Positions 1 through 64,000 of a DNA stretch of 64,000 nt are shown piece by piece; within the stretch, counting starts at the first letter, position 1; the number at the start of each line of letters is the position of its first letter. The DNA comes from Cladosporium halotolerans. Its lineage: Eukaryota. The stretch spans positions 806,001 to 870,000 of the forward strand of contig NW_027191457.1 of the NCBI RefSeq assembly GCF_011745625.1, in the 5' to 3' direction. The notes under the pieces were generated by a model. The model was given only the letters and a program-made list of their open reading frames with translations, had not been told where the DNA came from and did no database searches. Made by a program: the position numbers and the translations under genes.

Positions 1-191
1 AGGATATCGCGTTGGGCAATCCTTTGCTGAATACGAACCAGGAGTATGGAGTGAAGAGGAGGTGGGACGATGATGTTGTGTTCAAGAACCAGGCGAGGGG
101 CACGGAAGACAGAGGGAAGGAGAAGCATTTCGTCAATGATTTGCTGAGGAGCGATTTTCACAAGCGGTTCATGGATCGCTACGTCCGATGA
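1..191 (+). CDS. CWC15: Pre-mRNA splicing factor Cwc15/Cwf15, C-terminal part (5' end outside window)
   Basis: Frame from nt 3 reads [10 protein letters not shown]...[17 protein letters not shown]...[20 protein letters not shown], the characteristic Cwf15 C-terminus; TGA at 189-191. Confidence 0.93.
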
Positions 192-1157
192 GGTGAAGAA
201 GTCCAAGTCGCGATTCGACCTATCGAAAAGAAACCCATCTGGCGAGTCGCCACACATAAACGCTCGGGAGGGCGAGGCCAATGCGCTGCCCAGCGCTCTC
301 ATACTTCCGGATCGATGTCCTCGCTACTTCTCTACGGAGGAGACGCTCTCAACTTGGATCATTTGATCACTTGGCAAACCTGCACGACTTGCTCCTTTGG
401 GGGCCACTACGAATGACTTTTCCACAGCAGTTCGTAGCTCTCGTTGCAAGCCTCTGTCCCTTCGTATGTCGAACCCAAGCCGCCTGATAGCAGCAACGGT
501 GATTGCAGATCGACAACTTTGATTGCTCGACAGATTGCCGAATAGACACAGAGGGGTCAACAACATTTTTCGGCAGCAAGATAAATATCATTGAAGTGAA
601 ATTTGGGAAGAAGCCGCAAGGCATTCTTGCGGCGCTGTAATTTCTCTGTCCACGTCCCTATTCTTCTTCAAAAAGGTATGGAAAGTCTATGCTCGTCCTG
701 TGAGCGTGGCGTCGCGCTTCCTCGGCTACCCGTGTCGGGAAGTACGTGGAGTGACACAAGGCGTTCAGATTTTCAAACGACCTTTCGAGTTCCCAGCTTG
801 AATGACAAGATTTGCTCACCAGTGCCTTGAAGTTCGATGTCGCAATAGCGTCGCTATGCTCTGCACCTGCGAGACAATGCTGCCTTTCTTTCAAGATTCC
901 GAGCAAAGGTGCTCGGTTGTAGTGAATTCCGACCTTCACACGGCCTCCCCGGTCTGAGAATCGTAATTGCGACATTCCATGTGGCGGTGTGCGCTGAAAT
1001 CAACCGTGCCGACTGGCGTGGCTTGCGAAATTGTTGCTCGTAGCTAGACATCGGAGTCCAGCCCAAAGCGGGTATCCCAGAAACGCCATCGCTAAACAGC
1101 AGAATGTAGTTGTACAAGTTCTTTTGCGCTTCTCCTCGTGCCGCAGAACCCTTCCGT

Positions 1158-1922
1158 TCACACACCCTCAAAACTCAAACACTGCTTCCTCTGATCCGCC
1201 TCCTCCTTTGCCAACTCATAGTCGTCCTCCTCCATATCGCTCGACTCCGCCCACAACCTCTCCCTCTCCGCATCCAACCCCAAATCCGCCGCCTCCTGCG
1301 CAATCGCCCAAATCCCCTCCCGCGCCCTCTTATGCCGCTCGCGGTCCTCCTCGATCCTCTGCTCGATCTGCCGCTTATCCAACCTCACCGCGGGCGCCGC
1401 CCACGGCTCCCTCCCGGACGCCGGCGTGCCCCTCGCCGCCGTCCCAGCGGCAGGCGTCCCGTCATCCTCCGCCGGCGACCCGCCCGCGCCCCCCGCCTCC
1501 CCTCGCCCCGCAATAAACTCCTCCAGCTCCGCGACCGTCTGCGCCTGCAAAAACCCTTTCGCGCCCAAGCTCTTCAGCACGCTCCGCACGACCCTCACGT
1601 TCGCCGCGCCCCCGCCCTCGGCTGGCGCGACGAGCTCCACCAGCCGCAGGATGTCGCGCTCGATCATGCGCGGGTAGGCGGGCGGCGGCTGCGGGGCGGC
1701 GGCGGCGGCGTCGCACAGGGCGGGCAGGAAGTAGGCGATGTTGGCGCGCGCGTTGAGGGAGGGCGTGCGCTCGAGCTGCTCGAGGATGCAGCTGTGCAGG
1801 TCCTCGGCGAAGGCGGCGTGCTTGAGCGCGTAGTGGGCGGTTTTGAGCGCGCTGTTGGTGCTGGCGTTGAGGTGGTGGAGGAGGGAGGTGAAGCGCATGC
1901 GGACTTCGAAGGGGTCGGCCAT
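1158..1922 (-). CDS. CTK3: CTD kinase I subunit gamma (Ctk3)
   Basis: 254-aa ORF starting MADPFEVRMRF, with EDLHSCILEQLE and RIEEDRERHKR.RE.IW motifs typical of Ctk3. Confidence 0.92.
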   Translation of the reverse strand: MADPFEVRMRFTSLLHHLNASTNSALKTAHYALKHAAFAEDLHSCILEQLERTPSLNARANIAYFLPALCDAAAAAPQPPPAYPRMIERDILRLVELVAPAEGGGAANVRVVRSVLKSLGAKGFLQAQTVAELEEFIAGRGEAGGAGGSPAEDDGTPAAGTAARGTPASGREPWAAPAVRLDKRQIEQRIEEDRERHKRAREGIWAIAQEAADLGLDAERERLWAESSDMEEDDYELAKEEADQRKQCLSFEGV

Positions 1923-2769
1923 GGTTTTTTTTTTTTCTTATTTTGTTGTGGCTTTGGTTGTTGTGGGAGGGTGGTTGTCGAGGTGTGAGGTGGCTTCTTG
2001 CCTCTTTGGCCCTGCCCTGCCCTGCCTTGTGATTCTGTTTCGAGTTCTTGGTCAGGTACCTTAGCTGGCTGGCTGCCAGGCAAGTATGGACTTTCGGCGA
2101 TGGAGGGCCGAGGGAGACGGCTCGCGTGAGCGGGAGGCTCGGCTCACTGTGGGGTAGCGCGGAGTCTGATTGCTTGATCGCTGTGACTAAACGCGGGCTT
2201 CGAAGGGGGGCATTTCGCGTACCTGTCAGTTTGATTATATTGCTGTGCTAGCAGGGGTGGGTTAGCCCACTGCATATTGCGACGTGTGTTGATCTACTGC
2301 AAGGCACTGCGCGTCAACCGCGTCCGTCTCTTGTGGACACTATTGAATCCTTCCATTGTAGATACAGCGAGGTGCAAACCAATCGGCCATCGCGCGCCTG
2401 AAGCCAAGACGTCAGCCCGTAAACCCTCGCTTACGGCGATCGTGGTGTATTGAACTCTCCGCGATGTTTAAATTTGGACTCAGATAGGGCGTCCTGCTGC
2501 AGCTGGAAGCGCAAGCCTCGTGTGTCAAACCAGCGCCGTCGACGAGGCGACGACGACGGAGGCGCTGACGAGGCGTGTCTGTTATCACGTCGCAGATAAG
2601 ACGGCGGTGCGCAGCGACGGGGAGATTAATGAATGAGTCGTGGCCGGGTTGCCCCTTGCGGTAACGCTGTGGACCCCCGGTGTCCAGACGAACGGTGCGG
2701 GCGCTTCGGCGAATCCTTCCCCCCACGTTGGCCGGCGGCTGGACTGGAGTCTTTGCTAGCTCTGCCTTC

Positions 2770-5025
2770 ATGCAACGGCCGCCTCTGCTGCCATGCCGAG
2801 CTGCTGGCGCGCGCGAGGTCAGCCTCACTCCTCCGTCGCACGAGACCGCTCCCTCACCGAGCATGCACCATTCCTCCCTCGCCGCTGCGGCGCGCGACGC
2901 CACTGCCAGCCCCGCCGTCCACGAGCACATTGTTGACAAAGCCGCCGCACCGCACCGCAACGACAGCAAGGTGCAGCCTCCCGGTACCGAAGACTCCTCC
3001 CCTGCCGCCCTGCCTGTCCACCACCACACCCTCACACCGGCCGAGGAGGCGCATGCAGAGCCGACGCGTCCAAACACCACCGCCCACGTCCACAACCATG
3101 CCGTCCTCCCCACTATAGACACCGGCGTCTACCACCCACCGCTGGTGCACCGCACCACCACCCCTCACCACACTCCTGCGAGCGCCGGCTTGACGATACA
3201 GACAGACCTCGATTCGAAGGGCAGGCCGCTGCATGAAAGACCCAGAGAAACACCCAGTATATGCGAAACACCTGCGCAATCTAGACTGCATGCTTCGTTG
3301 ACCTCACCTGCGATCCACTCCCTGCCCACAAGAGGCTCGTCGCTGCGTTCCAATCTCTCCACGGCTAGCATGAACTCGTCGCTCTCTCCAGGCTCTGCGA
3401 ATTCAGCCCTCCCTTCGCCCTACCTGGCCACCATGTCAGATCTCACCCCATTGCCCAGCCCGCTCGTAGGCAATGAGTCAGCCGCTCCATGGAAGCGAAC
3501 ACGACAGGGCACGCCCGGTCATTCACGCAGTGGCTCTCAAGAGGACTCTACGCCCACGAAGCCATCTTCTCCGGGGCCCGCGTCACCAACAACACCTTCA
3601 AAACGTAAAAAGGGCTACGGCAGCCTTGTCTCCGCCGCTGTCGAGACTTCAATGGCCATCAACACCGCCGGGGCTCAGGAAAATCGCCAGCAGTCTACGA
3701 GGCACCACACCCGCAACCGCAGCATTTCAGATTTCCAGCCAGAGCAGCTACAAAATGTACGGCAGAGACATGTCACATTCGGCCCGGGCGACGCACCGAG
3801 CTTCGAAGTGCCAGAATACCGAATGCAGCGAGAAGCATATCTGGCGGCGCAACGCGGCCTCACTCCGGGATCTCGAGCGCCCAAGCAAATTCCCAGCCCG
3901 CCTCCTAGTAATACGAGCGTTGCCGAGAGTGACGAGCCCGAAGACGACACCGATATCATTGCTTTGGACGCCGACGGTAGTCCGGCGGTGTATTTGCAGA
4001 TCCATTGCGGAATCAACAACCGGAAAAAGAAGTTCAGGCAGCTAAGGCAGCTTGGTCAGGGCACGTTTTCCAAGGTCGTGCTCGCCACAGACGAAAGGAT
4101 CACAGTAAACCCCGCGCCACCCCACCCAGAGGAACTACTGGATCCCGCCCGCGTGGTCGCCGTGAAAATCGTCGAGCACGGCCCCGCAGGAGGCGCCGAC
4201 AAAGAACGCATCGACACCAGCCTGCGGCGAGAAGTGGAGATGCTGAAGAGCATCACCCACCCTTCCCTCATCCACCTCAAAGCCTGCGAATACCAAGAAA
4301 CCCGCACCCTGCTCGTCCTCACCTATTGCCCGGGCGGCGACCTCTTCGAGCTCGCCAGCGCCAAGCGCGAAGTCCTCACCCCGCCCATGGTCCAGCGCAT
4401 GTTCGCCGAGCTCGTCTCCGCCGTCCGCTACCTGCACAAAAACTGGATCGTCCACCGCGACATCAAGCTCGAGAACGTCCTCGTCAACGTCCCCCCCGCC
4501 ACCCTCGCCGCCATCCCCAACCCCACCGCCCATCCCACCCCCTTGCTCACTCTCACCGACCTCGGCCTCGGCCGCCGCATCCCCGATCCCCCCGAGTCCC
4601 CCCTCCTCACCACCCGCTGCGGCAGCGAAGACTACGCCGCGCCCGAGATCCTGCTCGGCCAGCCCTACGACGGCCGCAACACGGACGCCTGGGCGCTCGG
4701 CGTCCTGCTGTACGCGCTGATGGAGGGCCGTTTGCCGTTCGACGCGCCGCCCGGGAAGCCAGAGCGCAGCCGCAACACGCACCGCATCGCGCGCTGCGAC
4801 TGGATTTGGTGCCGGTTTGGGGACGAGGATGGCGAGTGGGAGGGCGGTAAGAGGGGCGCGGAGGAGTGGGAGGGCGCGAGGGAGTGCGTGGAGGGGTTGT
4901 TGAAGAAGGTGAGGATGGGACGGAGGCCGTTGGAGGAGATTGAGGGGTTGGAGTGGGTTAGGAACGGGGTGCAGGTTGAGGGCGGGTTGAGGATGGGGGA
5001 GGGGTTGGGGGACCGGATGGAGTGA
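2770..5025 (+). CDS. Ser/Thr protein kinase, Prr1-like, with long S/P-rich N-terminus
   Basis: LGQGTFSKV, VAVK, HRDIKLEN, DLG (in place of DFG), CGSEDYAAPE and DAWALGV motifs. First in-frame ATG at 2770 (alternative 2863). Confidence 0.9.
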   Translation: MQRPPLLPCRAAGAREVSLTPPSHETAPSPSMHHSSLAAAARDATASPAVHEHIVDKAAAPHRNDSKVQPPGTEDSSPAALPVHHHTLTPAEEAHAEPTRPNTTAHVHNHAVLPTIDTGVYHPPLVHRTTTPHHTPASAGLTIQTDLDSKGRPLHERPRETPSICETPAQSRLHASLTSPAIHSLPTRGSSLRSNLSTASMNSSLSPGSANSALPSPYLATMSDLTPLPSPLVGNESAAPWKRTRQGTPGHSRSGSQEDSTPTKPSSPGPASPTTPSKRKKGYGSLVSAAVETSMAINTAGAQENRQQSTRHHTRNRSISDFQPEQLQNVRQRHVTFGPGDAPSFEVPEYRMQREAYLAAQRGLTPGSRAPKQIPSPPPSNTSVAESDEPEDDTDIIALDADGSPAVYLQIHCGINNRKKKFRQLRQLGQGTFSKVVLATDERITVNPAPPHPEELLDPARVVAVKIVEHGPAGGADKERIDTSLRREVEMLKSITHPSLIHLKACEYQETRTLLVLTYCPGGDLFELASAKREVLTPPMVQRMFAELVSAVRYLHKNWIVHRDIKLENVLVNVPPATLAAIPNPTAHPTPLLTLTDLGLGRRIPDPPESPLLTTRCGSEDYAAPEILLGQPYDGRNTDAWALGVLLYALMEGRLPFDAPPGKPERSRNTHRIARCDWIWCRFGDEDGEWEGGKRGAEEWEGARECVEGLLKKVRMGRRPLEEIEGLEWVRNGVQVEGGLRMGEGLGDRME

Positions 5026-5868
5026 TGTGTTTTTTGGCTGGGGCGGACGGTTGGGGCAAGGGATCAAGGTTCTTTGGCTCGTGGGATCTCTGCCAGTTTC
5101 TTTCTCTTCTTCTTTTTGTGGGTTTTTGGAAAATGGCGTTCAAGAGGATGCTTTCAGCGATAGGGTCGATTCGGCTGTCACGCCGTGGTGGCGGGAGAAG
5201 GGAGGGCAGGCGGGCGGGCGGGCTTTTTCTTTTTCTTTGTCTAAGATACCAAATTTGGGGGAGCGCGGAAACGGGGAACACGGGAAATGTCCTTTTGGGA
5301 GATACTCTAGCATCATTAATTGAAGAGAAAAAGCAATAAGTTTCTAGGGAACGGGAAGTGAAAAAGCAGGAGGCTCGGGCAATTTTGGATACCGGGGATA
5401 GCTGTCGCGAACGTATTTGAGGATCGAAACGAAGCGTGATTTACTAAATCTCATTTTACGAGTATTCTGAAGTATTTAATGTAGTGTGAGGTGTGAGCGA
5501 GCCGATGGCCATTGGTGCCCCGGTTGGCTTTGGAGAAAAGTCCGCCTTTCGCCGCTCAAACCTCACTCCGCGTTTTCCGACTGCGTCTTTTCGTTTCAAC
5601 GACATAGATATTGACAAACTGGAAAATCTGGCTTCGTATCAAGATAACACGGCTGCCAGGACCATATATTGGCGTTTTTAGAACAATTGCAATTGTCCCG
5701 CACAAAGACCCGCCAAATCTCTTCGCCACACAACACTCGGACTTAAGATCCAACCCGAACGGATATCGACGAACCCAACCTCTCTCCAGAGAAAGAACAA
5801 CCAGAACACTGCAACTTCCAGGCAAAAAAAAAAACCACAATCTAAACACCACCGCCGACCCTCCAAAA

Positions 5869-6657
5869 ATGCACATCGCCTCCCTCGGCTCCTCCTTCGC
5901 CTCCGGCCCCTCCATCCCGCCCCAACTCCCACCCCCCGCCGCCCGCCGCTCCGGCGCAAACTACCCATCCCTCGTCTCCCGCGCCCTCTCCGCCACCCTC
6001 ACCGACCTCTCCGCCTCCGGCGCCACGCTGCTCAACGTCCTCTCCGAGCCCCAGCAGACGCTACAGGGCACGCTCCCGCCGCAGCTCGAGGGCCTGCCCG
6101 CGGACGCGGACGTCGTGACGATCACGGGCGGCGGAAACGACCTGGGCTACTCGGCGGGCATGATGGGTGAGGCGGCGGGGATTGTGCTTGGGGGTGAAGG
6201 GGGATTGCTGGAGGCGCTGGGGCTGAGGGGCGGGGTTGCGGCTGTCGGGGAGAAGGAGGCGGTGGAGCGGTTTGTGAGGGTCATCGAGGCTGTGAGGGCG
6301 CGGGCACCAGGCGCAAGGATCTTTCTCGTCGAGTATCTTGCTGTGTTTGGGGAGGAGACGGGGGTTGCGGACGACCAGCCGCTGGGGAGCGAGGCGGTGG
6401 AGAGGTATCGGGCGCTCGCTGGGGTGCTGGGGAGGGTTTATAGGCGGGCGGCGGAGAGGGGTGGGGAGCGCGTGGAGGTTGTGGAGATCTCGCGGATGAG
6501 TGAGGGGCATGCGGTTGGGACTAGGGAGCCGTGGGTTGTGGGGTTTACGGAGGGGTTGTTGATGGGTGGCGGGGCGCCGTATCATCCGAATGCTGAGGGG
6601 CATAAGGCTGTTGCGAGGGAGGTTGAGAGGAGGGTTAGGAAGGCGCTTGAGCTGTGA
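5869..6657 (+). CDS. SGNH/GDSL hydrolase (SEST-like esterase/lipase)
   Basis: Blocks LGSSFASGP, SASGA, TGGGND and YHPNAEGH; ATG 5869 in AAAATG context; intronless. Confidence 0.88.
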   Translation: MHIASLGSSFASGPSIPPQLPPPAARRSGANYPSLVSRALSATLTDLSASGATLLNVLSEPQQTLQGTLPPQLEGLPADADVVTITGGGNDLGYSAGMMGEAAGIVLGGEGGLLEALGLRGGVAAVGEKEAVERFVRVIEAVRARAPGARIFLVEYLAVFGEETGVADDQPLGSEAVERYRALAGVLGRVYRRAAERGGERVEVVEISRMSEGHAVGTREPWVVGFTEGLLMGGGAPYHPNAEGHKAVAREVERRVRKALEL

Positions 6658-6849
6658 GGGGTGTTTGAGCTTGTGGGCAAGGACAGTGTCATGCCGTGTG
6701 GGCTCATGTGGAAAATGGAGAAAGAACATGTAGATGGGCCAGCTGTCCAGTCGGTGTTGCATAGATTTTGATAGATATAGATTTGCTAGAAACGGCCAGT
6801 GTGCATCACTCATATTCTGCTCCTGGGGAGTGTCATTTCTCTTCCCTGA

Positions 6850-9800
6850 CTATTGCTGGCTGCACTTCGCGACAGTTCCTTCGATTTCCCTAACCCACAA
6901 GACATTCCCTCCCCGAGCCTTGGCCGCCTCCAAGAGCACATTGAGACCATCCTTCAATTCTGCTATATCGACCGATGCCTCAAAGCCTTGCGCCGCATAT
7001 CGCAAAACGACTCCCGCAGCATGCACAACCCTCAACCCCAGCAAAAACGCGTCGTCAGTAGAAGACCACCCAAGCGGCCCATCAACGCTCGTCTCGAACT
7101 TCGCCCGCAGGGTAGAAACACCTTCTACCGCCCACCGTGCGACCGCATCAAGCATCTTACCCTGCGCAGCAGAGACAGCCAAACCCCTCGCAACCTCCGC
7201 CCAGACCCTCGTCTCCCTCGCCTCATCAACATACAAATTCTGCTTCTCCTCCGCGAAGAGCGCATGCTCGCCCTTCTCAAACGTAGCCAGCTGGTCCCCA
7301 ACATTCGGCTCCAAGCCTCCAAACGCCCGTTCAACGGCAACCTCAAAAAGATCTGCAGCCTCCAGCCAGCGCCTCGCCATAAGATCTGCGAGCTTCTGCG
7401 CCGCGACGAGCGGGACGAGCGGGGTGTTGTGGCCGCCGTCTGCGTTGAAGATCCGGCACGCAGAGTGCGCGGCCGTGAGGCGGATGTCTTCGTCGTCGTC
7501 GTTGAGGAGGTCGTAGACGCTGAAGCAGAGGAGGCGCAAGAGAGGGCCTGCGGAGGGGATTTGGGCGAGCTGAGGCCAGGTTTGGTTCAGGCTTGAGAGA
7601 GCGTTGACGGCTGCTTGGGTGGAGAACATGCTGTTGTCTTTGAGCGCGGATTGGGTGGCTCTGGCCCATTCTTCGAGGGCCGAAAGGAGAGTGGCGTCGA
7701 CGGTGTTGGTGAGGGAGACTTGGTGCTCGAGGTGTTTTGCGCGTTGCTCGAGCCATCGGTCTGCTGCTGTCTGGGTGGATAGGTGCTCGATCGCTTGTGC
7801 TTCGCTGAGATGTCCGATACCGGAAAGGACTTGTCCCGCGCGGTCGCCTTCGAGAGTAATCGAGGAGCCAACGGTGAAGTGAGGAATCTCAGCCTTGGCA
7901 CGCTGTTCGCCCGATAGGACCGTCTCCAGAGCCTGCATCGAGTCCTCCACGTCTACAAAAGTAATGCTAGTGTAAAGGCATGACTCGTCCGTCCGCAGCC
8001 ATTCTGCAGCAGCGACGAGCTCTTTGCAACGCTCCGCAACAGCTGCGAGTCGGCCGTACTCAGGCACAAATGTATCCAGAGGGCTGATCTTCGCTTTCAA
8101 CCTGCGAATCAGATACGTCGCACACAATAAAGATCCGTGCAGTGCATTGTGGTCGCTGGAAGGACCGGCAAGGAGCTGCTCCACCGTAGCATCGGTCGTC
8201 TCAATCGGAACGAACGACGCAAAAGTGCGCGCTGCTTTGTCGCGAACGTGCCATGAAGGGCTCGAAGTCAGAGCGAAGACCGCCGTCTGCACTTCTATCC
8301 GCTTCGACTCCGGCATCTGAGCGCGTTGGAGCAGCTGCAAAGCCGGAAAGACGCCTTCATTTCTCGCTCCCTCGCCAGGCAGTGTTGATGCGGGCTCAGT
8401 AGAAAGCAAGCCGATGACAAGCTCCAGAAGGTCATGGTGGTGCTCGAAGTCAACACGGCGCTTAGTGGCAACCTCATCTTCCACGTAAGCATCATTTGTA
8501 CCCAGCAGACGATCAATAACAGCGCGGAAAAGCATGAGCCCACAGTTGCGGATGGCCCACGCCTCTGATCGCAGGGAGTCTGCTGCAAGCCGGAGCGCGA
8601 TGGGCACGTATTGCTCCGACTTCTCGGCGAGCCTGGTGTTCTTGAGGACGTCTTTCATGCAGTTCATGGCGTGAACTTGGGGCAGGCTGCCTTCCTGGGC
8701 ATGATCAGAATCGACGACTTCCCTAGCAATCTGCTCGAACTCTGCGAAAGCGCGCTTGAAGAGAAAGCCGGAGCGGTCGGCGATGAGGATGCCGCAGAGC
8801 AGGGATGGCAGGCCGGCGGATCGGCGAGTGTTGATCGTGAGGCTTCTTTGGAGGAGACCGATGGTCCTCTCGTACCATGTGGAGAGACCGAGAGACGAGT
8901 CGTTGCTTTCCATTAGTGAGCAGCAAGTAGTCCATGTCTGCGCCACTGTGGAGAAAGCACCACGATGTCTGAGTTCAGCGAGCTGTGTGAAGCAAAGCTC
9001 GAACATGGATGGCTTGAAGTCCGGTGAGGTGCACGTTTTGAGAATTGCGGGCGACAGCATCGTGCCCAAGAGCAAGCTTGCTTCTTTCAGCGATCTCCAG
9101 CAATAGCTCAAAATATCTTTCGAGGAGATGTCGGGCACATCATCCATTTCATCCGGCATGTGACCTTCCGGCGCATCGTCGCAGAGCGTGGGTCTGACGA
9201 CCTTCCAGACGTGCTGCAAAAGCGCTTGCACGCGATCATGAAGGCCGGGGTATATGTCTGCGGTGAAGTCGCCACGGAGAATTACGTATCGTAAGCTTGT
9301 CAATAAGCCGTGCAAGGGGAACTTTTCGACAGCTTTGGCTAGATCGTCGTCCGCTACTCGCAGCATTTCCTCAGTCTTGTCCAGTAATGCCGAGAGTACC
9401 GTATGCCTGTTCTCAGGCGAGCCTGCAAGTACGTAACTGAGACTATGCAAATACGCCACACCGTCCGCGTGATCTGCGCGACCGCTAGAGAGCATCATAG
9501 CGATGGCCCTTTCCTTTGTAGCATCGAAATCACCGCTAGTAGAGAGCGGTGATGCGGATGCCCGTGAGTTACAGAGCTCGAGAATGCCTGCTGAAGTCTG
9601 CCGAACGTCATCGTACGGATCCATGAGTAGATCGAGTAGTAAACGGTGCAAGCCTGCATCAACGACAGTCATCTCGAACGGCCACTGACCATTACCGCTA
9701 GCAGATTTCGAGAGGTTGTCTTGAGCGATGCTACCATCGACGCCGGATCGAAGGAGCAAGGCAAGGCATTTGAGTGCTGATATGTGCCTTTGGTAGCTTG

Positions 9801-11253
9801 ATGTTGGACGCAGCTCCCAGGCGAGGAAACGAATGTACCAATCAACAAAGTTTTTATGACCTTGCAGAGAAGCCTGAGCGTCGAGAGATTTGGCTTTCGC
9901 CAAATGGGCAGTTGCAGCTCTCATTCTGTCAAACATGCGTTGCGTAAGTGAGAACAACTCGCTTCTGAAGAAGGCATCGGTATCTGCATGTAGGTGGCTC
10001 AAAGATTGCTTCAACTGCTCGAGCACAGATGCGTGGAAAGGCCTGGTTGGTGACAAAGACGCAATGAAAAGCGACAGTCCAGCCAAACGCGCGTTTCGGT
10101 CATCCGATGAGATCAAGATGGCGATGAATTGGATTGGGACGAGTAGGCGATTCGTTTCGAGCACGATGTCATCGCCTGTTGTCTCCTCTATCAATCCGAG
10201 GCTCTTTCCGGTCTGCAATGCTGCATAAAGCATCTCTTGTGTGTTCTCGTTGCCCGGAATTTGTTCGGAGCTGAACAGTTGTTTCAAGCCCAACTGCTGG
10301 AGAAAGGCAGCGTATTGTGGAAGACTCCGTTTGAAAAGGACAGGGAATATGTGGGAACGATAAGCTTCGGTGTTCTCGATGTTTTGTCCAAGTGTCTCAT
10401 GTAACGGTGCAGACCAGATCGGGACAGAGGCATTGGCGCTTTCTGGCGTCGTTGACGATGTTTGCGTGCTGGGTACTTTCTCCAGTTTGTCAAGAATAAC
10501 GGCAGTGAGCTGACCGATGATTGAGCCAAAGTCGCCCCTCGTGGTCCACCTGAAGACGGAGCACAGCAGATTCTGCACTTGATTCTTTGGTTCTGTAGAC
10601 TGATTGATGGCAGTCATTTGTGAAAGCACAACGTCAAGAGTAATGATGTTCTTGGAGAGAACGTGGGTGAGCAGCAAGAGGTAGGCCTTGCTGTCGCGAT
10701 GCACCTCCTTCGCGCTCACCGCGCCAACGACGTGGATGGACAACTGGTCTTTCAGGTCCCCAATCCAAGTGGCACCCTCAGATTTGCGCAGTACATTACT
10801 GAGCGAAGCCAGCAGTTGCTTGGAAGATTTGGGCCTAGCATTGTGGCTGTGATCCAAGTAGAGTCTAAGACCTCGATTCCAGATTTCTGCTTGCCACAAG
10901 ATAAGGCGGACGTTCTCGTATTGAGAGTCGATAGTTTGGTCGATCAAAGCGCAAAGAGCGTTCCATGCGGCCACTCTATGGCCTGCATCAAGCGTGTTTG
11001 AGGAACAGGTGCGAAGCACATCTTCGAACAATGAGATCAACTTACTAAAGCCCTGTCAGCTTTTATCTCTGACGAGGCTGGCTGGCAGCTTCACGACATT
11101 CGATTCTTACAAGGACTCTTCGTTGATGTTGGCATCGGTATTGCCAGGAATGTGACTCTTCACATGTCTGGCAATGTGACGAAGTGCATCTTCCTCTAGC
11201 AATTGAGGAGTCTCTCGGCTGCTGGGGATCGCATCGCTCATTGCCACATCCAT
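6850..11253 (-). CDS. TRM732: THADA/Trm732 (DUF2428) tRNA methylation cofactor; 2 exons, intron 11045-11110
   Basis: ~1440-aa helical-repeat protein with LRHRGAFS, TRRSAGLP, VHAMNCMK and WAIRNCGLMLF motifs. The GTAAG...TTAG intron joins exon 1 (MDVAMSD...) in frame. Confidence 0.88.
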
Positions 11254-11601
11254 ATCGACGATTCTATCAATGGCGGCACCATGCGTGTCTGGGGCCGGCG
11301 CAAATAGATTCGTCATATAGTCAATCCGTCGTCGTCTTGTCCCTTCGAAATTTCCCCAGGCGAGAAGTGAAGTGTGGCTGACCAACGCCACAGCCACAAC
11401 CAGCCAGCCAGCCGACAGCGCTGATCGTTCCGCGCCCTTCTCCTTTGGTCCTCGAAAAGTTGCGAACCGCCCTTCGGTCACCACCACCAACCACAACCGC
11501 CATCTCACGCCCGCACCCCCATCGCATTCCGCCCTGAGCAGTCGCCGCATCACCTGCTCCAACCTCCCTCTCTCACAACACCCTCACACACATCAGCCAA
11601 G

Positions 11602-12335
11602 ATGGGCGTCTGGGACGCATTCACAGGGCGCAAATCGCAACCCTCAGACTCGTCCTCCTCCAGCGCATCGCAAACCATCCAAGACCCGGCAGCAGGCGTG
11701 TCATTTAACAACGTCTCCTCCGAGGATGTCGGCTCCTTCATGACCCAGCCCGGCGCTTTCGATGCCTCCGCCCTCCACCCGCTCGCCGGCCTCAACCAAG
11801 ACACCCTCGACTACCTCACCCTCGACGACTCCGCCCTCTCAGACCTTCCCAACAGCAACTCCTTCTTGCCCTCGCGAGGATGGTCCGATGACCTGTGTTA
11901 CGGCGCCGGTGTCGCGTACCTCGGCGCGCTTACAATGGGAGGCGCATGGGGTCTGGCCGAGGGTCTGAACAGACTCCCGGCCTCCGCGCCGCCCAAACTG
12001 CGCCTGAACTCCGTCCTCAACGCCGTCACACGGAGAGGCCCCTTCCTCGGAAACTCCGCCGGTGTGGTCGCGATGATGTACAACGGTTTCAACAGCACCA
12101 TCGGCTACTACCGCGGCAAGCATGACTGGGCCAACAGCGTAACCGCAGGCGCGATTTCCGGCGCGATCTTCAAGAGCTCGCGGGGTCTCAGGCCCGCTAT
12201 GGTTTCTGGTGGCATCGTTGGTTCTCTCGCCGGTGCCTGGGCTGTAAGTCCTACAGTACTTCCCGTCATCAATGATATGCGACAATGCTGACATAACGCC
12301 CACAGGTTTCGCGCAAGGTGTTCTTCGAGGATTAA
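11602..12335 (+). CDS. TIM23: Mitochondrial inner membrane translocase Tim23; intron 12244-12305
   Basis: LPSRGWSDDLCYG, KLRLNSVLNAVTRRGPFLGN and RGKHD motifs. The GTAAGT..CTGAC..CAG intron gives C-terminus VSRKVFFED*. Confidence 0.95.
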
Positions 12336-12770
12336 GAGACGGATGCAGCGGGCGACGGCATTTTGCATTATTAGCACTGGTTTTACTACTTCGGGGACGG
12401 ACACTGTAAAGATATGATAGATCCGGTCGGTCCTTCAGCATGGCGCCGGCGTCTCTTGGTACAACTGTAATCTACGCACAGAATACTCTTCTCCAAAGAT
12501 GGGAAAGCATGAATTCGAAAAGCAGTTTTAAGGGCACAGAAATGGTCATCGAGTTTTTAGTGGATTTCAATGGTGTGAGCTTTAAGGTTTGTCCTCATGT
12601 CCTCACCCGTCCTCACCATGTCCTCACGCTTTTCCCTCTGGCTGAACGCTTTCATTAAAAGGCTCGATGCCCTGTTTTGATACCATGTTACCCAAATGCA
12701 CAGGAAACAGTCAGCCTGCTCGACCCCAAAGACAAACTTCAAAATCAACCCAGAACGTCAAACCTCCAAT

Positions 12771-14212
12771 ATGCCTGCACCCATCGCAACCTCAGCGCAC
12801 CCCTCTCGCAGCCCAACTCACCCTCCAACCCAAGGATCGAACTCAACAAACTCAACACCGCACACAAGCACCCAATACGAAGACCCCGAGCGCTTCCGAT
12901 CCTACGTCTCCAATATCAACTTCGACTTCGACACCAGAGAACGGCTCTTCGCGCAACGCACGGAGGTCCCTTATCCGTGCCCGGCCAGAGTCGTATCTCC
13001 GCAAGAACTGCAGAGGCGCGTAAGAGACCATGCTCCAAAGCGCGGGACTAGCCTCGGGAAGTTAGGTGGCGATGGGCCATGGGAGAGAGTTGACTCCGGT
13101 CCTGACTTTGTCGAAGAAGATGAGTGGGACGAAAATGATGCAGAGTCTGAGATGGAAGTTGAGTACGGGTACGAGGATGAGGAGATGGCCGACGATGAGA
13201 ACGAAGACGAATATTCAGTCGAGTACGATGAGCTTGACGACGACGAAGATGATAGCAGCGGCGACGATGACGACGACGATGATATGTCATCAGTCAAGCA
13301 TCAGGCGTCTCGCCAGCGCAGCCAGACGGCAAACAATCGCTCCACGCATGCCCCGGTGGAATCAATCGACTCCGAAGAGGAGCGTCAATCAGACGCCGAC
13401 TCTGACGAGCTATCTTCGGTGATGGAAGTTGATTCCGACGAAAGCGACTCAAACGACTGTATCGCCGTCGCTCCGCGAAGGACGCCACATCGGCCTGCTG
13501 GAAGCACTCAATTCAGTCCTGTAGAGATTGAGACAGACTCGGATGACAATGAGCACGCTGGCATCATTAAAGCCAAATCACCTGGTCACATTGCACCAGT
13601 ACCTTCAAACAACGCCGTCAAACGCCCCGACATGAGCTTCCTGAGGCTCCTTAAATTTAGCGTGGATCGATCTCAGCCGGGTCCGACTAGATTCAAGATA
13701 ATCTCACGCATTCCGACGAGGATGATCAGAACTCCATTCCCACTCGCAGACCTGCTCCCAGTAGGAAGGCAAAGAACGACGTCCCAGCAAGAAAGTGTGG
13801 CTTCGATAGGGTTTTCCTGACGTTTCTGGCTTCTCGCTTACGGAGACCTTGGGTGTCTGCGAGCGGAAACGGGAGATTCATATGTTTTCGAGAGGATGGT
13901 TTGAGAGCCATTCACCGCCGCACGCCTGCGTCTCACGTGAAGCGCACCAAGAACAACAACGAAGATGGCGACGCTGTGCTCATCGCAAGACGCAAAGGAT
14001 CTAAGCGACCAAGCAAGTCAAACCATCAGAGTTCTCCAGAGGAGCCAGCTGAGCCTGAGGACGATGAAAACAATGGAGGCAATGACGGCTCCGAAGCTGA
14101 CGGGGGAGCTCAATGTGTTCAAGATGCTCAAAACGAGCGGCGGGGTATCGATTCGTGCAGTGAATGGGAATATGGATCACAGGACGATATGGATGACGAT
14201 GACGAAGATTAG
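12771..14212 (+). CDS. Hypothetical acidic low-complexity protein split across two frames (intron near 13599-13690, or a frameshift)
   Basis: ORF 12771-13820 and a second acidic frame open 13691-14212; no recognisable domain. Confidence 0.5.
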
Positions 14213-14417
14213 GTCACGTGGGTTACTGGAGAGAGTAGTCTTCACGCTGTGGCTCGCATACATTCGCGTAGGAAACGAAAGCACAGGTCCTCTACTTGAA
14301 ATTGAATCAATGGAGAGAAAAGGAGAATCGAGGAGGAGGAGTAACGGAAGCAGACTTCGCTTCCACGTAATGGTCGTATCAATGCAATTCCCCTAGCGCC
14401 ACCCAGCGCTCACTCAC

Positions 14418-16515
14418 CTACTTTCCCTGCATCTTTCTAATCCTCTCCTCCGCCGCCCTCGCCCTCCTCTCTCTCTCCAACCTCATCCTCATCTCATCCG
14501 TCATACCCCTCGCATCCTCCATCCGCCTCTCCTCAGCAGTCATAGCCGGCTTCTGCATCAGCGTCCTGCCGGCCCCAAACTTCTCCTCCCGCCCTTGCTC
14601 AGCCTTCTCCTCGTCCGCCTTCCGCAACCTCTCGGTCTCCTTCTCCCGCCTCGCCTTCTCCGCCGCCTCCTCGGCCGCTTTCTCTTCCTTCTCGCGCGCT
14701 GTGCGCGCGTCCGCTTCGGCTTGCGAGAGCGCCGCGGGCACGTTGGCTGCGCTCCAGGACCAGCGGGTTTCGCCGAGCGTGGCGCGGGCGAGGCGGAAGG
14801 CGTCGCGGGTCGCGCGGTCGCCGGCGAGGTCAAAAGCGGGCTTGCCGTCTGCGTTCGGGAGGGTGGGGTCGCTGGATGCTTTTGTGAGGAGCGCGGAGAC
14901 GCACGCGGGGCTGTTGGAGGCTGCGGCGAGGTGGAGAGGGGTTGGCGCGTGGTGGTTTTGCTCTGGTGGGTGGAAACGGAAATTAGGGTCGAGGGAGTTG
15001 GTTTGCAGGTATTGGACGAGAGCGGGTGCCTTCGAGCGGCGGATGAGGGCTTGCAGTTGGGTGGTGTGAAGGAGGGCTTCTTCGTCTTGCTTCGAGGGTT
15101 TGGGGGGTTTGGAGGCGCTGGCTTGCTTGTTTGCCGCTTGCTGGGCTTGTGCTTGTGCTTTTGAGGCTGCTGCAGCGGCCTCTTCGGCTTCTCTGGCGAG
15201 AGCGGCTGGATCGATGGTGCGGACCTTGACACGAGTGAGTTCGACGAAGGCGCGCATCAGTTCGGACTGAGTGGCCCTGCGGGTGCTGAAGGGGAAGCCG
15301 CGCAGCCTGGGGTCCTTTGCTGTGAGGACCTGACCGTCGTATGGGCCAAAAAGAGTCCGCCTGTTGGTACTTCCTGTGGCACGAACGAAGACGAGCTCTG
15401 AGCTGTCGATCCATGGTTTCCATTCTGTCAGGAGGTCTCGCACTTCTTGCTCGAGAGCGCCTTCGTTGTAACGTCTGATGCTTGATCCAGCACTGTGCGC
15501 GTTGCCCTTCGAATTGTCATTGGCGGACTGTGAACCACCCTGTTTCCGTCGAGTCGTGTATCTGTGGAAAGTCTTATGCGCGATCACCGTAGCTGAGCGG
15601 TCTTCGACGCCAGCGCGTTTGACCAGCTTGGGTGTGAGCGAGACGAGCATGCCGGCGAAGTGCCCACCTCCGATCATACACAGAAAGTAGTGAGGTCCAG
15701 AAGCGCTTGTGTTCTGCTGGATCATGGATGCCGGTAGAGGCACCCCACCGTCGTCCTCGGTCTTTTCCTTTGCCTGCGGATTGGGAGGCGGCTTTGCGGC
15801 CAACTGCTTGTTCTGTATCGACTTGACCAGTGTGCTCTCACCATCTTCCTCATCCGCAGGCAGGACCGCGCGGTAAACGCCCAAAGTTGTGTTCTCCGGC
15901 AATTTGGGAGAGTCGAACCAAATCATAGGCGGCTTCCCTGCGCCCCTCTTCCTCTTCTTCACAGGTGCGTCGTCCGCATCACCGTCTGCAATCTTCGCTT
16001 GCTTCTTGAGCAAAGCGCTAAGTGTACTCTCCTTCGCCTTCGCATTGCCAAACTCTTCGTCTTCCTCGTCCTCGGAGTCCGAAGAGTCAGAGCCGGATAT
16101 ACTCTCGTCCAACTGACCGACCAAACGCTCAAACTCGGCTTCGTCTACGGGCTTGCGGCCGCGCATCTTCTGTTTCGTATTGTACGCATGGAGATCTGAG
16201 CGCACATGGCTCCTTTGGTCTTGCAGGGTCGGGAAGGTAAGGCCGCAGAGACCGCATGATGTCGCGTTGGAGGGGCCGTCTTGAGATTCGGTTGTTTGGG
16301 GTGCTGAGGGTGTCGTCTTCTCGGGTGTGGGCTCTTCGGGGACATTCGACGCTTGCGACCTGAGCTGTAATGTATAGAGCAGCTCTTCGGGTAGGTCAAA
16401 GACTGTCACATGTCAGCTACAAGCGCATGAAGATCATCGTTTGGATGGACGAGGCTCAAAGCTTACCATACAAAGGGCGCTGCAGCAGCTTGTCGAGATG
16501 CTGTTGTGCTGCCAT
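14418..16515 (-). CDS. VMS1: Vms1/ANKZF1 ribosome quality-control factor; intron 16403-16466
   Basis: C2H2 finger (CGLC...H...H), VLRF1 motif HKTFHRYTTRRKQGGSQS, ankyrin TPLHLAA, C-terminal RERRARAAEER. Exon 1 MAAQQHLDKLLQRPLY splices in frame. Confidence 0.95.
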
Positions 16516-16650
16516 CTTTGAATCCTCTTTTTTTCTTCTTTCCCAGCAGACTCGTGTGCCTGGCTGTTCCGTTGGCTGTCCAGCACACCTGACCGCTTTT
16601 CCACCTACAAGCGCGCGCGAGCGTTGCTCATTCACTTTTGCTCAGCGCGG

Positions 16651-16658
16651 TGACGTCA
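16651..16658. promoter_or_regulatory. CRE palindrome TGACGTCA (ATF/CREB-type bZIP site) upstream of VMS1
   Basis: Exact palindrome ~135 nt upstream of the VMS1 ATG; function not shown. Confidence 0.4.
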
Positions 16659-17175
16659 TCCATCCTTCACATGCAGTCAGCCCTACCGTGTTCCAGAGAC
16701 GATAACTCTTACCTCGACTAATAAGTAAAGGAAAACAATATTTGGCATCATGAAATGTACCATTTGCTCTACCGGCATTCGATGTCTTCTACGTTTCTAT
16801 TTCATGCCGTAATATAATCTTGATAGATGCTCTAGACGGGTCGTGGCTGCTAAGATGGTCGTCGTGTTGTGCTCCGCCAGCTTTACTATTGCGTTCAGGC
16901 GTACTGCGAGGTGACAACCTTTTTGCGTCCTTGTCCAAGATGGGATCACGTATGTGTCTTCATACAGGAAAGTGAACAGGATAGGGTACCGGATGCAGTA
17001 TTTGATGGCAATTGCAAGATCCAATGACATACGTCTGTCCGTATTCACCATCACTTACAAAAGTGGGGGCGTCACAATTGTATTCCAATAGGCACTTTAC
17101 ACATGCTCAGTATTTTTACGATGTTACCTGATACACATGCTTTGTGTCGACCGAATCTCACTGCTTGATCGGGCA

Positions 17176-17520
17176 TCACTCTCTTCGCCCTCCCGTCTTT
17201 TGCTTCTGCGCCTTCGCATCGTTGGCCGATTCCTTCCAACTCCCGGCGTAGTGGTGGGTAACCAGCACGGGACCTCGGTCTGTTGGAAACCCGGCTTGCG
17301 TGGCTGCAAATGCATTGTTGGGCAAGATCATCACATCGCCAACAAGGCGTGGCTCCTTGGCACCAAATGTCATCCGATCGTCGACGAGTTGATTCAGGTG
17401 TTCGCTGAGCGACACCAGGACAGCCATGGTCATCCTTTTCGGGCCGGCGATGTTCACGACATATCTGAGCCAGTCCGCATTCTCAACGAACTGATTGGCC
17501 TCGACGACGTACTTGAGCCA
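17176..17520 (-). pseudogene. C-terminal fragment of an OCH1-like (GT32) mannosyltransferase
   Basis: VVNIAGPKRMT...EPRLVGDVMILPNNAFAA...PVLVTHHYAGSWK resembles the Och1/Hoc1-family C-terminus; no DxD-containing N-terminal part found upstream. Confidence 0.65.
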
Positions 17521-18410
17521 GCTGGTCTTTGCGCGTCTCGTCATGTCTGAACGGTACACCGTCATTATTGAATTGTCGGAGAGGATCTCCAGAGTGACAG
17601 TCGAGACACCGTCTACCCGGCGACCTCAGGTGTCTGTATCAGCTATGCTTATCTTATCATGGAACTTATTATTAGTGAGTATGCAGCGTCTAATGCCTCC
17701 ACGGACTGTCGAGGTGCCATAGATAGCACACCCCTCATTTGATTGCCGTATCAGCGAGAACCAGCTTCAGTTCCTTACTCAGCCTTGTCCAAGAGCGATG
17801 TTGCCGATATATTCGCTCTGCGATGGTGTAGATGCTTGCGCATGAAAGGAGCAAGGAGGCTGACGCCGGCAGGCCCCTCGGCTGACCTTCACTTTGAACC
17901 GATTGGTATTTTCTCAGGGCAGTGTTAGGGTTATGATGCAAACGATAGATTTCCACTCGAGACTGGGTATGCGAGTTGCTGGGGCTGGCTTCAGATACCT
18001 TTCTTACTCAAAATCGTAGTAGCAGGATAGGATGTTATTGTATTACACAGTATTATTATCAAGGCATGCTGTCTTAAGACTCCACGTCATGCGCGCTTGC
18101 CAACATGACAAGCACGCGCCAAGCAGAACCCTGATGGTCGCTGCATGCTACGCGACTCGGTAGACTTCACTTTCATTCAACGCCATCCTTGACCGACTTC
18201 TATCTGTACCATATCCGTAATCCTGTCGTTGGAGCCTATCAGTTCCTTACTGTGGATCGCTGGTCGGCCCAACCTGCTCTGGGAACGAGACTACCACGAC
18301 CACACGTGATTGGGTTACATTCCGGCCTCGCCAAAAGACACGGTTGCCTGGAAAACCCTTCATGAAGTAAGGCGATAGTCGACAATACCACAGAAGCACA
18401 GTCAGACACT

Positions 18411-20009
18411 ATGGTGCTCTCAAACGACGAGCGAGGATGGATCATGACCATCCTCAGCGGGATCGCGTGTATCCTGGGGGCCTCCGTTATCTGCGTCGAC
18501 ATTCTAATCCGTCAGTTCCCGGGAAAGCGCGATTTCAGGATCCAGGACAGCGACACCTTCTTATCCATGTCGCTGAGTCTGAGTTTTGGTGTCATGCTGT
18601 TTTCAGCGCTGTACAGCATGCTCCCTTCGGCGAAGAAGTCTCTGCAGGAAGGCGGCTTCACACCCAAGGAGGCAGCGTGGATCTTGATAGTGTGCTTCCT
18701 CGGCGGTGTCGTTGGCATCCAGGTCATTTCGAGGGTACTACACCATTATATGCCATCGCACGTGGTCGACTGTGAGCACAGTCATGAGGAAGAGGGCCCC
18801 AAGGAAGACGTTGAGGCCCACGGTCACGCTCATTCGGTGGCAAATCGACCTGGACGATCGAGAACAAACTCACTTCCTGGACACACCCCTCTAGGACCGA
18901 AACAGAAGACCTCCATGCCAAGGCAACACTCACACTTCGGAGCGAACACACCTGAAGCATCACCTAAGCCTATGGCAGAGACGGAGTCAAATGGAGAAAG
19001 AATGAGCAAGAGGCCCTCCGAGCCACCTCGGAGACCCTCTTTACAGCAGAGACTCACAGCCGGGATCTCGCAATTAACATCCCGGCCTAAGCCGAAATGC
19101 GATTGCGACGCCCCCTGCTATGGGTTCAGCGATGTGTGCGGGTCTGAGTGTTTCAAGAACGTGAGTGCCAACGGAGGAGCACGTGGTCCCACAAAGCCTG
19201 CCACTGTGAGCACACGGCCTTCCATCAACAAATCAGCAACAGCCACTACCATTAACCCCATGACGGAAACCACGCCTCTCCTGCACAACATCACCGAAGA
19301 GCCGCGCCGTACCTCTCCTCCTGCCCGGGACGCCTCGGAAACAGCAGCAGCCAACGGGCAAACCTTCTCCGACCCTTTCAACAACAACAGCGCAAGCACC
19401 AACAACACCAGCAGCTCCACCTCCACAACCCTCACGCCCAACGCCTCCCACTCCCACTCACACTCCCACGACTCCTCCCACGACCCCGCGCACGACCCCT
19501 CCCACAAACCCGACCACCACCACCACGTCCCGCAAAACGCCTTCCTCTCCATCGGCCTGCAAACCTCCCTCGCCATCGCCCTGCACAAGCTCCCCGAAGG
19601 CTTCATAACCTACGCGACGAACCACGCGAACCCCACCCTCGGCGTCGCCGTATTCCTCGCCCTCTTCATCCACAACATCACCGAGGGCTTCGCCATGGCG
19701 CTCCCACTCTACCTGGCCCTCAACTCGCGCAGTAAAGCGATGGCGACGTCCTTCGTGCTCGGCGGCCTGTCGCAGCCCGTCGGCGCGGGCGTCGCGGCGC
19801 TGTGGTTCCGCGTCGCGGGCGACGGGCAGTGGGCGCCGCGCGAGGGGGTTTACGGCGGGATGTTTGCGGTGACGGCGGGGATCATGGCCAGCGTCGCGCT
19901 GCAGTTGTTCAGTGAGAGTTTGGACCTGACGCATAGTCGCGGGTTGTGTATGGTGGGAGCGTTCTTGGGAATGGGGGTGCTGGGGGTGTCGAGTGCGCTG
20001 ACTGCTTGA
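18411..20009 (+). CDS. ZIP-family zinc/iron transporter (Zrt3-like)
   Basis: Hydrophobic N-terminal helices, His-rich loop, IALHKLPEG and IHNITEG signatures; 532 aa, intronless. Confidence 0.92.
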   Translation: MVLSNDERGWIMTILSGIACILGASVICVDILIRQFPGKRDFRIQDSDTFLSMSLSLSFGVMLFSALYSMLPSAKKSLQEGGFTPKEAAWILIVCFLGGVVGIQVISRVLHHYMPSHVVDCEHSHEEEGPKEDVEAHGHAHSVANRPGRSRTNSLPGHTPLGPKQKTSMPRQHSHFGANTPEASPKPMAETESNGERMSKRPSEPPRRPSLQQRLTAGISQLTSRPKPKCDCDAPCYGFSDVCGSECFKNVSANGGARGPTKPATVSTRPSINKSATATTINPMTETTPLLHNITEEPRRTSPPARDASETAAANGQTFSDPFNNNSASTNNTSSSTSTTLTPNASHSHSHSHDSSHDPAHDPSHKPDHHHHVPQNAFLSIGLQTSLAIALHKLPEGFITYATNHANPTLGVAVFLALFIHNITEGFAMALPLYLALNSRSKAMATSFVLGGLSQPVGAGVAALWFRVAGDGQWAPREGVYGGMFAVTAGIMASVALQLFSESLDLTHSRGLCMVGAFLGMGVLGVSSALTA

Positions 20010-20367
20010 GGGGTTGAGAGGTTTTCCCTCGACATCTGCCACAGACGTGGTAGAAGGAGGATATACTTTTGGGATGGCGTGAAGAGGAGGCTGCACGCGT
20101 GCATGACGCGGTAGGGTAGACTGTTGGAGTGCATTTGGACTTGCGGCATTTCTTGCATTTCAACAGGGCGGGACGCTCATTTGAGGTTCTTAGATTTCCT
20201 TGTTTAATCTACCATGCATTTGGCTTGAGAACTTTTGGACTCTTCGTGAGACAACATCTTTTGGGAAACAGAGCATTGCAGAAAGTGGCTTTGATTGAGA
20301 AGCAGGAGCCTCCAGGGTATTATTCATCATCCTATCCTGCATGCTATTCCAATCCCGCGCACACGTT

Positions 20368-21392
20368 CTAGGCGAAGATGGGGACGTTGATGCCGTACTA
20401 CACGAATCAGTCAGCAAAAGATCCAATATTTCTCCACTCTTGCACGGAAGAAAACTCACGTTCGTAGGGTTGTTGAACCTCAGCCCCTTATCCAGCCCGT
20501 TGATCTTCTCGATCTCCTCCTTGGTCAGATCGAAGCTGCACACGTCCAGGTTCTGCGCCAGGCGCGCCTGGTTGTTGCTCTTGGGGATGACGGCGACGCC
20601 GCGCTGCGTGCTCCAGCGCAGCAGGACCTGCGCGGGCGACTTGCCGTGCGCGTCGGCGATGGACTTGATCGCGTCGTGCTCGAAGAGCAGCGGCGTGTCG
20701 TGCGCCTTCTGCATGTTCAGCTCGAGGAAGGACAGCGGGCCGAAGGAGCTGTAGGCCGTCACGGCGATGCCGCGCTCCTTGCAGAGCTTGAGGAGGGGCT
20801 CCTGGGTGAGGTAGGGGTGGTGCTCGATCTGCAGGGCCTGCGGGAGGTGCTTGGCGTAGCGGAAGAGGTCGAGCAGCAGCGCACCGTTGTAGTTGCTGAT
20901 GCCGATGGACTTGATGAGGCCGGCGTCGTAGAGCTCCTCCATGGCGTGGTAGGTCTCCTCGAGCGTGGCGGAGCCGAGCTCGAGCTCGTCCTTCTCGTTG
21001 AAGAAGCCCGGCGGGTAGCGCACGGAGGGATCGACGTACTTGAGAGCGATGGGGAAGTGGATGACGAACAGGTCGAAGTAGTCGACGCCCCAGTCGGCCA
21101 GCTGCTTCTTGCAGATGGGCCCGACGCGCTCCTTGTCGTGGAAGGAGTTCCACAGCTTCGAGACGATGAACAGGTCCTCGCGCTTCACGATGCCCTCGTC
21201 GATGGCGCGCTTGACGCCCTGCCCGGCCTCGACCTCGTTGCCGTAGTCGCAGGCGCCGTCGAACAGGCGGTAGCCGGTCTTGATGGCGTTGTAGACCTGG
21301 TCGGCGCAGGTGTCGTTGTTGACCTTCCACAGGCCGAAGCCGACAATGGGCATCTCGCGGCCATTGTTGAGCTTGACGTTGGGGGCGGACAT
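20368..21392 (-). CDS. XYL1: NAD(P)H-dependent D-xylose reductase (aldo-keto reductase); intron 20398-20459
   Basis: [28 protein letters not shown] and IPKS motifs; [15 protein letters not shown] after splicing; strong C/G third-position bias. Confidence 0.95.
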
Positions 21393-21848
21393 TTTGGCGG
21401 CGGTAGCGAGGTGTCTGGTAATGTTCTGCTGTCTTGTGGGAGTGATGGGCGCTGGTCGTAGGTGGTTGGTGACGAGAGCAGTACGCCTTATGGGAGCGTG
21501 GGAGTGAGGACGGAGGGAGGAGAGGACGGCAGATCTGAGCGAAATAATAAGCAAGCGATCAGCAGTGAACCAAGGCGGCGGCGGGAATTGTTTCTTATAG
21601 GCACGGCGGAGAGTTTGTTCTAGACCCGAAAGGAGCCTTACCTGAAGAGCGGGATGGAGGTGTTTGGTGGCATGGCGCGACAGGCAGAGGCTCACGCGCA
21701 CGCAGCAAAAGGCCCGTTTCTGCCGCCGGCAACGGCGCGTGGCGTGGTATTATGTAGTGCATGGCCGTGCCGGGTGATTGCGCCGTGGGTCTATACCTCG
21801 ATTGTCTGGCGGGAGCTGCGCAAGACCAAGGGCACGGCGATGGCCAAG

Positions 21849-21980
21849 GTGGGGCGACTCCCCGCGACCCCACCATCCGCCTCTCCATTGGAGTCGCGCG
21901 CACATTCAGGCGGCACACGGCGGGTAAAATGCAACCTCAGACTTAGGGTTTGCTGTTTTGCCTGCGCACGGAAGGGCTAG
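21849..21980. promoter_or_regulatory. Clustered CreA (SYGGRG x3) and XlnR (CGGNTAAW, GGCTAG) motifs upstream of xylose reductase
   Basis: GTGGGG 21849, CCCCGC 21860, CCCCAC 21868, CGGGTAAA 21921, GGCTAG 21975; TATA-like TATAAG on the minus strand at 21599-21594. Confidence 0.55.
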
Positions 21981-22567
21981 GTACCACGCGGTGCGCCGCT
22001 GGGATGCATCGATTGCCGACTCTGCAGGGCATTTGAGTGGCGCAAAAGTACTTTGGACGAGTTTCAGGAACAGGCTGAGTCGGGTCAAACGAGGCCGAGG
22101 ATGTCAATCATTCAATTAGGACGCACTATTATCCGGTGCTGTCATCAGGGTTATGCTATGTATGCTTTCGTGGTAGTTATGCTTCCCATGCAAACAGTTA
22201 ATCAGAGGCTACTGCTCATTGCATGATCAGTTCTTCGGAACCGTCAATGCAGCCTCGCAGTCTTCTCGTCAGTTTCCATCATCCAAGCCTTTCCGCAGCT
22301 TGTTCATCCATTTCTATACCATTTCCCAAAAAAAGAAAGAAGCAAACAATTGTTACAACAAAAGAGCCGCCAAACGAACCACCTCCTTCGAGTTCGAGAC
22401 AAATGCTCGTCAGTCAACGTTACAACGAACCCACCTGTTGCGCTGTCGATGAGCGCGATAGCATCCAAAGAGTCGGAGACGTCACCTTTTCCAGCGCTGA
22501 GAGATACTCGATTACCTTAGAGGTTGTCGTCAAAGCCTTTCTGTCCAGCTTAATGATATGGATCAGG

Positions 22568-25500
22568 CTATCCATGACGATCCTCAGGAGCGAAAGCGGT
22601 AGGTGAAAGGGACTCACTGTTTCCCGGACCCGAGTTTGGCGTGGACGGACTTGGCTCGCTGCTGCGCTGGTTGAACATCGCGCGCACTTGAGCCTCCAAG
22701 CGCTGCTGGATGCGCTCCTCGAGTTGAGCGAGGGCGGCCTGGTGAGACCCTGTCTGCTGGTCTTGCATACCTTGGAGCATAGACATGATTTGCTCCAGCT
22801 TGTCCGTGCTCGGCCTGTTCCTCAAATCGTGCTGTGGAGCCTCACCATAAGATGCAATACCAGTATCAATAGGAGCCGGAATACGACCCTGCCTCTGCGG
22901 CCCCGGAACAGCAGCGACATGCGAAGTGCCCGCATGGTAAGCAACACGCGCAGCTCTGCGGTCGTATCTGTTCGGCGGTGAGAGAACATCAGCCTGGGGT
23001 ACAACCGGATCGCCAACAACCGGCGACAAGCCGTGACTGAACGTCGCCTGCTCCGGCCCCGAACCAATCTGCGGACTGCCCGCATGAAACGCCGTCCTCG
23101 CAGCCTGGCGGTCGAACTTGCTCGGCTTCGGCTGCTGCTCCTCAACGCTCTGCGCAGCTGCGACTGGGGACGGGCTGCGCTCGAAACTCGGCGCAATCTC
23201 AGTGCACATGACCGGCGACAAGCTGCGTGCGCCACCCCTAGACAGGTCCTGCTGCGGCCAAGCGGGACTCAGCGTGATCGTTGGCGTTGGAGTAGTTGTG
23301 CCAGAAGCTGGTGATGTGCCGCGCGCATACTTCACGGGCTCCGGAGTGCCGAGACTAGAATCCAGCGTCGAAACAGCGCTGCGCACATTCTGTGACAGTG
23401 ACGGGCGGCCGTCGAAGGGCCTGTCGGCGTAGCGGGCTCTGTGCGAAGAGCCCATGCTGGGAGCCGAAGTGGACAGCTGTGGCTGGGGTTGGGACATGGT
23501 GTCTTGAGCCAAAGCGTGCTTGGTCACTGGCAACCCTGTGCTCCTATGGCTCTCGATGCGTCCACGGCTGCGCGACGGCGTAGTCGTCGTCTCACCGCGT
23601 GCCGCCATAGCCTGATCCAGCGCCTTCGCTTTCGGCGGCGTGTACGCCACAGCGGGCAAAATGTCCAGCGGCGAGGGAGCCGCGCTCGGGTGCTCGAAAG
23701 TCGGACGCGAGAGGGACGGAGCGGTGTCGAGCGGGTTGGTCTTCGTTTTCGAGGCCGAGGGGCTGGAGCGGTGGGTTGGCGAGCTCCTCTTTGGCGGGCT
23801 CGTGCGGCGCTCGTGGGCGAGGTTGCTCCTTGAGGACGCTCTAGTGTGGGAGCTGGCGCGATGGTAAGTGCTGGACACCTGTCTACTGCTCTCCCTAGCG
23901 GGGATGACTAAGTTCGTCCTCGAGGGATCCGACGCGAGATCCGGGTACACGAGCGGGATGGTGCCCTCGGTGGAAGAACTGTATTTTGTGTTGAAAGAAG
24001 CCTTCGCAGACGTCGGGTGGTACTGTGAGCGGAGCGAAGGTGAGCGCTTGATGACATTGCTTGGAGAAGGCGACGCGCGGCCGCTGAGCTCGGCCCTAGT
24101 GCTCCAGCAGTCTTCGGAGTAGATGCTCGGAGAGTAGTAGGTGATCTTCGGGTCGCGGTTGCAGACGCCTTCGGGCAGCTTGGTGAGGCCCTCGAGGCCG
24201 AGACCGTCGGTGCGCTTTTTCATTTCTTGCAGCGAATATTGCTCTTCGAGGTCGGGGTAGAAGGACGCGTGCATGGAGTAGACGCTGGGCTGCTTGACGA
24301 GCCTGGGGACGTCTTTGTGTGCATAGCCGCCTGTCTTGGTCGGGCTGACTCGGCCGTCGACGCCCTTGAGCTTGACGGTCTGGCGGGTAGGAGTCTCTTC
24401 TTCATCTTCGTCTTCAAAGATGTGTTGGTGGAGCGGTGACGGAAGCTTGGAGGAAGGCTTGTGCTGAGCCATGTGCTCCCGTGGCGTGAGCTTGCGGGTG
24501 ACTTCTTTGATGCGCCGCTCCGCGCTCTGCTGATGATGCTCCATGATTCTACGAGACTCTTCTTGGGCCTTGAGCTCCTTCTCATGCGGCGGAGTATTTT
24601 TAGCTGGTGGAGTCGGAGGCGCGGCGCGGTCGAAGTACTGCAGGCTCTGGGTGCGAGCGACGCCGCAGGTGCTGTTATCTTTCTTCTGGTGAGCGCTAAC
24701 GCCACCCGCATCTGAGTGCGTCTCGGAAAATGCTCGCTTCTCCTTCACCTGCCGATCGTAAGACGGATCGGAGAAAGCAGTATGAGCAGTCTTAGGAGTC
24801 TTGTTGGAAGATTCCAGAGAATGAGCGGTGCGAGCGCTGGCTGACAGCGCGCTGCGAGCCTCACTGTCACCCGACCTGCGAGAAAGACTAGACTTGAAGC
24901 CGTCGAAGTGAGACTGCTCAGTCGTGATGCGGGAGAAAAGACCCTTCCTCTTGGAGGGCGAACGGGCGACGTTGGACTTGTGAGGTGAACTGCCCAGGAC
25001 CGCTTTTGGCTTCGGTGGGAGTGACTCTCCGCCACCGTAGCCGCGGCCTACTGCGGGCGAGGAGGTGGTACCTGTATTGTTATTGTTACTAGAGCGAGGG
25101 ATACTTGCCTTCAACTTCTCAAAAAGGCCCTTCTTGGGGCTCTTGGTCTGGTCACTGCTGCTGAGGCTCCAGTCGAGGACGCCGCCTCTCTTCTTCTTAT
25201 TAGGTGTTGCCTCTGTGTGACCGACCGACTTGCTGAATTCGGAAGTGCCGAGCTTGGGCGTGTACTTGTAAGTGCGGACAGGGGTGTGCTCTGTGTCAGT
25301 GCCAGATGCCTCGTGAATGTGTTGCTCACGTTCGTCCTCGATGATGCCGCGCCCGGTCGGGTGGGACTCGTCGCATTCTTCGGGGACTAGCTTGAGCGGA
25401 GGAGTGGGTGGAGGAGGGGGTGCCAGGTAATCAACATTGACGAACGGCGACAGGGTGGTGACACCGGAGTCACGTGTTGTGGTCATGTTGGAAGGGCTTT

Positions 25501-25753
25501 CGACGCGAAAACCTTGACGGAGAGCTGGGTGAAGAGCGGTGGGCGGTGTCACGCGCCTCGCCATCTCTTGCTGGTAGAAAGCGTTGCTCCGGAGGCGGTG
25601 TCTGTCGACGGCAGCGGCCTGCTGAGCGAAGGAGTTGGGTCCCGGTGTGATGGTGCGAGGAGGCGGCGGGTGCGCGGGTCCTGGCGATGCTTCCGGAATC
25701 TGAGGTAGTTGGTTCGTGGTTCGCCTGGGCGAGGTGGCGCGGTGGGGAGCCAT
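22568..25753 (-). CDS. Hypothetical Ser/Pro/Thr-rich disordered protein, 1061 aa, with short C-terminal coiled coil
   Basis: 3.2-kb uninterrupted ORF. A possible GTGAGT donor near 22617 may change the extreme C-terminus. Confidence 0.75.
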   Translation of the reverse strand: MAPHRATSPRRTTNQLPQIPEASPGPAHPPPPRTITPGPNSFAQQAAAVDRHRLRSNAFYQQEMARRVTPPTALHPALRQGFRVESPSNMTTTRDSGVTTLSPFVNVDYLAPPPPPTPPLKLVPEECDESHPTGRGIIEDEREQHIHEASGTDTEHTPVRTYKYTPKLGTSEFSKSVGHTEATPNKKKRGGVLDWSLSSSDQTKSPKKGLFEKLKASIPRSSNNNNTGTTSSPAVGRGYGGGESLPPKPKAVLGSSPHKSNVARSPSKRKGLFSRITTEQSHFDGFKSSLSRRSGDSEARSALSASARTAHSLESSNKTPKTAHTAFSDPSYDRQVKEKRAFSETHSDAGGVSAHQKKDNSTCGVARTQSLQYFDRAAPPTPPAKNTPPHEKELKAQEESRRIMEHHQQSAERRIKEVTRKLTPREHMAQHKPSSKLPSPLHQHIFEDEDEEETPTRQTVKLKGVDGRVSPTKTGGYAHKDVPRLVKQPSVYSMHASFYPDLEEQYSLQEMKKRTDGLGLEGLTKLPEGVCNRDPKITYYSPSIYSEDCWSTRAELSGRASPSPSNVIKRSPSLRSQYHPTSAKASFNTKYSSSTEGTIPLVYPDLASDPSRTNLVIPARESSRQVSSTYHRASSHTRASSRSNLAHERRTSPPKRSSPTHRSSPSASKTKTNPLDTAPSLSRPTFEHPSAAPSPLDILPAVAYTPPKAKALDQAMAARGETTTTPSRSRGRIESHRSTGLPVTKHALAQDTMSQPQPQLSTSAPSMGSSHRARYADRPFDGRPSLSQNVRSAVSTLDSSLGTPEPVKYARGTSPASGTTTPTPTITLSPAWPQQDLSRGGARSLSPVMCTEIAPSFERSPSPVAAAQSVEEQQPKPSKFDRQAARTAFHAGSPQIGSGPEQATFSHGLSPVVGDPVVPQADVLSPPNRYDRRAARVAYHAGTSHVAAVPGPQRQGRIPAPIDTGIASYGEAPQHDLRNRPSTDKLEQIMSMLQGMQDQQTGSHQAALAQLEERIQQRLEAQVRAMFNQRSSEPSPSTPNSGPGNSESLSPTAFAPEDRHG

Positions 25754-26379
25754 GGCTGCTCCCGTTGTGGTGGTGGGGTGGCCTGCGACAATGCGTTAGC
25801 GTACAATGGCCACGTCAATAACAACGTGGCCGTGGCAGCGGCAGTGGTCAGTGGTGTAGTTACTTTGGTAACCGGTCGAGAGGTCAACAAGGTGGCAGGG
25901 CAACGCGGCGGCCAGGGAGGGAAGGAGCGCGGCCAAGCTTCCGTCGGCTTCACTCGTCTTCGCGCACGTGAGACTGAAATAGCACGTGCCTGACTTGCAC
26001 GATCAGAAGTCCTCAGGCAGGACATTGGCGGCGTGCAGAAGATCAAGGGGAACGTCCGACATATGAAAATTGACCAAAGGTGGGTCATGCCCATGCGCAC
26101 TCGGATCAAAAGTAACCAGCTTCCCATTCAATTGGCTGCCAAGGGGGGTGATATCAAAAGTACTCAAGGGAAAAAGGAAGATCAGAGAAGACAAGTAAAA
26201 GCAGCGAGCGGACACTGCACCAGCTTACTCCGCTACATTGTCGCTCGCATGATCAAACGCCGCCGCGCCAGACTAGAAGGGGTAATCTTTGATGGGTGGT
26301 GCTCGTGGAGGCGGGTGCACCAATTTTTTCTTTGCCGCCCAATGTTTCTCGCCGTTCGTACGCTGTAACCGCACAGGTA

Positions 26380-27324
<945 letters not shown>

Positions 27325-29148
27325 GGTGACCGTCAAAAGTCCAGAAACCTAACTAGACTTCGAGTATTCGTATCCCAGCGCTCTTTCTCTCAAGCAGCAA
27401 TTCGCCCTGACTCGGTGGTCCTCGAAACTGCTGGACTGTGTCGTTCGGCGAAAGATCGTGACAAAGTTCCTCAGGCTTCAATCGTATAGCTTATCCCACC
27501 AAGTACAGTCCTCAATCTGGTATCGTAGCTCGCGGGGCGTCCAAATTCCAGCAGCAGCAGTGTTGTTGACTCTCCGCACTCTCCAGCAGGCAGGCAGCGG
27601 TCGCGTGCTTCTCGCCTCGGTCTCTCGCTCGGCAGAACCCGTTCTCGAAGAACAGCAAGGCGCAAGGCGATTGCTTCAGCAGCACGAGGCGCGGGAAAAT
27701 CAACAGGGCGGTGTTGGCGGTTGCAGCAGGGTCGCTCGAATGGCCCAAAGCCAAGCGACGTCGGCAGGGCGGCGGCCTTGCAACTGGGCAGCGAGCGAGC
27801 GAGCGAGCCGGTGGGCTTTTCCCCACGTGACGAGCGGGTGGGCGGACGGGTAGGGTGGGCGGGCTCAGCGACTTGGTGGGAGGCAAGGCGAGCCAGAGGA
27901 TCCACGCGACGTGGTCGAATCGGTCGTTTAGCGCTGAGGGCAGAGAAGCAGAGGAATAGCAGCAGACGAGCAGAGCCAACAGCCTCAACCCTCCCTTCCC
28001 ATCCTTCAAACAGGTCTCCCACATCTTGCGCGCGCCGCCCCCCGTTTCGCCGGCTGTTCCCGCGGCGCGGCTCGCGGCCCCGAGACAGCTGCGGCGCGCC
28101 GCTAGAGGCGTTCTGGGCCTCGGCCTGCGCGGGCGCGGCGGGTCACGTCGAGGACAGGGAGGGATTGGGAGGCCTTGCGTTCAGATTGCCTGCTGCAGCA
28201 ACTCTTAATCAAATATGGCTCGATGGGCGAACTCAATGGCGCATGCACGTGATTTTGTCATATGATTCGCCTTGCTGCAAAGTTAGAGTAAGGTAGGCAG
28301 CCTGCATGTATAGAGCGGCAGGTACCGCCTTTACTCGGCGCCATGCGATGGCGGCGGTGAGGCGGGAGAGAGAATGCCTGCGACCTCGGGAGCAGGGAAT
28401 ATATCGGGTTCGATGAGGCATTGAATAGTGTATGCGAAACATGGCGGCAACAGAGCCTCAACCATTTCGACCAGATGAGGCTCGAATGTGACAGGTCGCC
28501 AGTAAGCACGTAGGACGAAGGCGACTTGAGTGCACGGAAAGAAAGCGACAAGCAGTGGCAATGTTTCACGCTCCTCGAGTGCAAACATCTCGCTATCTGC
28601 CAAACACGCATAACAGGAACTCATAGCGTCCAAACCTCTTTCCCCCCTTGGACTCCGAATGCTGAGACCTGGCGGCTCAATTCCTGATTTGCAACGTCCT
28701 TTCACTCATCCGTTCACAGAACAAGAAAGAAATATAAGGTGTTTCCAACCCAGCATCTTCCATTCGAAATACTTAAAGAAACCACCCCCAAAAAAATCAA
28801 ATCCATCATATCATTCCAATCGTAGGTAAGGTATCCCAAGCAAGCCCAAAGCAACAAGCAAATCGAACCCCATGCATCATCCAAAGCAAAAACGCCACCG
28901 CAAGCACTTGCGTGCCCCTCATATCTCGCTCGCTCGCTTCAAAAAAACGCCAGTCATGTCTTCTAGACTTTGCTCGCCCCATGCAGAAAAAAAAAATCCC
29001 AGGTATATATCTCATCATGCAGATCGTGAAATGTTCGCCGTCGTCAGACATCGCCTTTCTCTCCGCGATGCCGCTCGCTCGCTGTACACAGATGCACTTA
29101 AAAACAAATGCGTGTAGCTCCACCCTCCCCTCCCCTTCCCCTCCATTC

Positions 29149-31204
29149 TCAAACTCCCTTCCTCCGCCCGCTCCGCCTCGAAGTCCCACTAAGCGTGCGA
29201 TGCAGCATCGGCTCGTCCTCCGCGCTCGCGCCGCCCTCGTAATCGTCCAGCCGGGGCCCCTCGCCCTCGAAATACGCGCTGCTGCGCCTGCGCACGCTCG
29301 TGGGCTCCTGCACGGTGCCGACGACGACGCCCTTGACGTGCTGCTGCATCTCGTCGAGCTTGTAGTTCTCCATCAGGAAGGAGAGCAGGATGACGGGGAC
29401 GGCGACGCAGACCGCGACGGTCAGGATGCGCGTCATGGTCTCCTGGTACGCGCGGTTGATGGCCTCGCGCGTCGGCGAGCCCATGGGCCAGCCTGTCGAG
29501 GCGAGCGCGATGTTGCTGTAGATCTCCGCTGCGCGGTCGCGGGTCTCGGGCGGGAGGTAGAGGGCTAGTTTTCTGGGCACGGAGGCGGTCCAGATGGCGC
29601 CTGAGACGGCGGAGCCGACGGCGCCGCCGATCTCGAGGAAGGTGAGGAAGATGGCGGTCGCGGCGGCGACTTCCTGGTGGTTGGCGGAGGCCTGGACGCC
29701 GAGCTGGGCGGGGACGTTGAGCATGCCGCCGCCGATGCCGACGAGGGCGGTGGTGGCGACGAGGGAGGCGGTGGAGGCGTGCTCGACGCGGTAGAAAATC
29801 ATGAGGAGGAGGCCGAGGAAGTTGACGATGGCGCCGAGGGTGACGAAGAACTTGTAGTGGGCGGTGTATTTGATGAGGATGGAGACGCAGAAGGAGGTGA
29901 TGGTCGCGGCGAAGGTCCACATTTGCACGATGCGCCCGGCGGCGGTGACGGATTGGCCTTGAACGACGAGGAGGTAGGACTGGAAGTAAGGGTATACGGA
30001 GAGATAGTAGGCCACTGGGCTTGGTTAGCTGAGTGTCGTGCAGAGGAAACGTAGGGCAGAGCTTACTGAAATAGAAAAATGAGATACCCAAGCCAGCCAA
30101 GACAGTACGGTTGCGGAACAAGCTTCCAGGGAAGAAAGCTCTCGGTGCCAACTTCTTGCTTCTCTCCCAGAAGGGAAAGACGGCCAGACAGGCGGCGCCA
30201 ATCAGCAGCATGGCCAGCAGGTTGGGATCATCCCAGCCGTTCTTTGCAGCAAGCGTGAGGGGTATCAGCAGCAGGGAAAACGCCGCGCAGAGCAGAAGCA
30301 GGCCGAAGACATCCAACTCGAACCAGAGGTGCTTAGCTATACTCCAGTAACCCAGACCGCGGAACGGCGACGGTGGAAGAAGACCGCGCTTTGCAGCCTT
30401 GCGCTGGTTAGTCCAGAGCGCGAGCGCCAGCGGCAGATATGCGATGGGCAGTATGATAGCCCAGATACCGTAACCCCACCTCCAGCTCGCCTTGGTGAGC
30501 AGCATATCCGCCAGCGGCGAGCCAATCCAGACATTGACGAGGAAGGGCAGGGCCGGGAGGGTGGAGCACAGCGCGCGGTTGACCAGGTCGCTGGTGTCGG
30601 CGATGAAGATCTGGATGAGGATCTGCAGGCCCGTGCTGCCGGCGGAGTAGAAGACTTGTGCGGCGGCGTACGTCTTGACGTTGTCCGACGCCGCCTGCTG
30701 CACGTAGCCGACCGAGTAGATGAGGACGGACAGGGTGAAGGCTTCGAAGCGGCCGAAGACGTCGGCGATCTTGGACATCGGCGGCTTGACGACGGACAGC
30801 ACGACGCCCTGTACGACCAGCACCGTCGCGACGAGCGAGTGCGCTTTGAAGGCACTCGTGGCATAGATGGTGAGGTTCACGGTGGTTTGACCCTCGAGCG
30901 AAGTGGCGTAGGCCAGCAGGCACACGCCAAAGTAGGCTGCGAACAGGCCCCAGCGCGACCATGTGGACGAGATAGCCTCGAGGCGCTTCACGCCGACCTG
31001 GGCGGAATAATGGCTCTCGTCGTCGTCGGAGTCTTCGACGCCCTCGTCGGCCCTGCTGCTGCTACCAGCAGCGCCCTGCGGACTCATAATCTTGAGCTTC
31101 TCGGTGGGCACGCCACTCGGCCGTCGCGCGGTCGGGCGCGGGGCGTTTGCGGCCGGGTCCAGGTCTGGTGAGGCATTGGGATTAGTGATGGTGCCGTAGC
31201 TCAT
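29149..31204 (-). CDS. MFS siderophore-iron transporter (Sit1/Arn/MirB family); intron 30015-30066
   Basis: GVKRLEA, KPPMSKIADVFGR, IFIADTSDLVNR, SWRWGYG and REAINRAYQETM motifs; many hydrophobic helices. Confidence 0.92.
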
Positions 31205-31291
31205 GGCCACGAGGGTCGCTACAGCATCGAGAGGCGGCTGCAAGGGTGGTGAGGGCGGCGAGAGAGAGGTGCGGAGTGGGAGTGACGGAGG

Positions 31292-31327
31292 ATCAGATAA
31301 CAGCGGGAGGTTGCGCAATTATCAGAT
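31292..31327. promoter_or_regulatory. Paired inverted SreA-type iron-repressor sites (ATCWGATAA)
   Basis: ATCAGATAA at 31292-31300 and TTATCAGAT at 31319-31327, ~90-120 nt upstream of the siderophore transporter ATG. Confidence 0.8.
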
Positions 31328-32786
31328 GGCGGCGGAATGCAAGCACGGCAGCTTAAGAGCGCGCGGCTGGCGCGGGCGGCAGCATGCGAGGCTAGGGAGG
31401 GAAGGGAGGGGCAGCGCAGGGCATTATTTTGGGTGGAGGCAAATGCAAATGGACGACGCACCAACGAGCTGCACCGATTGCGGCGCGTCAGCGTGCGTAA
31501 GGGACTGCTGGACGGCTGAGGATGCGCTGGCACTGGGAATGGCATCCTCAGGCGCCGCGTCCGGCTGCGAGAGTCGGGAGGCGGCAGGCTGCGAGTAGTA
31601 GGATGGGGACCGCGGTGACGGCCGACGGCTGTGGTCATGGCGGTGATCTGGCGGCGACATTATGAGTGGCATATGTGGTGTAGTGCCGCCCGGCGCGCTG
31701 CGAGTCGGCATCATCGACAGACGGCGCGCGCATTGCTGTTGGCCAGCGGACAAGGCGGACTGCGCGGCGGCGACACAGCGCGATGCAGCCTCGCTTGCAC
31801 CACTCGGCCCGCGCGCGGCACGTGGGGCCTCAGGTCTCACCGGCGCCGTCACGTGCTGGCCACTCGTCACGGAAGGTATGATGGCGTTGGGCAGATGTCT
31901 GGCAGTAGTCGCTGTAGCTGCAGTAGTCGCAGGCACTAGCACCGTCAGTCGTCTTGCAGTCACGGACACTAGCAACACCTTCGGCGCGAGCAGCTGAAGA
32001 CAGCAGTAGTCGGTGGGTCCGTGGAGGATGTCGGGCGTGCTGTGCACATCCACCACTCAGCCGCGAGTGCCGCCGCGTGACAAGAGCCAATCTACTCGAC
32101 GCACTCGATCAATTGCAGTAGCTCTCTTAATTGCAGGCTGCTATATCAGATTTCGTCTCTGCAACGCAGATCATCACAGCTGCACATTCCCATTTCACGA
32201 GGTGAATGGGCAAATCCGTCTCATCAAGTCTACAACAAAGCCTCCATCTGCCCTGAATTCACGAACCTTGTCCGGGAAAACTAATCCGCATTCCCACAAA
32301 GCACGAGCACACCCCATCAGCCAGCGCATCAATCCTCCACGCGTCCACTGCCCTAAACGCCGTCATTGTCTCAGACAAACAGACCATAATTCTCCGGGCT
32401 CGGCGCGAACAAACAACAAACCAGCGCCTAGCCGCTGCCGAAGCGCGCGCGACCCTGCCCGAAGGATCCGGAGCTGCGGCTCGAAACGGTAGGACAGCGA
32501 CACAAGGAATGTAGAGCTGACTAAAAAGTACGATGTATCGTGTAACAGACGAACTCTCGATTTGACAAACAAGAAACCACAGTGTTACTCATCGATAGTG
32601 TGAGGAATAATTCGAATACAGGCCGCTCCATAACAGCAGCACACCTTCCTTACGCAAGAGCTAATTTCCGCTCGAGCCATCCATCTATCTGTCCAGCCAG
32701 CCGGCCAACCTCCCATCCCATCCCATCCCGTCGTAGTGAAATAAGTAGGTCCAGCTCTCGGACGCCAACAGCAGGAACAACCTCCC

Positions 32787-35700
32787 TCAAGCCCTCTTCG
32801 CCCGGCTCAAATCCCTCAACTCCTCGTCGCCAATCGCATCCTTCGCAGTCGGCGACGGCGCATCGCTCTTCCCCTCGGATGCGTCGCCCAAACCCTTCAC
32901 TTGCTCCTGCCCAGCCCCAAAAGAAGCAGCAGCCAAAGGCCCAATAACCGTCCTCCTATTCTCCCTCCCCGACGACGCCGACGCCCTCGCGTCCTCGTAG
33001 TCGCTTTCCTCGCCCTCATCGAGCTCCTCCTCCTCCTCACCAACCTCCTTCGCCTTCGCCTTCGAAGCCGCGACAATACTCCCGCCAGCAGGCCCAATAA
33101 CAGTCGCCCTCTTCTCCCGCCTCGGATCCCAGCTCAGATCATACGGGTGGAACCCCTCTTCCCCTTCCTCGCCCTGCAACCCCTCCTTAGCATCGACAAA
33201 ACTCTCCCCCTCCCCCACCGTACTCGCGCTCCGGCTCGCCGTGTCCTCGTCCGTGCCGTCCGTGCCAAACTCCTGCACGACCGGGCTCCCCGGCCCGGCC
33301 CCTTTGACAGGCGAGCTGGGCCGCGAAGAGTGCTCGCGGTGCCACTTCTCGCGGCGTGCGCGCATGCGGTCGGTCGGCCAGTCGTCGCCGAACTGCACGA
33401 CGGAAGCCTGCTTGCCGTGCAGGATGAAGCGGCCGTGGCCGCGGTCGAGGCCGGGGGTTGCGTCCGGCGCGGCGGAGCTGGAGGCGTCCGCGGCGGCGTC
33501 GGCGGAGCGCACGGTGGACTCGCTCTCTTTGTTGCGGCGGTGGCGGTGCGAGACGGAGGAGTGGTGGTGGACGTCGCGGAGGGTCTTGTGCAGGCTGCGG
33601 CGCTTGCCCTTTGTGGCGGTGGCGGTGGTGCGGGTGCTTTCGGGCGTGGAGGCCACGCCGTCGAGGGTCATGGCTTGCTGGAGGAGGGAGTCGGGGGTGC
33701 GGACTTCGTCTTGCGGGGGGCGGTCGGGGTCGTCGTCGGCGTTGCTGGTTGTTGGGGAGATGATGCGGAGGCTTTCGGGTTGGTGGGGGGAGCCTAGGCG
33801 GCCGGCCTGGCGGCTGGAGGTCGAGGAGGCGGACCAGCTTGGTTGTCTCTGGGAGGTTCCGGATGCGGTGAGGAGGGTGCTGGCGCTTGATCCGCGGTGT
33901 TTGTCTCTTTGCTGGTCTACGTCCAGGTTGAGAGGCGGCAGGCGCCAGCCTTCACCGCTTGGCGAAGATGGACCGCTGTCTACCGTACTACGGAAGACGT
34001 CGTCCACGAAGGTATCCATAGAGTCGGTTGTGGAGGGGCGCGGGCGCATGCTCGTGGGAGACCTCTCACTCTTTGTAGGTGATTTCGGACTTTGAGGCTG
34101 GCTGCGTGGGCTGTGTGAGCTCAGGTGGGAGGTCAACCTAGGAAGCACCTTCTTCGCTGTGTCTGGGGGATCAGGCAGAGGTTCTGCTTTCTTCTCACTT
34201 GACAGGTGCAGGTCGCTAACGCTGATGCCGTCCTGCTCGATGTCCAGAGCCAGAATGTCGCGGTGGCAGCGCATCTTCCAGATGTCCCGGCGAACCCACT
34301 TCAGCTTAGCGTCAGTCCGCGCCGCAGCATAGATGAGTTCTTCGCGCGTCTTTTGTGGGATCGGCGCGAGGACGAAAAGGTGACGTGCGTTGCGAAGGAT
34401 CTCGTCATGCTGCTTCTGCATGGTATTGATCTCCTTCTCGTACTCCCTGATCTTCTGCGCCATGATCTGCCGTCTGGCAGTCATGACTTGCTGAGCGAGT
34501 GCCGCATCGTGAGTCGGACTTCTGATAGGACGCTCTGCAATCGACGACTGTGTCGTATGTGAGGTATCTGGCCGATCATGGTCTCGCGATCGACTATACT
34601 CATCGTTGCCTCCGATCATGCCGCGTATCCGAACTCCGGCGGCTCTGAAAGCAGCAGCGTAGTTGATCAATGCCAGCCAGTCATTGAGCTCGCTCTCGTT
34701 ATCTGCCAGCAATACCTCTTCTTGCCCTCCTGATCGCACAAAGACGAAAGCGTTCTTATGTCTCGTGTACGTCGCATCAACGAGAGCCACGGCGTTGTCA
34801 GTTTTGATCAGCGCGTCCGGTTTGAAATCTTGTAATGGAGGTGAGAATGTGACGGGCATCCTTGGTGCCCCATGTCTTTGATGCGACATGAACTGATGCA
34901 CGAGGCCCTTAGCCCAGGACGCGTTCTTGAACAGATACAGCTGCGAGCCTGTGAGAATCGCTCCCCATTCTTGCCATGGAGAGCGTGTCTTCTTTTTCTT
35001 GGTTGCCTTTCGCCAGAGCGTGCCAACCTTGGTAATCTTGAGGTCGACGATGCCTTGTTGAGTTTCGACGCTGTGTGGGTTGGAAGTGTTGACCTGGCCC
35101 TCGTACGCTGCTGGTCTTGACCGAGCGGAGATGATCTGCAGTGTACCAGTATGCGTGAAGGCGCGTTGCAAGTATTGCACATCCAACGAGCCTTGAGTGC
35201 CAAGGTAATTGTATGGGTCTTCCAGGGTGATTGAGTCTCTGATGTTAGGTCGTAGAATGTCCAGCTTTTGATCCACCAGCAAATTGTAGGGGTCAACCGG
35301 ACCGGATACCTTCTTCCCTGAATCGGTGATAGCTCCCTTCAGCTTACTCTTCTTCGTCTTGAAAGGCAGCACTCTCTCGCCGTTGATGTCGACTTCTTCC
35401 TCGTAATGCACAAAAGGGGTATAGCAAATGTTGTCGTAAATGCATGCAAGCACCTCGTCGCTGACGTGTTGGCCGGACGTGTTCTTGATGTAATCCTGCT
35501 TCTGCATCTTTCGCTTGTTGTTGCGATTGAAAGCATCTGTGTGCAGCATCATGATAGAGAATGCAATGATGTACGCTTGGTCGGTGGAAAGGAAAATGCC
35601 AGGGTTGCACTCATGATATCTGTCGGCGAACGCTTGAATCACACGGTCGACCTGTTGTGTTTCCTTCGGAAGATCCGCCTCGAGTAAGAACTTTCGTAAC

Positions 35701-37336
35701 GACATATCGATCGGCTCGCCAAAGAAAGGGAATCGCCGGGTGTAGCTGCGAAGGACCGCTTGCGCGAAAGGATCAGAGGATTTCGAGAGGATGCCTGCTA
35801 TCATGCTCCTAGTCACAGCAGATTCCAACCGCTCCAGATATTTGCCTGGAGTGTCGCCTTCTTCCCGCTCCGGTACGACTAGTGCCTCTCTGCTTAGAGC
35901 GAACGAATTCGACTTGCTCCTAGACGAAGGTGATCCATTCCTGGGCGAGTATGGCTCGGAGCCTTGACGGAAGCGTGAGAGACCCAAAAATCCGCCAAAG
36001 CTCGATCTCCCTGTTGTGGATGTCGAAGTTCTTCCGCTTCCGCCTGGTGGAGGAGTGTCCATTGATCCTCGTCCCCAGGAGCTTGTTGTAGACGCTCGGT
36101 CTCTCAAACCAAACCTCATGGGTGGCCGCAACGGTGACGAGAAAGAAGAGTCGCGCGAACGTTGTGTCTCATCACGCTCAGATGCTTTTCCGGGTTCTGC
36201 GAACAAAAAGGAGTTGTTTGCTACTGACGCATGCGGGGATGCAAGTTGGTTCTGATGGGCTTGTCGTCTCGTGGGGCTGGTTTCCGTATGTCGCCTGAAG
36301 CGCAAAGGTGTAGGGTCACCGCGAGAGTCTGTTGATTGCTGACTTCTGAGGGATACACCGCTTTCGGAAGCTCGAGGTGTAGCTGGCCCGTCAGGCGAGC
36401 GAGAAGCTTCCGGCGATGGTATCTTGACAGGCAATGGAAAGAGCGAGTTGCGATTCTTGTTCCTTCGCGGAAGCTTAAAGAATGTGGTGTGCGTAGAGAC
36501 CGTATGGGTTGTGGTAGTCGTAGAGCCGTAAATGTCCACAGAGCTTCCCTGGCTACCTCGACTTCCATGGCTGCCATCGGATCGCGAGGACTCTGAGAAG
36601 CGAGGCGCAGGAAGAGCCAGTTCAGAGTCCTGCTCATTCCCATACGCGGGAGGCGCGTCCTGACCTCTGTGTGCGTGAGCGGCGGAAAGTCGCTGCAGAT
36701 CCTCCAATCCAGTGCTCCTGCCGTGCAATTTCCGCCATCTTGATCCTCCTTTCTTCTCTTTGCGATTCGTATGATCTTCCGATAGCCGCGACATATCTGA
36801 AGCCTCGCTCCTAGACTTTTCCAGCGATTTCGAAAATGACGGCCGAGTGAGTAAGTTTTCGTCCTGGAGGTGCTCGTGGTCGAACGTCGGAGCGGTCTTC
36901 ACGATAGCGGGAGTATTCACTGTTTTGAATATCAGCATGAGCATCAAAGTAGCAATGCGCGCGACCATGTCCACGAACCTCTGGTCAGAGAAGGCACCGG
37001 CGGAACATCGTCCTGCCGGGCCGCTTCCTCTTTCGCGCGGGCTGAAAGGTGTGATTCGGAAAAGTTGCGGAACTTCAGCATGCTGAACCGCTTGGTCCGG
37101 GCATTCTCAGGCTGCACAGGAGGCGATTGCGGGCGATCCGCCGAGGAGACGTCGTTCGAGAGTCGCGAGGCTGGCATCGCAAGCTCGCTGGTCGGGCGGG
37201 GGGAGGAAGGCGGGGCGAGTGAGGGAGCGAGAACTCGAGGCGTCTGCTCGCCGTCGTCGAAATGGCGGGCATCGTATGATTTCGTTGGCACCAGGTCGAG
37301 CACGCTACGGCGGCGGAGTAGAGGCATGGCCGGCAT
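32787..37336 (-). CDS. Sec7- and PH-domain ARF guanine nucleotide exchange factor (Syt1/Sec74-like); intron 36920-36978
   Basis: LRKFLLEADLPKETQQVDRVI and FSIMMLHTDAFN Sec7 motifs; PH domain ending NDWLALINYAA. The GTTCGT..CTGAT..CAG intron joins two ORFs in frame. Confidence 0.9.
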
Positions 37337-38439
37337 GCGCGACTACTGAGTCGTGTCTGGCCAGGGCGAGTGGCATCAGGCGGTATGTTTCAGAGCGCTG
37401 CAAGGGTGGAGGCGGGCATTCGCGCGCAGGACGGGCATGGGAGCAGCAGCAGGTGTTTGATCTCGCGGCGACGGCCTGGTATGAGACAGGAGGGCGTGAG
37501 GGCGGCGTGGAGAAGGCGTCGCTGGGGTTTGATTGCGAGCGTTGGAGAGTGCTCGTTCGCCTTGAACTTGGCCGGGCTGGCCGCCAGCCTGGTGTTTGAG
37601 CGCGGCACTAGGCCGTGCGTAGGGCTGACGGTTTGCGCTCGCCCCGGCCAATCAGATAATTCGACGCGTGGAGTCGCAGACTGGAGCTGAAGAACGGCGG
37701 GGGCCTGGAGTGCCTGGGCCGACGTTCGAACGGTTTCACCTCGTCGTGCTGCTGTTTGAAGGTGCCGGACAGCCAGACGGGGGGTCGCGGCCTTTACGCT
37801 GCTTGACAGTCGTGACAGCCATCTGCCGTCATCCTGGATACGCGGCACTGCTGCGATCTCAGCCCTACCGGAATCAGGCACTCTCAAGGGGAGATCTGCA
37901 CGGCTCGACCGCAGAGGCTAACCTAATCTCTCCTGAAGGCGCTCCCCTCCCTGTCCAGCGTCTGACAGCCGTCATATCATCAGCCAATGTGCCAGTATCG
38001 AGTTGTTCGCCGCGGAGATGACTCCAACGTCAGTCAGACTATCTCAGCCAAGCTCACCGCCCATTTTCGATGGCTTGTAGCGCTGAGCGCGTCCCTTTGC
38101 ACCGCACATGGTTGACATAAATCGTCGATTTCTCCATATTGGTGCATGTGAAGCCCAAATGGAGCCATACCAAGACGCTTAGAGACTTGCGACATCACAT
38201 ACAAAGGTTGAAAAGCCTGATGTACCGAGAAAAAATCCAGCTTCTTCTGTTTCAAAAATTTGTGGGATCTATCTACGTGTAACACCGCCTCATGCAAACA
38301 GTGCTCTCGTCGCCCACATCTCGTCGCACACGTATAGAACATTAACGACTCTCTCGGCACGATTCGCTTTCAATGCCGTTCACTGGGTCACTCGCTGCGG
38401 ATTGTGAACTCAAAACGTCCTTCCACGAACGCCGTTCTT

Positions 38440-38791
38440 AACCATATGTCTTGTCTTCAAAGGGCCCAGCCTGTAACGGAGCGAGTGAGTTTCCAAAGGG
38501 CCCAGCCTCTAACAGAGAGAGTGACTTCCATTTTAGGCATTGTGAAATCTGCTCAGCCTTGGAAAANNNNNNNNNNNNNNNNNNNNNNNNNNNNNNNNNN
38601 NNNNNNNNNNNNNNNNNNNNNNNNNNNNNNNNNNNNNNNNNNNNNNNNNNNNNNNNNNNNNNNNAACCATATGTCTTGTCTTCAAAGGGCCCAGCCTGTA
38701 ACGGAGCGAGTGAGTTTCCAAAGGGCCCAGCCTCTAACAGAGAGAGTGACTTCCATTTTAGGCATTGTGAAATCTGCTCAGCCTTGGAAAA
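38440..38791. repeat. Identical 127-bp copies (38440-38566, 38665-38791) either side of a 98-N scaffold gap; each contains two imperfect 36-bp tandem units
   Basis: Direct comparison; units CAAAGGGCCCAGCCTGTAACGGAGCGAGTGAGTTTC and CAAAGGGCCCAGCCTCTAACAGAGAGAGTGACTTCC. Confidence 0.9.
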
Positions 38792-38866
38792 TCGTCAAGG
38801 AGAATGTACGACTTTCGCAAGGAGAATGTAGGGTTGTCTGAAAGTCGTACATGCTCATTGACGATT
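38790..38866. repeat. Inverted repeat, 27-bp arms (2 mismatches), 23-nt spacer
   Basis: AATCGTCAAGGAGAATGTACGACTTTC ... GAAAGTCGTACATGCTCATTGACGATT. Confidence 0.85.
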
Positions 38867-40918
38867 GTTCTTGACAACAGATCGCACTTTCGACCGCTTC
38901 AGTCTGTCAATGTCAGGAACCCATCCTGTTAGGGTGTGCGTCGAGCTCGAGGCTCGCGTTTTCAAGACCATCTGCGAACTTTGAAATATCCCTAGAGACA
39001 GCCATACATCCTCGCTGATGTTCATAGTCTATCAATGGACGGGAAGCAGAGTCAGAGTCCGAAACAGTTGGCGAAAGGCTTTGACGCGGCTGACCCAGCT
39101 CCGCACGCTCATGGTATGCTTGGCTTTGGCACTAAACTGAGAATCGTTGACCGGGAGAATGAGAGAATGAATTGTAGAAGAACACGATTGCTTGAGCAAG
39201 TGACGACCTTGCGTTCATGTGAGTACATTCTCTTTGGACGAGGCTAGACCCGAGCTTTCACGACACGTGCGTACATGAGCCCATGCTTCTTCAGCTGACC
39301 GCTGACGGTGACTGATGTGCTGCAGTCCAGTCATGGCTGCATGTGTCTTACAATTCGGACGGAAAAGTGCTCTGTGGAGAAATGAGCAGGAGAATGGGGT
39401 GTTCAGACAGATATTGCAGCGTGAAAGGTCAGCTGGAGAAGGTCAAGCATCGCGATCATTCAGTCATTGAAGAAGATAGACGAGGGGCAGGTTCGTTAAA
39501 GCTGCGTGAGACTGGACGAATGTCACATGTAAGTCGAGGCAGTACACACTAGACACCTCGAGCGCAGGAAGCCGGATGAGGGCCCAAGACACTGTGAGAG
39601 AGAAGAGCAGGAGGATTCAGACCAAGCACTACATACCAGACACATTCATGGGCTGAGGCAAGAGTTTCTCTTACATTGGGCTTGATTCAAGATAGTCGCA
39701 CACGCGCAGCCGCATCTCAAAAGCACACCCAAGTAATACTCTCCCACTCGTGGAGTAAATATGACATTGAGATCTGACGCCAACTGTGGGTTTCGACGTG
39801 AGGATGGCATGCAACGAGAACACTTTGTGAGCAAGCGAGATCTATGCTTTCGTAGCACGATAATTGTACCAAGAACGAACCGAAAGCCGTTGGGCTTCTA
39901 AAGAGCAGTACCGGTGAGCCAGAGCGGCGTTGTAATTGGCCACAGGCTCATCTTGGCATGCGACAAGTTGCGAAGCGCACCGCGGCTTTTTGCACATTGA
40001 CTGTGACAGATACAATTTGCGCTGGAGATCAGACCTAGATGGGGTTCGATTCCTTCAGGTAGTCACGTCGTCAATGGGCTTGCGTCGTCAACAAACTTTG
40101 CCTTACAGTTTAAAAGCTCAAGAAGATCGCATCCGAAGGCTTTACATCGTTTACATTGTTGATGGCATGCTCGCACCTCGGATGCCGCTCCTTGACGAAC
40201 TGTCTCCGAGCAAGCGTTCACATCTTGGTACCTTCCGTTAGGAAGACCTTCCGTCAGGAAGCAAGTCATCAGACTGTCGGGGATATCCCTGAAGACCGCT
40301 CGCTTGCAACTTGATGGCTTTGTAGCCTCTTTATCCACGCGACTCGAACGTCTCAAGCAACATAAAAATTGATGCAGCATTTCGTCGTGCGGTATAAGAG
40401 GCAATCAATCTCTAAGAACGATATCGCTCAACTTTGAATATCGACATCACATCGTCGCAAAAACGTCCTGATAGGGAATCGTGTAACCAACACCTCATCC
40501 CACCACGTACGCCATCGATCATCTCATGCCCAGCCCTGAATTTAAACACCTGCAAAATGTGGTATAGCGTTTCCCCAAGATGGGAAAGGGCCTTAACTGC
40601 AGCTCCGCAAGAACGCGCCCGCATCAAGATCGTCAAGTCCCTTCAGAGGCAGCACCTCCAGGGTAAAGATGCCACTGGCTGTGATTCGATCCTGCATCAA
40701 GGAGCAAATTGGGCTTGAAAGTAGTTTGAGGCAGATTTCCTGAGCGAAGTGCGTGAAGTGCATGGGAACAGGCAACATGACTACAACCATCAACCGACAG
40801 TATGCCAGCGCATCCCAATTGGCCTGTGTACAATTGCAATGTTTGGGTTGACGCTACCTGGCTGACTGGGGCGTCCGAGCGTGGTTCCGGAAAATTGATG
40901 TTTGAACCGCGTCACGAC

Positions 40919-41120
40919 CTGGACTGAATACTCCACTTTGGATTTGAGAGGCTTCTGGCTTGCTGTATATCCCTCGAACGCTTACCAAACAAAGCATTTC
41001 TTTAAACCTCTGCTCGCAATCTAGACTGAATAATCCATCTCAAATCTGATACGCTTCTGGCTTTCTATGTATCTCTCGAACTTTTGTGAATTAGAGCGGT
41101 TTCTTCGCACTTTCGCAAAA
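40919..41120. repeat. Diverged tandem duplication, period 102 bp
   Basis: First 61 nt of the units at 40919 and 41021 align ungapped with 14 mismatches by hand count. Confidence 0.75.
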
Positions 41121-43014
41121 TAAGATTAATGAATGGCAGAGCTCATGGAATTGTCACTTTGCAAAATAGCAACCGGCTCAGTAGTATTGCCAACATACCA
41201 ACGATATCGATGAGGGAACGCGCGTCCTGTTGGGAAAAGTATACTATACATCGATTTCTCGAGAACTTCCTGCATTCTCTGTGGGAGCTTAGCTCAGAGT
41301 CGCAATAACATCACAGCATCTCGGGTCGAACGGAATCTGTCACTGGCCATTACCAGCACATAAAAGCCTGCTTTTCTTTCAGGCAAGATAGCACATGCTC
41401 TGACAGAGTACCACTGCTTTGCGCAGCCAGAACTCTTTGCCTTCCCGATAACGCAGGGAAACATTAGTCAGCTCCCGCAGAGCAGAAGACTGCATATATC
41501 GGCGCGACGAACTCGCAGAGCATGGTTGTCTGTCCGTGTTCGTAGGGACGGCCGCCGTCGGGACAGAGCCCAGCCGGAAAAGGATTTAATTTTAGTTGTT
41601 TCGCCTGCGCTTGGACGACATTGGCTTTTGACTTGGTTGCACATGTTCATACAACGTCGCTATCTCTACTATCGTCTTGTGAAGCCCACCCCGGAATCGG
41701 GTACGTCTAGCGTTCAAATAAGGGTCAGGAAGGTCTTTCAAATGGAAGCATTTCGTCAGATCTTGCTCAAGCCCCGTATCTAACATTCGGCTTCGATCGG
41801 TCTTGCTCAGATCTCGATATCGCACCAACACTCGTTGTCGAAACGTGATAAACCATCGTTGCCCGGGGCAAACCCACCGAAGGGTGCCTTTAGCGAAACT
41901 CGAACAGTGCTATGCACGCGATCAGTCCCTACAGATGCTCGCGCACCAGTAATTCTCAAATAACATTCCCGTTGAAAACATAACGTAAAAAGCAAAGCTT
42001 GTGATGCCCAGCGGACAATCAGTCTTCACCGAGCGATCGAGACAGCATTCAGCGGGGAATTATCGTTCGACGGTTTTTGAACAAATTAATGAGTTGTTTT
42101 CACGCTGCGTACAAGTGCAAGTTGCACATCGACCTCCGAATTGATGAAGATCGCCGTGATGTCGAGTCCAGACATGGACTGCGCTCTTCCAAACCAATGT
42201 GAACCCAAGAGAATTCTCCGATCGTTTTCCCAGTATCGACCGAATCAAGATACTATATGTATGGCAAGGGAGACTTGATATCATATCCTAGCAAGCATAT
42301 CGTGGCGTTCCGGCAGTCGTTTGTCTGAAGCGCTGAGTCGAGCTGCGAGTGTGAACACTGTTCATTGTTGAGTGATCTGCAAGATTTGCGAGGCTTGAAG
42401 GTATTTGTGTTGACACGTTAGGCGGAGAGCCTGCAAGCTGTGGGAACTGCTCTGACGGATCCTGACCATCTCATGGTCTACACGGCGGGATTTCTCGATC
42501 GTAAGGCGAATGGAAATCAGGTCAGCCTCATGCTGTGCGTCACGAGGCTTTCCCAATTGGTGACGACAGGCAGTAATAAGAAGTTGCAAGGTTTGCTTCG
42601 TTGTTCAGAAGCTGTCGCATCCTGCAAAAGGATATAACGTCGCCACCGATCTGGTCTAGACGGTTGACGCTGCTCGAGTCGATGGACACTCAACATCGAG
42701 ATGAGTCCGACACGACGGGCATGGGATACATCCATACTTGAGACGCGAGTGATGTACCTGCGTTCTGGCGTCCATTGGTCCGGTCGTAGCCGGAGCTAGC
42801 TGCGGGCTTTCTTGAAATCGATCTTGAGATATGCTAGCTGATTGGCTCTCCCAGATAGCTGGCCAGGGCTCTCGAAAGGGCATACCTTGGGCAGGCCACA
42901 GATACCTAGTGCATACCATTGTACAGAATGCTGTGCGGGATCGCTAATAATCATATTCATACATACAATGCACACTAAATACTTCCTTCCCTATCTCATA
43001 CACAATTGATGCTT

Positions 43015-44282
43015 TTACCGGTCCATGAGCATGTTCCTAATCGAGCTCCAGTACTTAGGGGTAACCAGACTCTCGATCTCGCTCTTGGACAGCCACTGGA
43101 AGGCCTGGTCGCCGAAAACGTTCTTGCTCAGGTCCGCCTGGCCGGCCATAATGCGAGCCTTCATGAAGAAGACCTTCTCGCCGTACTCCTCCTGCTGGTA
43201 TGAGGGCACCGGGGCGGAAGACTTAGGGTCGGGCTGGTGGTGGGTGAGGGTGCGCAGTTGCGCCTTGGGGTATTCGAAAGAGTAGTGGCCGACAGGGTGG
43301 TTGCCGACGACCCAGGTGTTCATGTTGATACCAGCGGACTGGACGATGACGCGCTCGGCAGCCTGCGAAGTATTGAGTTAGCTAACTTTAGGCCAAATCG
43401 CGCCCGAGGATCAGGGGCAATATCTTACCTGGTGCAGGTCCTCCTTCGAGAAGAGTCTGTCCTCCGGAAACCTCCACCTTCCGTCCTTGTTCTTGACGAT
43501 CAAATACAGAGTCTGGTCAAGTTTGCGGTTCAGACTGAGCGTGTCGTTCTTGTTGTCCGCCTCCGTGATTCTCGGCATTGGTCTCTCGATCTTCAGCTCC
43601 AGATCTTTCCTCACGCCCTCTCCAACCTTCGCGTCACCGGAGACTTGCTCCTTGTTCGCCTCCTTATCTCCCACGGGCTCAGCGCCCAAGATCTCCTTGC
43701 CCTCAGCATCCCTAATGAGCGCTTCACGCTGAGCTTCCACCGCGGCAGTCTGGTCGCCTATGAGGACCTCATCGTTCCATGCCTCGTCGCCGTAACCACT
43801 GTAAACACCAATATCCCTCGCGGCGGTCTTGCGGTTCTTCGCTTTGCGTTTCCATTCCACGTCGGCGGGTGTGCCCTTCTTGTAGTAGAAGTATCTGCTG
43901 AAAGGAAGCGCGAGACGCTCGTTCAGGCGCTTTTGATAGAGGAAGTAGGCTTGCTCGAAGCTGGTGAGGTCGCGAGTGATGAGAGGTGGGCGGGAGACAA
44001 CAGGGGAGGCGAGGATGCGGTATGCTTTGCGCGGGGCCAGAGAAGTGACGGGAGGGATGTTCTGAGCGGATGCTGATGCAGGTGCTTCGGCGGTCGCTGC
44101 GGCAGTAGATGCGTATTGGCGTGCCTGTTGAGAGAGGCGGTTCATGCAGGAGGAGCATATGCTGTCGCGCGAGAGGTATGCTGGGACGGAGTGTTAGCTG
44201 CGATTGCGACACGTTTGTGTAGAGTAGAGTCCTTACCATTGTTGGCAGCAAAGCGCCGCACGCTCTTCTGGCCAGCATTCAT
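43015..44282 (-). CDS. MRPL17: Mitochondrial large ribosomal subunit protein mL46 (MrpL17); introns 44181-44236 and 43363-43428
   Basis: SRPPLITRDLTSFE, PRITEAD..ND..SLNRKLDQTLYL, MNTWVVGNHP and KVFFMKARIMAG motifs; presequence-like N-terminus with ICSSC and RQYAS. Confidence 0.93.
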
Positions 44283-44522
44283 GATGTGTGGTGGATGCGA
44301 TAGCAATCACTGCCCTCCTCGTCTCTCGCATCCAATGCCGGTAACATCCCATCCAGCGGCGCTCGCTCCAGAGAATCTCGCCGCGGGAGTGAGAGCGCCG
44401 GAGCCAAGTCGCGCTATACCTAATTCGGTCGCTCGCGAAAGTCGGACTTCTTACATCCCTCCGCTTCGCAAGCGCCTTCGTCTCTTCTCTTCTCTTCTTC
44501 AATCTCACGGCGCTATTCCTTA

Positions 44523-44654
44523 TCGTCAAGGGCTTCTGAAACACACAGCTCATTGACCATTTACATGTGCCTAGAACGAGAAGAGCGGTCTTTTTCGCTA
44601 ACGGCACCTTCGAAATACCTAAGGGGAGCAGTTAGATAGTTACTGCACACATTC
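44523..44654 (+). ncRNA. Candidate box H/ACA snoRNA
   Basis: H-like box AGAAGA 44579-44584. 3' hairpin with lower stem GCGGT/ACTGC, an internal pocket, upper stems CTAACGGC/GCAGTTAG and CCTT/AAGG, then ACA at 44649-44651. The 5' hairpin is less clear. Confidence 0.4.
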
Positions 44655-44770
44655 TGCATCCTGTCTTCTACAAAGATGATGGGCATGGCTTCATCGAGAT
44701 CAGGCCGTTTCTGTTTACTGTAATATGCTACCGGTCGCTCACATCGGATGCAAGGCCCGAACGCACACGA

Positions 44771-44814
44771 CTTAGGGATACGCAGGTCGCAATAGCGACC
44801 TGCGTGTCCCTAAG
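44771..44814. repeat. Near-perfect hairpin, 20-bp stem, 4-nt loop
   Basis: CTTAGGGATACGCAGGTCGC-AATA-GCGACCTGCGTGTCCCTAAG; one T.G pair. Confidence 0.9.
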
Positions 44815-45089
44815 GATAGGTAAAATCTGCGGCTATGTCTATCCAAAGTGATGATGTTCTGTGTCACAGGCGAGGGAAAAAGATGGGCGTGATGGCTCGT
44901 TCACATGCTCTCACACGCCTGGTTCATCAGATGTCACATTTCTTGGGTAAACTCCAGACCGACATCCAGCATCGCGTCGAGTCCTGTCTTCACTTCGTGT
45001 CTATCAGAAAATTCCCATCTCTGATCGTCTACCATCCAGTCCTCTACCGTTCCTGGAAACCGTACACGAAGATAGCTCCCCTCATGCCC

Positions 45090-46175
45090 TCAGGCCAGCG
45101 ACGAGAGGCTTAGAGAACTCAGATCCTTCATCTCTGAAATTAGTCTGAGGATCTGTTCCCAGGAATCATCTGGTCCAAAAAGACAAATGCACCACAGCGA
45201 TAATCGTTCCAGTGAAGCTTTATTGCGCGACAGGATCCCGAAAAGCGCATCAAGTGAGAGTGATACACCCTCCAAACTCAGAGCCAACAGCTGGTCGAGA
45301 CCTTTGCACGATAGCAAATCATCCGCTATTTGAACAACATTCGCGTGAGACTCTTCGTCAATAGAGTCAATGCCATCTGTATGACTGAGATTGAGAGTGA
45401 AATCCTCCATGTTGCACGCAGTTTCCGCGATAATTGTAGCCATACGAAAATCGGAATCCATCGCGCCATGGCCGAGCAAGTGCGTCGGAAACCAGGTCTC
45501 AAAAGAGAAAGTCTCTACAGATCTGAGTATCGACAGGAATTGGCCTCCAGACATCAACAGAAGATCTTCGAAGTTGCCGCAGGTTGGAGTTTGGAGCTCG
45601 ATAGTTGTGATGGGCAAAGAAACCGTTGCTAATGCCAGGAGAAAGTCTCTGCGCACAGGGGAGAACAGCTCGTTCACCTTTTCATCTTCGGATTCGAGGT
45701 TGCAATCGAAACGCTCCCACTCAACTTCGGTCCACGTTAGGCATTCAGTTGACTTTACTGCGCGGAGTACTTGAATCGTAAGTGAGGAGTTATATGTGTC
45801 CTCTACACGGCTCAGCGCATTCTTCCCACCATTGCTCCAGTCCATATCTAGCAGAACGTCTCTGATATTTCCTGCGAATTTTTGAGGATCCAGAGACTTG
45901 CGTGAAGGGTCGGAGGCTGAACTGGGATTCGAGACAATAAACCCGACCTCCTGGATCCCCCTTTGGAGTCGACTATGGCGAGTGAATAAATCATGGAGAT
46001 GTGTCCAGTCTCGAACCTCGTGGATATAGCAATATTGGTATTCCAAGAACTCCGCGGCGAAATGATCAAACGTCGAGTGCTCAAGCTCTTTACACGTGAG
46101 GCGAAGACTGAGCAGATCGCGGTTGCTGAGATAGCCGTCGATGTGTTGGAGAAGCTCGGTGGGTAAGCGAAGCAT
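45090..46175 (-). CDS. F-box protein with degenerate LRR-like C-terminus
   Basis: N-terminal MLRLPTELLQHIDGYLSNRDLLSLRLTCKEL F-box pattern; LxxLxL motifs near the end; weaker codon bias than neighbours. Confidence 0.8.
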   Translation of the reverse strand: MLRLPTELLQHIDGYLSNRDLLSLRLTCKELEHSTFDHFAAEFLEYQYCYIHEVRDWTHLHDLFTRHSRLQRGIQEVGFIVSNPSSASDPSRKSLDPQKFAGNIRDVLLDMDWSNGGKNALSRVEDTYNSSLTIQVLRAVKSTECLTWTEVEWERFDCNLESEDEKVNELFSPVRRDFLLALATVSLPITTIELQTPTCGNFEDLLLMSGGQFLSILRSVETFSFETWFPTHLLGHGAMDSDFRMATIIAETACNMEDFTLNLSHTDGIDSIDEESHANVVQIADDLLSCKGLDQLLALSLEGVSLSLDALFGILSRNKASLERLSLWCICLFGPDDSWEQILRLISEMKDLSSLSLSSLA

Positions 46176-46397
46176 CTTCAAATAGTGATGAGACACTCTA
46201 GAGTTTTGTGAAATCGGGCCGGTGTTGCCGAGGGATATGAAGCGATGAATTCGCGGGAAAAACGAGGTTTGGATTGATATTGCAGAGCGCGCACGCTCTT
46301 CTTAAACGGATCGATGCAAGCGAAGGCGGAAACATACGTCTCATCCGTCTGCATGAGGCTGTATTGGTCAAGGAATAATGCTTGCAAGTCCCCAAAA

Positions 46398-47111
46398 TCA
46401 TGGATGACCTATTATCATCATCCCCATCTTCTTCAGACTGGTATTATCCAGCGTTTGCTCAGCGCCTCCTGAAACACCAAGCTGCACAAGCGCCGCCCCC
46501 AAGACCTCGACAGGGATCTGATACGCCGCCGGAATCGCCCAGCCCACCCAGCTGCCTGGCATCACCACCATCCACGGTCTCGCTACAAAGACTTTCCAAG
46601 TGGCACCTTGCTTTGCCTCGAAATCGATGAACTCCAGCTCCACCTTGCCTCGCTCTTTCAACGCTGACAGGCCAGGCGGAAGACGAGTGCTCTGATCGCG
46701 GACTACAGCGCCACCACTGAGCAGAATGAAGCGGAATGGCTTTCCACCGGGGGTCTTGGGGGCGAGAGACTCGTGGAAAGCTCGTTGAGCGGCACGAGGG
46801 TATTGAATGTGGACGTCTGCGCCGCTTGTTGGCGCTCCGAGAGCCCTGTTGGCAGATGTCAGCTCGCGAGACCGTCCGTCCTTGCAGACTCGCACGAACC
46901 AAATGCAAGCTTCGGCACCTTCAAGCTGTTTTAGCTCCTCGGCAGTATACTTGAGGTAGTCCTTCTTGATGATCGTCTGTAGCTTCGGGTGCTGTGTGCC
47001 GATATCACGCCGACTCAGGACGACCACAGAGGTGACAGACGAGTTGTTGAGAGCATTCTGTAGCGCGCCGCCGCCTATGCGTCCTGTGGCACCGGTGATG
47101 ATGAGCTTCAT
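46398..47111 (-). CDS. NAD(P)-binding Rossmann-fold protein (atypical SDR); intron 46846-46899
   Basis: MKLIITGATGRIGG, VVVLSRR and PFRFILLSG motifs; splicing restores ACIWALG. Confidence 0.85.
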   Translation of the reverse strand: MKLIITGATGRIGGGALQNALNNSSVTSVVVLSRRDIGTQHPKLQTIIKKDYLKYTAEELKQLEGAEACIWFVRVCKDGRSRELTSANRALGAPTSGADVHIQYPRAAQRAFHESLAPKTPGGKPFRFILLSGGAVVRDQSTRLPPGLSALKERGKVELEFIDFEAKQGATWKVFVARPWMVVMPGSWVGWAIPAAYQIPVEVLGAALVQLGVSGGAEQTLDNTSLKKMGMMIIGHP

Positions 47112-47724
47112 GTTGAGGTTGCGGGCTCCGAGGCCTTGTCGACCACTTGGACGAGTCTTCGAAGTCGGCTATAACGACTGACTGGGAGGTCTGACTCTGG
47201 TCGAACAAAGAATCGAGCAGGCCTACAGAGGTCGATGCCATTTTTGACTTTCCTTTATTTGACCTCGTGATTCAATCTCCTCGCAGTCAGTCTCTCTTAG
47301 GGACACGCGCTTCTACCTACATGGGTGACGTGGCGGGACGAATTCGCCCGCTTCGCATTCGCATTCCGCTGTCTGCTCACCACGACGCAACTATGCTCCG
47401 ATCAAAAAGATGTGTGGAGTGACTTGGAGGACCAAGCAGTGAAGCAAAAGCAAAAGGAGATGGTCAATACGAGGGTCGAACTCGCGACCTTGGCGTTATT
47501 AGCACCACGCTCTAAACCAACTGAGCTAATCGACCTGATTTATCGAGGAATTCGATACCCGTGGGCCGTTTGTGTGATACATGACCAATGGTTGCCACAC
47601 GATACGTCACGAACGCTTCGAGTTGAAGGGCCGTCTCATGCCTCATATGCGCCAATACACGCACTCGCTGTGTTCTCGTGGCATCGCAAGATCCCAGCAC
47701 CCGGTGGTCGAGATCTCATTCTTT

Positions 47725-48939
47725 CTATTCTTCTTGCGTGTAGTACGCCACACCTTCTTTCCCATACCACTTCTCTCCAACCTCTCGATGGCTCCTAATC
47801 CACTTGCGAAGTTGACTCTCTCCAAGGCTATCCCACCTCGGATCCAAGAAGCTACTGACCGCATCGCCGCCCTCAGCTTGATTCCGTAGGCTTCTCACTT
47901 TCTCAGGGATGTATTGGCGGACCTCACTGACAGTCATATCCAGTGGAAGCCCCATGAAGAACGGGATAGAGTATCGAACATTACTTTTCGGTCCTGGGGC
48001 AATGACACGGTGAATCGTCGCTTTGACCGCTCCTTCCGTTGCTGCTTCAAAAGCGTTGCCGAAGTTGACGACGAAGCTGTTTGGTATGGGCTTTGCGCGG
48101 ATCCACTTGTCCGAGGACGAGAGGACTTCAAGCCCTTCTTCGTTACCGACTTGGTAGAGGAACGTGAGCCAGCCGGAGCTGTCTTTGTGTGCGCCTACGC
48201 CTTGCCCGGCGGTCTGAGAGTCGGCTGGGGATGGAGGATATCTCAGGAGCTTGATTCGATGTTGTGGTGGGAGGTATGTCCGGCAGGGCAATGTGTCGCC
48301 GTTGGTGGTTTTAGTGGTGGTGTGGCTTTGCCTCCCAAAGAAGTGATCGAAGGTGCCGACAGGGATCTCGAACGCTTCTTCGATGAGGTGCACGAAACGG
48401 TAAGACAGTGCTTCGACCTCATCATGGTAGTCTGACAAAGCTTTGCGAAACCCGGGCAGAGTACGCTCATCAGGCCACTGGTTTGGACCTCGCAATCTCC
48501 AGTATAGCTGATTGAAGTTCCTGGTCGAGGAGGAGTCATTTCCATTGACTTGACCGCTACTCTTGCTCTCATTGCTAGAGAATCTTTCATCAACAACATT
48601 TTCGTTCGGTCCTTGCCATACTTCCGGGAGCTCGGTGGCATAGTCAAATTGTTCCCTCAAGTCTTGCTTTCCAAGCGTAGTCTCTTCTGCAAAGCCACTA
48701 TAGCCGAGGAAGTGTGCTGAATTTAGTTTGCTCAGTGATGCTTTCTTCTCGCTGGGTAGAGCAAATAATGAAGGTAGCAAATCGGTGACATTGTCTATTG
48801 TCTTTGGAGGAACACCGTGGTTGACGACATTCAAGAACCCAACGTCGAACAAAGCCGCATGCAGCTGCCTCAAGAGCTGCGGCCTCGTTTTTGGGTCGTT
48901 GGCCCAAGATAGGTCCAAGATAGGTAGTGCCTGAGACAT
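47725..48939 (-). CDS. 2-oxoglutarate/Fe(II) dioxygenase, isopenicillin N synthase-like family
   Basis: LPILDLS, GFLNVVNHGV, PNQWP, HKD...H facial triad and RYS motif. Confidence 0.92.
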   Translation of the reverse strand: MSQALPILDLSWANDPKTRPQLLRQLHAALFDVGFLNVVNHGVPPKTIDNVTDLLPSLFALPSEKKASLSKLNSAHFLGYSGFAEETTLGKQDLREQFDYATELPEVWQGPNENVVDERFSSNESKSSGQVNGNDSSSTRNFNQLYWRLRGPNQWPDERTLPGFRKALSDYHDEVEALSYRFVHLIEEAFEIPVGTFDHFFGRQSHTTTKTTNGDTLPCRTYLPPQHRIKLLRYPPSPADSQTAGQGVGAHKDSSGWLTFLYQVGNEEGLEVLSSSDKWIRAKPIPNSFVVNFGNAFEAATEGAVKATIHRVIAPGPKSNVRYSIPFFMGLPLDMTVSEVRQYIPEKVRSLRNQAEGGDAVSSFLDPRWDSLGESQLRKWIRSHREVGEKWYGKEGVAYYTQEE

Positions 48940-49348
48940 TATGCAGATGTCAAGCAAAGATCACGACGATCTCGCCATGATACATGGTAGAATGATTACC
49001 AAGGCCAGCATTGGATGGCATAAGGGTAGACAGCTTAGGGTTAGTAGGGTTATGCGGGGTGGACCCTGAAGAGCTCGTGCCCCGCAGTACGTCAGGCGGC
49101 AGCAGCAACAGCGCCGCCCGTGACTAGAGCCCTCAGGTCTGCGACCCGCCTACACATGAGCAGCCGACTCACACTCATCCACCTGAGCAAACCGTGAGCG
49201 AGTATCAGTCACTCGAAACTTGCCACCACTCTGACCCTGCCACCGCGACCGCTTCCCGTCCAAGCCTACACTCTCTCCAACGGACAACACTGACCTGTGT
49301 ACCAAAGCAAGCTAGCCCACGGCTCACCGATAGGTAGCATCGCACAGC

Positions 49349-50486
49349 ATGCAAAACCTCATCCACACCTTCATCGACCCGCTGCGCGATCGCTTCGCGC
49401 CCCTCAACCACACCTCCAACTTCCGCCAGACCGGCCAGATCACGCCCGAGGAGTTTCTGCTCGCCGGCGACTTCCTGGTCTACAAGTTCCCCTCCTGGTC
49501 CTGGGCCGACGCCGCCACGCCGGACAAGCGCGTCAGCTATTTCCCGCCTGGCAAGCAGTACCTAGTCACTCGCGGTGTGCCGTGCAAACGTCGCATCAAG
49601 AACGAGGACTTTGCCGGCAGCGCAGATGGCGAGGATCAGGTTGTCCGCGATATGCTCAAGGGTCCCGGCGGTGAGGCCGGCGACGAGGACGATGGCTGGC
49701 TGAAGGCCGGTGGAAGCAATGCAGATGCCGGCAAGGGCTCGGAATACGACATTAGGACTGTTGATGACGCGGGCGAGGTCGGCGACAAGATCGAGGACGA
49801 GGACGACATCCCTGACATGGAGGACGATGAGGATGACGAGGAGGCCATCATCCGCGACACCAAAGGCGGGAAGGGCGAGAACGGGTATGCTTGTCTCTAC
49901 GAACCCCACGAGAGCTCTGCGAAAGTCACTTAACACATCTAACAGACTCCGCACCTACACCCTTTACATCACCTACACGCCCTACTACCGCACGCCCCGT
50001 CTCTATCTCTCCGGCTACGACGGCGTGACCAACCAGCCCCTGCCGCCGATGGCCATGATGGAGGACATCGTCGGCGACTACAAAGACAAGACCGTCACAC
50101 TCGAGGACTTCGGCTTCGCCTCGCCGCCCATCAAGACCGCCTCCGTGCACCCCTGCCGGCACGCCAGCGTGATGAAAGTCCTGCTCGACCGCGCCGACGC
50201 CGCGCTCAAGCTGCGCCTCAGCAAGCTCAGGCACGGCGAGAAGGCCTCGAGCGCGGGCATGGAGGGCCTCGTGGACGCGACGTCTGCGCTCGAGGTCTCC
50301 GCTGCCGCCGGCAAAGCCAAGGAAGGCGGCAGCGGCGACGGCGAGTGGGAGGTTCTCAGCGACAAGGAGGGCCAGCACGAGGAGGAGGACGTCGCGATCC
50401 GCGTCGACCAGTACCTTGTCGTTTTCCTGAAGTTCATGGCGTCTGTCACGCCGGGCATCGAGCACGATTTCACCATGGGCGTGTGA
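49349..50486 (+). CDS. ATG3: Autophagy E2-like Atg8-conjugating enzyme Atg3; intron 49885-49945
   Basis: [43 protein letters not shown], catalytic HPC and [11 protein letters not shown] motifs. Confidence 0.96.
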
Positions 50487-51132
50487 CTGCGCGCGGCCAA
50501 GATCGACTGGTCCGAGTGGGTCAAGCTGTACCCTGGGATTGATTTCCCGCGCGAGGTCGGTTGGATGGAGGTCAAGAAGATGTTTGGCGGGGGGCTAATG
50601 GCTGTTGGGATGGATTAGATGCTGGTCCGTCGCGTCTTTTGGTGTTAATGATGGGATGGACTATAGATTGGCATGGCGTTCTGATGGTTCATCACGACCA
50701 CGATGGGGATCCCGGGCGTTTTTGCGAGCTTTCCTGCGAATGCCTTGGGAGCGAATCAAGGCATGGACACAGCGGGCGTTACAGGAATCGTGTGGCAACA
50801 CTGATGACTTGCTTCTTTCTCTTTGGTAGATACTTCTAGAAATGGCGACATGCAGCATGATAACGGCTTTGCTGGCCGCCATCAGCTGTCTATGAATCCA
50901 TGCAAGCTCGAGAGGTGGCGTCGGAGACGTGCAGTTCATGGTAAAGTCTCATCTCAGTATGCGTCTATACGCCTGGCCGCTGAGGCCCTGCTCATGCTAT
51001 CGTGACATGCCCTCTTCGAAACGCCGGAACGCCATGCTTCCCATCCATCGCTCATGCATCATGCCGCCAGGCCGTGCCGGCAAGGCTCAACAACCTTCGT
51101 CCCGTTCATCATAGTCTCCGCCCAGAGCGCCT

Positions 51133-52458
51133 TCAGGTCGCCTTGACATACGCTGTAAATATAGTTAGCACACACAATCCCCTCAGATCGATCAAAACAC
51201 CGAGACCGAAAACCAGTCAGACTCACAAGCATCGATCTTCCCCACCTGCGGCAGCGCCAACCTCAGCTTGTTCCTATACAGCACGGGCTCGCGCTTCTGC
51301 ACGGGATTGCCTTCGAAATACACCTCCTCGAGCTTCTCCTTGTCGCGCAGCGCGCGCTCGATCTCGCGGAAATCCTCCACCTGGCAGTTGCTCGCCCAGA
51401 CGTTCTCGAGCTTCGCGAGCGCCTCGAGCCCTTCGAGCGACCCGATCGGGTTGGACTGGAAGTCGAGGATCTCGAGCTGCGTGTTCTGCGCGAGGGGCGC
51501 GAGGGACGGGATCTTGTTGTCGGAGACGTAGAGTTCTGTTAGTTGGGGGAGGGTTTCGATGCCGGCGAGGGAGGTGAGGCGGTTCGCTTGGATGCTGAGG
51601 CTGCGGAGGTTGGTGAGGGTGGAGACGTTCTTGAGCTCGGTGATGCGGTTCTGGCCGAGCCAGAGGGAGGTCAGGTTGGTGAGGGTGGAGAGGCCTTCGA
51701 TTTCGCGGATGCGGTTGGCGCCGAGCTCGAGGTAGGTCAGGTTGGTGAGGGCTTCGAGGTTTTCGATGCGCGAGATGCGGTTCTGCACGAAGTAGATGTG
51801 GTCGAGGTTCGTGAGGGTGGAGAGGTTCTTGATGTGCTTGAGCTTGTTGTAGCTTAGGTCGAGGCTGGTGAGGGAGGTGCAGTCGTCGAGGCCTTCGAGG
51901 TGCTTGATGAGGTTGTCATAGAGTTCGAGTTCGGTGAGCTGGGGCGCGAGGCTGGGCGGCAGCTCGATCTTCTGTATGCTGTTCTGACGGAGGCACAGTC
52001 GACGCAGGTTCTTGAAGCGTTCAAGGCGTAGGCTGGGTATGCTCCCAATACGAGAGTGTTGTGCGTCAATCTCCTACTCATGCGACACGATCAGTCTCGA
52101 GCTTCACAAACTTTGGCAACACTGCAATCGTTCTGCTTTCCACGTACCTCCGTATCCGGATCCTCCTCATCAAGCAAATCTGTAACAACCCTCGTCTCAG
52201 CACTTTCGTCCCAAAATATTCCTCGCCAGATACTCCCAACCCACCTTCGTCCGCCGCAATCTCGTCCACAGGCGGCGCATCCTCGTCCTCGTAATCCGAG
52301 TCTTCGAGAGCCTCCGGGTTCGCCAGAACAGCCTGCTTCTCGCTGTTCAAGCGCAGCTTCCCATCCCATCCAGTGCGGTTGCTATGCGGCGTGCTTTTGG
52401 GTGTGGTGTCTTCGGCGGACGGTGGCGCCGCGGCGGCGCCGTCGTTGGGCTCGGTCAT
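51133..52458 (-). CDS. SDS22: Protein phosphatase 1 regulatory subunit Sds22; exons 52458-52245, 52179-52148, 52073-51227, 51152-51133
   Basis: GWDGKLR N-terminus, tandem SDS22-type LRRs and YRNKLRLALPQ..KIDA cap; all introns GT-AG. Confidence 0.93.
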
Positions 52459-53085
52459 GGTCGCAGGGTGGATTTGTGGAGAGGTGGGAGGAGAAGAGAA
52501 ATGTTCAGGCTGGATAGGCGGCAGCAAAGAGCGTCTCGAAGAAAGTCGGCGGTCGCCGCGTCGCATGTGCCTGTTTCGTCACCCGCGCGCGCGGTCGCGG
52601 GGAACGAAGCAGGGTCGCGAAACGTGCGGGTGGGGCAGGGTATTTTATCGAGGCTGGATTCTGCAAGGTACCCTTATTATAGATGTATTTGTTGTTCAAC
52701 CACGCGTGCGTAATGTTCAACGATTTTGGAGCACATGTTAAGATCTATGCTATTGACGTTCATATTCTAAGGAGAGACCAAACGCCATAATGTTCAGGCA
52801 ATGCGGAAGCCAGCATCATGAGATTAGATACAAACGCATTACAAAAGCTAGACAACCTTTACTTTTCTGCCATCGTCGTTCTTCCCTCCATGCACCTCCG
52901 GCTAATGCTATTCAACAAAATTGCCAACGCCATCGCTAAGGGTTCTGAAAAAACCTGTCATGCATGCATTTGCCACCAAACTCCATAACCACCATGCTAT
53001 ACTATGGCGAAACCGTCCCCTCGCGGGTACGACGTGGTGGCAAAATGGTAGGTACTTTTGCGTCTTGTTCACACTCCGAGACATC

Positions 53086-55289
53086 TCAGAATACCGTCCT
53101 GCCTCCAGCAAACATCGGCTCCAATATGTTCCAGCTCCAGTCGGCGATGCCGTCGACCTGCTTCACGTCGCGCATCCAGTCTAGCATGAGCGTCGCTGTG
53201 CGGTTGAGGTCGTCTGCGTTCACGTGCTTGTCGCAGATCTCGCGCAGCACGGGGTTCTCCCGCGTCATGCGCAGGATCAGGAGGATACCGAGGAAGTTCT
53301 GTGTCCAGGTGAACAGGTGCGGCACGAGGCGCTTCTTGTTCTTCGGCGGCGCCATGGCCAGAGGCCAGAGGCAGGCGGACTGAACGGCGAGCGCGCAGCA
53401 GCTGGCGTCCTCTTCTCCCATGAGCTCGGGGAAATGCAGGGCTTTGTAGATGAAGGGTCGGAACATCATGAAGCGGGCGTAGTAGAATCGTGTGCGGAGC
53501 TGTGCTGTTACCACGTCAAGATTGTATCGGTGTCCGATGGGGACTGAGCCTTGGTCGGGAGAGAAGAGGGGTTCGTTGGGGCGGCGACTGTGTGGGTCGA
53601 AGCTGGGGAAGTCGAGCATGTCTGTGTCGAGCCATTGGAGAGGCCTAGGGAGTAGAGAGCGCCAGGAATCTAGCTGGCGAGCCATTTCTCGGATGACGGG
53701 CACAGGAGGCCCGCCGTAGTCGTCGGAGGCTTCGGCTTGTGTGACGGATGCTGAATGACTGTCAGTAAAAGGCAATTGATCATTGGGCCAGAGATCACGT
53801 ACATTCGTGTATAACGCCATGTATGCGAGCGATAAGTCGCCTGAGAGCGATCATGGCGAGGAAATGGTATTGGAAATGAGAACGCTCTTCTGTGCCGTTA
53901 TTACGGCCATTCGAATCGTGAGCTTCGTGAAAGTATGGCAACGGGACTTCGTCCTCCAGAGTGTGAATTCCAGTTTGGGGTAGATCCAGATCCAGATGAT
54001 ACAGATCTTCGCTCAAAATGCACGCCCAATAGGCTCGCTTCACCATATCTCCAACTTGCGTGGACCAGTCAATGTTCGCGCATTTGATGAGCACCTGGCA
54101 GGCCATAGACGCTGCGACTGTGCTGCGCCAAAAGTCAAGATGGCGAGAGCACGATTCATAATACGTGGCCTGCAACAATAGGATCTGCACGTTCTCCAGG
54201 CTACACGTGTTGACCACAAAGCCGAGTCGCCGTCTAGCTTCATTGAAAATCTCAATGCCTGGAGGCTTTGCGCGCGTGCCGCCGCGAAACCCACTTGGCA
54301 GTCCGTTTTCAGTGGATATGGGTTGCCCGAAGACTCCTTCAATCGCGACTTGTCCAAGGGAAAACACCATGAGAGCTAGAACCGCTTGAGGATCGCCGTC
54401 AGAATAGCCCTCCCGTAAAAGGCGTGCCACGACTTCATCTGCGAACACATCGTAATTCAGTATAGGGCAGAGGACGTTGAAAGTGTTGAAGTAGGCTTCC
54501 GTATACTCCTGAATCTGTTGTATCGTAAGGCTGGGGAACGCGTATCTGGTGGAATAGCCTGTGTTGGAGGGCGGTGTGTCGATGCGAACGCTCTGGAGAC
54601 ATGGGTCGAACGGTAGCGAGTCTGGATGTTTGTTCATTTCCAGTCTGATGAACCAAGGCGTCCCTTCTTGGAGGATATGCTGCAAGTCGGCGGCAGCACT
54701 AACGCCAGAATTCATCAGGCAAATGTAAATGCTCGGCCACAGGATGACCTTGTGCGGGACTGTTAAGTGATCGTAAGTTCGCGGGAGCTCGATTGATTCT
54801 TTTCGCCGCGACGACACTGCTTCACCCTGCGTTTGTTTGCCAGAAGATCTTGAGCTCGGATATGTAGTTGAAGTTCTAGTCGCAATGTCCGGTGTTGAGG
54901 TGCTGCCTTGGCCTAGAGCGAGATTGTCGAATTTCGTCTCCAGTCTCGTAAGAGCATCTAGAATATGCACCATGGTCTTGTCTTTCCTGTCGCAGGCGTT
55001 AGAGATCCGAGGCTTGTCATCATGCGACCCCAGTCGTGAGAGTACCTACTTGGTTGGTAGAGGTTCGCGATATTGGCAAGTGACGTTCAGTCTCCGACAC
55101 AGACCACCTAGAAATACGTCAGGTCTACAGGCGCGGAAAGGGGCTTCGACGGTACGTACATTTCGGTCTCTGTTCGTCACACTTGCTCTTGCGATTTCGA
55201 CATGTTTGACATGCTTGAGCGGCGATGGCAGCCCTCTCCCGGCGCTGGGAGCCCTCGCTCGACTCCACGGACTCTCGCGGGGTAGACAT
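53086..55289 (-). CDS. Zn(II)2Cys6 transcription factor with fungal TF middle homology region; exons 55289-55160, 55107-55050, 54986-53803, 53750-53086
   Basis: Spliced [43 protein letters not shown] and KRAYWAC motifs. Confidence 0.92.
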
Positions 55290-57903
55290 CACTGCGACTC
55301 GTTGCGAGTTGAGATCTGGGTTAACCCTGGCGGAATTCGGAACGATAAGATGATAAGGCAAGTAATACGTTCAACTCGGGCCCAGTGTGCTTGGCAGAGA
55401 GCTACGCTTTTAATGATTCGGTTGGAGAAGCTTCAAAAAGGTGCAAGGCGTTTGGCGGACTCGATGACAGAGTGAACGCACGGCAATGACCGAGAGGACA
55501 ATACGGCGGCGTTCAAACGGTTGGGCGTCGAGCCCCGGCGAGGTACTGGGTGTGGTCGGGAGCCCACGCGATCCAGCTCAATGGCGGTGGGCGTGCAGGC
55601 CAGGTGCAGTGCCGGTCAGCCTGCGGCGCTGGCGGGCGTCGAGGACAGGGGGGCGGCCGCTATGGAGGGCGGAGGACAGGGTCGTGGTGAGCAGGTCGCT
55701 GCAGGCCTGTGTCTTACCGGAGCAGCGTCTGGATGGGAGTGGGAAAACAGAGCGCGTGCGCGAGACGCAGTGCCAAAAACGCCAGACGCAGGCGGCGGGC
55801 GGCGAACTTTGAGTCTGATGACGCTGGGTGTGACGCCGAGGGTCTGTACGTGCTGGCGACAACACCTTGGATCTCAGGTAGCAGGCGCAGAGGTGCTGCT
55901 GGCGAATGATTTCGAGGTCGGACTTGGCACCGGCGCGCTGTGAGTTGCTCGAGGGTTCAGCCTGGTCGAGAGGTGAGGCCCTTTTCGCCTGCTTGACGTC
56001 GCCCACCGCGCCCGATCTCGCGTGTGTGGCCGACGGCGGACCTGGCTCCTGTCCAACGCCCGCAGTGCAATGCGGCGGGTGACGACGAACGCGGTGTCGC
56101 GGTCGTCTGTATGGCTGTCTTTGAACGCTCGGCTGGGCTGCGTGCATACGTCGTCGAGAAAGGCGCAAAATGTCTACCCCAGTCGGCGAAATCAGCGCTC
56201 AACGGCCCGTGGCATCACTGTGATGCTCACTAGATCGTGACAGGCGCGGGAAATCGAAGCACTCGTAGGGTTGCTTTCCAAAGCACCTCACAAAACTGTG
56301 CGCAGCCCTGCGACTTCGCCTGGGCCGTGTTTGAAGTCCGCACTGGAGAGCGGCGGCCCACGGGGCGCCCGCCGGCTAGAAACGCCTCGAACACCTAAGG
56401 CAATTGTCTAGGTAGCTTGCTCGACGTGCATTTGCGTCAAAGTCAATTGCGGAATCCGACCAAGAGCTCGCGTGAGGCCACTATTCTACACTACTCCACG
56501 ACCTCAAGCATTCTTGGGCGGATTCCGTCTGCGCAACATGCAGCATGGACGAATTCTAGACCCGCTCGGAATTGGCTCCGTGACGCTGCAGCGCTGGCCT
56601 TGTGATCATTGCGCATTTCGATCCATCGGTGGCGCGGGATTTGCGCATGATGAACTGGATTTCCCAGCGAGCGCCCGCACGAGCATTGGCGGTGACGTCG
56701 TACGATGGGGAACACGGCTCCACTCTAACTTGATTAATTGTTTACCTACCTGTCGCTGCGGCAGGCGACACGTTCAAGCACTCGCTGAGCTCTGCGAGAT
56801 ACTGGAAGTTGTGCGTGCGGAGGTTCCGCCGGCATCCGACGGCACGTGACTGACATGTCATATACTTGGGCTGGGGTTACCGGTTTCGACCTCAGCGATG
56901 CAGCACGCCGGTGCGTATCTTGGTACTCGACAGACTCCTCCCTTTTTGGCCCCGGTATTAAGGGGTTTCGCAGGTACCTGAGGCCGTATACCACGTCTGT
57001 CACTGTACGCCACAAGAGCTCTTGGCGCAAGGCTCCCGATACCGACCGACGATGATACGCCCACGTGCAGTAGATTGCGGCACGGGCGCCGTTCGTTTCG
57101 CAGCAATGGTTACCACTCCATCGGCACGGCGTCGAGGCGCGTGCGGCACGCTGCATGCACTTACACAGCTACAGCTGTGGCTGTCGATGTACACATGCCA
57201 TGTGAAGGCGTGGACGCCTGCCGTAAGCGAAGGGTTGCCCTCTGGCGACGTCGCAAGCGATCAGCCTATGTAGCGTAGCCTGCCTTGCCCGCGAACCACC
57301 GGGGCATTGCAGCCGGTGATCATCGCAATCTCCGCCGAGACATTGCTGTGTAGCAGGCTGATCGCAGCCGTACAGGCGATAGCACTTGATGCTGAGCGAG
57401 CAGCGCACGAGCACAGGGCTGGCGGCCGCTCCGCGAAAAGCCGGGACGAGTGTGCTTCTTAATGTAGCCTTCCATGGGAACCCGCGATATCCCTCCTGAC
57501 GGTGAGGGGCAGCCGCCCAGAGCGGTAAGGGTTGGCAGAGAAGCTTTACCGTCGGCGATCTAGACGCCTGCAAGACCCACTAGAGATCTGAATATACACG
57601 CGTGCTGGCATGGCAGCTCAGAATTACCTTCCCTCCGTACCGCCACAAGCGTCGGGCTCGTCGCTTAGCTGGGCTCTCTCTCTCACCTCGACACACCGTC
57701 ACGCCTCGCGCAACACGTCGAAACACCGTTGCCTCGGCTTGACTTCGCGACACAGCTGCGGCTGCGACGAGCGCGCTACCTCGATTCTTCGCGTCGCATC
57801 ATCCTGACGATCGCAGAACTTTACCTATCTCGACTCACGTTGTCTGATACCGCAGCGCGAATAACAGTCACATGCGCCGCACCGAAAACTTCGCTACACC
57901 GCC

Positions 57904-59439
57904 ATGGCTGAGATAGCCGGCCGCGACAATCTCCCCCGGCGCTCGTCCTTTCGCAAGTCGTTGGCCGAGGCAGGCCTGCCTCAGGAATACCTGGACCAGC
58001 TGGAGCAAAAGCGCAAGCAGCTCGACGAGTCAATACACAAATACATAGCGGCCAAGGAGCGCGAATACCGCCAATTTGAGAAGGACGTCAAGTTGCAGTA
58101 CCGCGCGCAAGACACAAGCAGCGCACAACCGCGCAGGAGCTCCGCTGAAGAACCGCACAGCAAATCTTCTTTGTCTGCGGTAGACACGCTTTTGCGCAAA
58201 GGATCGCGGCGCGACTCTGACACCACCGCTGTCGAAGAAGATGCGCGCCCCCCGGTTGCGCAGGCCGCTTCCGCAACTTCCGCCGTCACTGATCGCCGGA
58301 CAAGCGACGATCGCCAGGAGTTCGTCGGCGTCTTCACACCCCAATTTCTGCCTGCATTGGAGACCAGCGAGGATGAGAGATTGAAGAGCGTTTTGCGCAC
58401 AGAGTCAGCGCCGGACATGATCGGAAACAAAGACACAAAAGCCGTCGAAGTCGCGGTACATCGGGCAAACTCGGATACGGTCGTTCTTGCTCCGCATGCG
58501 CAAGGGAAACGGCCTGCGCATTTGCACCTTGCGCATCGCACGTCCTCATCCGGCTCATCTGTCGACGGAAAGCTAATATCCGCCATGAAGTCGCCGTCAG
58601 ACCAAGCGAGGCCCAAGCGAAAGCGCGTTTCTCTCGCAGTTGGCGATACCATAGTCGCACCCTCAGACAACGTGCCGCTCATGATGACCAATAATAGTAC
58701 ACCCTCTCACTCAAGAACAAGAACAACACCTCCAACATCACAGGTCTCCTCGCCCCGATCTGAATCGCCAAATCAAGAAACACCACAACAATTCGTCGTC
58801 ACAACAAATCTCACCAAACCTGCCGTCAACGGCATCGGCGGGATCAAAGCTCTTCACGAAGAAGAGACCGCCACCGCACGCGCTCCGCAACCCGCTCGCT
58901 CAGCGCCCTCGAAGTACCCCGGCGACGACATTGGCGAATTCTGGCACATGGAAGAGCCCGACGACGACGAAACAGAGAAATTCCCCGATTTCGAGATGGA
59001 CGACGACTTCGAAGAGGAAATCGGCAGCGGCATCGCAGGCCGCATCTCGCAATCTCCTCTCCCGGAACCCACCGCGCCGCCCGCCGACCCCGACGAAGAA
59101 CCAGACGGCTTATACACCACCGAGCCAGCCAGCGAGCCCGAGCTCGAATCCGAAACCGAACACCTCGAGTTCCGCCCGGAGTCCGCCAGCGCCTCGCAGC
59201 AGCCCACGAACCCCGGCTTCCGCCGCCCCTCCGTCATTCGCGATCCAGGATACACGGGGAGGGACTACACGCGCGCGGCGGCGAACGCGGAGGAGACGGG
59301 CATCTACGGGTCGAGCTACGCGCGGCCGGTGAGCAAGGGCTCGTTCACGGCCGGGTCGCTGGGCGAGTCGTATATGGCCCGGCACGCGGAGGAGATGATG
59401 CGGTTGCGCATGGCGAAGCAGGACGCCAAGGCGCAATGA
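57904..59439 (+). CDS. Hypothetical protein, 511 aa, N-terminal coiled coil and disordered body
   Basis: Long ORF with GCCATGG start and coding-like bias; KRKRVSL resembles an NLS or RVxF-like motif (inference). Confidence 0.75.
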   Translation: MAEIAGRDNLPRRSSFRKSLAEAGLPQEYLDQLEQKRKQLDESIHKYIAAKEREYRQFEKDVKLQYRAQDTSSAQPRRSSAEEPHSKSSLSAVDTLLRKGSRRDSDTTAVEEDARPPVAQAASATSAVTDRRTSDDRQEFVGVFTPQFLPALETSEDERLKSVLRTESAPDMIGNKDTKAVEVAVHRANSDTVVLAPHAQGKRPAHLHLAHRTSSSGSSVDGKLISAMKSPSDQARPKRKRVSLAVGDTIVAPSDNVPLMMTNNSTPSHSRTRTTPPTSQVSSPRSESPNQETPQQFVVTTNLTKPAVNGIGGIKALHEEETATARAPQPARSAPSKYPGDDIGEFWHMEEPDDDETEKFPDFEMDDDFEEEIGSGIAGRISQSPLPEPTAPPADPDEEPDGLYTTEPASEPELESETEHLEFRPESASASQQPTNPGFRRPSVIRDPGYTGRDYTRAAANAEETGIYGSSYARPVSKGSFTAGSLGESYMARHAEEMMRLRMAKQDAKAQ

Positions 59440-59966
59440 TTTTGATACCCCCCCTTGGCGATAGGATATGGAGGATTTGGATTATGACGGGAATCAAGAC
59501 GGCTTTTTTCATGGCCATCAATTTTGTGTTTTTTGAATCTTTGGTATATGGTTGATGTCACTATCTGTGTAGTAGTTGAGGCTCATGTCCGCTGAACGCC
59601 GGGCTTCTCCGCCGAATTGGTATCGCTCGTTCGCGTGACACAGGGTGCGATTGTGCCGCGATAGAGGTGAGAACCGAGAGATGAGAATATCCCCATCACA
59701 AGGCACGTGAATGACATGTTTCCGTTTTCATTTGCGGGAGATCGCGTGATAACTCGACCGTGCAATCACAGAATACACAGGACGAAGATCTACAATATCC
59801 AGCGGAAAATTCTCGGCCGATCTCCAACCGCCGACGAACTTCCTCGAGATCTCGCCCTCGAGACCCTGCCCATTGCAGCCACGAATCCCACATCGACCAA
59901 CCCTCCCGCAATGGGCCTCTCATAAACTCGCAGACAACCACAAAAAAATACCATGGCCCAGCAGCT

Positions 59967-62900
59967 ATGCTCCCACCCCCGACCCGACCCCGCGCCCCTT
60001 CCGCCGCCACCCTCCGCGTCCTCTACCAGCTCGCCTACATCTCCTCCGGCACTGCCGTCGGCATAGGCGCGTTGTGCGCGGAGGAGCGGCGGCGGCGAAC
60101 GCAGATTGTTCAGAGGGTCGCGGACAATGCGAGAAGGATTCGGCAGAGCCCGCGGTATGCGCGCGGCGCGGCCGCGCTGGCTGTGAGGGAGCAGGCGGAG
60201 TTTGAGGAGGAGGCCATGACCTGGAGGCCGGAGGGTGTTGAGAGGGGGGATTGGGAGGAGAAGAGGCTTGTTGGGGGAGAGAGGAGGGGTGGTGAGTTAA
60301 GGTCGGGGGGTTGGGAGGGCGCGAAGATGCCGGAGTTGCCGAGTGTGGTTGAGGAAGAGTATGGGATTACTGTTGAAAGGTCGGAGGGGAAGGGGAGGAA
60401 GAGGAGGCGGGTTCGCAGGTCGGGAACGCCGGAGTTTGTTGAAGAGCATAGGAGTCGGGAACCTGTGGGTAAGAGGGGACTGGATCGGCGGAACGGGCGA
60501 CTGGACCAGCCGTCGGTTCGGCATCTCGCTGAGGACTCAGGACTCCAGGAGGATGATTTTGATACAAACGGCAGCACTGTTCTATCTGGAGGGAAGCCGT
60601 TTCCATTGCAATGGATATCATACCAGAGGCCTGAACCCAAGACAAGGCCGAACAAAGGGCAGCTAAAGCCCCAAGAACCAAGAAGACGACTTTTCCACGC
60701 CAGCGAGAAGGGCAGAGCATATCGCAATCCTGAGGTCAGCTTTGAACGGGTTGCGAAAGAATTTGGCACGCGCCACCTCTGGGATACATCAGATTTCGGC
60801 GACAAAGAATCATGGTACAAGCTTCTATCGAAAGATGTCAACCTATTCTTCGACAAAGTGGATGTGAAAAGCCAATCGAGGATGGAAATGCAGCACGCCT
60901 GCCGAATTGCGAACAATTTATTGCGTTTGTGTTACGACAGCGGAGCTGTCAACCTGACAAGATCGCTCCATCTATGGAAGATTGCCACGAACGCACTCAA
61001 TGCTGAAGACCTGAGCGAAACTATCAAGTTGTTCCCAAGTATCTTGACCAAGATGCGACCAGGCATGCTCGTGCAGTATTTCTCAGACTTATTCGCAACA
61101 GAAGTGTACAGACTTTTGCCGCCGTCAGAGAGGATGAGGCTTGACTTGAGATTACGCGCAGAAGCCTTGAAAATGGATGAACATCCCGAGCAGGAAAGAC
61201 CTCTAGACATGGAGTTGGGGTTTCCGCCTTACGGGTCGTTGATCGGCAGCATCTCTATTCCTCCTGAGATGGCAGATCAGGGTGAAGAGTTTGGTGGCAT
61301 TGTTGGGCAGGAATGTAGGCTGCTTGTCGAGGAGGGCCACCTGTCTCCGGCCATCAATCTTTGGTGCATGGCAATGGAAGCTCAAGGGTTCTATCGGAAA
61401 ACAGACGAAAAGCTTGATAAAGAGCTCTTCGACGCTGCTCTCAAAGCACGCCATTTCTCGCTCTGTGTCCGCATGTTGCGATTCAAGCAGTCCCGCAATC
61501 TCAACTACCAGCTCCGCGCACAGAAAGACGACTTCATCCGAGTTTGTTTTGATACAGGCGGCACAGGGCTCTTGCGAAGCCTATTCGATCGGAGATCCCC
61601 AGATGCGCTGGGACATAACAACCTCAGCACGCACAGCTACATGTGCCTCGCCCGATGTTTTGCGGAGACCAGCTCCAGCTTCGAAACCTTTAGGGCGTAC
61701 TACAACAAAGTGCACCCGGAACTGCGCGCATCTGTTGTTGAGAACAGCATTCTTGCGAAAGCATTCTCATTGAGGGCAAAATGGAAGGCCACGCGAAACT
61801 TCGATCTCGTCGAATCGGATTTCCATCAAGCGTTGCGAGAGTTTACTGAAGCTGGTGCTGGCAGACGAACTCTGCGCCCAATGATCATAGCAATGGTTGA
61901 AGTTGATATCAGTGCCAATCGGCCTGTTGACGCAATGAAAGCTTTGACTTATCGGAGCAGGGCTGATACTGAGGGCAATGTCGCCGCTCTCACAGCTTTG
62001 GCACTTGCGAAACAGGACAATTGGCCCGCCGTTAGACGTCTCTTAGGAGTGGTGGAAGACAACCCTTCAATGATCAAATGGACAGGAATCACGACCAGGG
62101 CGTTTAACAACATGTTGCACCTTTTCTCAAAGGCCCACACTGCACACGAATTGTCAGATTTGGTCGAGGACGCGATGAAACATCTTGGATTTCTCCCAAA
62201 CAAGTCAACTTGGGAGATCATGCTTTCGAGCTTTGTCACCAAGAAGGCTAGATCGCTTCTGGAATACTGGCTCCGGTTCCCTAGAGCAATCGGCAGCCAC
62301 CTGAAGCTTGATGCCAACCTCGCAGCTGTCCTGATGAAGCGTTGGTATCTGGACTCAAGGCAATCACATCAGAAAGTTACTTACTTCCTTCGATATCTGA
62401 CCCAAGTGCCTTCGCTGCGCAGCGGAAATCTCTTAAAGGTCATGCTCGAGGCCATTGGATACGATTTCAGGAAGAGCATCAGTCTCCAGAAAGGCGGTCT
62501 GCAGAGACGCGGAGAGTTGCTGGAACCCTTCTTACGTGCCCTTGATCGGGATGGTCTTGTCTTATTACCTGGCGAGGTCGAAAATGAGGAGATTTTACTG
62601 CAAGATCACTCTGAAGACTCCTCACCAGCGAGAGATCACATGGCGGGAGTCGACTTCGACTCGATACAGTCTGAGCTTACAGCCATCTCCCACGGTTCAG
62701 AGAAGCCTCCGCGGGAGATCGAAACGATGACAAACCATCGCACGCCATCGGAAGACACAGAAAAAGCGCCGCAAGTGCAATATAGTCAAGGCGTCGCCGT
62801 ATCTGAGCCCGAAACTTCGGAAGTCCCTACGGGCAGCACCCGCAATGTTGCAACTTCAACATCTACATCGCGTACCCAAAGCCAGATTGCCAGCGACGTT

Positions 62901-63764
62901 ACAAGGCAGATGATCAGTCACCTCTCATTTGGAGAGAATGAAGCCGCTCTCAGTGTGTACACGGATTCGCTAGGCCCAACCGGTCTCCCTCACTCACCCA
63001 TCGCTCTCGAGGTCGCCGTCGAGGCTAGTCTGCGTTTGCGCGGAAACAGGAATGAAGCTGAACGCATCATGTCTGATGCCCAAATAGCCGGCATGAACGT
63101 CACTTGCGCCATGGCACCTCTAATCATGGATCAGATACGCCACACGTCCTACATGGACAGGAAGACCGCCGCAGGCCTCCGCAACAGCGTCATCGACTAC
63201 TACCGCACAAACCAGTCAAATGGCCTGCACGCAAAGCACCATGTCGCCACAATGGCCGCACACGCTATGAACAAAGCCGGCTTCGCAAAGCACAGTCTCA
63301 ATCTCCTGAGCACGATCGCAAACTCAGAGTGGGCGACCGAGCATCCCCTCGACATCACCACTTATACCGTGTGGTTTTCTGGATTCGCCAGTCGACGTAA
63401 TCTGTCCGGGATGCAGTCGATAGTCGACGAAGTCCTGCAGAAAGATGTCGCGATCGACCTCGGGTTTCTGGTCGCGCTCAAACGCGCTCAAAAGCTCCAG
63501 TTCTCAGTGAGCGGGGTGCCCTTGACTTGTGCGGAGCCGGAGACAAAGGCACGTCTAAGAGAGTGGTATGTGGCGGCACGCTACTGGCGCCAGAAGCAGC
63601 TGAAGGAGTCGGCTTTCTTCGGCTCCAAGCTGGTGAACATGCTGGTCAGAGTTGCGAGGGAGGATATCAAAGCCAGAGAGGAGGCTCCTGCGGGAGGTCA
63701 AAACAACACGTGGATGGATGGCAGGCCTAAGGCTGCTAGAATGGTTGACCCTTCTACTGCCTGA
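59967..63764 (+). CDS. Large helical-repeat protein, probably pentatricopeptide-repeat (mitochondrial)
   Basis: ~1265-aa ORF; PPR-like segments TRAFNNMLHLFSK, GFLPNKSTWEIMLSSF and LDITTYTVWFSGFA; Arg-rich non-acidic N-terminus. Confidence 0.7.
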   Translation: MLPPPTRPRAPSAATLRVLYQLAYISSGTAVGIGALCAEERRRRTQIVQRVADNARRIRQSPRYARGAAALAVREQAEFEEEAMTWRPEGVERGDWEEKRLVGGERRGGELRSGGWEGAKMPELPSVVEEEYGITVERSEGKGRKRRRVRRSGTPEFVEEHRSREPVGKRGLDRRNGRLDQPSVRHLAEDSGLQEDDFDTNGSTVLSGGKPFPLQWISYQRPEPKTRPNKGQLKPQEPRRRLFHASEKGRAYRNPEVSFERVAKEFGTRHLWDTSDFGDKESWYKLLSKDVNLFFDKVDVKSQSRMEMQHACRIANNLLRLCYDSGAVNLTRSLHLWKIATNALNAEDLSETIKLFPSILTKMRPGMLVQYFSDLFATEVYRLLPPSERMRLDLRLRAEALKMDEHPEQERPLDMELGFPPYGSLIGSISIPPEMADQGEEFGGIVGQECRLLVEEGHLSPAINLWCMAMEAQGFYRKTDEKLDKELFDAALKARHFSLCVRMLRFKQSRNLNYQLRAQKDDFIRVCFDTGGTGLLRSLFDRRSPDALGHNNLSTHSYMCLARCFAETSSSFETFRAYYNKVHPELRASVVENSILAKAFSLRAKWKATRNFDLVESDFHQALREFTEAGAGRRTLRPMIIAMVEVDISANRPVDAMKALTYRSRADTEGNVAALTALALAKQDNWPAVRRLLGVVEDNPSMIKWTGITTRAFNNMLHLFSKAHTAHELSDLVEDAMKHLGFLPNKSTWEIMLSSFVTKKARSLLEYWLRFPRAIGSHLKLDANLAAVLMKRWYLDSRQSHQKVTYFLRYLTQVPSLRSGNLLKVMLEAIGYDFRKSISLQKGGLQRRGELLEPFLRALDRDGLVLLPGEVENEEILLQDHSEDSSPARDHMAGVDFDSIQSELTAISHGSEKPPREIETMTNHRTPSEDTEKAPQVQYSQGVAVSEPETSEVPTGSTRNVATSTSTSRTQSQIASDVTRQMISHLSFGENEAALSVYTDSLGPTGLPHSPIALEVAVEASLRLRGNRNEAERIMSDAQIAGMNVTCAMAPLIMDQIRHTSYMDRKTAAGLRNSVIDYYRTNQSNGLHAKHHVATMAAHAMNKAGFAKHSLNLLSTIANSEWATEHPLDITTYTVWFSGFASRRNLSGMQSIVDEVLQKDVAIDLGFLVALKRAQKLQFSVSGVPLTCAEPETKARLREWYVAARYWRQKQLKESAFFGSKLVNMLVRVAREDIKAREEAPAGGQNNTWMDGRPKAARMVDPSTA

Positions 63765-64000
63765 GAGAAGAGGCCTGTTGGAGTGAGTCATCGACCTGAT
63801 TAATGTACAAATGGATCTTCATGTCTACCTGTAATTATTAGCATAGCGACGGCGTTTTTCGATAGACCCGGAAGGGACACGGCCTTTGTAGAACGATCGT
63901 CTCATACATGGTTTCACGGGCTCACAGGAGTGTAATCGAATTTCCAATAGAAGTTGTGTTACTCGGTATTCGTATGAGAGTAAAGGCGCGCTTATTTCAT

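What the first reader, a model, noticed from the sequence alone, without database searches (positions are those of the whole stretch)
21393..21545. Cryptic non-AUG mitochondrial presequence in frame upstream of xylose reductase
Seen: between the TATA-like element (21599-21594) and ATG 21392 the frame is open with no AUG. From ATT 21545-21543 (A at -3, C at +5) it reads (M)[54 protein letters not shown]: 51 residues, 7 Arg, no Asp/Glu, ending in an RHLAT cleavage-like motif. Known: that composition typifies mitochondrial presequences, and near-cognate starts generate mitochondrial isoforms in yeast (e.g. GRS1, ALA1). Inference: a dual-targeted xylose/aldose reductase, an enzyme normally regarded as cytosolic. 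ATT 21548 and TTG 21554 are alternative starts.
Basis: partly seen in the sequence, partly recalled or inferred. Interest (0 to 1): 0.72.

Follow-up and report, generated by a model that had tools for sequence, protein, structure and literature searches.

The report
Hidden mitochondrial form of xylose reductase
A fungal sugar-reducing enzyme usually thought to work only in the cytosol has an overlooked first exon that adds what looks like a mitochondrial address tag, so one gene probably makes both a mitochondrial and a cytosolic form; it starts at a normal start codon, not the unusual one first proposed.

Summary
The presequence-like extension is real; the non-AUG start is not needed. RNA-type contigs of close relatives skip a 107-nt GT-AG intron (21641-21535) in 3 of 4 runs laid. 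That intron contains the proposed ATT 21545 and the 'TATA'. Splicing joins AUG 21673 in frame, giving a 58-residue extension (7 Arg, 1 Lys, no Asp/Glu, R-x-L/A cleavage-like end). AUG, donor and acceptor are invariant in 9 of 9 close sequences, ATT is shared by 0 of 8 relatives, and exon 2 evolves as protein (dN/dS 0.34). The same AUG exon plus phase-2 intron layout occurs in 21 of 37 scorable sequences (shifted-frame controls 0 of 37); 8 of 120 database homologues already carry AUG-started extensions. Some orthologues lack it. A TATA-like box sits inside this intron in 15 of 20 hand-picked loci versus 0 of 42 downstream introns, suggesting a second promoter for the cytosolic form from AUG 21392. 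Best reading: a two-AUG, dual mitochondrial/cytosolic xylose reductase. Import is inferred only; no localisation data, no TargetP. Known mechanism, new enzyme; I found no paper describing it.

The parts
21750..21756 (-). TACATAA, candidate core-promoter element of the long transcript (inferred)
   Evidence: motif scan; similar letters in most close relatives in alignment A1; not tested
21642..21673 (-). Coding part of exon 1: AUG1 at 21673 (context cgcgccATGc, G at -3), 10 codons [10 protein letters not shown] plus two letters of a split Arg codon
   Evidence: ATG invariant in 9 of 9 sequences; X6 contig has 0 differences over 21642-21689 and carries both splice joints
21535..21641 (-). 107-nt phase-2 intron 1 (GTAAGG...CTGAT...CAG); if retained, AUG1 frame stops at once (AGG TAA)
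   Evidence: joint 21534/21642 in X1, X4, X6; 100-108 nt at the same place in 8 relatives
21594..21599 (-). TATAAG inside intron 1, 65 nt above the acceptor; candidate promoter of a short mRNA lacking AUG1
   Evidence: TATAA in 9 of 9 close introns; TATA-like in 15 of 20 hand-picked 5' introns vs 2 of 118 flank windows and 0 of 42 3' introns; function inferred
21543..21545 (-).
21393..21534 (-). Exon 2 leader: last base of the split Arg codon and 47 codons of presequence-like peptide
   Evidence: lengths 133-142, all 1 mod 3 in 9 of 9; pN 0.151 vs pS 0.363; no D/E in frame in 9 of 9
21405..21416 (-). R-H-L-A, R-3-type cleavage-like motif (motif definition recalled: MPP then Icp55)
   Evidence: R-x-[YF] at the same place in 7 of 8 annotated extensions and RSFA in 8 of 8 close relatives
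20460..21392 (-). AUG2 (gccaaaATGt, A at -3) and xylose reductase core, AKR2B-like; D45, Y50, K79, H112, IPKSN at 269
   Evidence: yeast XR structures 1e-113 to 1e-116; PF00248
20398..20459 (-). 62-nt intron 2
   Evidence: spliced in 4 of 4 runs
20368..20397 (-). Last exon, 9 codons and stop; no PTS1-like end

Best explanation
One xylose/aldose reductase gene with two in-frame AUGs. A long mRNA starts above 21673; after removal of the 107-nt intron, AUG1 gives a 378-residue precursor whose 58-residue, Arg-rich, acid-free N-terminus acts as a cleavable mitochondrial presequence (shown: splicing, frame, conservation; inferred: translation, import, cleavage near R-H-L/A). The familiar 320-residue cytosolic enzyme starts at AUG 21392, most likely from a shorter mRNA driven by the TATA-like box inside intron 1 (my odds about 0.55), otherwise by leaky scanning past AUG1 (about 0.25) or by intron retention turning AUG1 into a short uORF (about 0.2); these can coexist. 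In the matrix the enzyme most plausibly reduces reactive aldehydes or aldoses with mitochondrial NADPH (inference from general AKR chemistry).
For: Splice joint in 3 of 4 runs, one contig bridging AUG1 to the stop. In-frame 58-aa extension. AUG, donor, acceptor invariant in 9 of 9. Exon 2 keeps frame and is under purifying selection, the intron does not keep frame. Layout in 21 of 37 scorable sequences, 0 of 37 in either shifted frame. mRNA-type contigs L018 and L030 carry the AUG-started long form. 8 of 120 database homologues have AUG-started extensions with 5-11 R+K, 0-1 D/E. Intronic TATA 15 of 20 vs 0 of 42; mRNA-type contigs L020, L021, L025 carry intron-1 letters while lacking the downstream intron. 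Same design is described for other fungal genes (PMC7049704, PMC9604717, bioRxiv 10.1101/2023.07.18.549460; passages).
Against: No localisation, proteomic or ribosome data; TargetP/MitoFates could not be run. The window's own extension is the least amphipathic of 9 scored (moment 0.44 vs 0.49-0.68) and has 8 Pro. Runs are flagged 'RNA?' and come from relatives, not this isolate; no contig of the 4 runs covers the intron interior 21554-21627, so the short or retained form was not seen there. 16 of 37 scorable sequences were negative by rule, and two close orthologues (L017, L019; 87% identity) have stops 3 and 6 codons above AUG2. The rule was shaped by loci seen, the loci include duplicates and close kin, and the 3' control introns are shorter than the 5' ones.
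Confidence: 0.75

Rival explanations
1. One reading: the mitochondrial form is made mainly from near-cognate ATT 21545 (or ATT 21548, TTG 21554) on an unspliced or intron-initiated mRNA.
For: The codons are in frame and ATT 21545 has A at -3. If the intronic TATA fires 35-46 nt downstream (distances from PMC9604717), a short mRNA would begin about 21564-21553 and contain them. Near-cognate starts of presequences are known in fungi (PMC7049704, PMC6582344).
Against: The codons are removed by splicing; ATT at that place in 0 of 8 relatives; 3 of 8 have a stop and no near-cognate codon after it; 1-2 nt indels in the intron tail; on a short mRNA ATT would lie under about 20 nt from the cap; a conserved AUG already does the job.
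Confidence: 0.06
2. The extension is translated but is not a matrix presequence (another organelle or membrane, a degron, or a regulatory leader).
For: Pro-rich, modest hydrophobic moment in this species; a conserved motif-like core (R.AALF, PIRRTAL) could have another role; no known matrix role for XR found in 4 searches.
Against: Composition, length (39-60) and the R-x-[YFL]-[SAT] end are kept across lineages whose extension sequences barely align, which is how presequences behave (own knowledge); no hydrophobic signal-peptide core; no PTS1 end.
Confidence: 0.13
3. The long form is the only or the main product and the enzyme is mostly mitochondrial in these fungi; AUG2 is a relic.
For: Only the spliced long form was seen in the 4 runs; AUG1 has a purine at -3 in the close group.
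Against: AUG2 is kept with a purine at -3 in 20 of 20 loci; intronic TATA conserved; relatives lacking the extension keep AUG2; pentose catabolism needs cytosolic XR (own knowledge); contigs drop minor or nested forms.
Confidence: 0.06

Closest known systems
Fungal dual-AUG / alternative-TSS dual-targeted enzymes (S. cerevisiae HTS1, VAS1, CRS1; Cryptococcus aaRSs, UVE1, SOD2, MAE102, IDP1)
   Same: Two in-frame AUGs separated by a presequence; long form mitochondrial, short form cytosolic; choice by start site or leaky scanning (PMC9604717, PMC7049704, bioRxiv 10.1101/2023.07.18.549460; passages read).
   Different: Here the cargo is a pentose-pathway aldo-keto reductase, the presequence is split by a conserved phase-2 intron, and the candidate second promoter lies inside that intron. 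Localisation is not shown.
Near-cognate-initiated mitochondrial or peroxisomal isoforms (yeast cryptic pool, PMC6582344 passages; fungal PGD, PMC7214817 listing only; GRS1/ALA1 recalled)
   Same: A targeting signal hidden in what gene models' UTR.
   Different: The start here is a conserved AUG in a missed exon, not a near-cognate codon.
Fungal NAD(P)H-dependent D-xylose reductases (AKR2B label recalled; PDB 1jez, 5z6t, 5zci; Aspergillus Xyl1/XyrA)
   Same: Core 70-83% identical to named filamentous-fungal XRs, best PDB matches are yeast XRs, catalytic residues and IPKSN present.
   Different: Extra 58-residue leader; Aspergillus-like loci L086/L088 and most database models have none. Substrate range not tested.
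Human AKR1B15 (PMC4519324, passages)
   Same: An aldo-keto reductase with splice isoforms, one found in the mitochondrial fraction.
   Different: There the short isoform is the mitochondrial, active one; different subfamily, no shared origin implied.
Yarrowia lipolytica MDH2 (PMC3372373, abstract)
   Same: Intron use decides the compartment of a metabolic enzyme in a fungus.
   Different: C-terminal, peroxisome versus cytosol, alternative 3' splice sites.

Membership tests
Fungal xylose reductase (AKR2B-like) | AKR domain with Asp/Tyr/Lys/His tetrad and IPKS cofactor motif; closest to known XRs | tested here: met
   (tetrad identity recalled)
Fungal xylose reductase (AKR2B-like) | Reduces D-xylose with NAD(P)H | not testable with these tools
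   needs assay
Non-AUG-initiated mitochondrial isoform | No in-frame AUG ahead of the presequence in the mature mRNA | tested here: not met
   AUG 21673 in frame after splicing
Non-AUG-initiated mitochondrial isoform | Near-cognate codon conserved in position and frame | tested here: not met
   0 of 8 relatives share the ATT; frame of intron tail varies
Dual-AUG dual-targeted gene | Two in-frame AUGs on a real spliced transcript | tested here: met
Dual-AUG dual-targeted gene | Both isoforms are made (short mRNA, leaky scanning or retention) | tested here: inconclusive
   intronic TATA and intron-bearing mRNA-type contigs in relatives; not seen in the 4 runs
Cleavable mitochondrial presequence | N-terminal, 15-60 residues, Arg/Ser/Thr/Leu-rich, no acidic residues, R-2/R-3 motif (definition recalled) | tested here: met
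   58 aa, 7 R, 1 K, 12 S+T, 0 D/E, R-H-L-A
Cleavable mitochondrial presequence | Amphipathic helix | tested here: inconclusive
   moment 0.44 here, 0.49-0.68 in 8 homologues, no calibrated threshold
Cleavable mitochondrial presequence | Drives import and is processed | not testable with these tools
   no predictor or experiment available

The most novel reading that the evidence does not exclude
A mitochondrial xylose/aldose reductase is an old, widespread and overlooked feature of many filamentous ascomycetes (Dothideomycetes, lichen-type fungi, some Eurotiomycetes), switched by a promoter nested in the intron that splits its presequence: pentose induction fires the intronic promoter for cytosolic catabolism, while the upstream promoter supplies a matrix enzyme that detoxifies carbonyls or couples matrix NADPH to polyol synthesis in stress-tolerant fungi, with repeated loss in lineages such as Aspergillus.
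Probability: 0.35. Interest if true: 0.68.

Novelty: new member of a known kind. Interest (0 to 1): 0.5.

Why it matters
Xylose reductase is the entry enzyme of fungal pentose use and a much-engineered biocatalyst; its cofactor balance is modelled as purely cytosolic. A conserved matrix isoform would change that bookkeeping, give mitochondria an aldehyde/aldose reductase, and show that most XR gene models in these fungi miss a first exon. The nested-promoter layout gives a simple, testable switch. The mechanism class is known, so the surprise lies in the enzyme and the depth of conservation.

Tried and rejected
Non-AUG start: rejected. Contig depth (X1 93 over the core vs 31 over the leader) was not used: contig depth cannot rank parts. 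No RNA holder on record was listed; the 14 'RNA?' rows are guesses, and I laid 4 of 24 rows. X11's contig stops at 21538, the last letter shared by spliced and unspliced forms: noted, not counted. A region search with the Cryomyces extension (37 hits of 40 candidates) found no new extended forms, so breadth outside the classes seen is open. One search set aside 44 of 81 sequences (23 with no start found by my pattern, 21 with under 300 nt upstream); its L031 hit uses a doubtful donor (by eye a different one), and it missed L082, L043-type and L047/L055 extensions seen by eye. XlnR-like GGCTAA/GGCTAG (recalled motif) not found on the minus strand of 21380-22200 except one reverse match at 21980. 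NCBIfam gave only sub-threshold bacterial AKRs; the extension has no Pfam match. Literature: searches for xylose reductase with 'mitochondrial targeting', 'dual locali' (19), 'subcellular localization' in filamentous fungi (24), Cladosporium (39) and TargetP/MitoFates (46), and for mitochondrial AKR isoforms (21), listed no paper on a mitochondrial XR (listings only); GRE3 does not occur in the main text of PMC6582344 or PMC12707816 (supplements not searched); four XR terms gave no hit in the one held supplement of PMC7049704. PMC11283233 concerns Pos5, not XR targeting. The library lacks most subscription papers, and bioRxiv supplements (e.g. the Cryptococcus altTSS table) were not seen. Earlier findings of the scan: none.

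Full report
Observation. The gene is a xylose reductase: PF00248, best solved relatives are yeast XRs, nearest named proteins are XRs of Cercospora, Pseudocercospora, Meristemomyces and other Dothideomycetes at about 76-83%. The host is an unnamed 27.9-Mb fungal assembly; a Cladosporium-like identity is my guess. The leader's composition is unusual: 2.2% of 5000 shuffles match it, and only this one of 19 long ORFs in the window has such a leader.

The missed intron. I laid 4 of 24 listed runs. They are flagged only as probable RNA, but all 4 lack the 62-nt intron 20459-20398, so they are spliced. Three (X1, X4, X6; three studies) also skip 107 nt between 21642 and 21534 with GT..AG ends on the minus strand; X11 stops at 21538. 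The skipped stretch has a GTAAGG donor, CTGAT branch site and CAG acceptor and holds the 'TATA' and all three proposed starts. After splicing, AUG 21673 is in frame: 10 codons, a split Arg codon, 47 codons, then AUG 21392, for a 378-residue protein with a 58-residue leader (7 R, 1 K, 12 S+T, 8 P, no D/E). One X6 contig runs from 21689 through both joints past the stop, with no difference over exon 1. The five listed strain differences in exon 2 add no stop or acidic residue. With the intron retained, AUG1 stops after 11 codons.

Conservation in close relatives. From 80 metagenome loci (best of 228), eight close genomic ones were aligned with the window: the AUG, donor and acceptor are invariant in 9 of 9. 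Exon 2 lengths (133-142) all keep frame while intron lengths (100-108) take all three phases; exon 2 shows third-position excess (0.17/0.14/0.33), pN 0.151 against pS 0.363 (dN/dS 0.34; enzyme core 0.022), and no D/E in frame in 9 of 9 against 2-3 in the +1 frame. The ATT is shared by 0 of 8; three relatives have an in-frame stop and no near-cognate codon after it. This settles the start as AUG.

Wider spread. A rule (AUG exon, GT-AG intron in phase 2 within an Arg codon, open frame, at most 1 D/E, at least 5 R+K), shaped by what I had seen, was met by 21 of 37 scorable sequences including the window and by 0 of 37 in each shifted frame; 44 of 81 could not be scored. The positives include four duplicate pairs and the close group, so independent lineages are nearer seven. 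Distant loci at 61-76% identity start with a recognisable exon 1 of the M-N-x-x-K/R-P-F-x-R type. Among 120 database homologues, 8 carry AUG-started leaders of 39-60 residues with 5-11 R+K and 0-1 D/E, including Cercospora beticola, Pseudocercospora fuligena, Cryomyces minteri, Aureobasidium and Rasamsonia emersonii; 7 of 8 end in R-x-[YF] just before the second Met. The other models start at AUG2 or later. mRNA-type contigs L018 and L030 show the long form. Against universality: 16 of 37 were negative by rule (some falsely), Aspergillus-like L086/L088 have no such leader, and L017 and L019 (87% identical) have stops just above AUG2.

How the short form may arise. TATAA lies inside intron 1 in 9 of 9 close sequences, 60-71 nt above the acceptor, and a TATA-like word in 15 of 20 hand-picked 5' introns, at 55-61 nt in three distant ones, against 2 of 118 flanking 100-nt windows and 0 of 42 downstream introns, which are shorter. 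With TATA-to-start distances of 35-46 nt reported for filamentous and basidiomycete fungi (PMC9604717; bioRxiv 10.1101/2023.07.18.549460), a short mRNA would start near 21565-21553, lack AUG1 and be read from AUG 21392, which has the better context (A at -3). Three contigs without the downstream intron carry intron-1 letters: L021 begins 15-18 nt above the acceptor, L020 begins above the TATA, L025 holds the whole intron; the first fits an intronic start, the others retention, and I cannot prove they are mRNA. Retention stops the AUG1 frame before AUG2 in 20 of 20 loci. None of the 4 laid runs covers the intron interior, so the short form is inferred. On such a short mRNA the ATT would be present but close to the cap, so a minor near-cognate contribution is not excluded.

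What it does. Shown: splicing, frame, coding constraint, presequence-like make-up across lineages. Inferred: translation from AUG1, import, cleavage at R-H-L/A (MPP then Icp55, recalled). The window's leader has the lowest hydrophobic moment of 9 scored (0.44) and no predictor could be run. A matrix role is speculative: reduction of reactive aldehydes or aldoses with mitochondrial NADPH.

Comparison. It works like the dual-AUG and alternative-start genes known in fungi (aminoacyl-tRNA synthetases, UVE1, SOD2, MAE102, IDP1; passages of PMC7049704, PMC9604717 and the bioRxiv paper). It fails the membership test for non-AUG isoforms (PMC6582344 passages). A mitochondrial aldo-keto reductase has a loose human precedent in AKR1B15 (PMC4519324 passages), and intron-decided targeting one in Yarrowia MDH2 (PMC3372373 abstract). 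Searches listed no paper on a mitochondrial xylose reductase; the library is incomplete, and some automated gene models already contain the long form.

Verdict. New member of a known kind; confidence in the dual-targeting reading 0.75; interest 0.5.

Noticed in passing
window 21730-21717 (minus); L011-L016, L026, L028, L029, L033, L062: A GCCGG(C/T/A)AGAA element about 45-130 nt above AUG1 is kept in 11 loci including two distant ones; the window has a variant. Possible transcription-factor site of the long transcript.
   Followed up: partly
window 21795-21790 (minus): GGTATAGAC(C/G)CA block conserved in most close relatives; a further TATA-like candidate.
   Followed up: no
L048, about 200 nt above ATG 689: This lichen-type locus lacks the exon-1 AUG that its near twins L043/L045 have but keeps the frame, donor and an in-frame GTG: recent loss, or a true near-cognate start.
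   Followed up: partly
L047 and L055, above ATG 1108 and 728: AUG-started leader in frame without needing an intron, ending RRLAT before the second Met; possible intron loss.
   Followed up: partly
L042:1-162: A more distant XR (different C-terminus, perhaps basidiomycete; my guess) has an Arg/Ser-rich open frame up to the contig end; the trait may reach beyond ascomycetes.
   Followed up: no
L017 and L019 leaders: Close orthologues (87%) with stops 3 and 6 codons above AUG2: apparent independent loss of the mitochondrial form.
   Followed up: partly
P0012, P0013 (Pseudocercospora musae): 90-residue N-terminal models that look like read-through of intron 1; P0001-P0007 are 365-423-residue calls that read through the last intron. 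Probably gene-model artefacts.
   Followed up: no
window 21538: X11's contig ends at the last letter shared by spliced and unspliced forms, as L024 begins 3 nt above exon 2; could mark an assembly branch between two isoforms.
   Followed up: no
window 22568-25753 (minus): 1061-codon ORF upstream with no Pfam or NCBIfam match; contigs of X1 and X4 reach from the XR leader to 22028 and 21830, so read-through or a long leader with several uORFs is possible.
   Followed up: no
G000:C317:198996-200040 (L002, L006): A second XR-like paralogue (52-58% identity) in the same genome; its start was not located by my pattern, so its leader is unchecked.
   Followed up: partly

Follow-up and report, generated by a model that had tools for sequence, protein, structure and literature searches.

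An autophagy gene with an open reading frame behind its stop codon

The ATG3 gene of Cladosporium halotolerans raises the question whether all ribosomes terminate at its stop codon, or whether some of them continue into the open reading frame that lies directly behind it. The gene was studied within a stretch of 64,000 nucleotides (hereafter the window), and the features that matter for the argument are collected in Table 1. The identity of the host gene is clear. Both exons are 100% identical to the database protein P0021, an Atg3, and together they specify a product of 358 amino acids that includes the sequence VHPCRHA, while the Autophagy_act_C family (PF03987) matches the orthologue P0014 with an E-value of 2.6e-55.

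Table 1. Positions of ATG3, its stop codons and the elements of the proposed extension (numbering of the window)
Feature	Position	Strand	Remarks
ATG3 exon 1	49349..49884	+	ATG at 49349
ATG3 intron, 61 nt, GTATGC...CAG	49885..49945	+	joint 49883/49945 (GT..AG) in RNA contigs of X4, X16, X17
ATG3 exon 2, coding part	49946..50483	+	contains HPC catalytic motif and WEVL handle motif
Proposed leaky stop TGA	50484-50486	+	kept as TGA (14) or TAG (3), TAA 0, in 17 tail-bearing sequences
Post-stop context CTG CGC GCG G (window)	50487..50498	+	consensus of relatives CYA CGC TCG G
Variable linker of extension	50487..50513	+	9 codons in the window, 9-34 in relatives
Conserved core module EWVKLYPGIDFPREVGWMEVKKMFGGGLMAVGM, 33 codons	50514..50612	+	ungapped alignment of 21 sequences
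AIM-like core 1, W11-V-K-L14	50517..50528	+	W11 and L14 invariant in 21/21; candidate motif by sequence
AIM-like core 2, W26-M-E-V29	50562..50573	+	W26 and E28 invariant, position 29 V/I; candidate motif by sequence
Second, terminating stop TAG	50616-50618	+	periodicity lost beyond, 6 stops in frame 0
Remaining 3' UTR	50619..50878	+	RNA contigs end at 50841 (X4), 50867 (X16), 50878 (X17)

The initial annotation of this DNA described the ATG3 stop as a TGA followed by CTG and by a frame of 43 open codons, and both coordinates and sequence proved correct: 43 sense codons, beginning with CTG (LRAAKIDWSEWVKLYPGIDFPREVGWMEVKKMFGGGLMAVGMD), precede the TAG. The same annotation held that this tail uses the codons preferred by the gene, which is true as far as composition goes. 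The GC content at codon positions 1/2/3 is 0.60/0.40/0.79 in the tail (with a GC3 of 0.87 over the first 30 codons) and 0.65/0.42/0.86 in the coding sequence of ATG3; past the TAG, the GC3 is 0.46-0.54 in all three frames. The length of the open frame carries little weight. On the basis of base composition the probability of at least 43 open codons is 0.13-0.19, and a stretch that long follows 29% of the window's 107 long stop-to-stop ORFs, so that the open frame in one sequence alone is not significant (chance 0.13-0.29). The significance of the tail derives instead from its codon periodicity and its conservation in relatives.

The tail is part of the messenger. A contig of 1368 nt from RNA library X4, from which the ATG3 intron has been removed, covers 49945 to 50841 without a break and shows 0 differences to the window, and the contigs of X16 and X17, which stem from relatives at 95-99% identity, likewise cross the stop and the tail. 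In all three contigs the known 61-nt intron is the sole joint (61 nt skipped, GT..AG). The mature mRNA therefore includes both stop and tail. A poly(A) site before 50618 had been named as evidence against a translated tail; the mRNA reaches at least 223 nt past that position.

The tail in related fungi

To establish how widely the tail occurs, 80 related metagenomic ATG3 loci were queried with it by tblastn. It was matched in 16 of these, with E-values between 1e-10 and 7e-20, and every other match had an E-value of at least 0.5. The resulting set of 17 tail-bearing sequences (the window and the 16 loci), 14 of which are distinct, was assigned to Capnodiales-type Dothideomycetes (Cladosporium, Hortaea and Zymoseptoria-like). 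Without exception the tail lies in the frame of ATG3 and is separated from it by exactly one stop, TGA or TAG. This includes three loci in which the arrangement is complicated by a GTACGT..CAG intron, of 52 nt and located 2 nt past the TGA in L012 and L013, and of 97 nt and located immediately after the TAG in L018. In these loci the common frame of ATG3 and tail is restored solely by removal of the intron, and splicing recreates the sequence stop-CTA. Two other loci (L015 and L016) are intron-less contigs of 1.4-1.5 kb with ATG3, TGA and tail.

Within the 14 distinct tails frame 0 contains no stop in 727 codons, and the other sense frames contain 30 and 22 in 713 codons each. The linker between stop and core varies in length, yet all length differences are multiples of 3 and in-frame stops are absent from it. 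In antisense direction 11-40 stops per frame were counted; an antisense gene could be ruled out, as every antisense frame is interrupted in 7-13 of the 14 tails. The orthologous 3' regions, which had been put forward as the place where the idea of an extension could fail, thus have preserved the peptide, its frame and a stop with a C behind it. Since two Cladosporium-like loci (L005 and L006, with stop contexts TGA-A and TGA-G) are entirely devoid of the tail, the module is, judged from these sequences, dispensable in some lineages.

Selection on the core module

The conserved core of 33 codons has the consensus EWVxLxPGxDFPRExxWMEVKKxFGGxxMAVGM, in which 12 residues are invariant among 21 sequences. 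The number of variable sites at codon positions 1/2/3 is 19/14/30 out of 33. A codon model yielded an omega of 0.036 (approximate, given a very long tree of 31 substitutions per codon site), with a log-likelihood of -937.42 compared to -1081.45 for the same tree with omega set to 1, that is, a 2*delta lnL of around 288. The median NG86 dN/dS was 0.125 for the 45 of 91 pairs with a finite dS, the remaining 46 being saturated. The dN/dS below 1 that a translated tail should display was therefore found, and the values are far below it. By these estimates, strong purifying selection acts on the core.

The module belongs to no known family according to searches of Pfam, PDB profiles and the ESM Atlas. 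The window's tail matched 0 Pfam families, and the best E-value among the 21 tails was 0.16; the best E-value in the PDB profile search was 0.73 and the ESM Atlas gave no usable match. Modelling with AlphaFold2 resulted in a mean pLDDT of 65 for a full-length orthologue including its tail, with tail residues 347-379 below 50, and in a mean pLDDT of 63.9 and a pTM of 0.26 for the tail by itself. A C-terminal beta-hairpin is weakly predicted, and we draw no functional conclusion from the models.

The stop codon and its context

Stop codon usage within the tail-bearing set was skewed. Counted over the 14 distinct sequences, which are phylogenetically related and hence not independent, the stop is TGA in 12, TAG in 2 and TAA in none, and a C follows in all 14. 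The TAGs are those of L010, L011 and L018. For 53 distinct ATG3 loci that lack the tail, these numbers were 22 TGA, 16 TAG and 15 TAA, with a C as next base in 5, and the same dependence between related sequences applies. A leaky stop context (UGA or UAG followed by C) is common to all distinct tail-bearing sequences. The sequence UGA-CU(A) is a short readthrough motif that has been demonstrated experimentally in Ustilago and in human cells (PMC4207609).

The conservation extends beyond the first base. Among the 14 distinct sequences the post-stop positions +1 and +4 are always C and +8/+9 always CG (14/14 each), and A at +3 and C at +6 each occur in 13/14; the triplet directly after the stop is CTA or CCA in 13/14. 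Over the first four post-stop codons the third positions are kept while the second base toggles between C and T, which exchanges Leu and Pro. This pattern points to a constraint on around 12 nt after the stop (stop-CYA-CGC-TCG-G) that would act on the nucleotides rather than on the peptide. The context of the window, TGA-CTG, departs from the consensus CTA/CCA, and for that reason its readthrough could be weaker than in relatives with the consensus context. A readthrough-stimulating RNA structure was not apparent, as the MFE z-scores of 12 sequences ranged from -1.92 to +1.96 and a shared fold was lacking. Only in a Cladosporium-like subset would the stop context form a strong stem with the E-W-V codons.

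Probable readthrough and its alternatives

Taken together, the data are best explained by programmed stop-codon readthrough, which would yield a minor isoform of Atg3 extended by a new module at the C-terminus; we assign this reading a probability of around 0.8. A fraction of the ribosomes would decode the UGA of ATG3 by a near-cognate tRNA instead of terminating, with UAG standing in for UGA in a few relatives, and this decoding would be favoured by the post-stop C and the conserved context of around 12 nt (stop-CYA-CGC-UCG-G). The product, which may be called 'Atg3x', would consist of ...HDFTMGV, one inserted residue, the variable linker and the conserved 33-residue module. Both the translation of the tail and the minor status of the isoform we infer from sequence comparison.

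The initial annotation had left open whether a minor extended isoform would arise by readthrough or by A-to-I editing of UGA to UGG. The extension itself stands, as a conserved and selected in-frame coding sequence behind a stop in leaky context, and the editing route is very unlikely. According to the latter, a stop-loss edit would turn UGA or UAG into UGG and the tail would be made from edited transcripts only. This would fit with the stops that occur, as TGA and TAG become UGG by one A-to-I change and TAA is never found, and C-terminal extensions by stop-loss editing are on record for Fusarium graminearum and Neurospora (PMC11156358, PMC13123824). However, fungal editing sites have a U at -1 in over 70% of cases and favour A or G at +1 (PMC11156358), and in the 12 of 14 distinct sequences with TGA-C the edited A would be preceded by G and followed by C. 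A U at -1, as preferred, occurs only in the 2 distinct TAG sequences (loci L010, L011 and L018); the window and the remaining 11 are of the UGA-C type. Moreover, the clade belongs to the Dothideomycetes and the documented cases to other classes (PMC11156358, PMC13123824), and ATG3 has 0 occurrences in the main text of PMC13123824. An A>G change at 50486 was absent from the RNA contigs of all three libraries (X4, X16 and X17), which is a weak argument considering that such Logan contigs, here from samples of unspecified stage, drop rare variants, so that low-level editing or a minor splice form is invisible in them. What readthrough predicts, finally, is just such a conserved C and 12-nt context behind the stop. 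Selenocysteine, we infer, can be rejected because TAG substitutes for TGA in three loci.

The remaining explanations do without recoding of the stop. Alternative splicing could excise the stop and join the tail to ATG3, as is done in silico in the public model P0022 (444 aa), where a predicted intron skips GV-stop and ...HDFTM is followed by linker and tail. Val-TAG could indeed be skipped in frame in L018, by use of another GT located 6 nt ahead of the GTACGT donor. Against this, the only joint within the RNA contigs of the window is the known intron, the 27-nt linker leaves no room for an intron behind the conserved C-terminus, and in L012 and L013, where there is a real intron after TGA-CT, the use of the upstream GT (GTCTGA) gives the wrong frame. 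As the stop, the post-stop C and the frame through the stop have been kept in 17/17 sequences, which would be needless if the stop were spliced out, we regard splicing as highly improbable. That the tail constitutes a separate small protein, made by reinitiation, from a non-AUG start or from a transcript of its own, is suggested by ORF callers, which provide stand-alone ORFs of 45-79 aa (P0003-P0012), and by one public genome that lists a separate hypothetical protein (P0007) beside ATG3. Yet 8 of the 14 distinct tails, including that of the window, have no in-frame ATG ahead of the conserved core. The conservation begins at the first post-stop base, and the tail is always in the frame of ATG3, even across the three intron-bearing arrangements, for which a separate ORF has no need; this explanation has hardly any probability left. 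Even smaller, in our estimate, is the chance that the region has been conserved for a non-coding reason, for instance as an untranslated regulatory element of the 3' UTR. The nucleotide-level conservation of the first 12 post-stop nt, and their complementarity to the E-W-V codons in the Cladosporium-like subset, would be in line with such an element, but the codon-periodic variation and low omega of the core, the complete lack of stops and of frame-breaking indels, and folding z-scores that scatter around zero all speak against it. Readthrough therefore remains the preferred reading.

Comparison with known systems

Functional readthrough at UGA-CU(A) generates peroxisomal isoforms of Pgk1, Rpe1 and Art1 in Ustilago maydis (PMC4207609) and of human MDH1 and LDHB (MDH1x and LDHBx; PMC4359377, PMC5133446). 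The ATG3 case resembles these in the leaky UGA followed by C-U or C-A and in that stop and in-frame extension have both been conserved. It likewise concerns fungi and, as proposed for Atg3, a housekeeping enzyme with a minor longer form. It differs in that the proposed extension is a module of 33 residues on the E2 of autophagy rather than a short targeting tripeptide, and in that the conserved nucleotide context (CYA-CGC-UCG-G) is longer. Furthermore, a PTS1 is absent from the end of the tails, which terminate in GMD, GMT, GMN, GMP, GMG or a longer acidic sequence, none of which fits the expression given in PMC4207609.

Stop-loss A-to-I editing has been reported for FgDBF2 and about 400 other genes of Fusarium graminearum (PMC13123824). 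As is proposed for ATG3, FgDBF2 concerns a filamentous ascomycete in which a stop becomes sense at the level of RNA or decoding and a C-terminal extension is the result. The edited stop of FgDBF2 is a UAG within a hairpin, the editing is confined to sexual development and the tails are disordered and destabilising (PMC13123824). In contrast, the stop of ATG3 is mostly UGA-C, and its tail, found in Dothideomycetes, has a well conserved core with a weakly predicted beta-hairpin.

What the module might do

Atg3 has an Atg8-family interacting motif (AIM) in its handle region, which in yeast reads WEDL, and the body of the window's Atg3 has its own WEVL there. Three further AIM cores had been proposed for the tail. 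WVKL, YPGI and WMEV are all present, and two of them have been conserved among the relatives, as W11xxL14 and W26xE28[V/I]29. The Y15xxI18 core has not been, as Y15 varies between Y, H, F, R and Q. The residue ahead of W11 is E, D or Q in most sequences, W26 is preceded by D, E or G, and E23 is invariant. Like the handle, the tail would carry cores of the W-x-x-[L/V/I] type, of which it has two invariant ones, possibly with acidic residues close ahead of them; unlike the handle motif, these putative cores are embedded in a block of 33 residues in which positions for G, D, P, E and GG are invariant, which exceeds what a linear motif needs. A short sequence motif of Atg8, the presumed partner, matched nothing in the window or in the 80 loci. 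In the AlphaFold2 models W26-M32 are part of a hairpin strand with a pLDDT of about 60-70, and the region of W11 ranges from below 50 to 66 (low confidence).

Our preferred guess, a tentative one, is that the module adds Atg8-family binding via the two invariant cores, or otherwise regulates the E2. A more far-reaching and rather doubtful possibility is that readthrough of ATG3 would constitute a clade-wide translational switch of autophagy in the Capnodiales, in which the hairpin module would bind Atg8 or fold onto the active site of the E2 and the rate of readthrough would set Atg8 lipidation. The features of the module that this reading brings together are the weakly predicted beta-hairpin, the two invariant AIM-type cores, the invariant aromatic-Gly-Gly and the conserved position at the extreme C-terminus. 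The aromatic-Gly-Gly motif presumably resembles the C-terminal tail of Atg8. The rate of readthrough may respond to stress or oxygen.

Annotation and significance

The tail is poorly represented in public annotation. Word-indexed protein searches with the tail alone retrieved nothing among proteins of 122-391 aa or 217-692 aa, and an exhaustive search retrieved the 10 short ORFs mentioned above and one spurious match of 2336 aa. Public gene models are inconsistent, in that the tail is missed, called as a separate gene or connected by splicing around the stop, and annotation pipelines could be corrected for it. A description of an Atg3 readthrough isoform was not found in the literature searched, although the supplementary tables of PMC13123824 and PMC4207609 could list ATG3 orthologues.

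As an E2, Atg3 attaches Atg8 to membranes, and no form of autophagy can do without it. If the reading is true, autophagy would have a previously unrecognised layer of control, in the shape of a second isoform that arises by recoding and is under selection. The order counts among its members major crop pathogens (Zymoseptoria, Cercospora and Pseudocercospora relatives), indoor moulds of the genus Cladosporium and extremotolerant black yeasts. In addition, functional readthrough in fungi would then be seen in a role unrelated to peroxisomal targeting, with an unusually long conserved nucleotide context as a candidate readthrough signal.

The open frame beyond the ATG3 stop

A putative readthrough extension of ATG3 is strongly supported by the comparative and transcript evidence. 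The initial annotation, which proposed a 43-residue tail made by readthrough or A-to-I editing, was confirmed with respect to the coordinates of the stop, the open frame of 43 codons and the peptide, which agrees exactly with the window sequence. The spliced 358-aa Atg3 encoded by both exons is 100% identical to database protein P0021, which its source lists under Cladosporium halotolerans as a hypothetical protein and whose model ends at GV. Given that 43 open codons have a chance probability of 0.13-0.19 (from base composition) and that at least 43 follow 29% of the 107 long stop-to-stop ORFs within the window, the single sequence alone does not exceed chance. The coding-like codon composition that had been claimed for the tail was recovered: GC at codon positions 1, 2 and 3 is 0.60, 0.40 and 0.79, compared to 0.65, 0.42 and 0.86 in the ATG3 CDS. 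Past the TAG, the 3' UTR has a GC3 of ~0.5 in all frames and six stops in frame 0.

Features of the ATG3 region and other features of the window
Feature	Position	Strand	Remark
ATG3 exon 1	49349-49884	+	
ATG3 intron	49885-49945	+	61 nt
ATG3 exon 2	49946-50486	+	includes the stop
ATG3 stop	50484-50486	+	TGA, next codon CTG
Second stop	50616-50618	+	TAG, closes the 43-codon open frame
Convergent neighbour of ATG3	50941-51226 and 51192-52073	-	leucine-rich-repeat (LRR) protein; Pfam LRR_4, E 1.3e-49
Upstream neighbour of ATG3	47725-48936	-	2OG-Fe(II) oxygenase; DIOX_N, E 2.3e-27; 2OG-FeII_Oxy, E 7e-18
Run of 98 N	38567-38664		assembly gap or masked stretch

Conservation in related loci

Using exon 2 as a query, 80 ATG3 loci were collected from metagenome contigs, 79 of which reached the C-terminus. 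The 43-aa tail, used as a tblastn query, matched 16 of the 80 at E 1e-10 to 7e-20, the remainder giving E values of at least 0.5. The tail follows the stop directly and in frame in 12 loci. Loci L012 and L013 carry a 52-nt intron (GTACGT...CAG) 2 nt past the TGA, L018 a 97-nt intron (GTACGT...CAG) immediately after its TAG, and L009 an intron ahead of the last Gly codon. In the intron-bearing loci the tail enters the ATG3 frame only by splicing, which re-forms the stop-CTA. The mature mRNA thus retains the stop, and the frame continues across it. The frame runs through the retained stop in all 17 sequences (the window and 16 loci; 14 distinct). No in-frame stop occurs in 727 tail codons, against 30 and 22 in the 713 codons of either other sense frame and 11-40 in the antisense frames. 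The linker between stop and core spans 9 to 34 codons, every length difference being a multiple of three.

The proposal had predicted conservation of frame and peptide and a dN/dS below 1, and the 3' regions of the 16 tail-bearing loci bear this out. The 33-codon core aligns without gaps, with 19, 14 and 30 of the 33 sites variable at codon positions 1, 2 and 3, respectively. The median pairwise dN/dS was 0.125 across the 45 pairs, out of 91, whose dS was finite; the remaining 46 were saturated. A codon model gave an omega of 0.036 (lnL -937.42, versus -1081.45 on the same tree when omega is set to 1), a value that is approximate since the tree is very long, though its direction is clear.

The stop context

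The 14 distinct tail-bearing genes end in TGA (12) or TAG (2), never in TAA, and all have a C after the stop; among the 53 distinct tail-less genes TGA (22), TAG (16) and TAA (15) all occur, and a C follows in 5. The post-stop consensus is C-Y-A-C-G-C-T-C-G-G. Its third codon positions are near-invariant (A 13/14, C 13/14, G 14/14) while the second base alternates between C and T, switching Leu and Pro, a pattern typical of a nucleotide-level signal and not of peptide constraint. UGA-CU(A) is a short readthrough motif characterised by experiment in Ustilago maydis and human cells (PMC4207609). Across the 80 loci the 13-nt consensus is found exclusively at ATG3 stops, in 10 loci; the window (TGA-CTG-CGC-GCG) diverges slightly from it.

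The tail-less locus L022 (70% identical, nearest protein from Dothideales) has TGA-CCG-CGC after 3543 and a 19-codon open frame beginning PR, perhaps a relic or a forerunner of the context. In the Cladosporium-like subset, a 13-base stretch that begins at the stop is complementary to the tail codons surrounding E-W-V (window 50484-50496 with 50512-50523; L001 3541-3586; L002 3559-3604). Pairing is in register at 11-12 of 12 positions in the window, L001-3 and L007, with duplex energies of -18.7 to -21.2 kcal/mol in L001-3, equalled in 1-2 of 200 shuffles. It is poor in L012, L014 and L016 (7-8/12) and therefore not general.

Transcripts across the stop

Assembled RNA contigs of four runs, in which levels and rare forms are not visible, were compared with window 49300-51200. 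Library X4, a metatranscriptome, yielded one 1368-nt contig that lacks the ATG3 intron and follows the window from 49945 to 50841 with zero differences. Spliced contigs from runs X16 and X17 (relatives 95-99% alike) extend to 50867 and 50878, and differ within the tail at 50573 (synonymous), 50575 (K30M) and 50595 (synonymous). The spliced transcript thus carries the stop and the entire tail, and the mRNA 3' end, whose position relative to 50618 had been raised as a check, lies at least 223 nt past the second stop. No difference is listed at 50486, the A of the TGA, in these contigs, which are blind to rare forms. An X17 contig of a more distant relative (record 11; window 50388-50487) matches through the C after the TGA and then reads CACGCTCGG... 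/ CACGCTCGGGCGGCGGC..., so the consensus stop context is present in a transcript from a different species of that sample. The contigs of L015 and L016 (1.4-1.5 kb) lack introns and contain ATG3, TGA and tail.

The ATG3 and convergent LRR mRNAs have 3' ends only about 60-100 nt apart (50841-50878 versus 50941). X16/X17 contigs in the LRR gene stop at 51152 and resume with the sequence of 51227 onward, which implies that some 74 nt at 51153-51226 form an intron on the minus strand.

How the tail would be made

Decoding of the ATG3 stop by a near-cognate tRNA fits the comparative, stop-context and RNA data. A-to-I editing of UGA to UGG, the other route proposed, would account for stops that are TGA or TAG but never TAA. 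It is nevertheless unlikely: more than 70% of fungal sites carry U at -1, and A or G is favoured at +1 (PMC11156358), whereas UGA-C offers G and C, and the stop-loss cases documented in PMC13123824 are UAG. Alternative splicing that removes the stop is unsupported in the window, where the sole joint in the RNA contigs over ATG3 is the known 61-nt intron; moreover, the 27-nt linker is too short to hold an intron, and in L012 the wrong frame would result. That the tail is a separate small ORF is likewise unlikely, considering that an ATG ahead of the core is absent from 8 of the 14 distinct tails and that conservation starts from the first base past the stop.

Distribution and nature of the module

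By best named Atg3 match, the tail-bearing loci adjoin Cladosporium, Hortaea, Friedmanniomyces (97.9%), Extremus (100%), Zasmidium, Pseudocercospora and Zymoseptoria, a range that matches Capnodiales in the broad sense; those of the 80 loci closest to other orders and classes are without tail. The Cladosporium-like L005 (1476-1800) and L006 (1658-1990), 83% identical in exon 2, show no trace of it and have the stops TGA-A and TGA-G, which suggests that module and leaky context were lost together in these close relatives. Most public Atg3 models end at GV, and annotation of the tail is inconsistent between two assemblies labelled Meristemomyces frigidus: in one it is a separate 58-aa hypothetical protein (P0007) with the locus tag next after ATG3 (P0044), in the other a predicted intron that leaves out Gly-Val-stop fuses it to Atg3 after ...HDFTM (P0022, 444 aa).

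Aligning 21 tails shows 12 invariant positions (W11, L14, G17, D19, P21, E23, W26, E28, G34, G35, G41, M42), with R22, M38 and A39 nearly so. The module ends one residue past G-M, at the extreme C-terminus, in 16 of the 21; the other five, L009, L010 and L014 among them, have added residues. Two of the three Atg8-interacting-motif-like cores noted initially are conserved in these tails (W11-x-x-L14 and W26-x-E-[V/I]29), the third (Y15-x-x-I18) is not. Binding of Atg8 by the tail is a reasonable, if rather doubtful, idea, and the extent of conservation suggests that the tail is more than a linear motif. No match was found among Pfam families, solved structures or Atlas clusters. AlphaFold2 predicted no more than a C-terminal beta-hairpin of low confidence, with strands at W26-M32 and G36-M42 (pLDDT about 60-70), nor did it yield confident docking.

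An Atg3 readthrough isoform is not described in the literature searched. Functional stop-codon readthrough is a known kind of phenomenon; what would be new is its place on a core autophagy enzyme, together with the new conserved peptide module.
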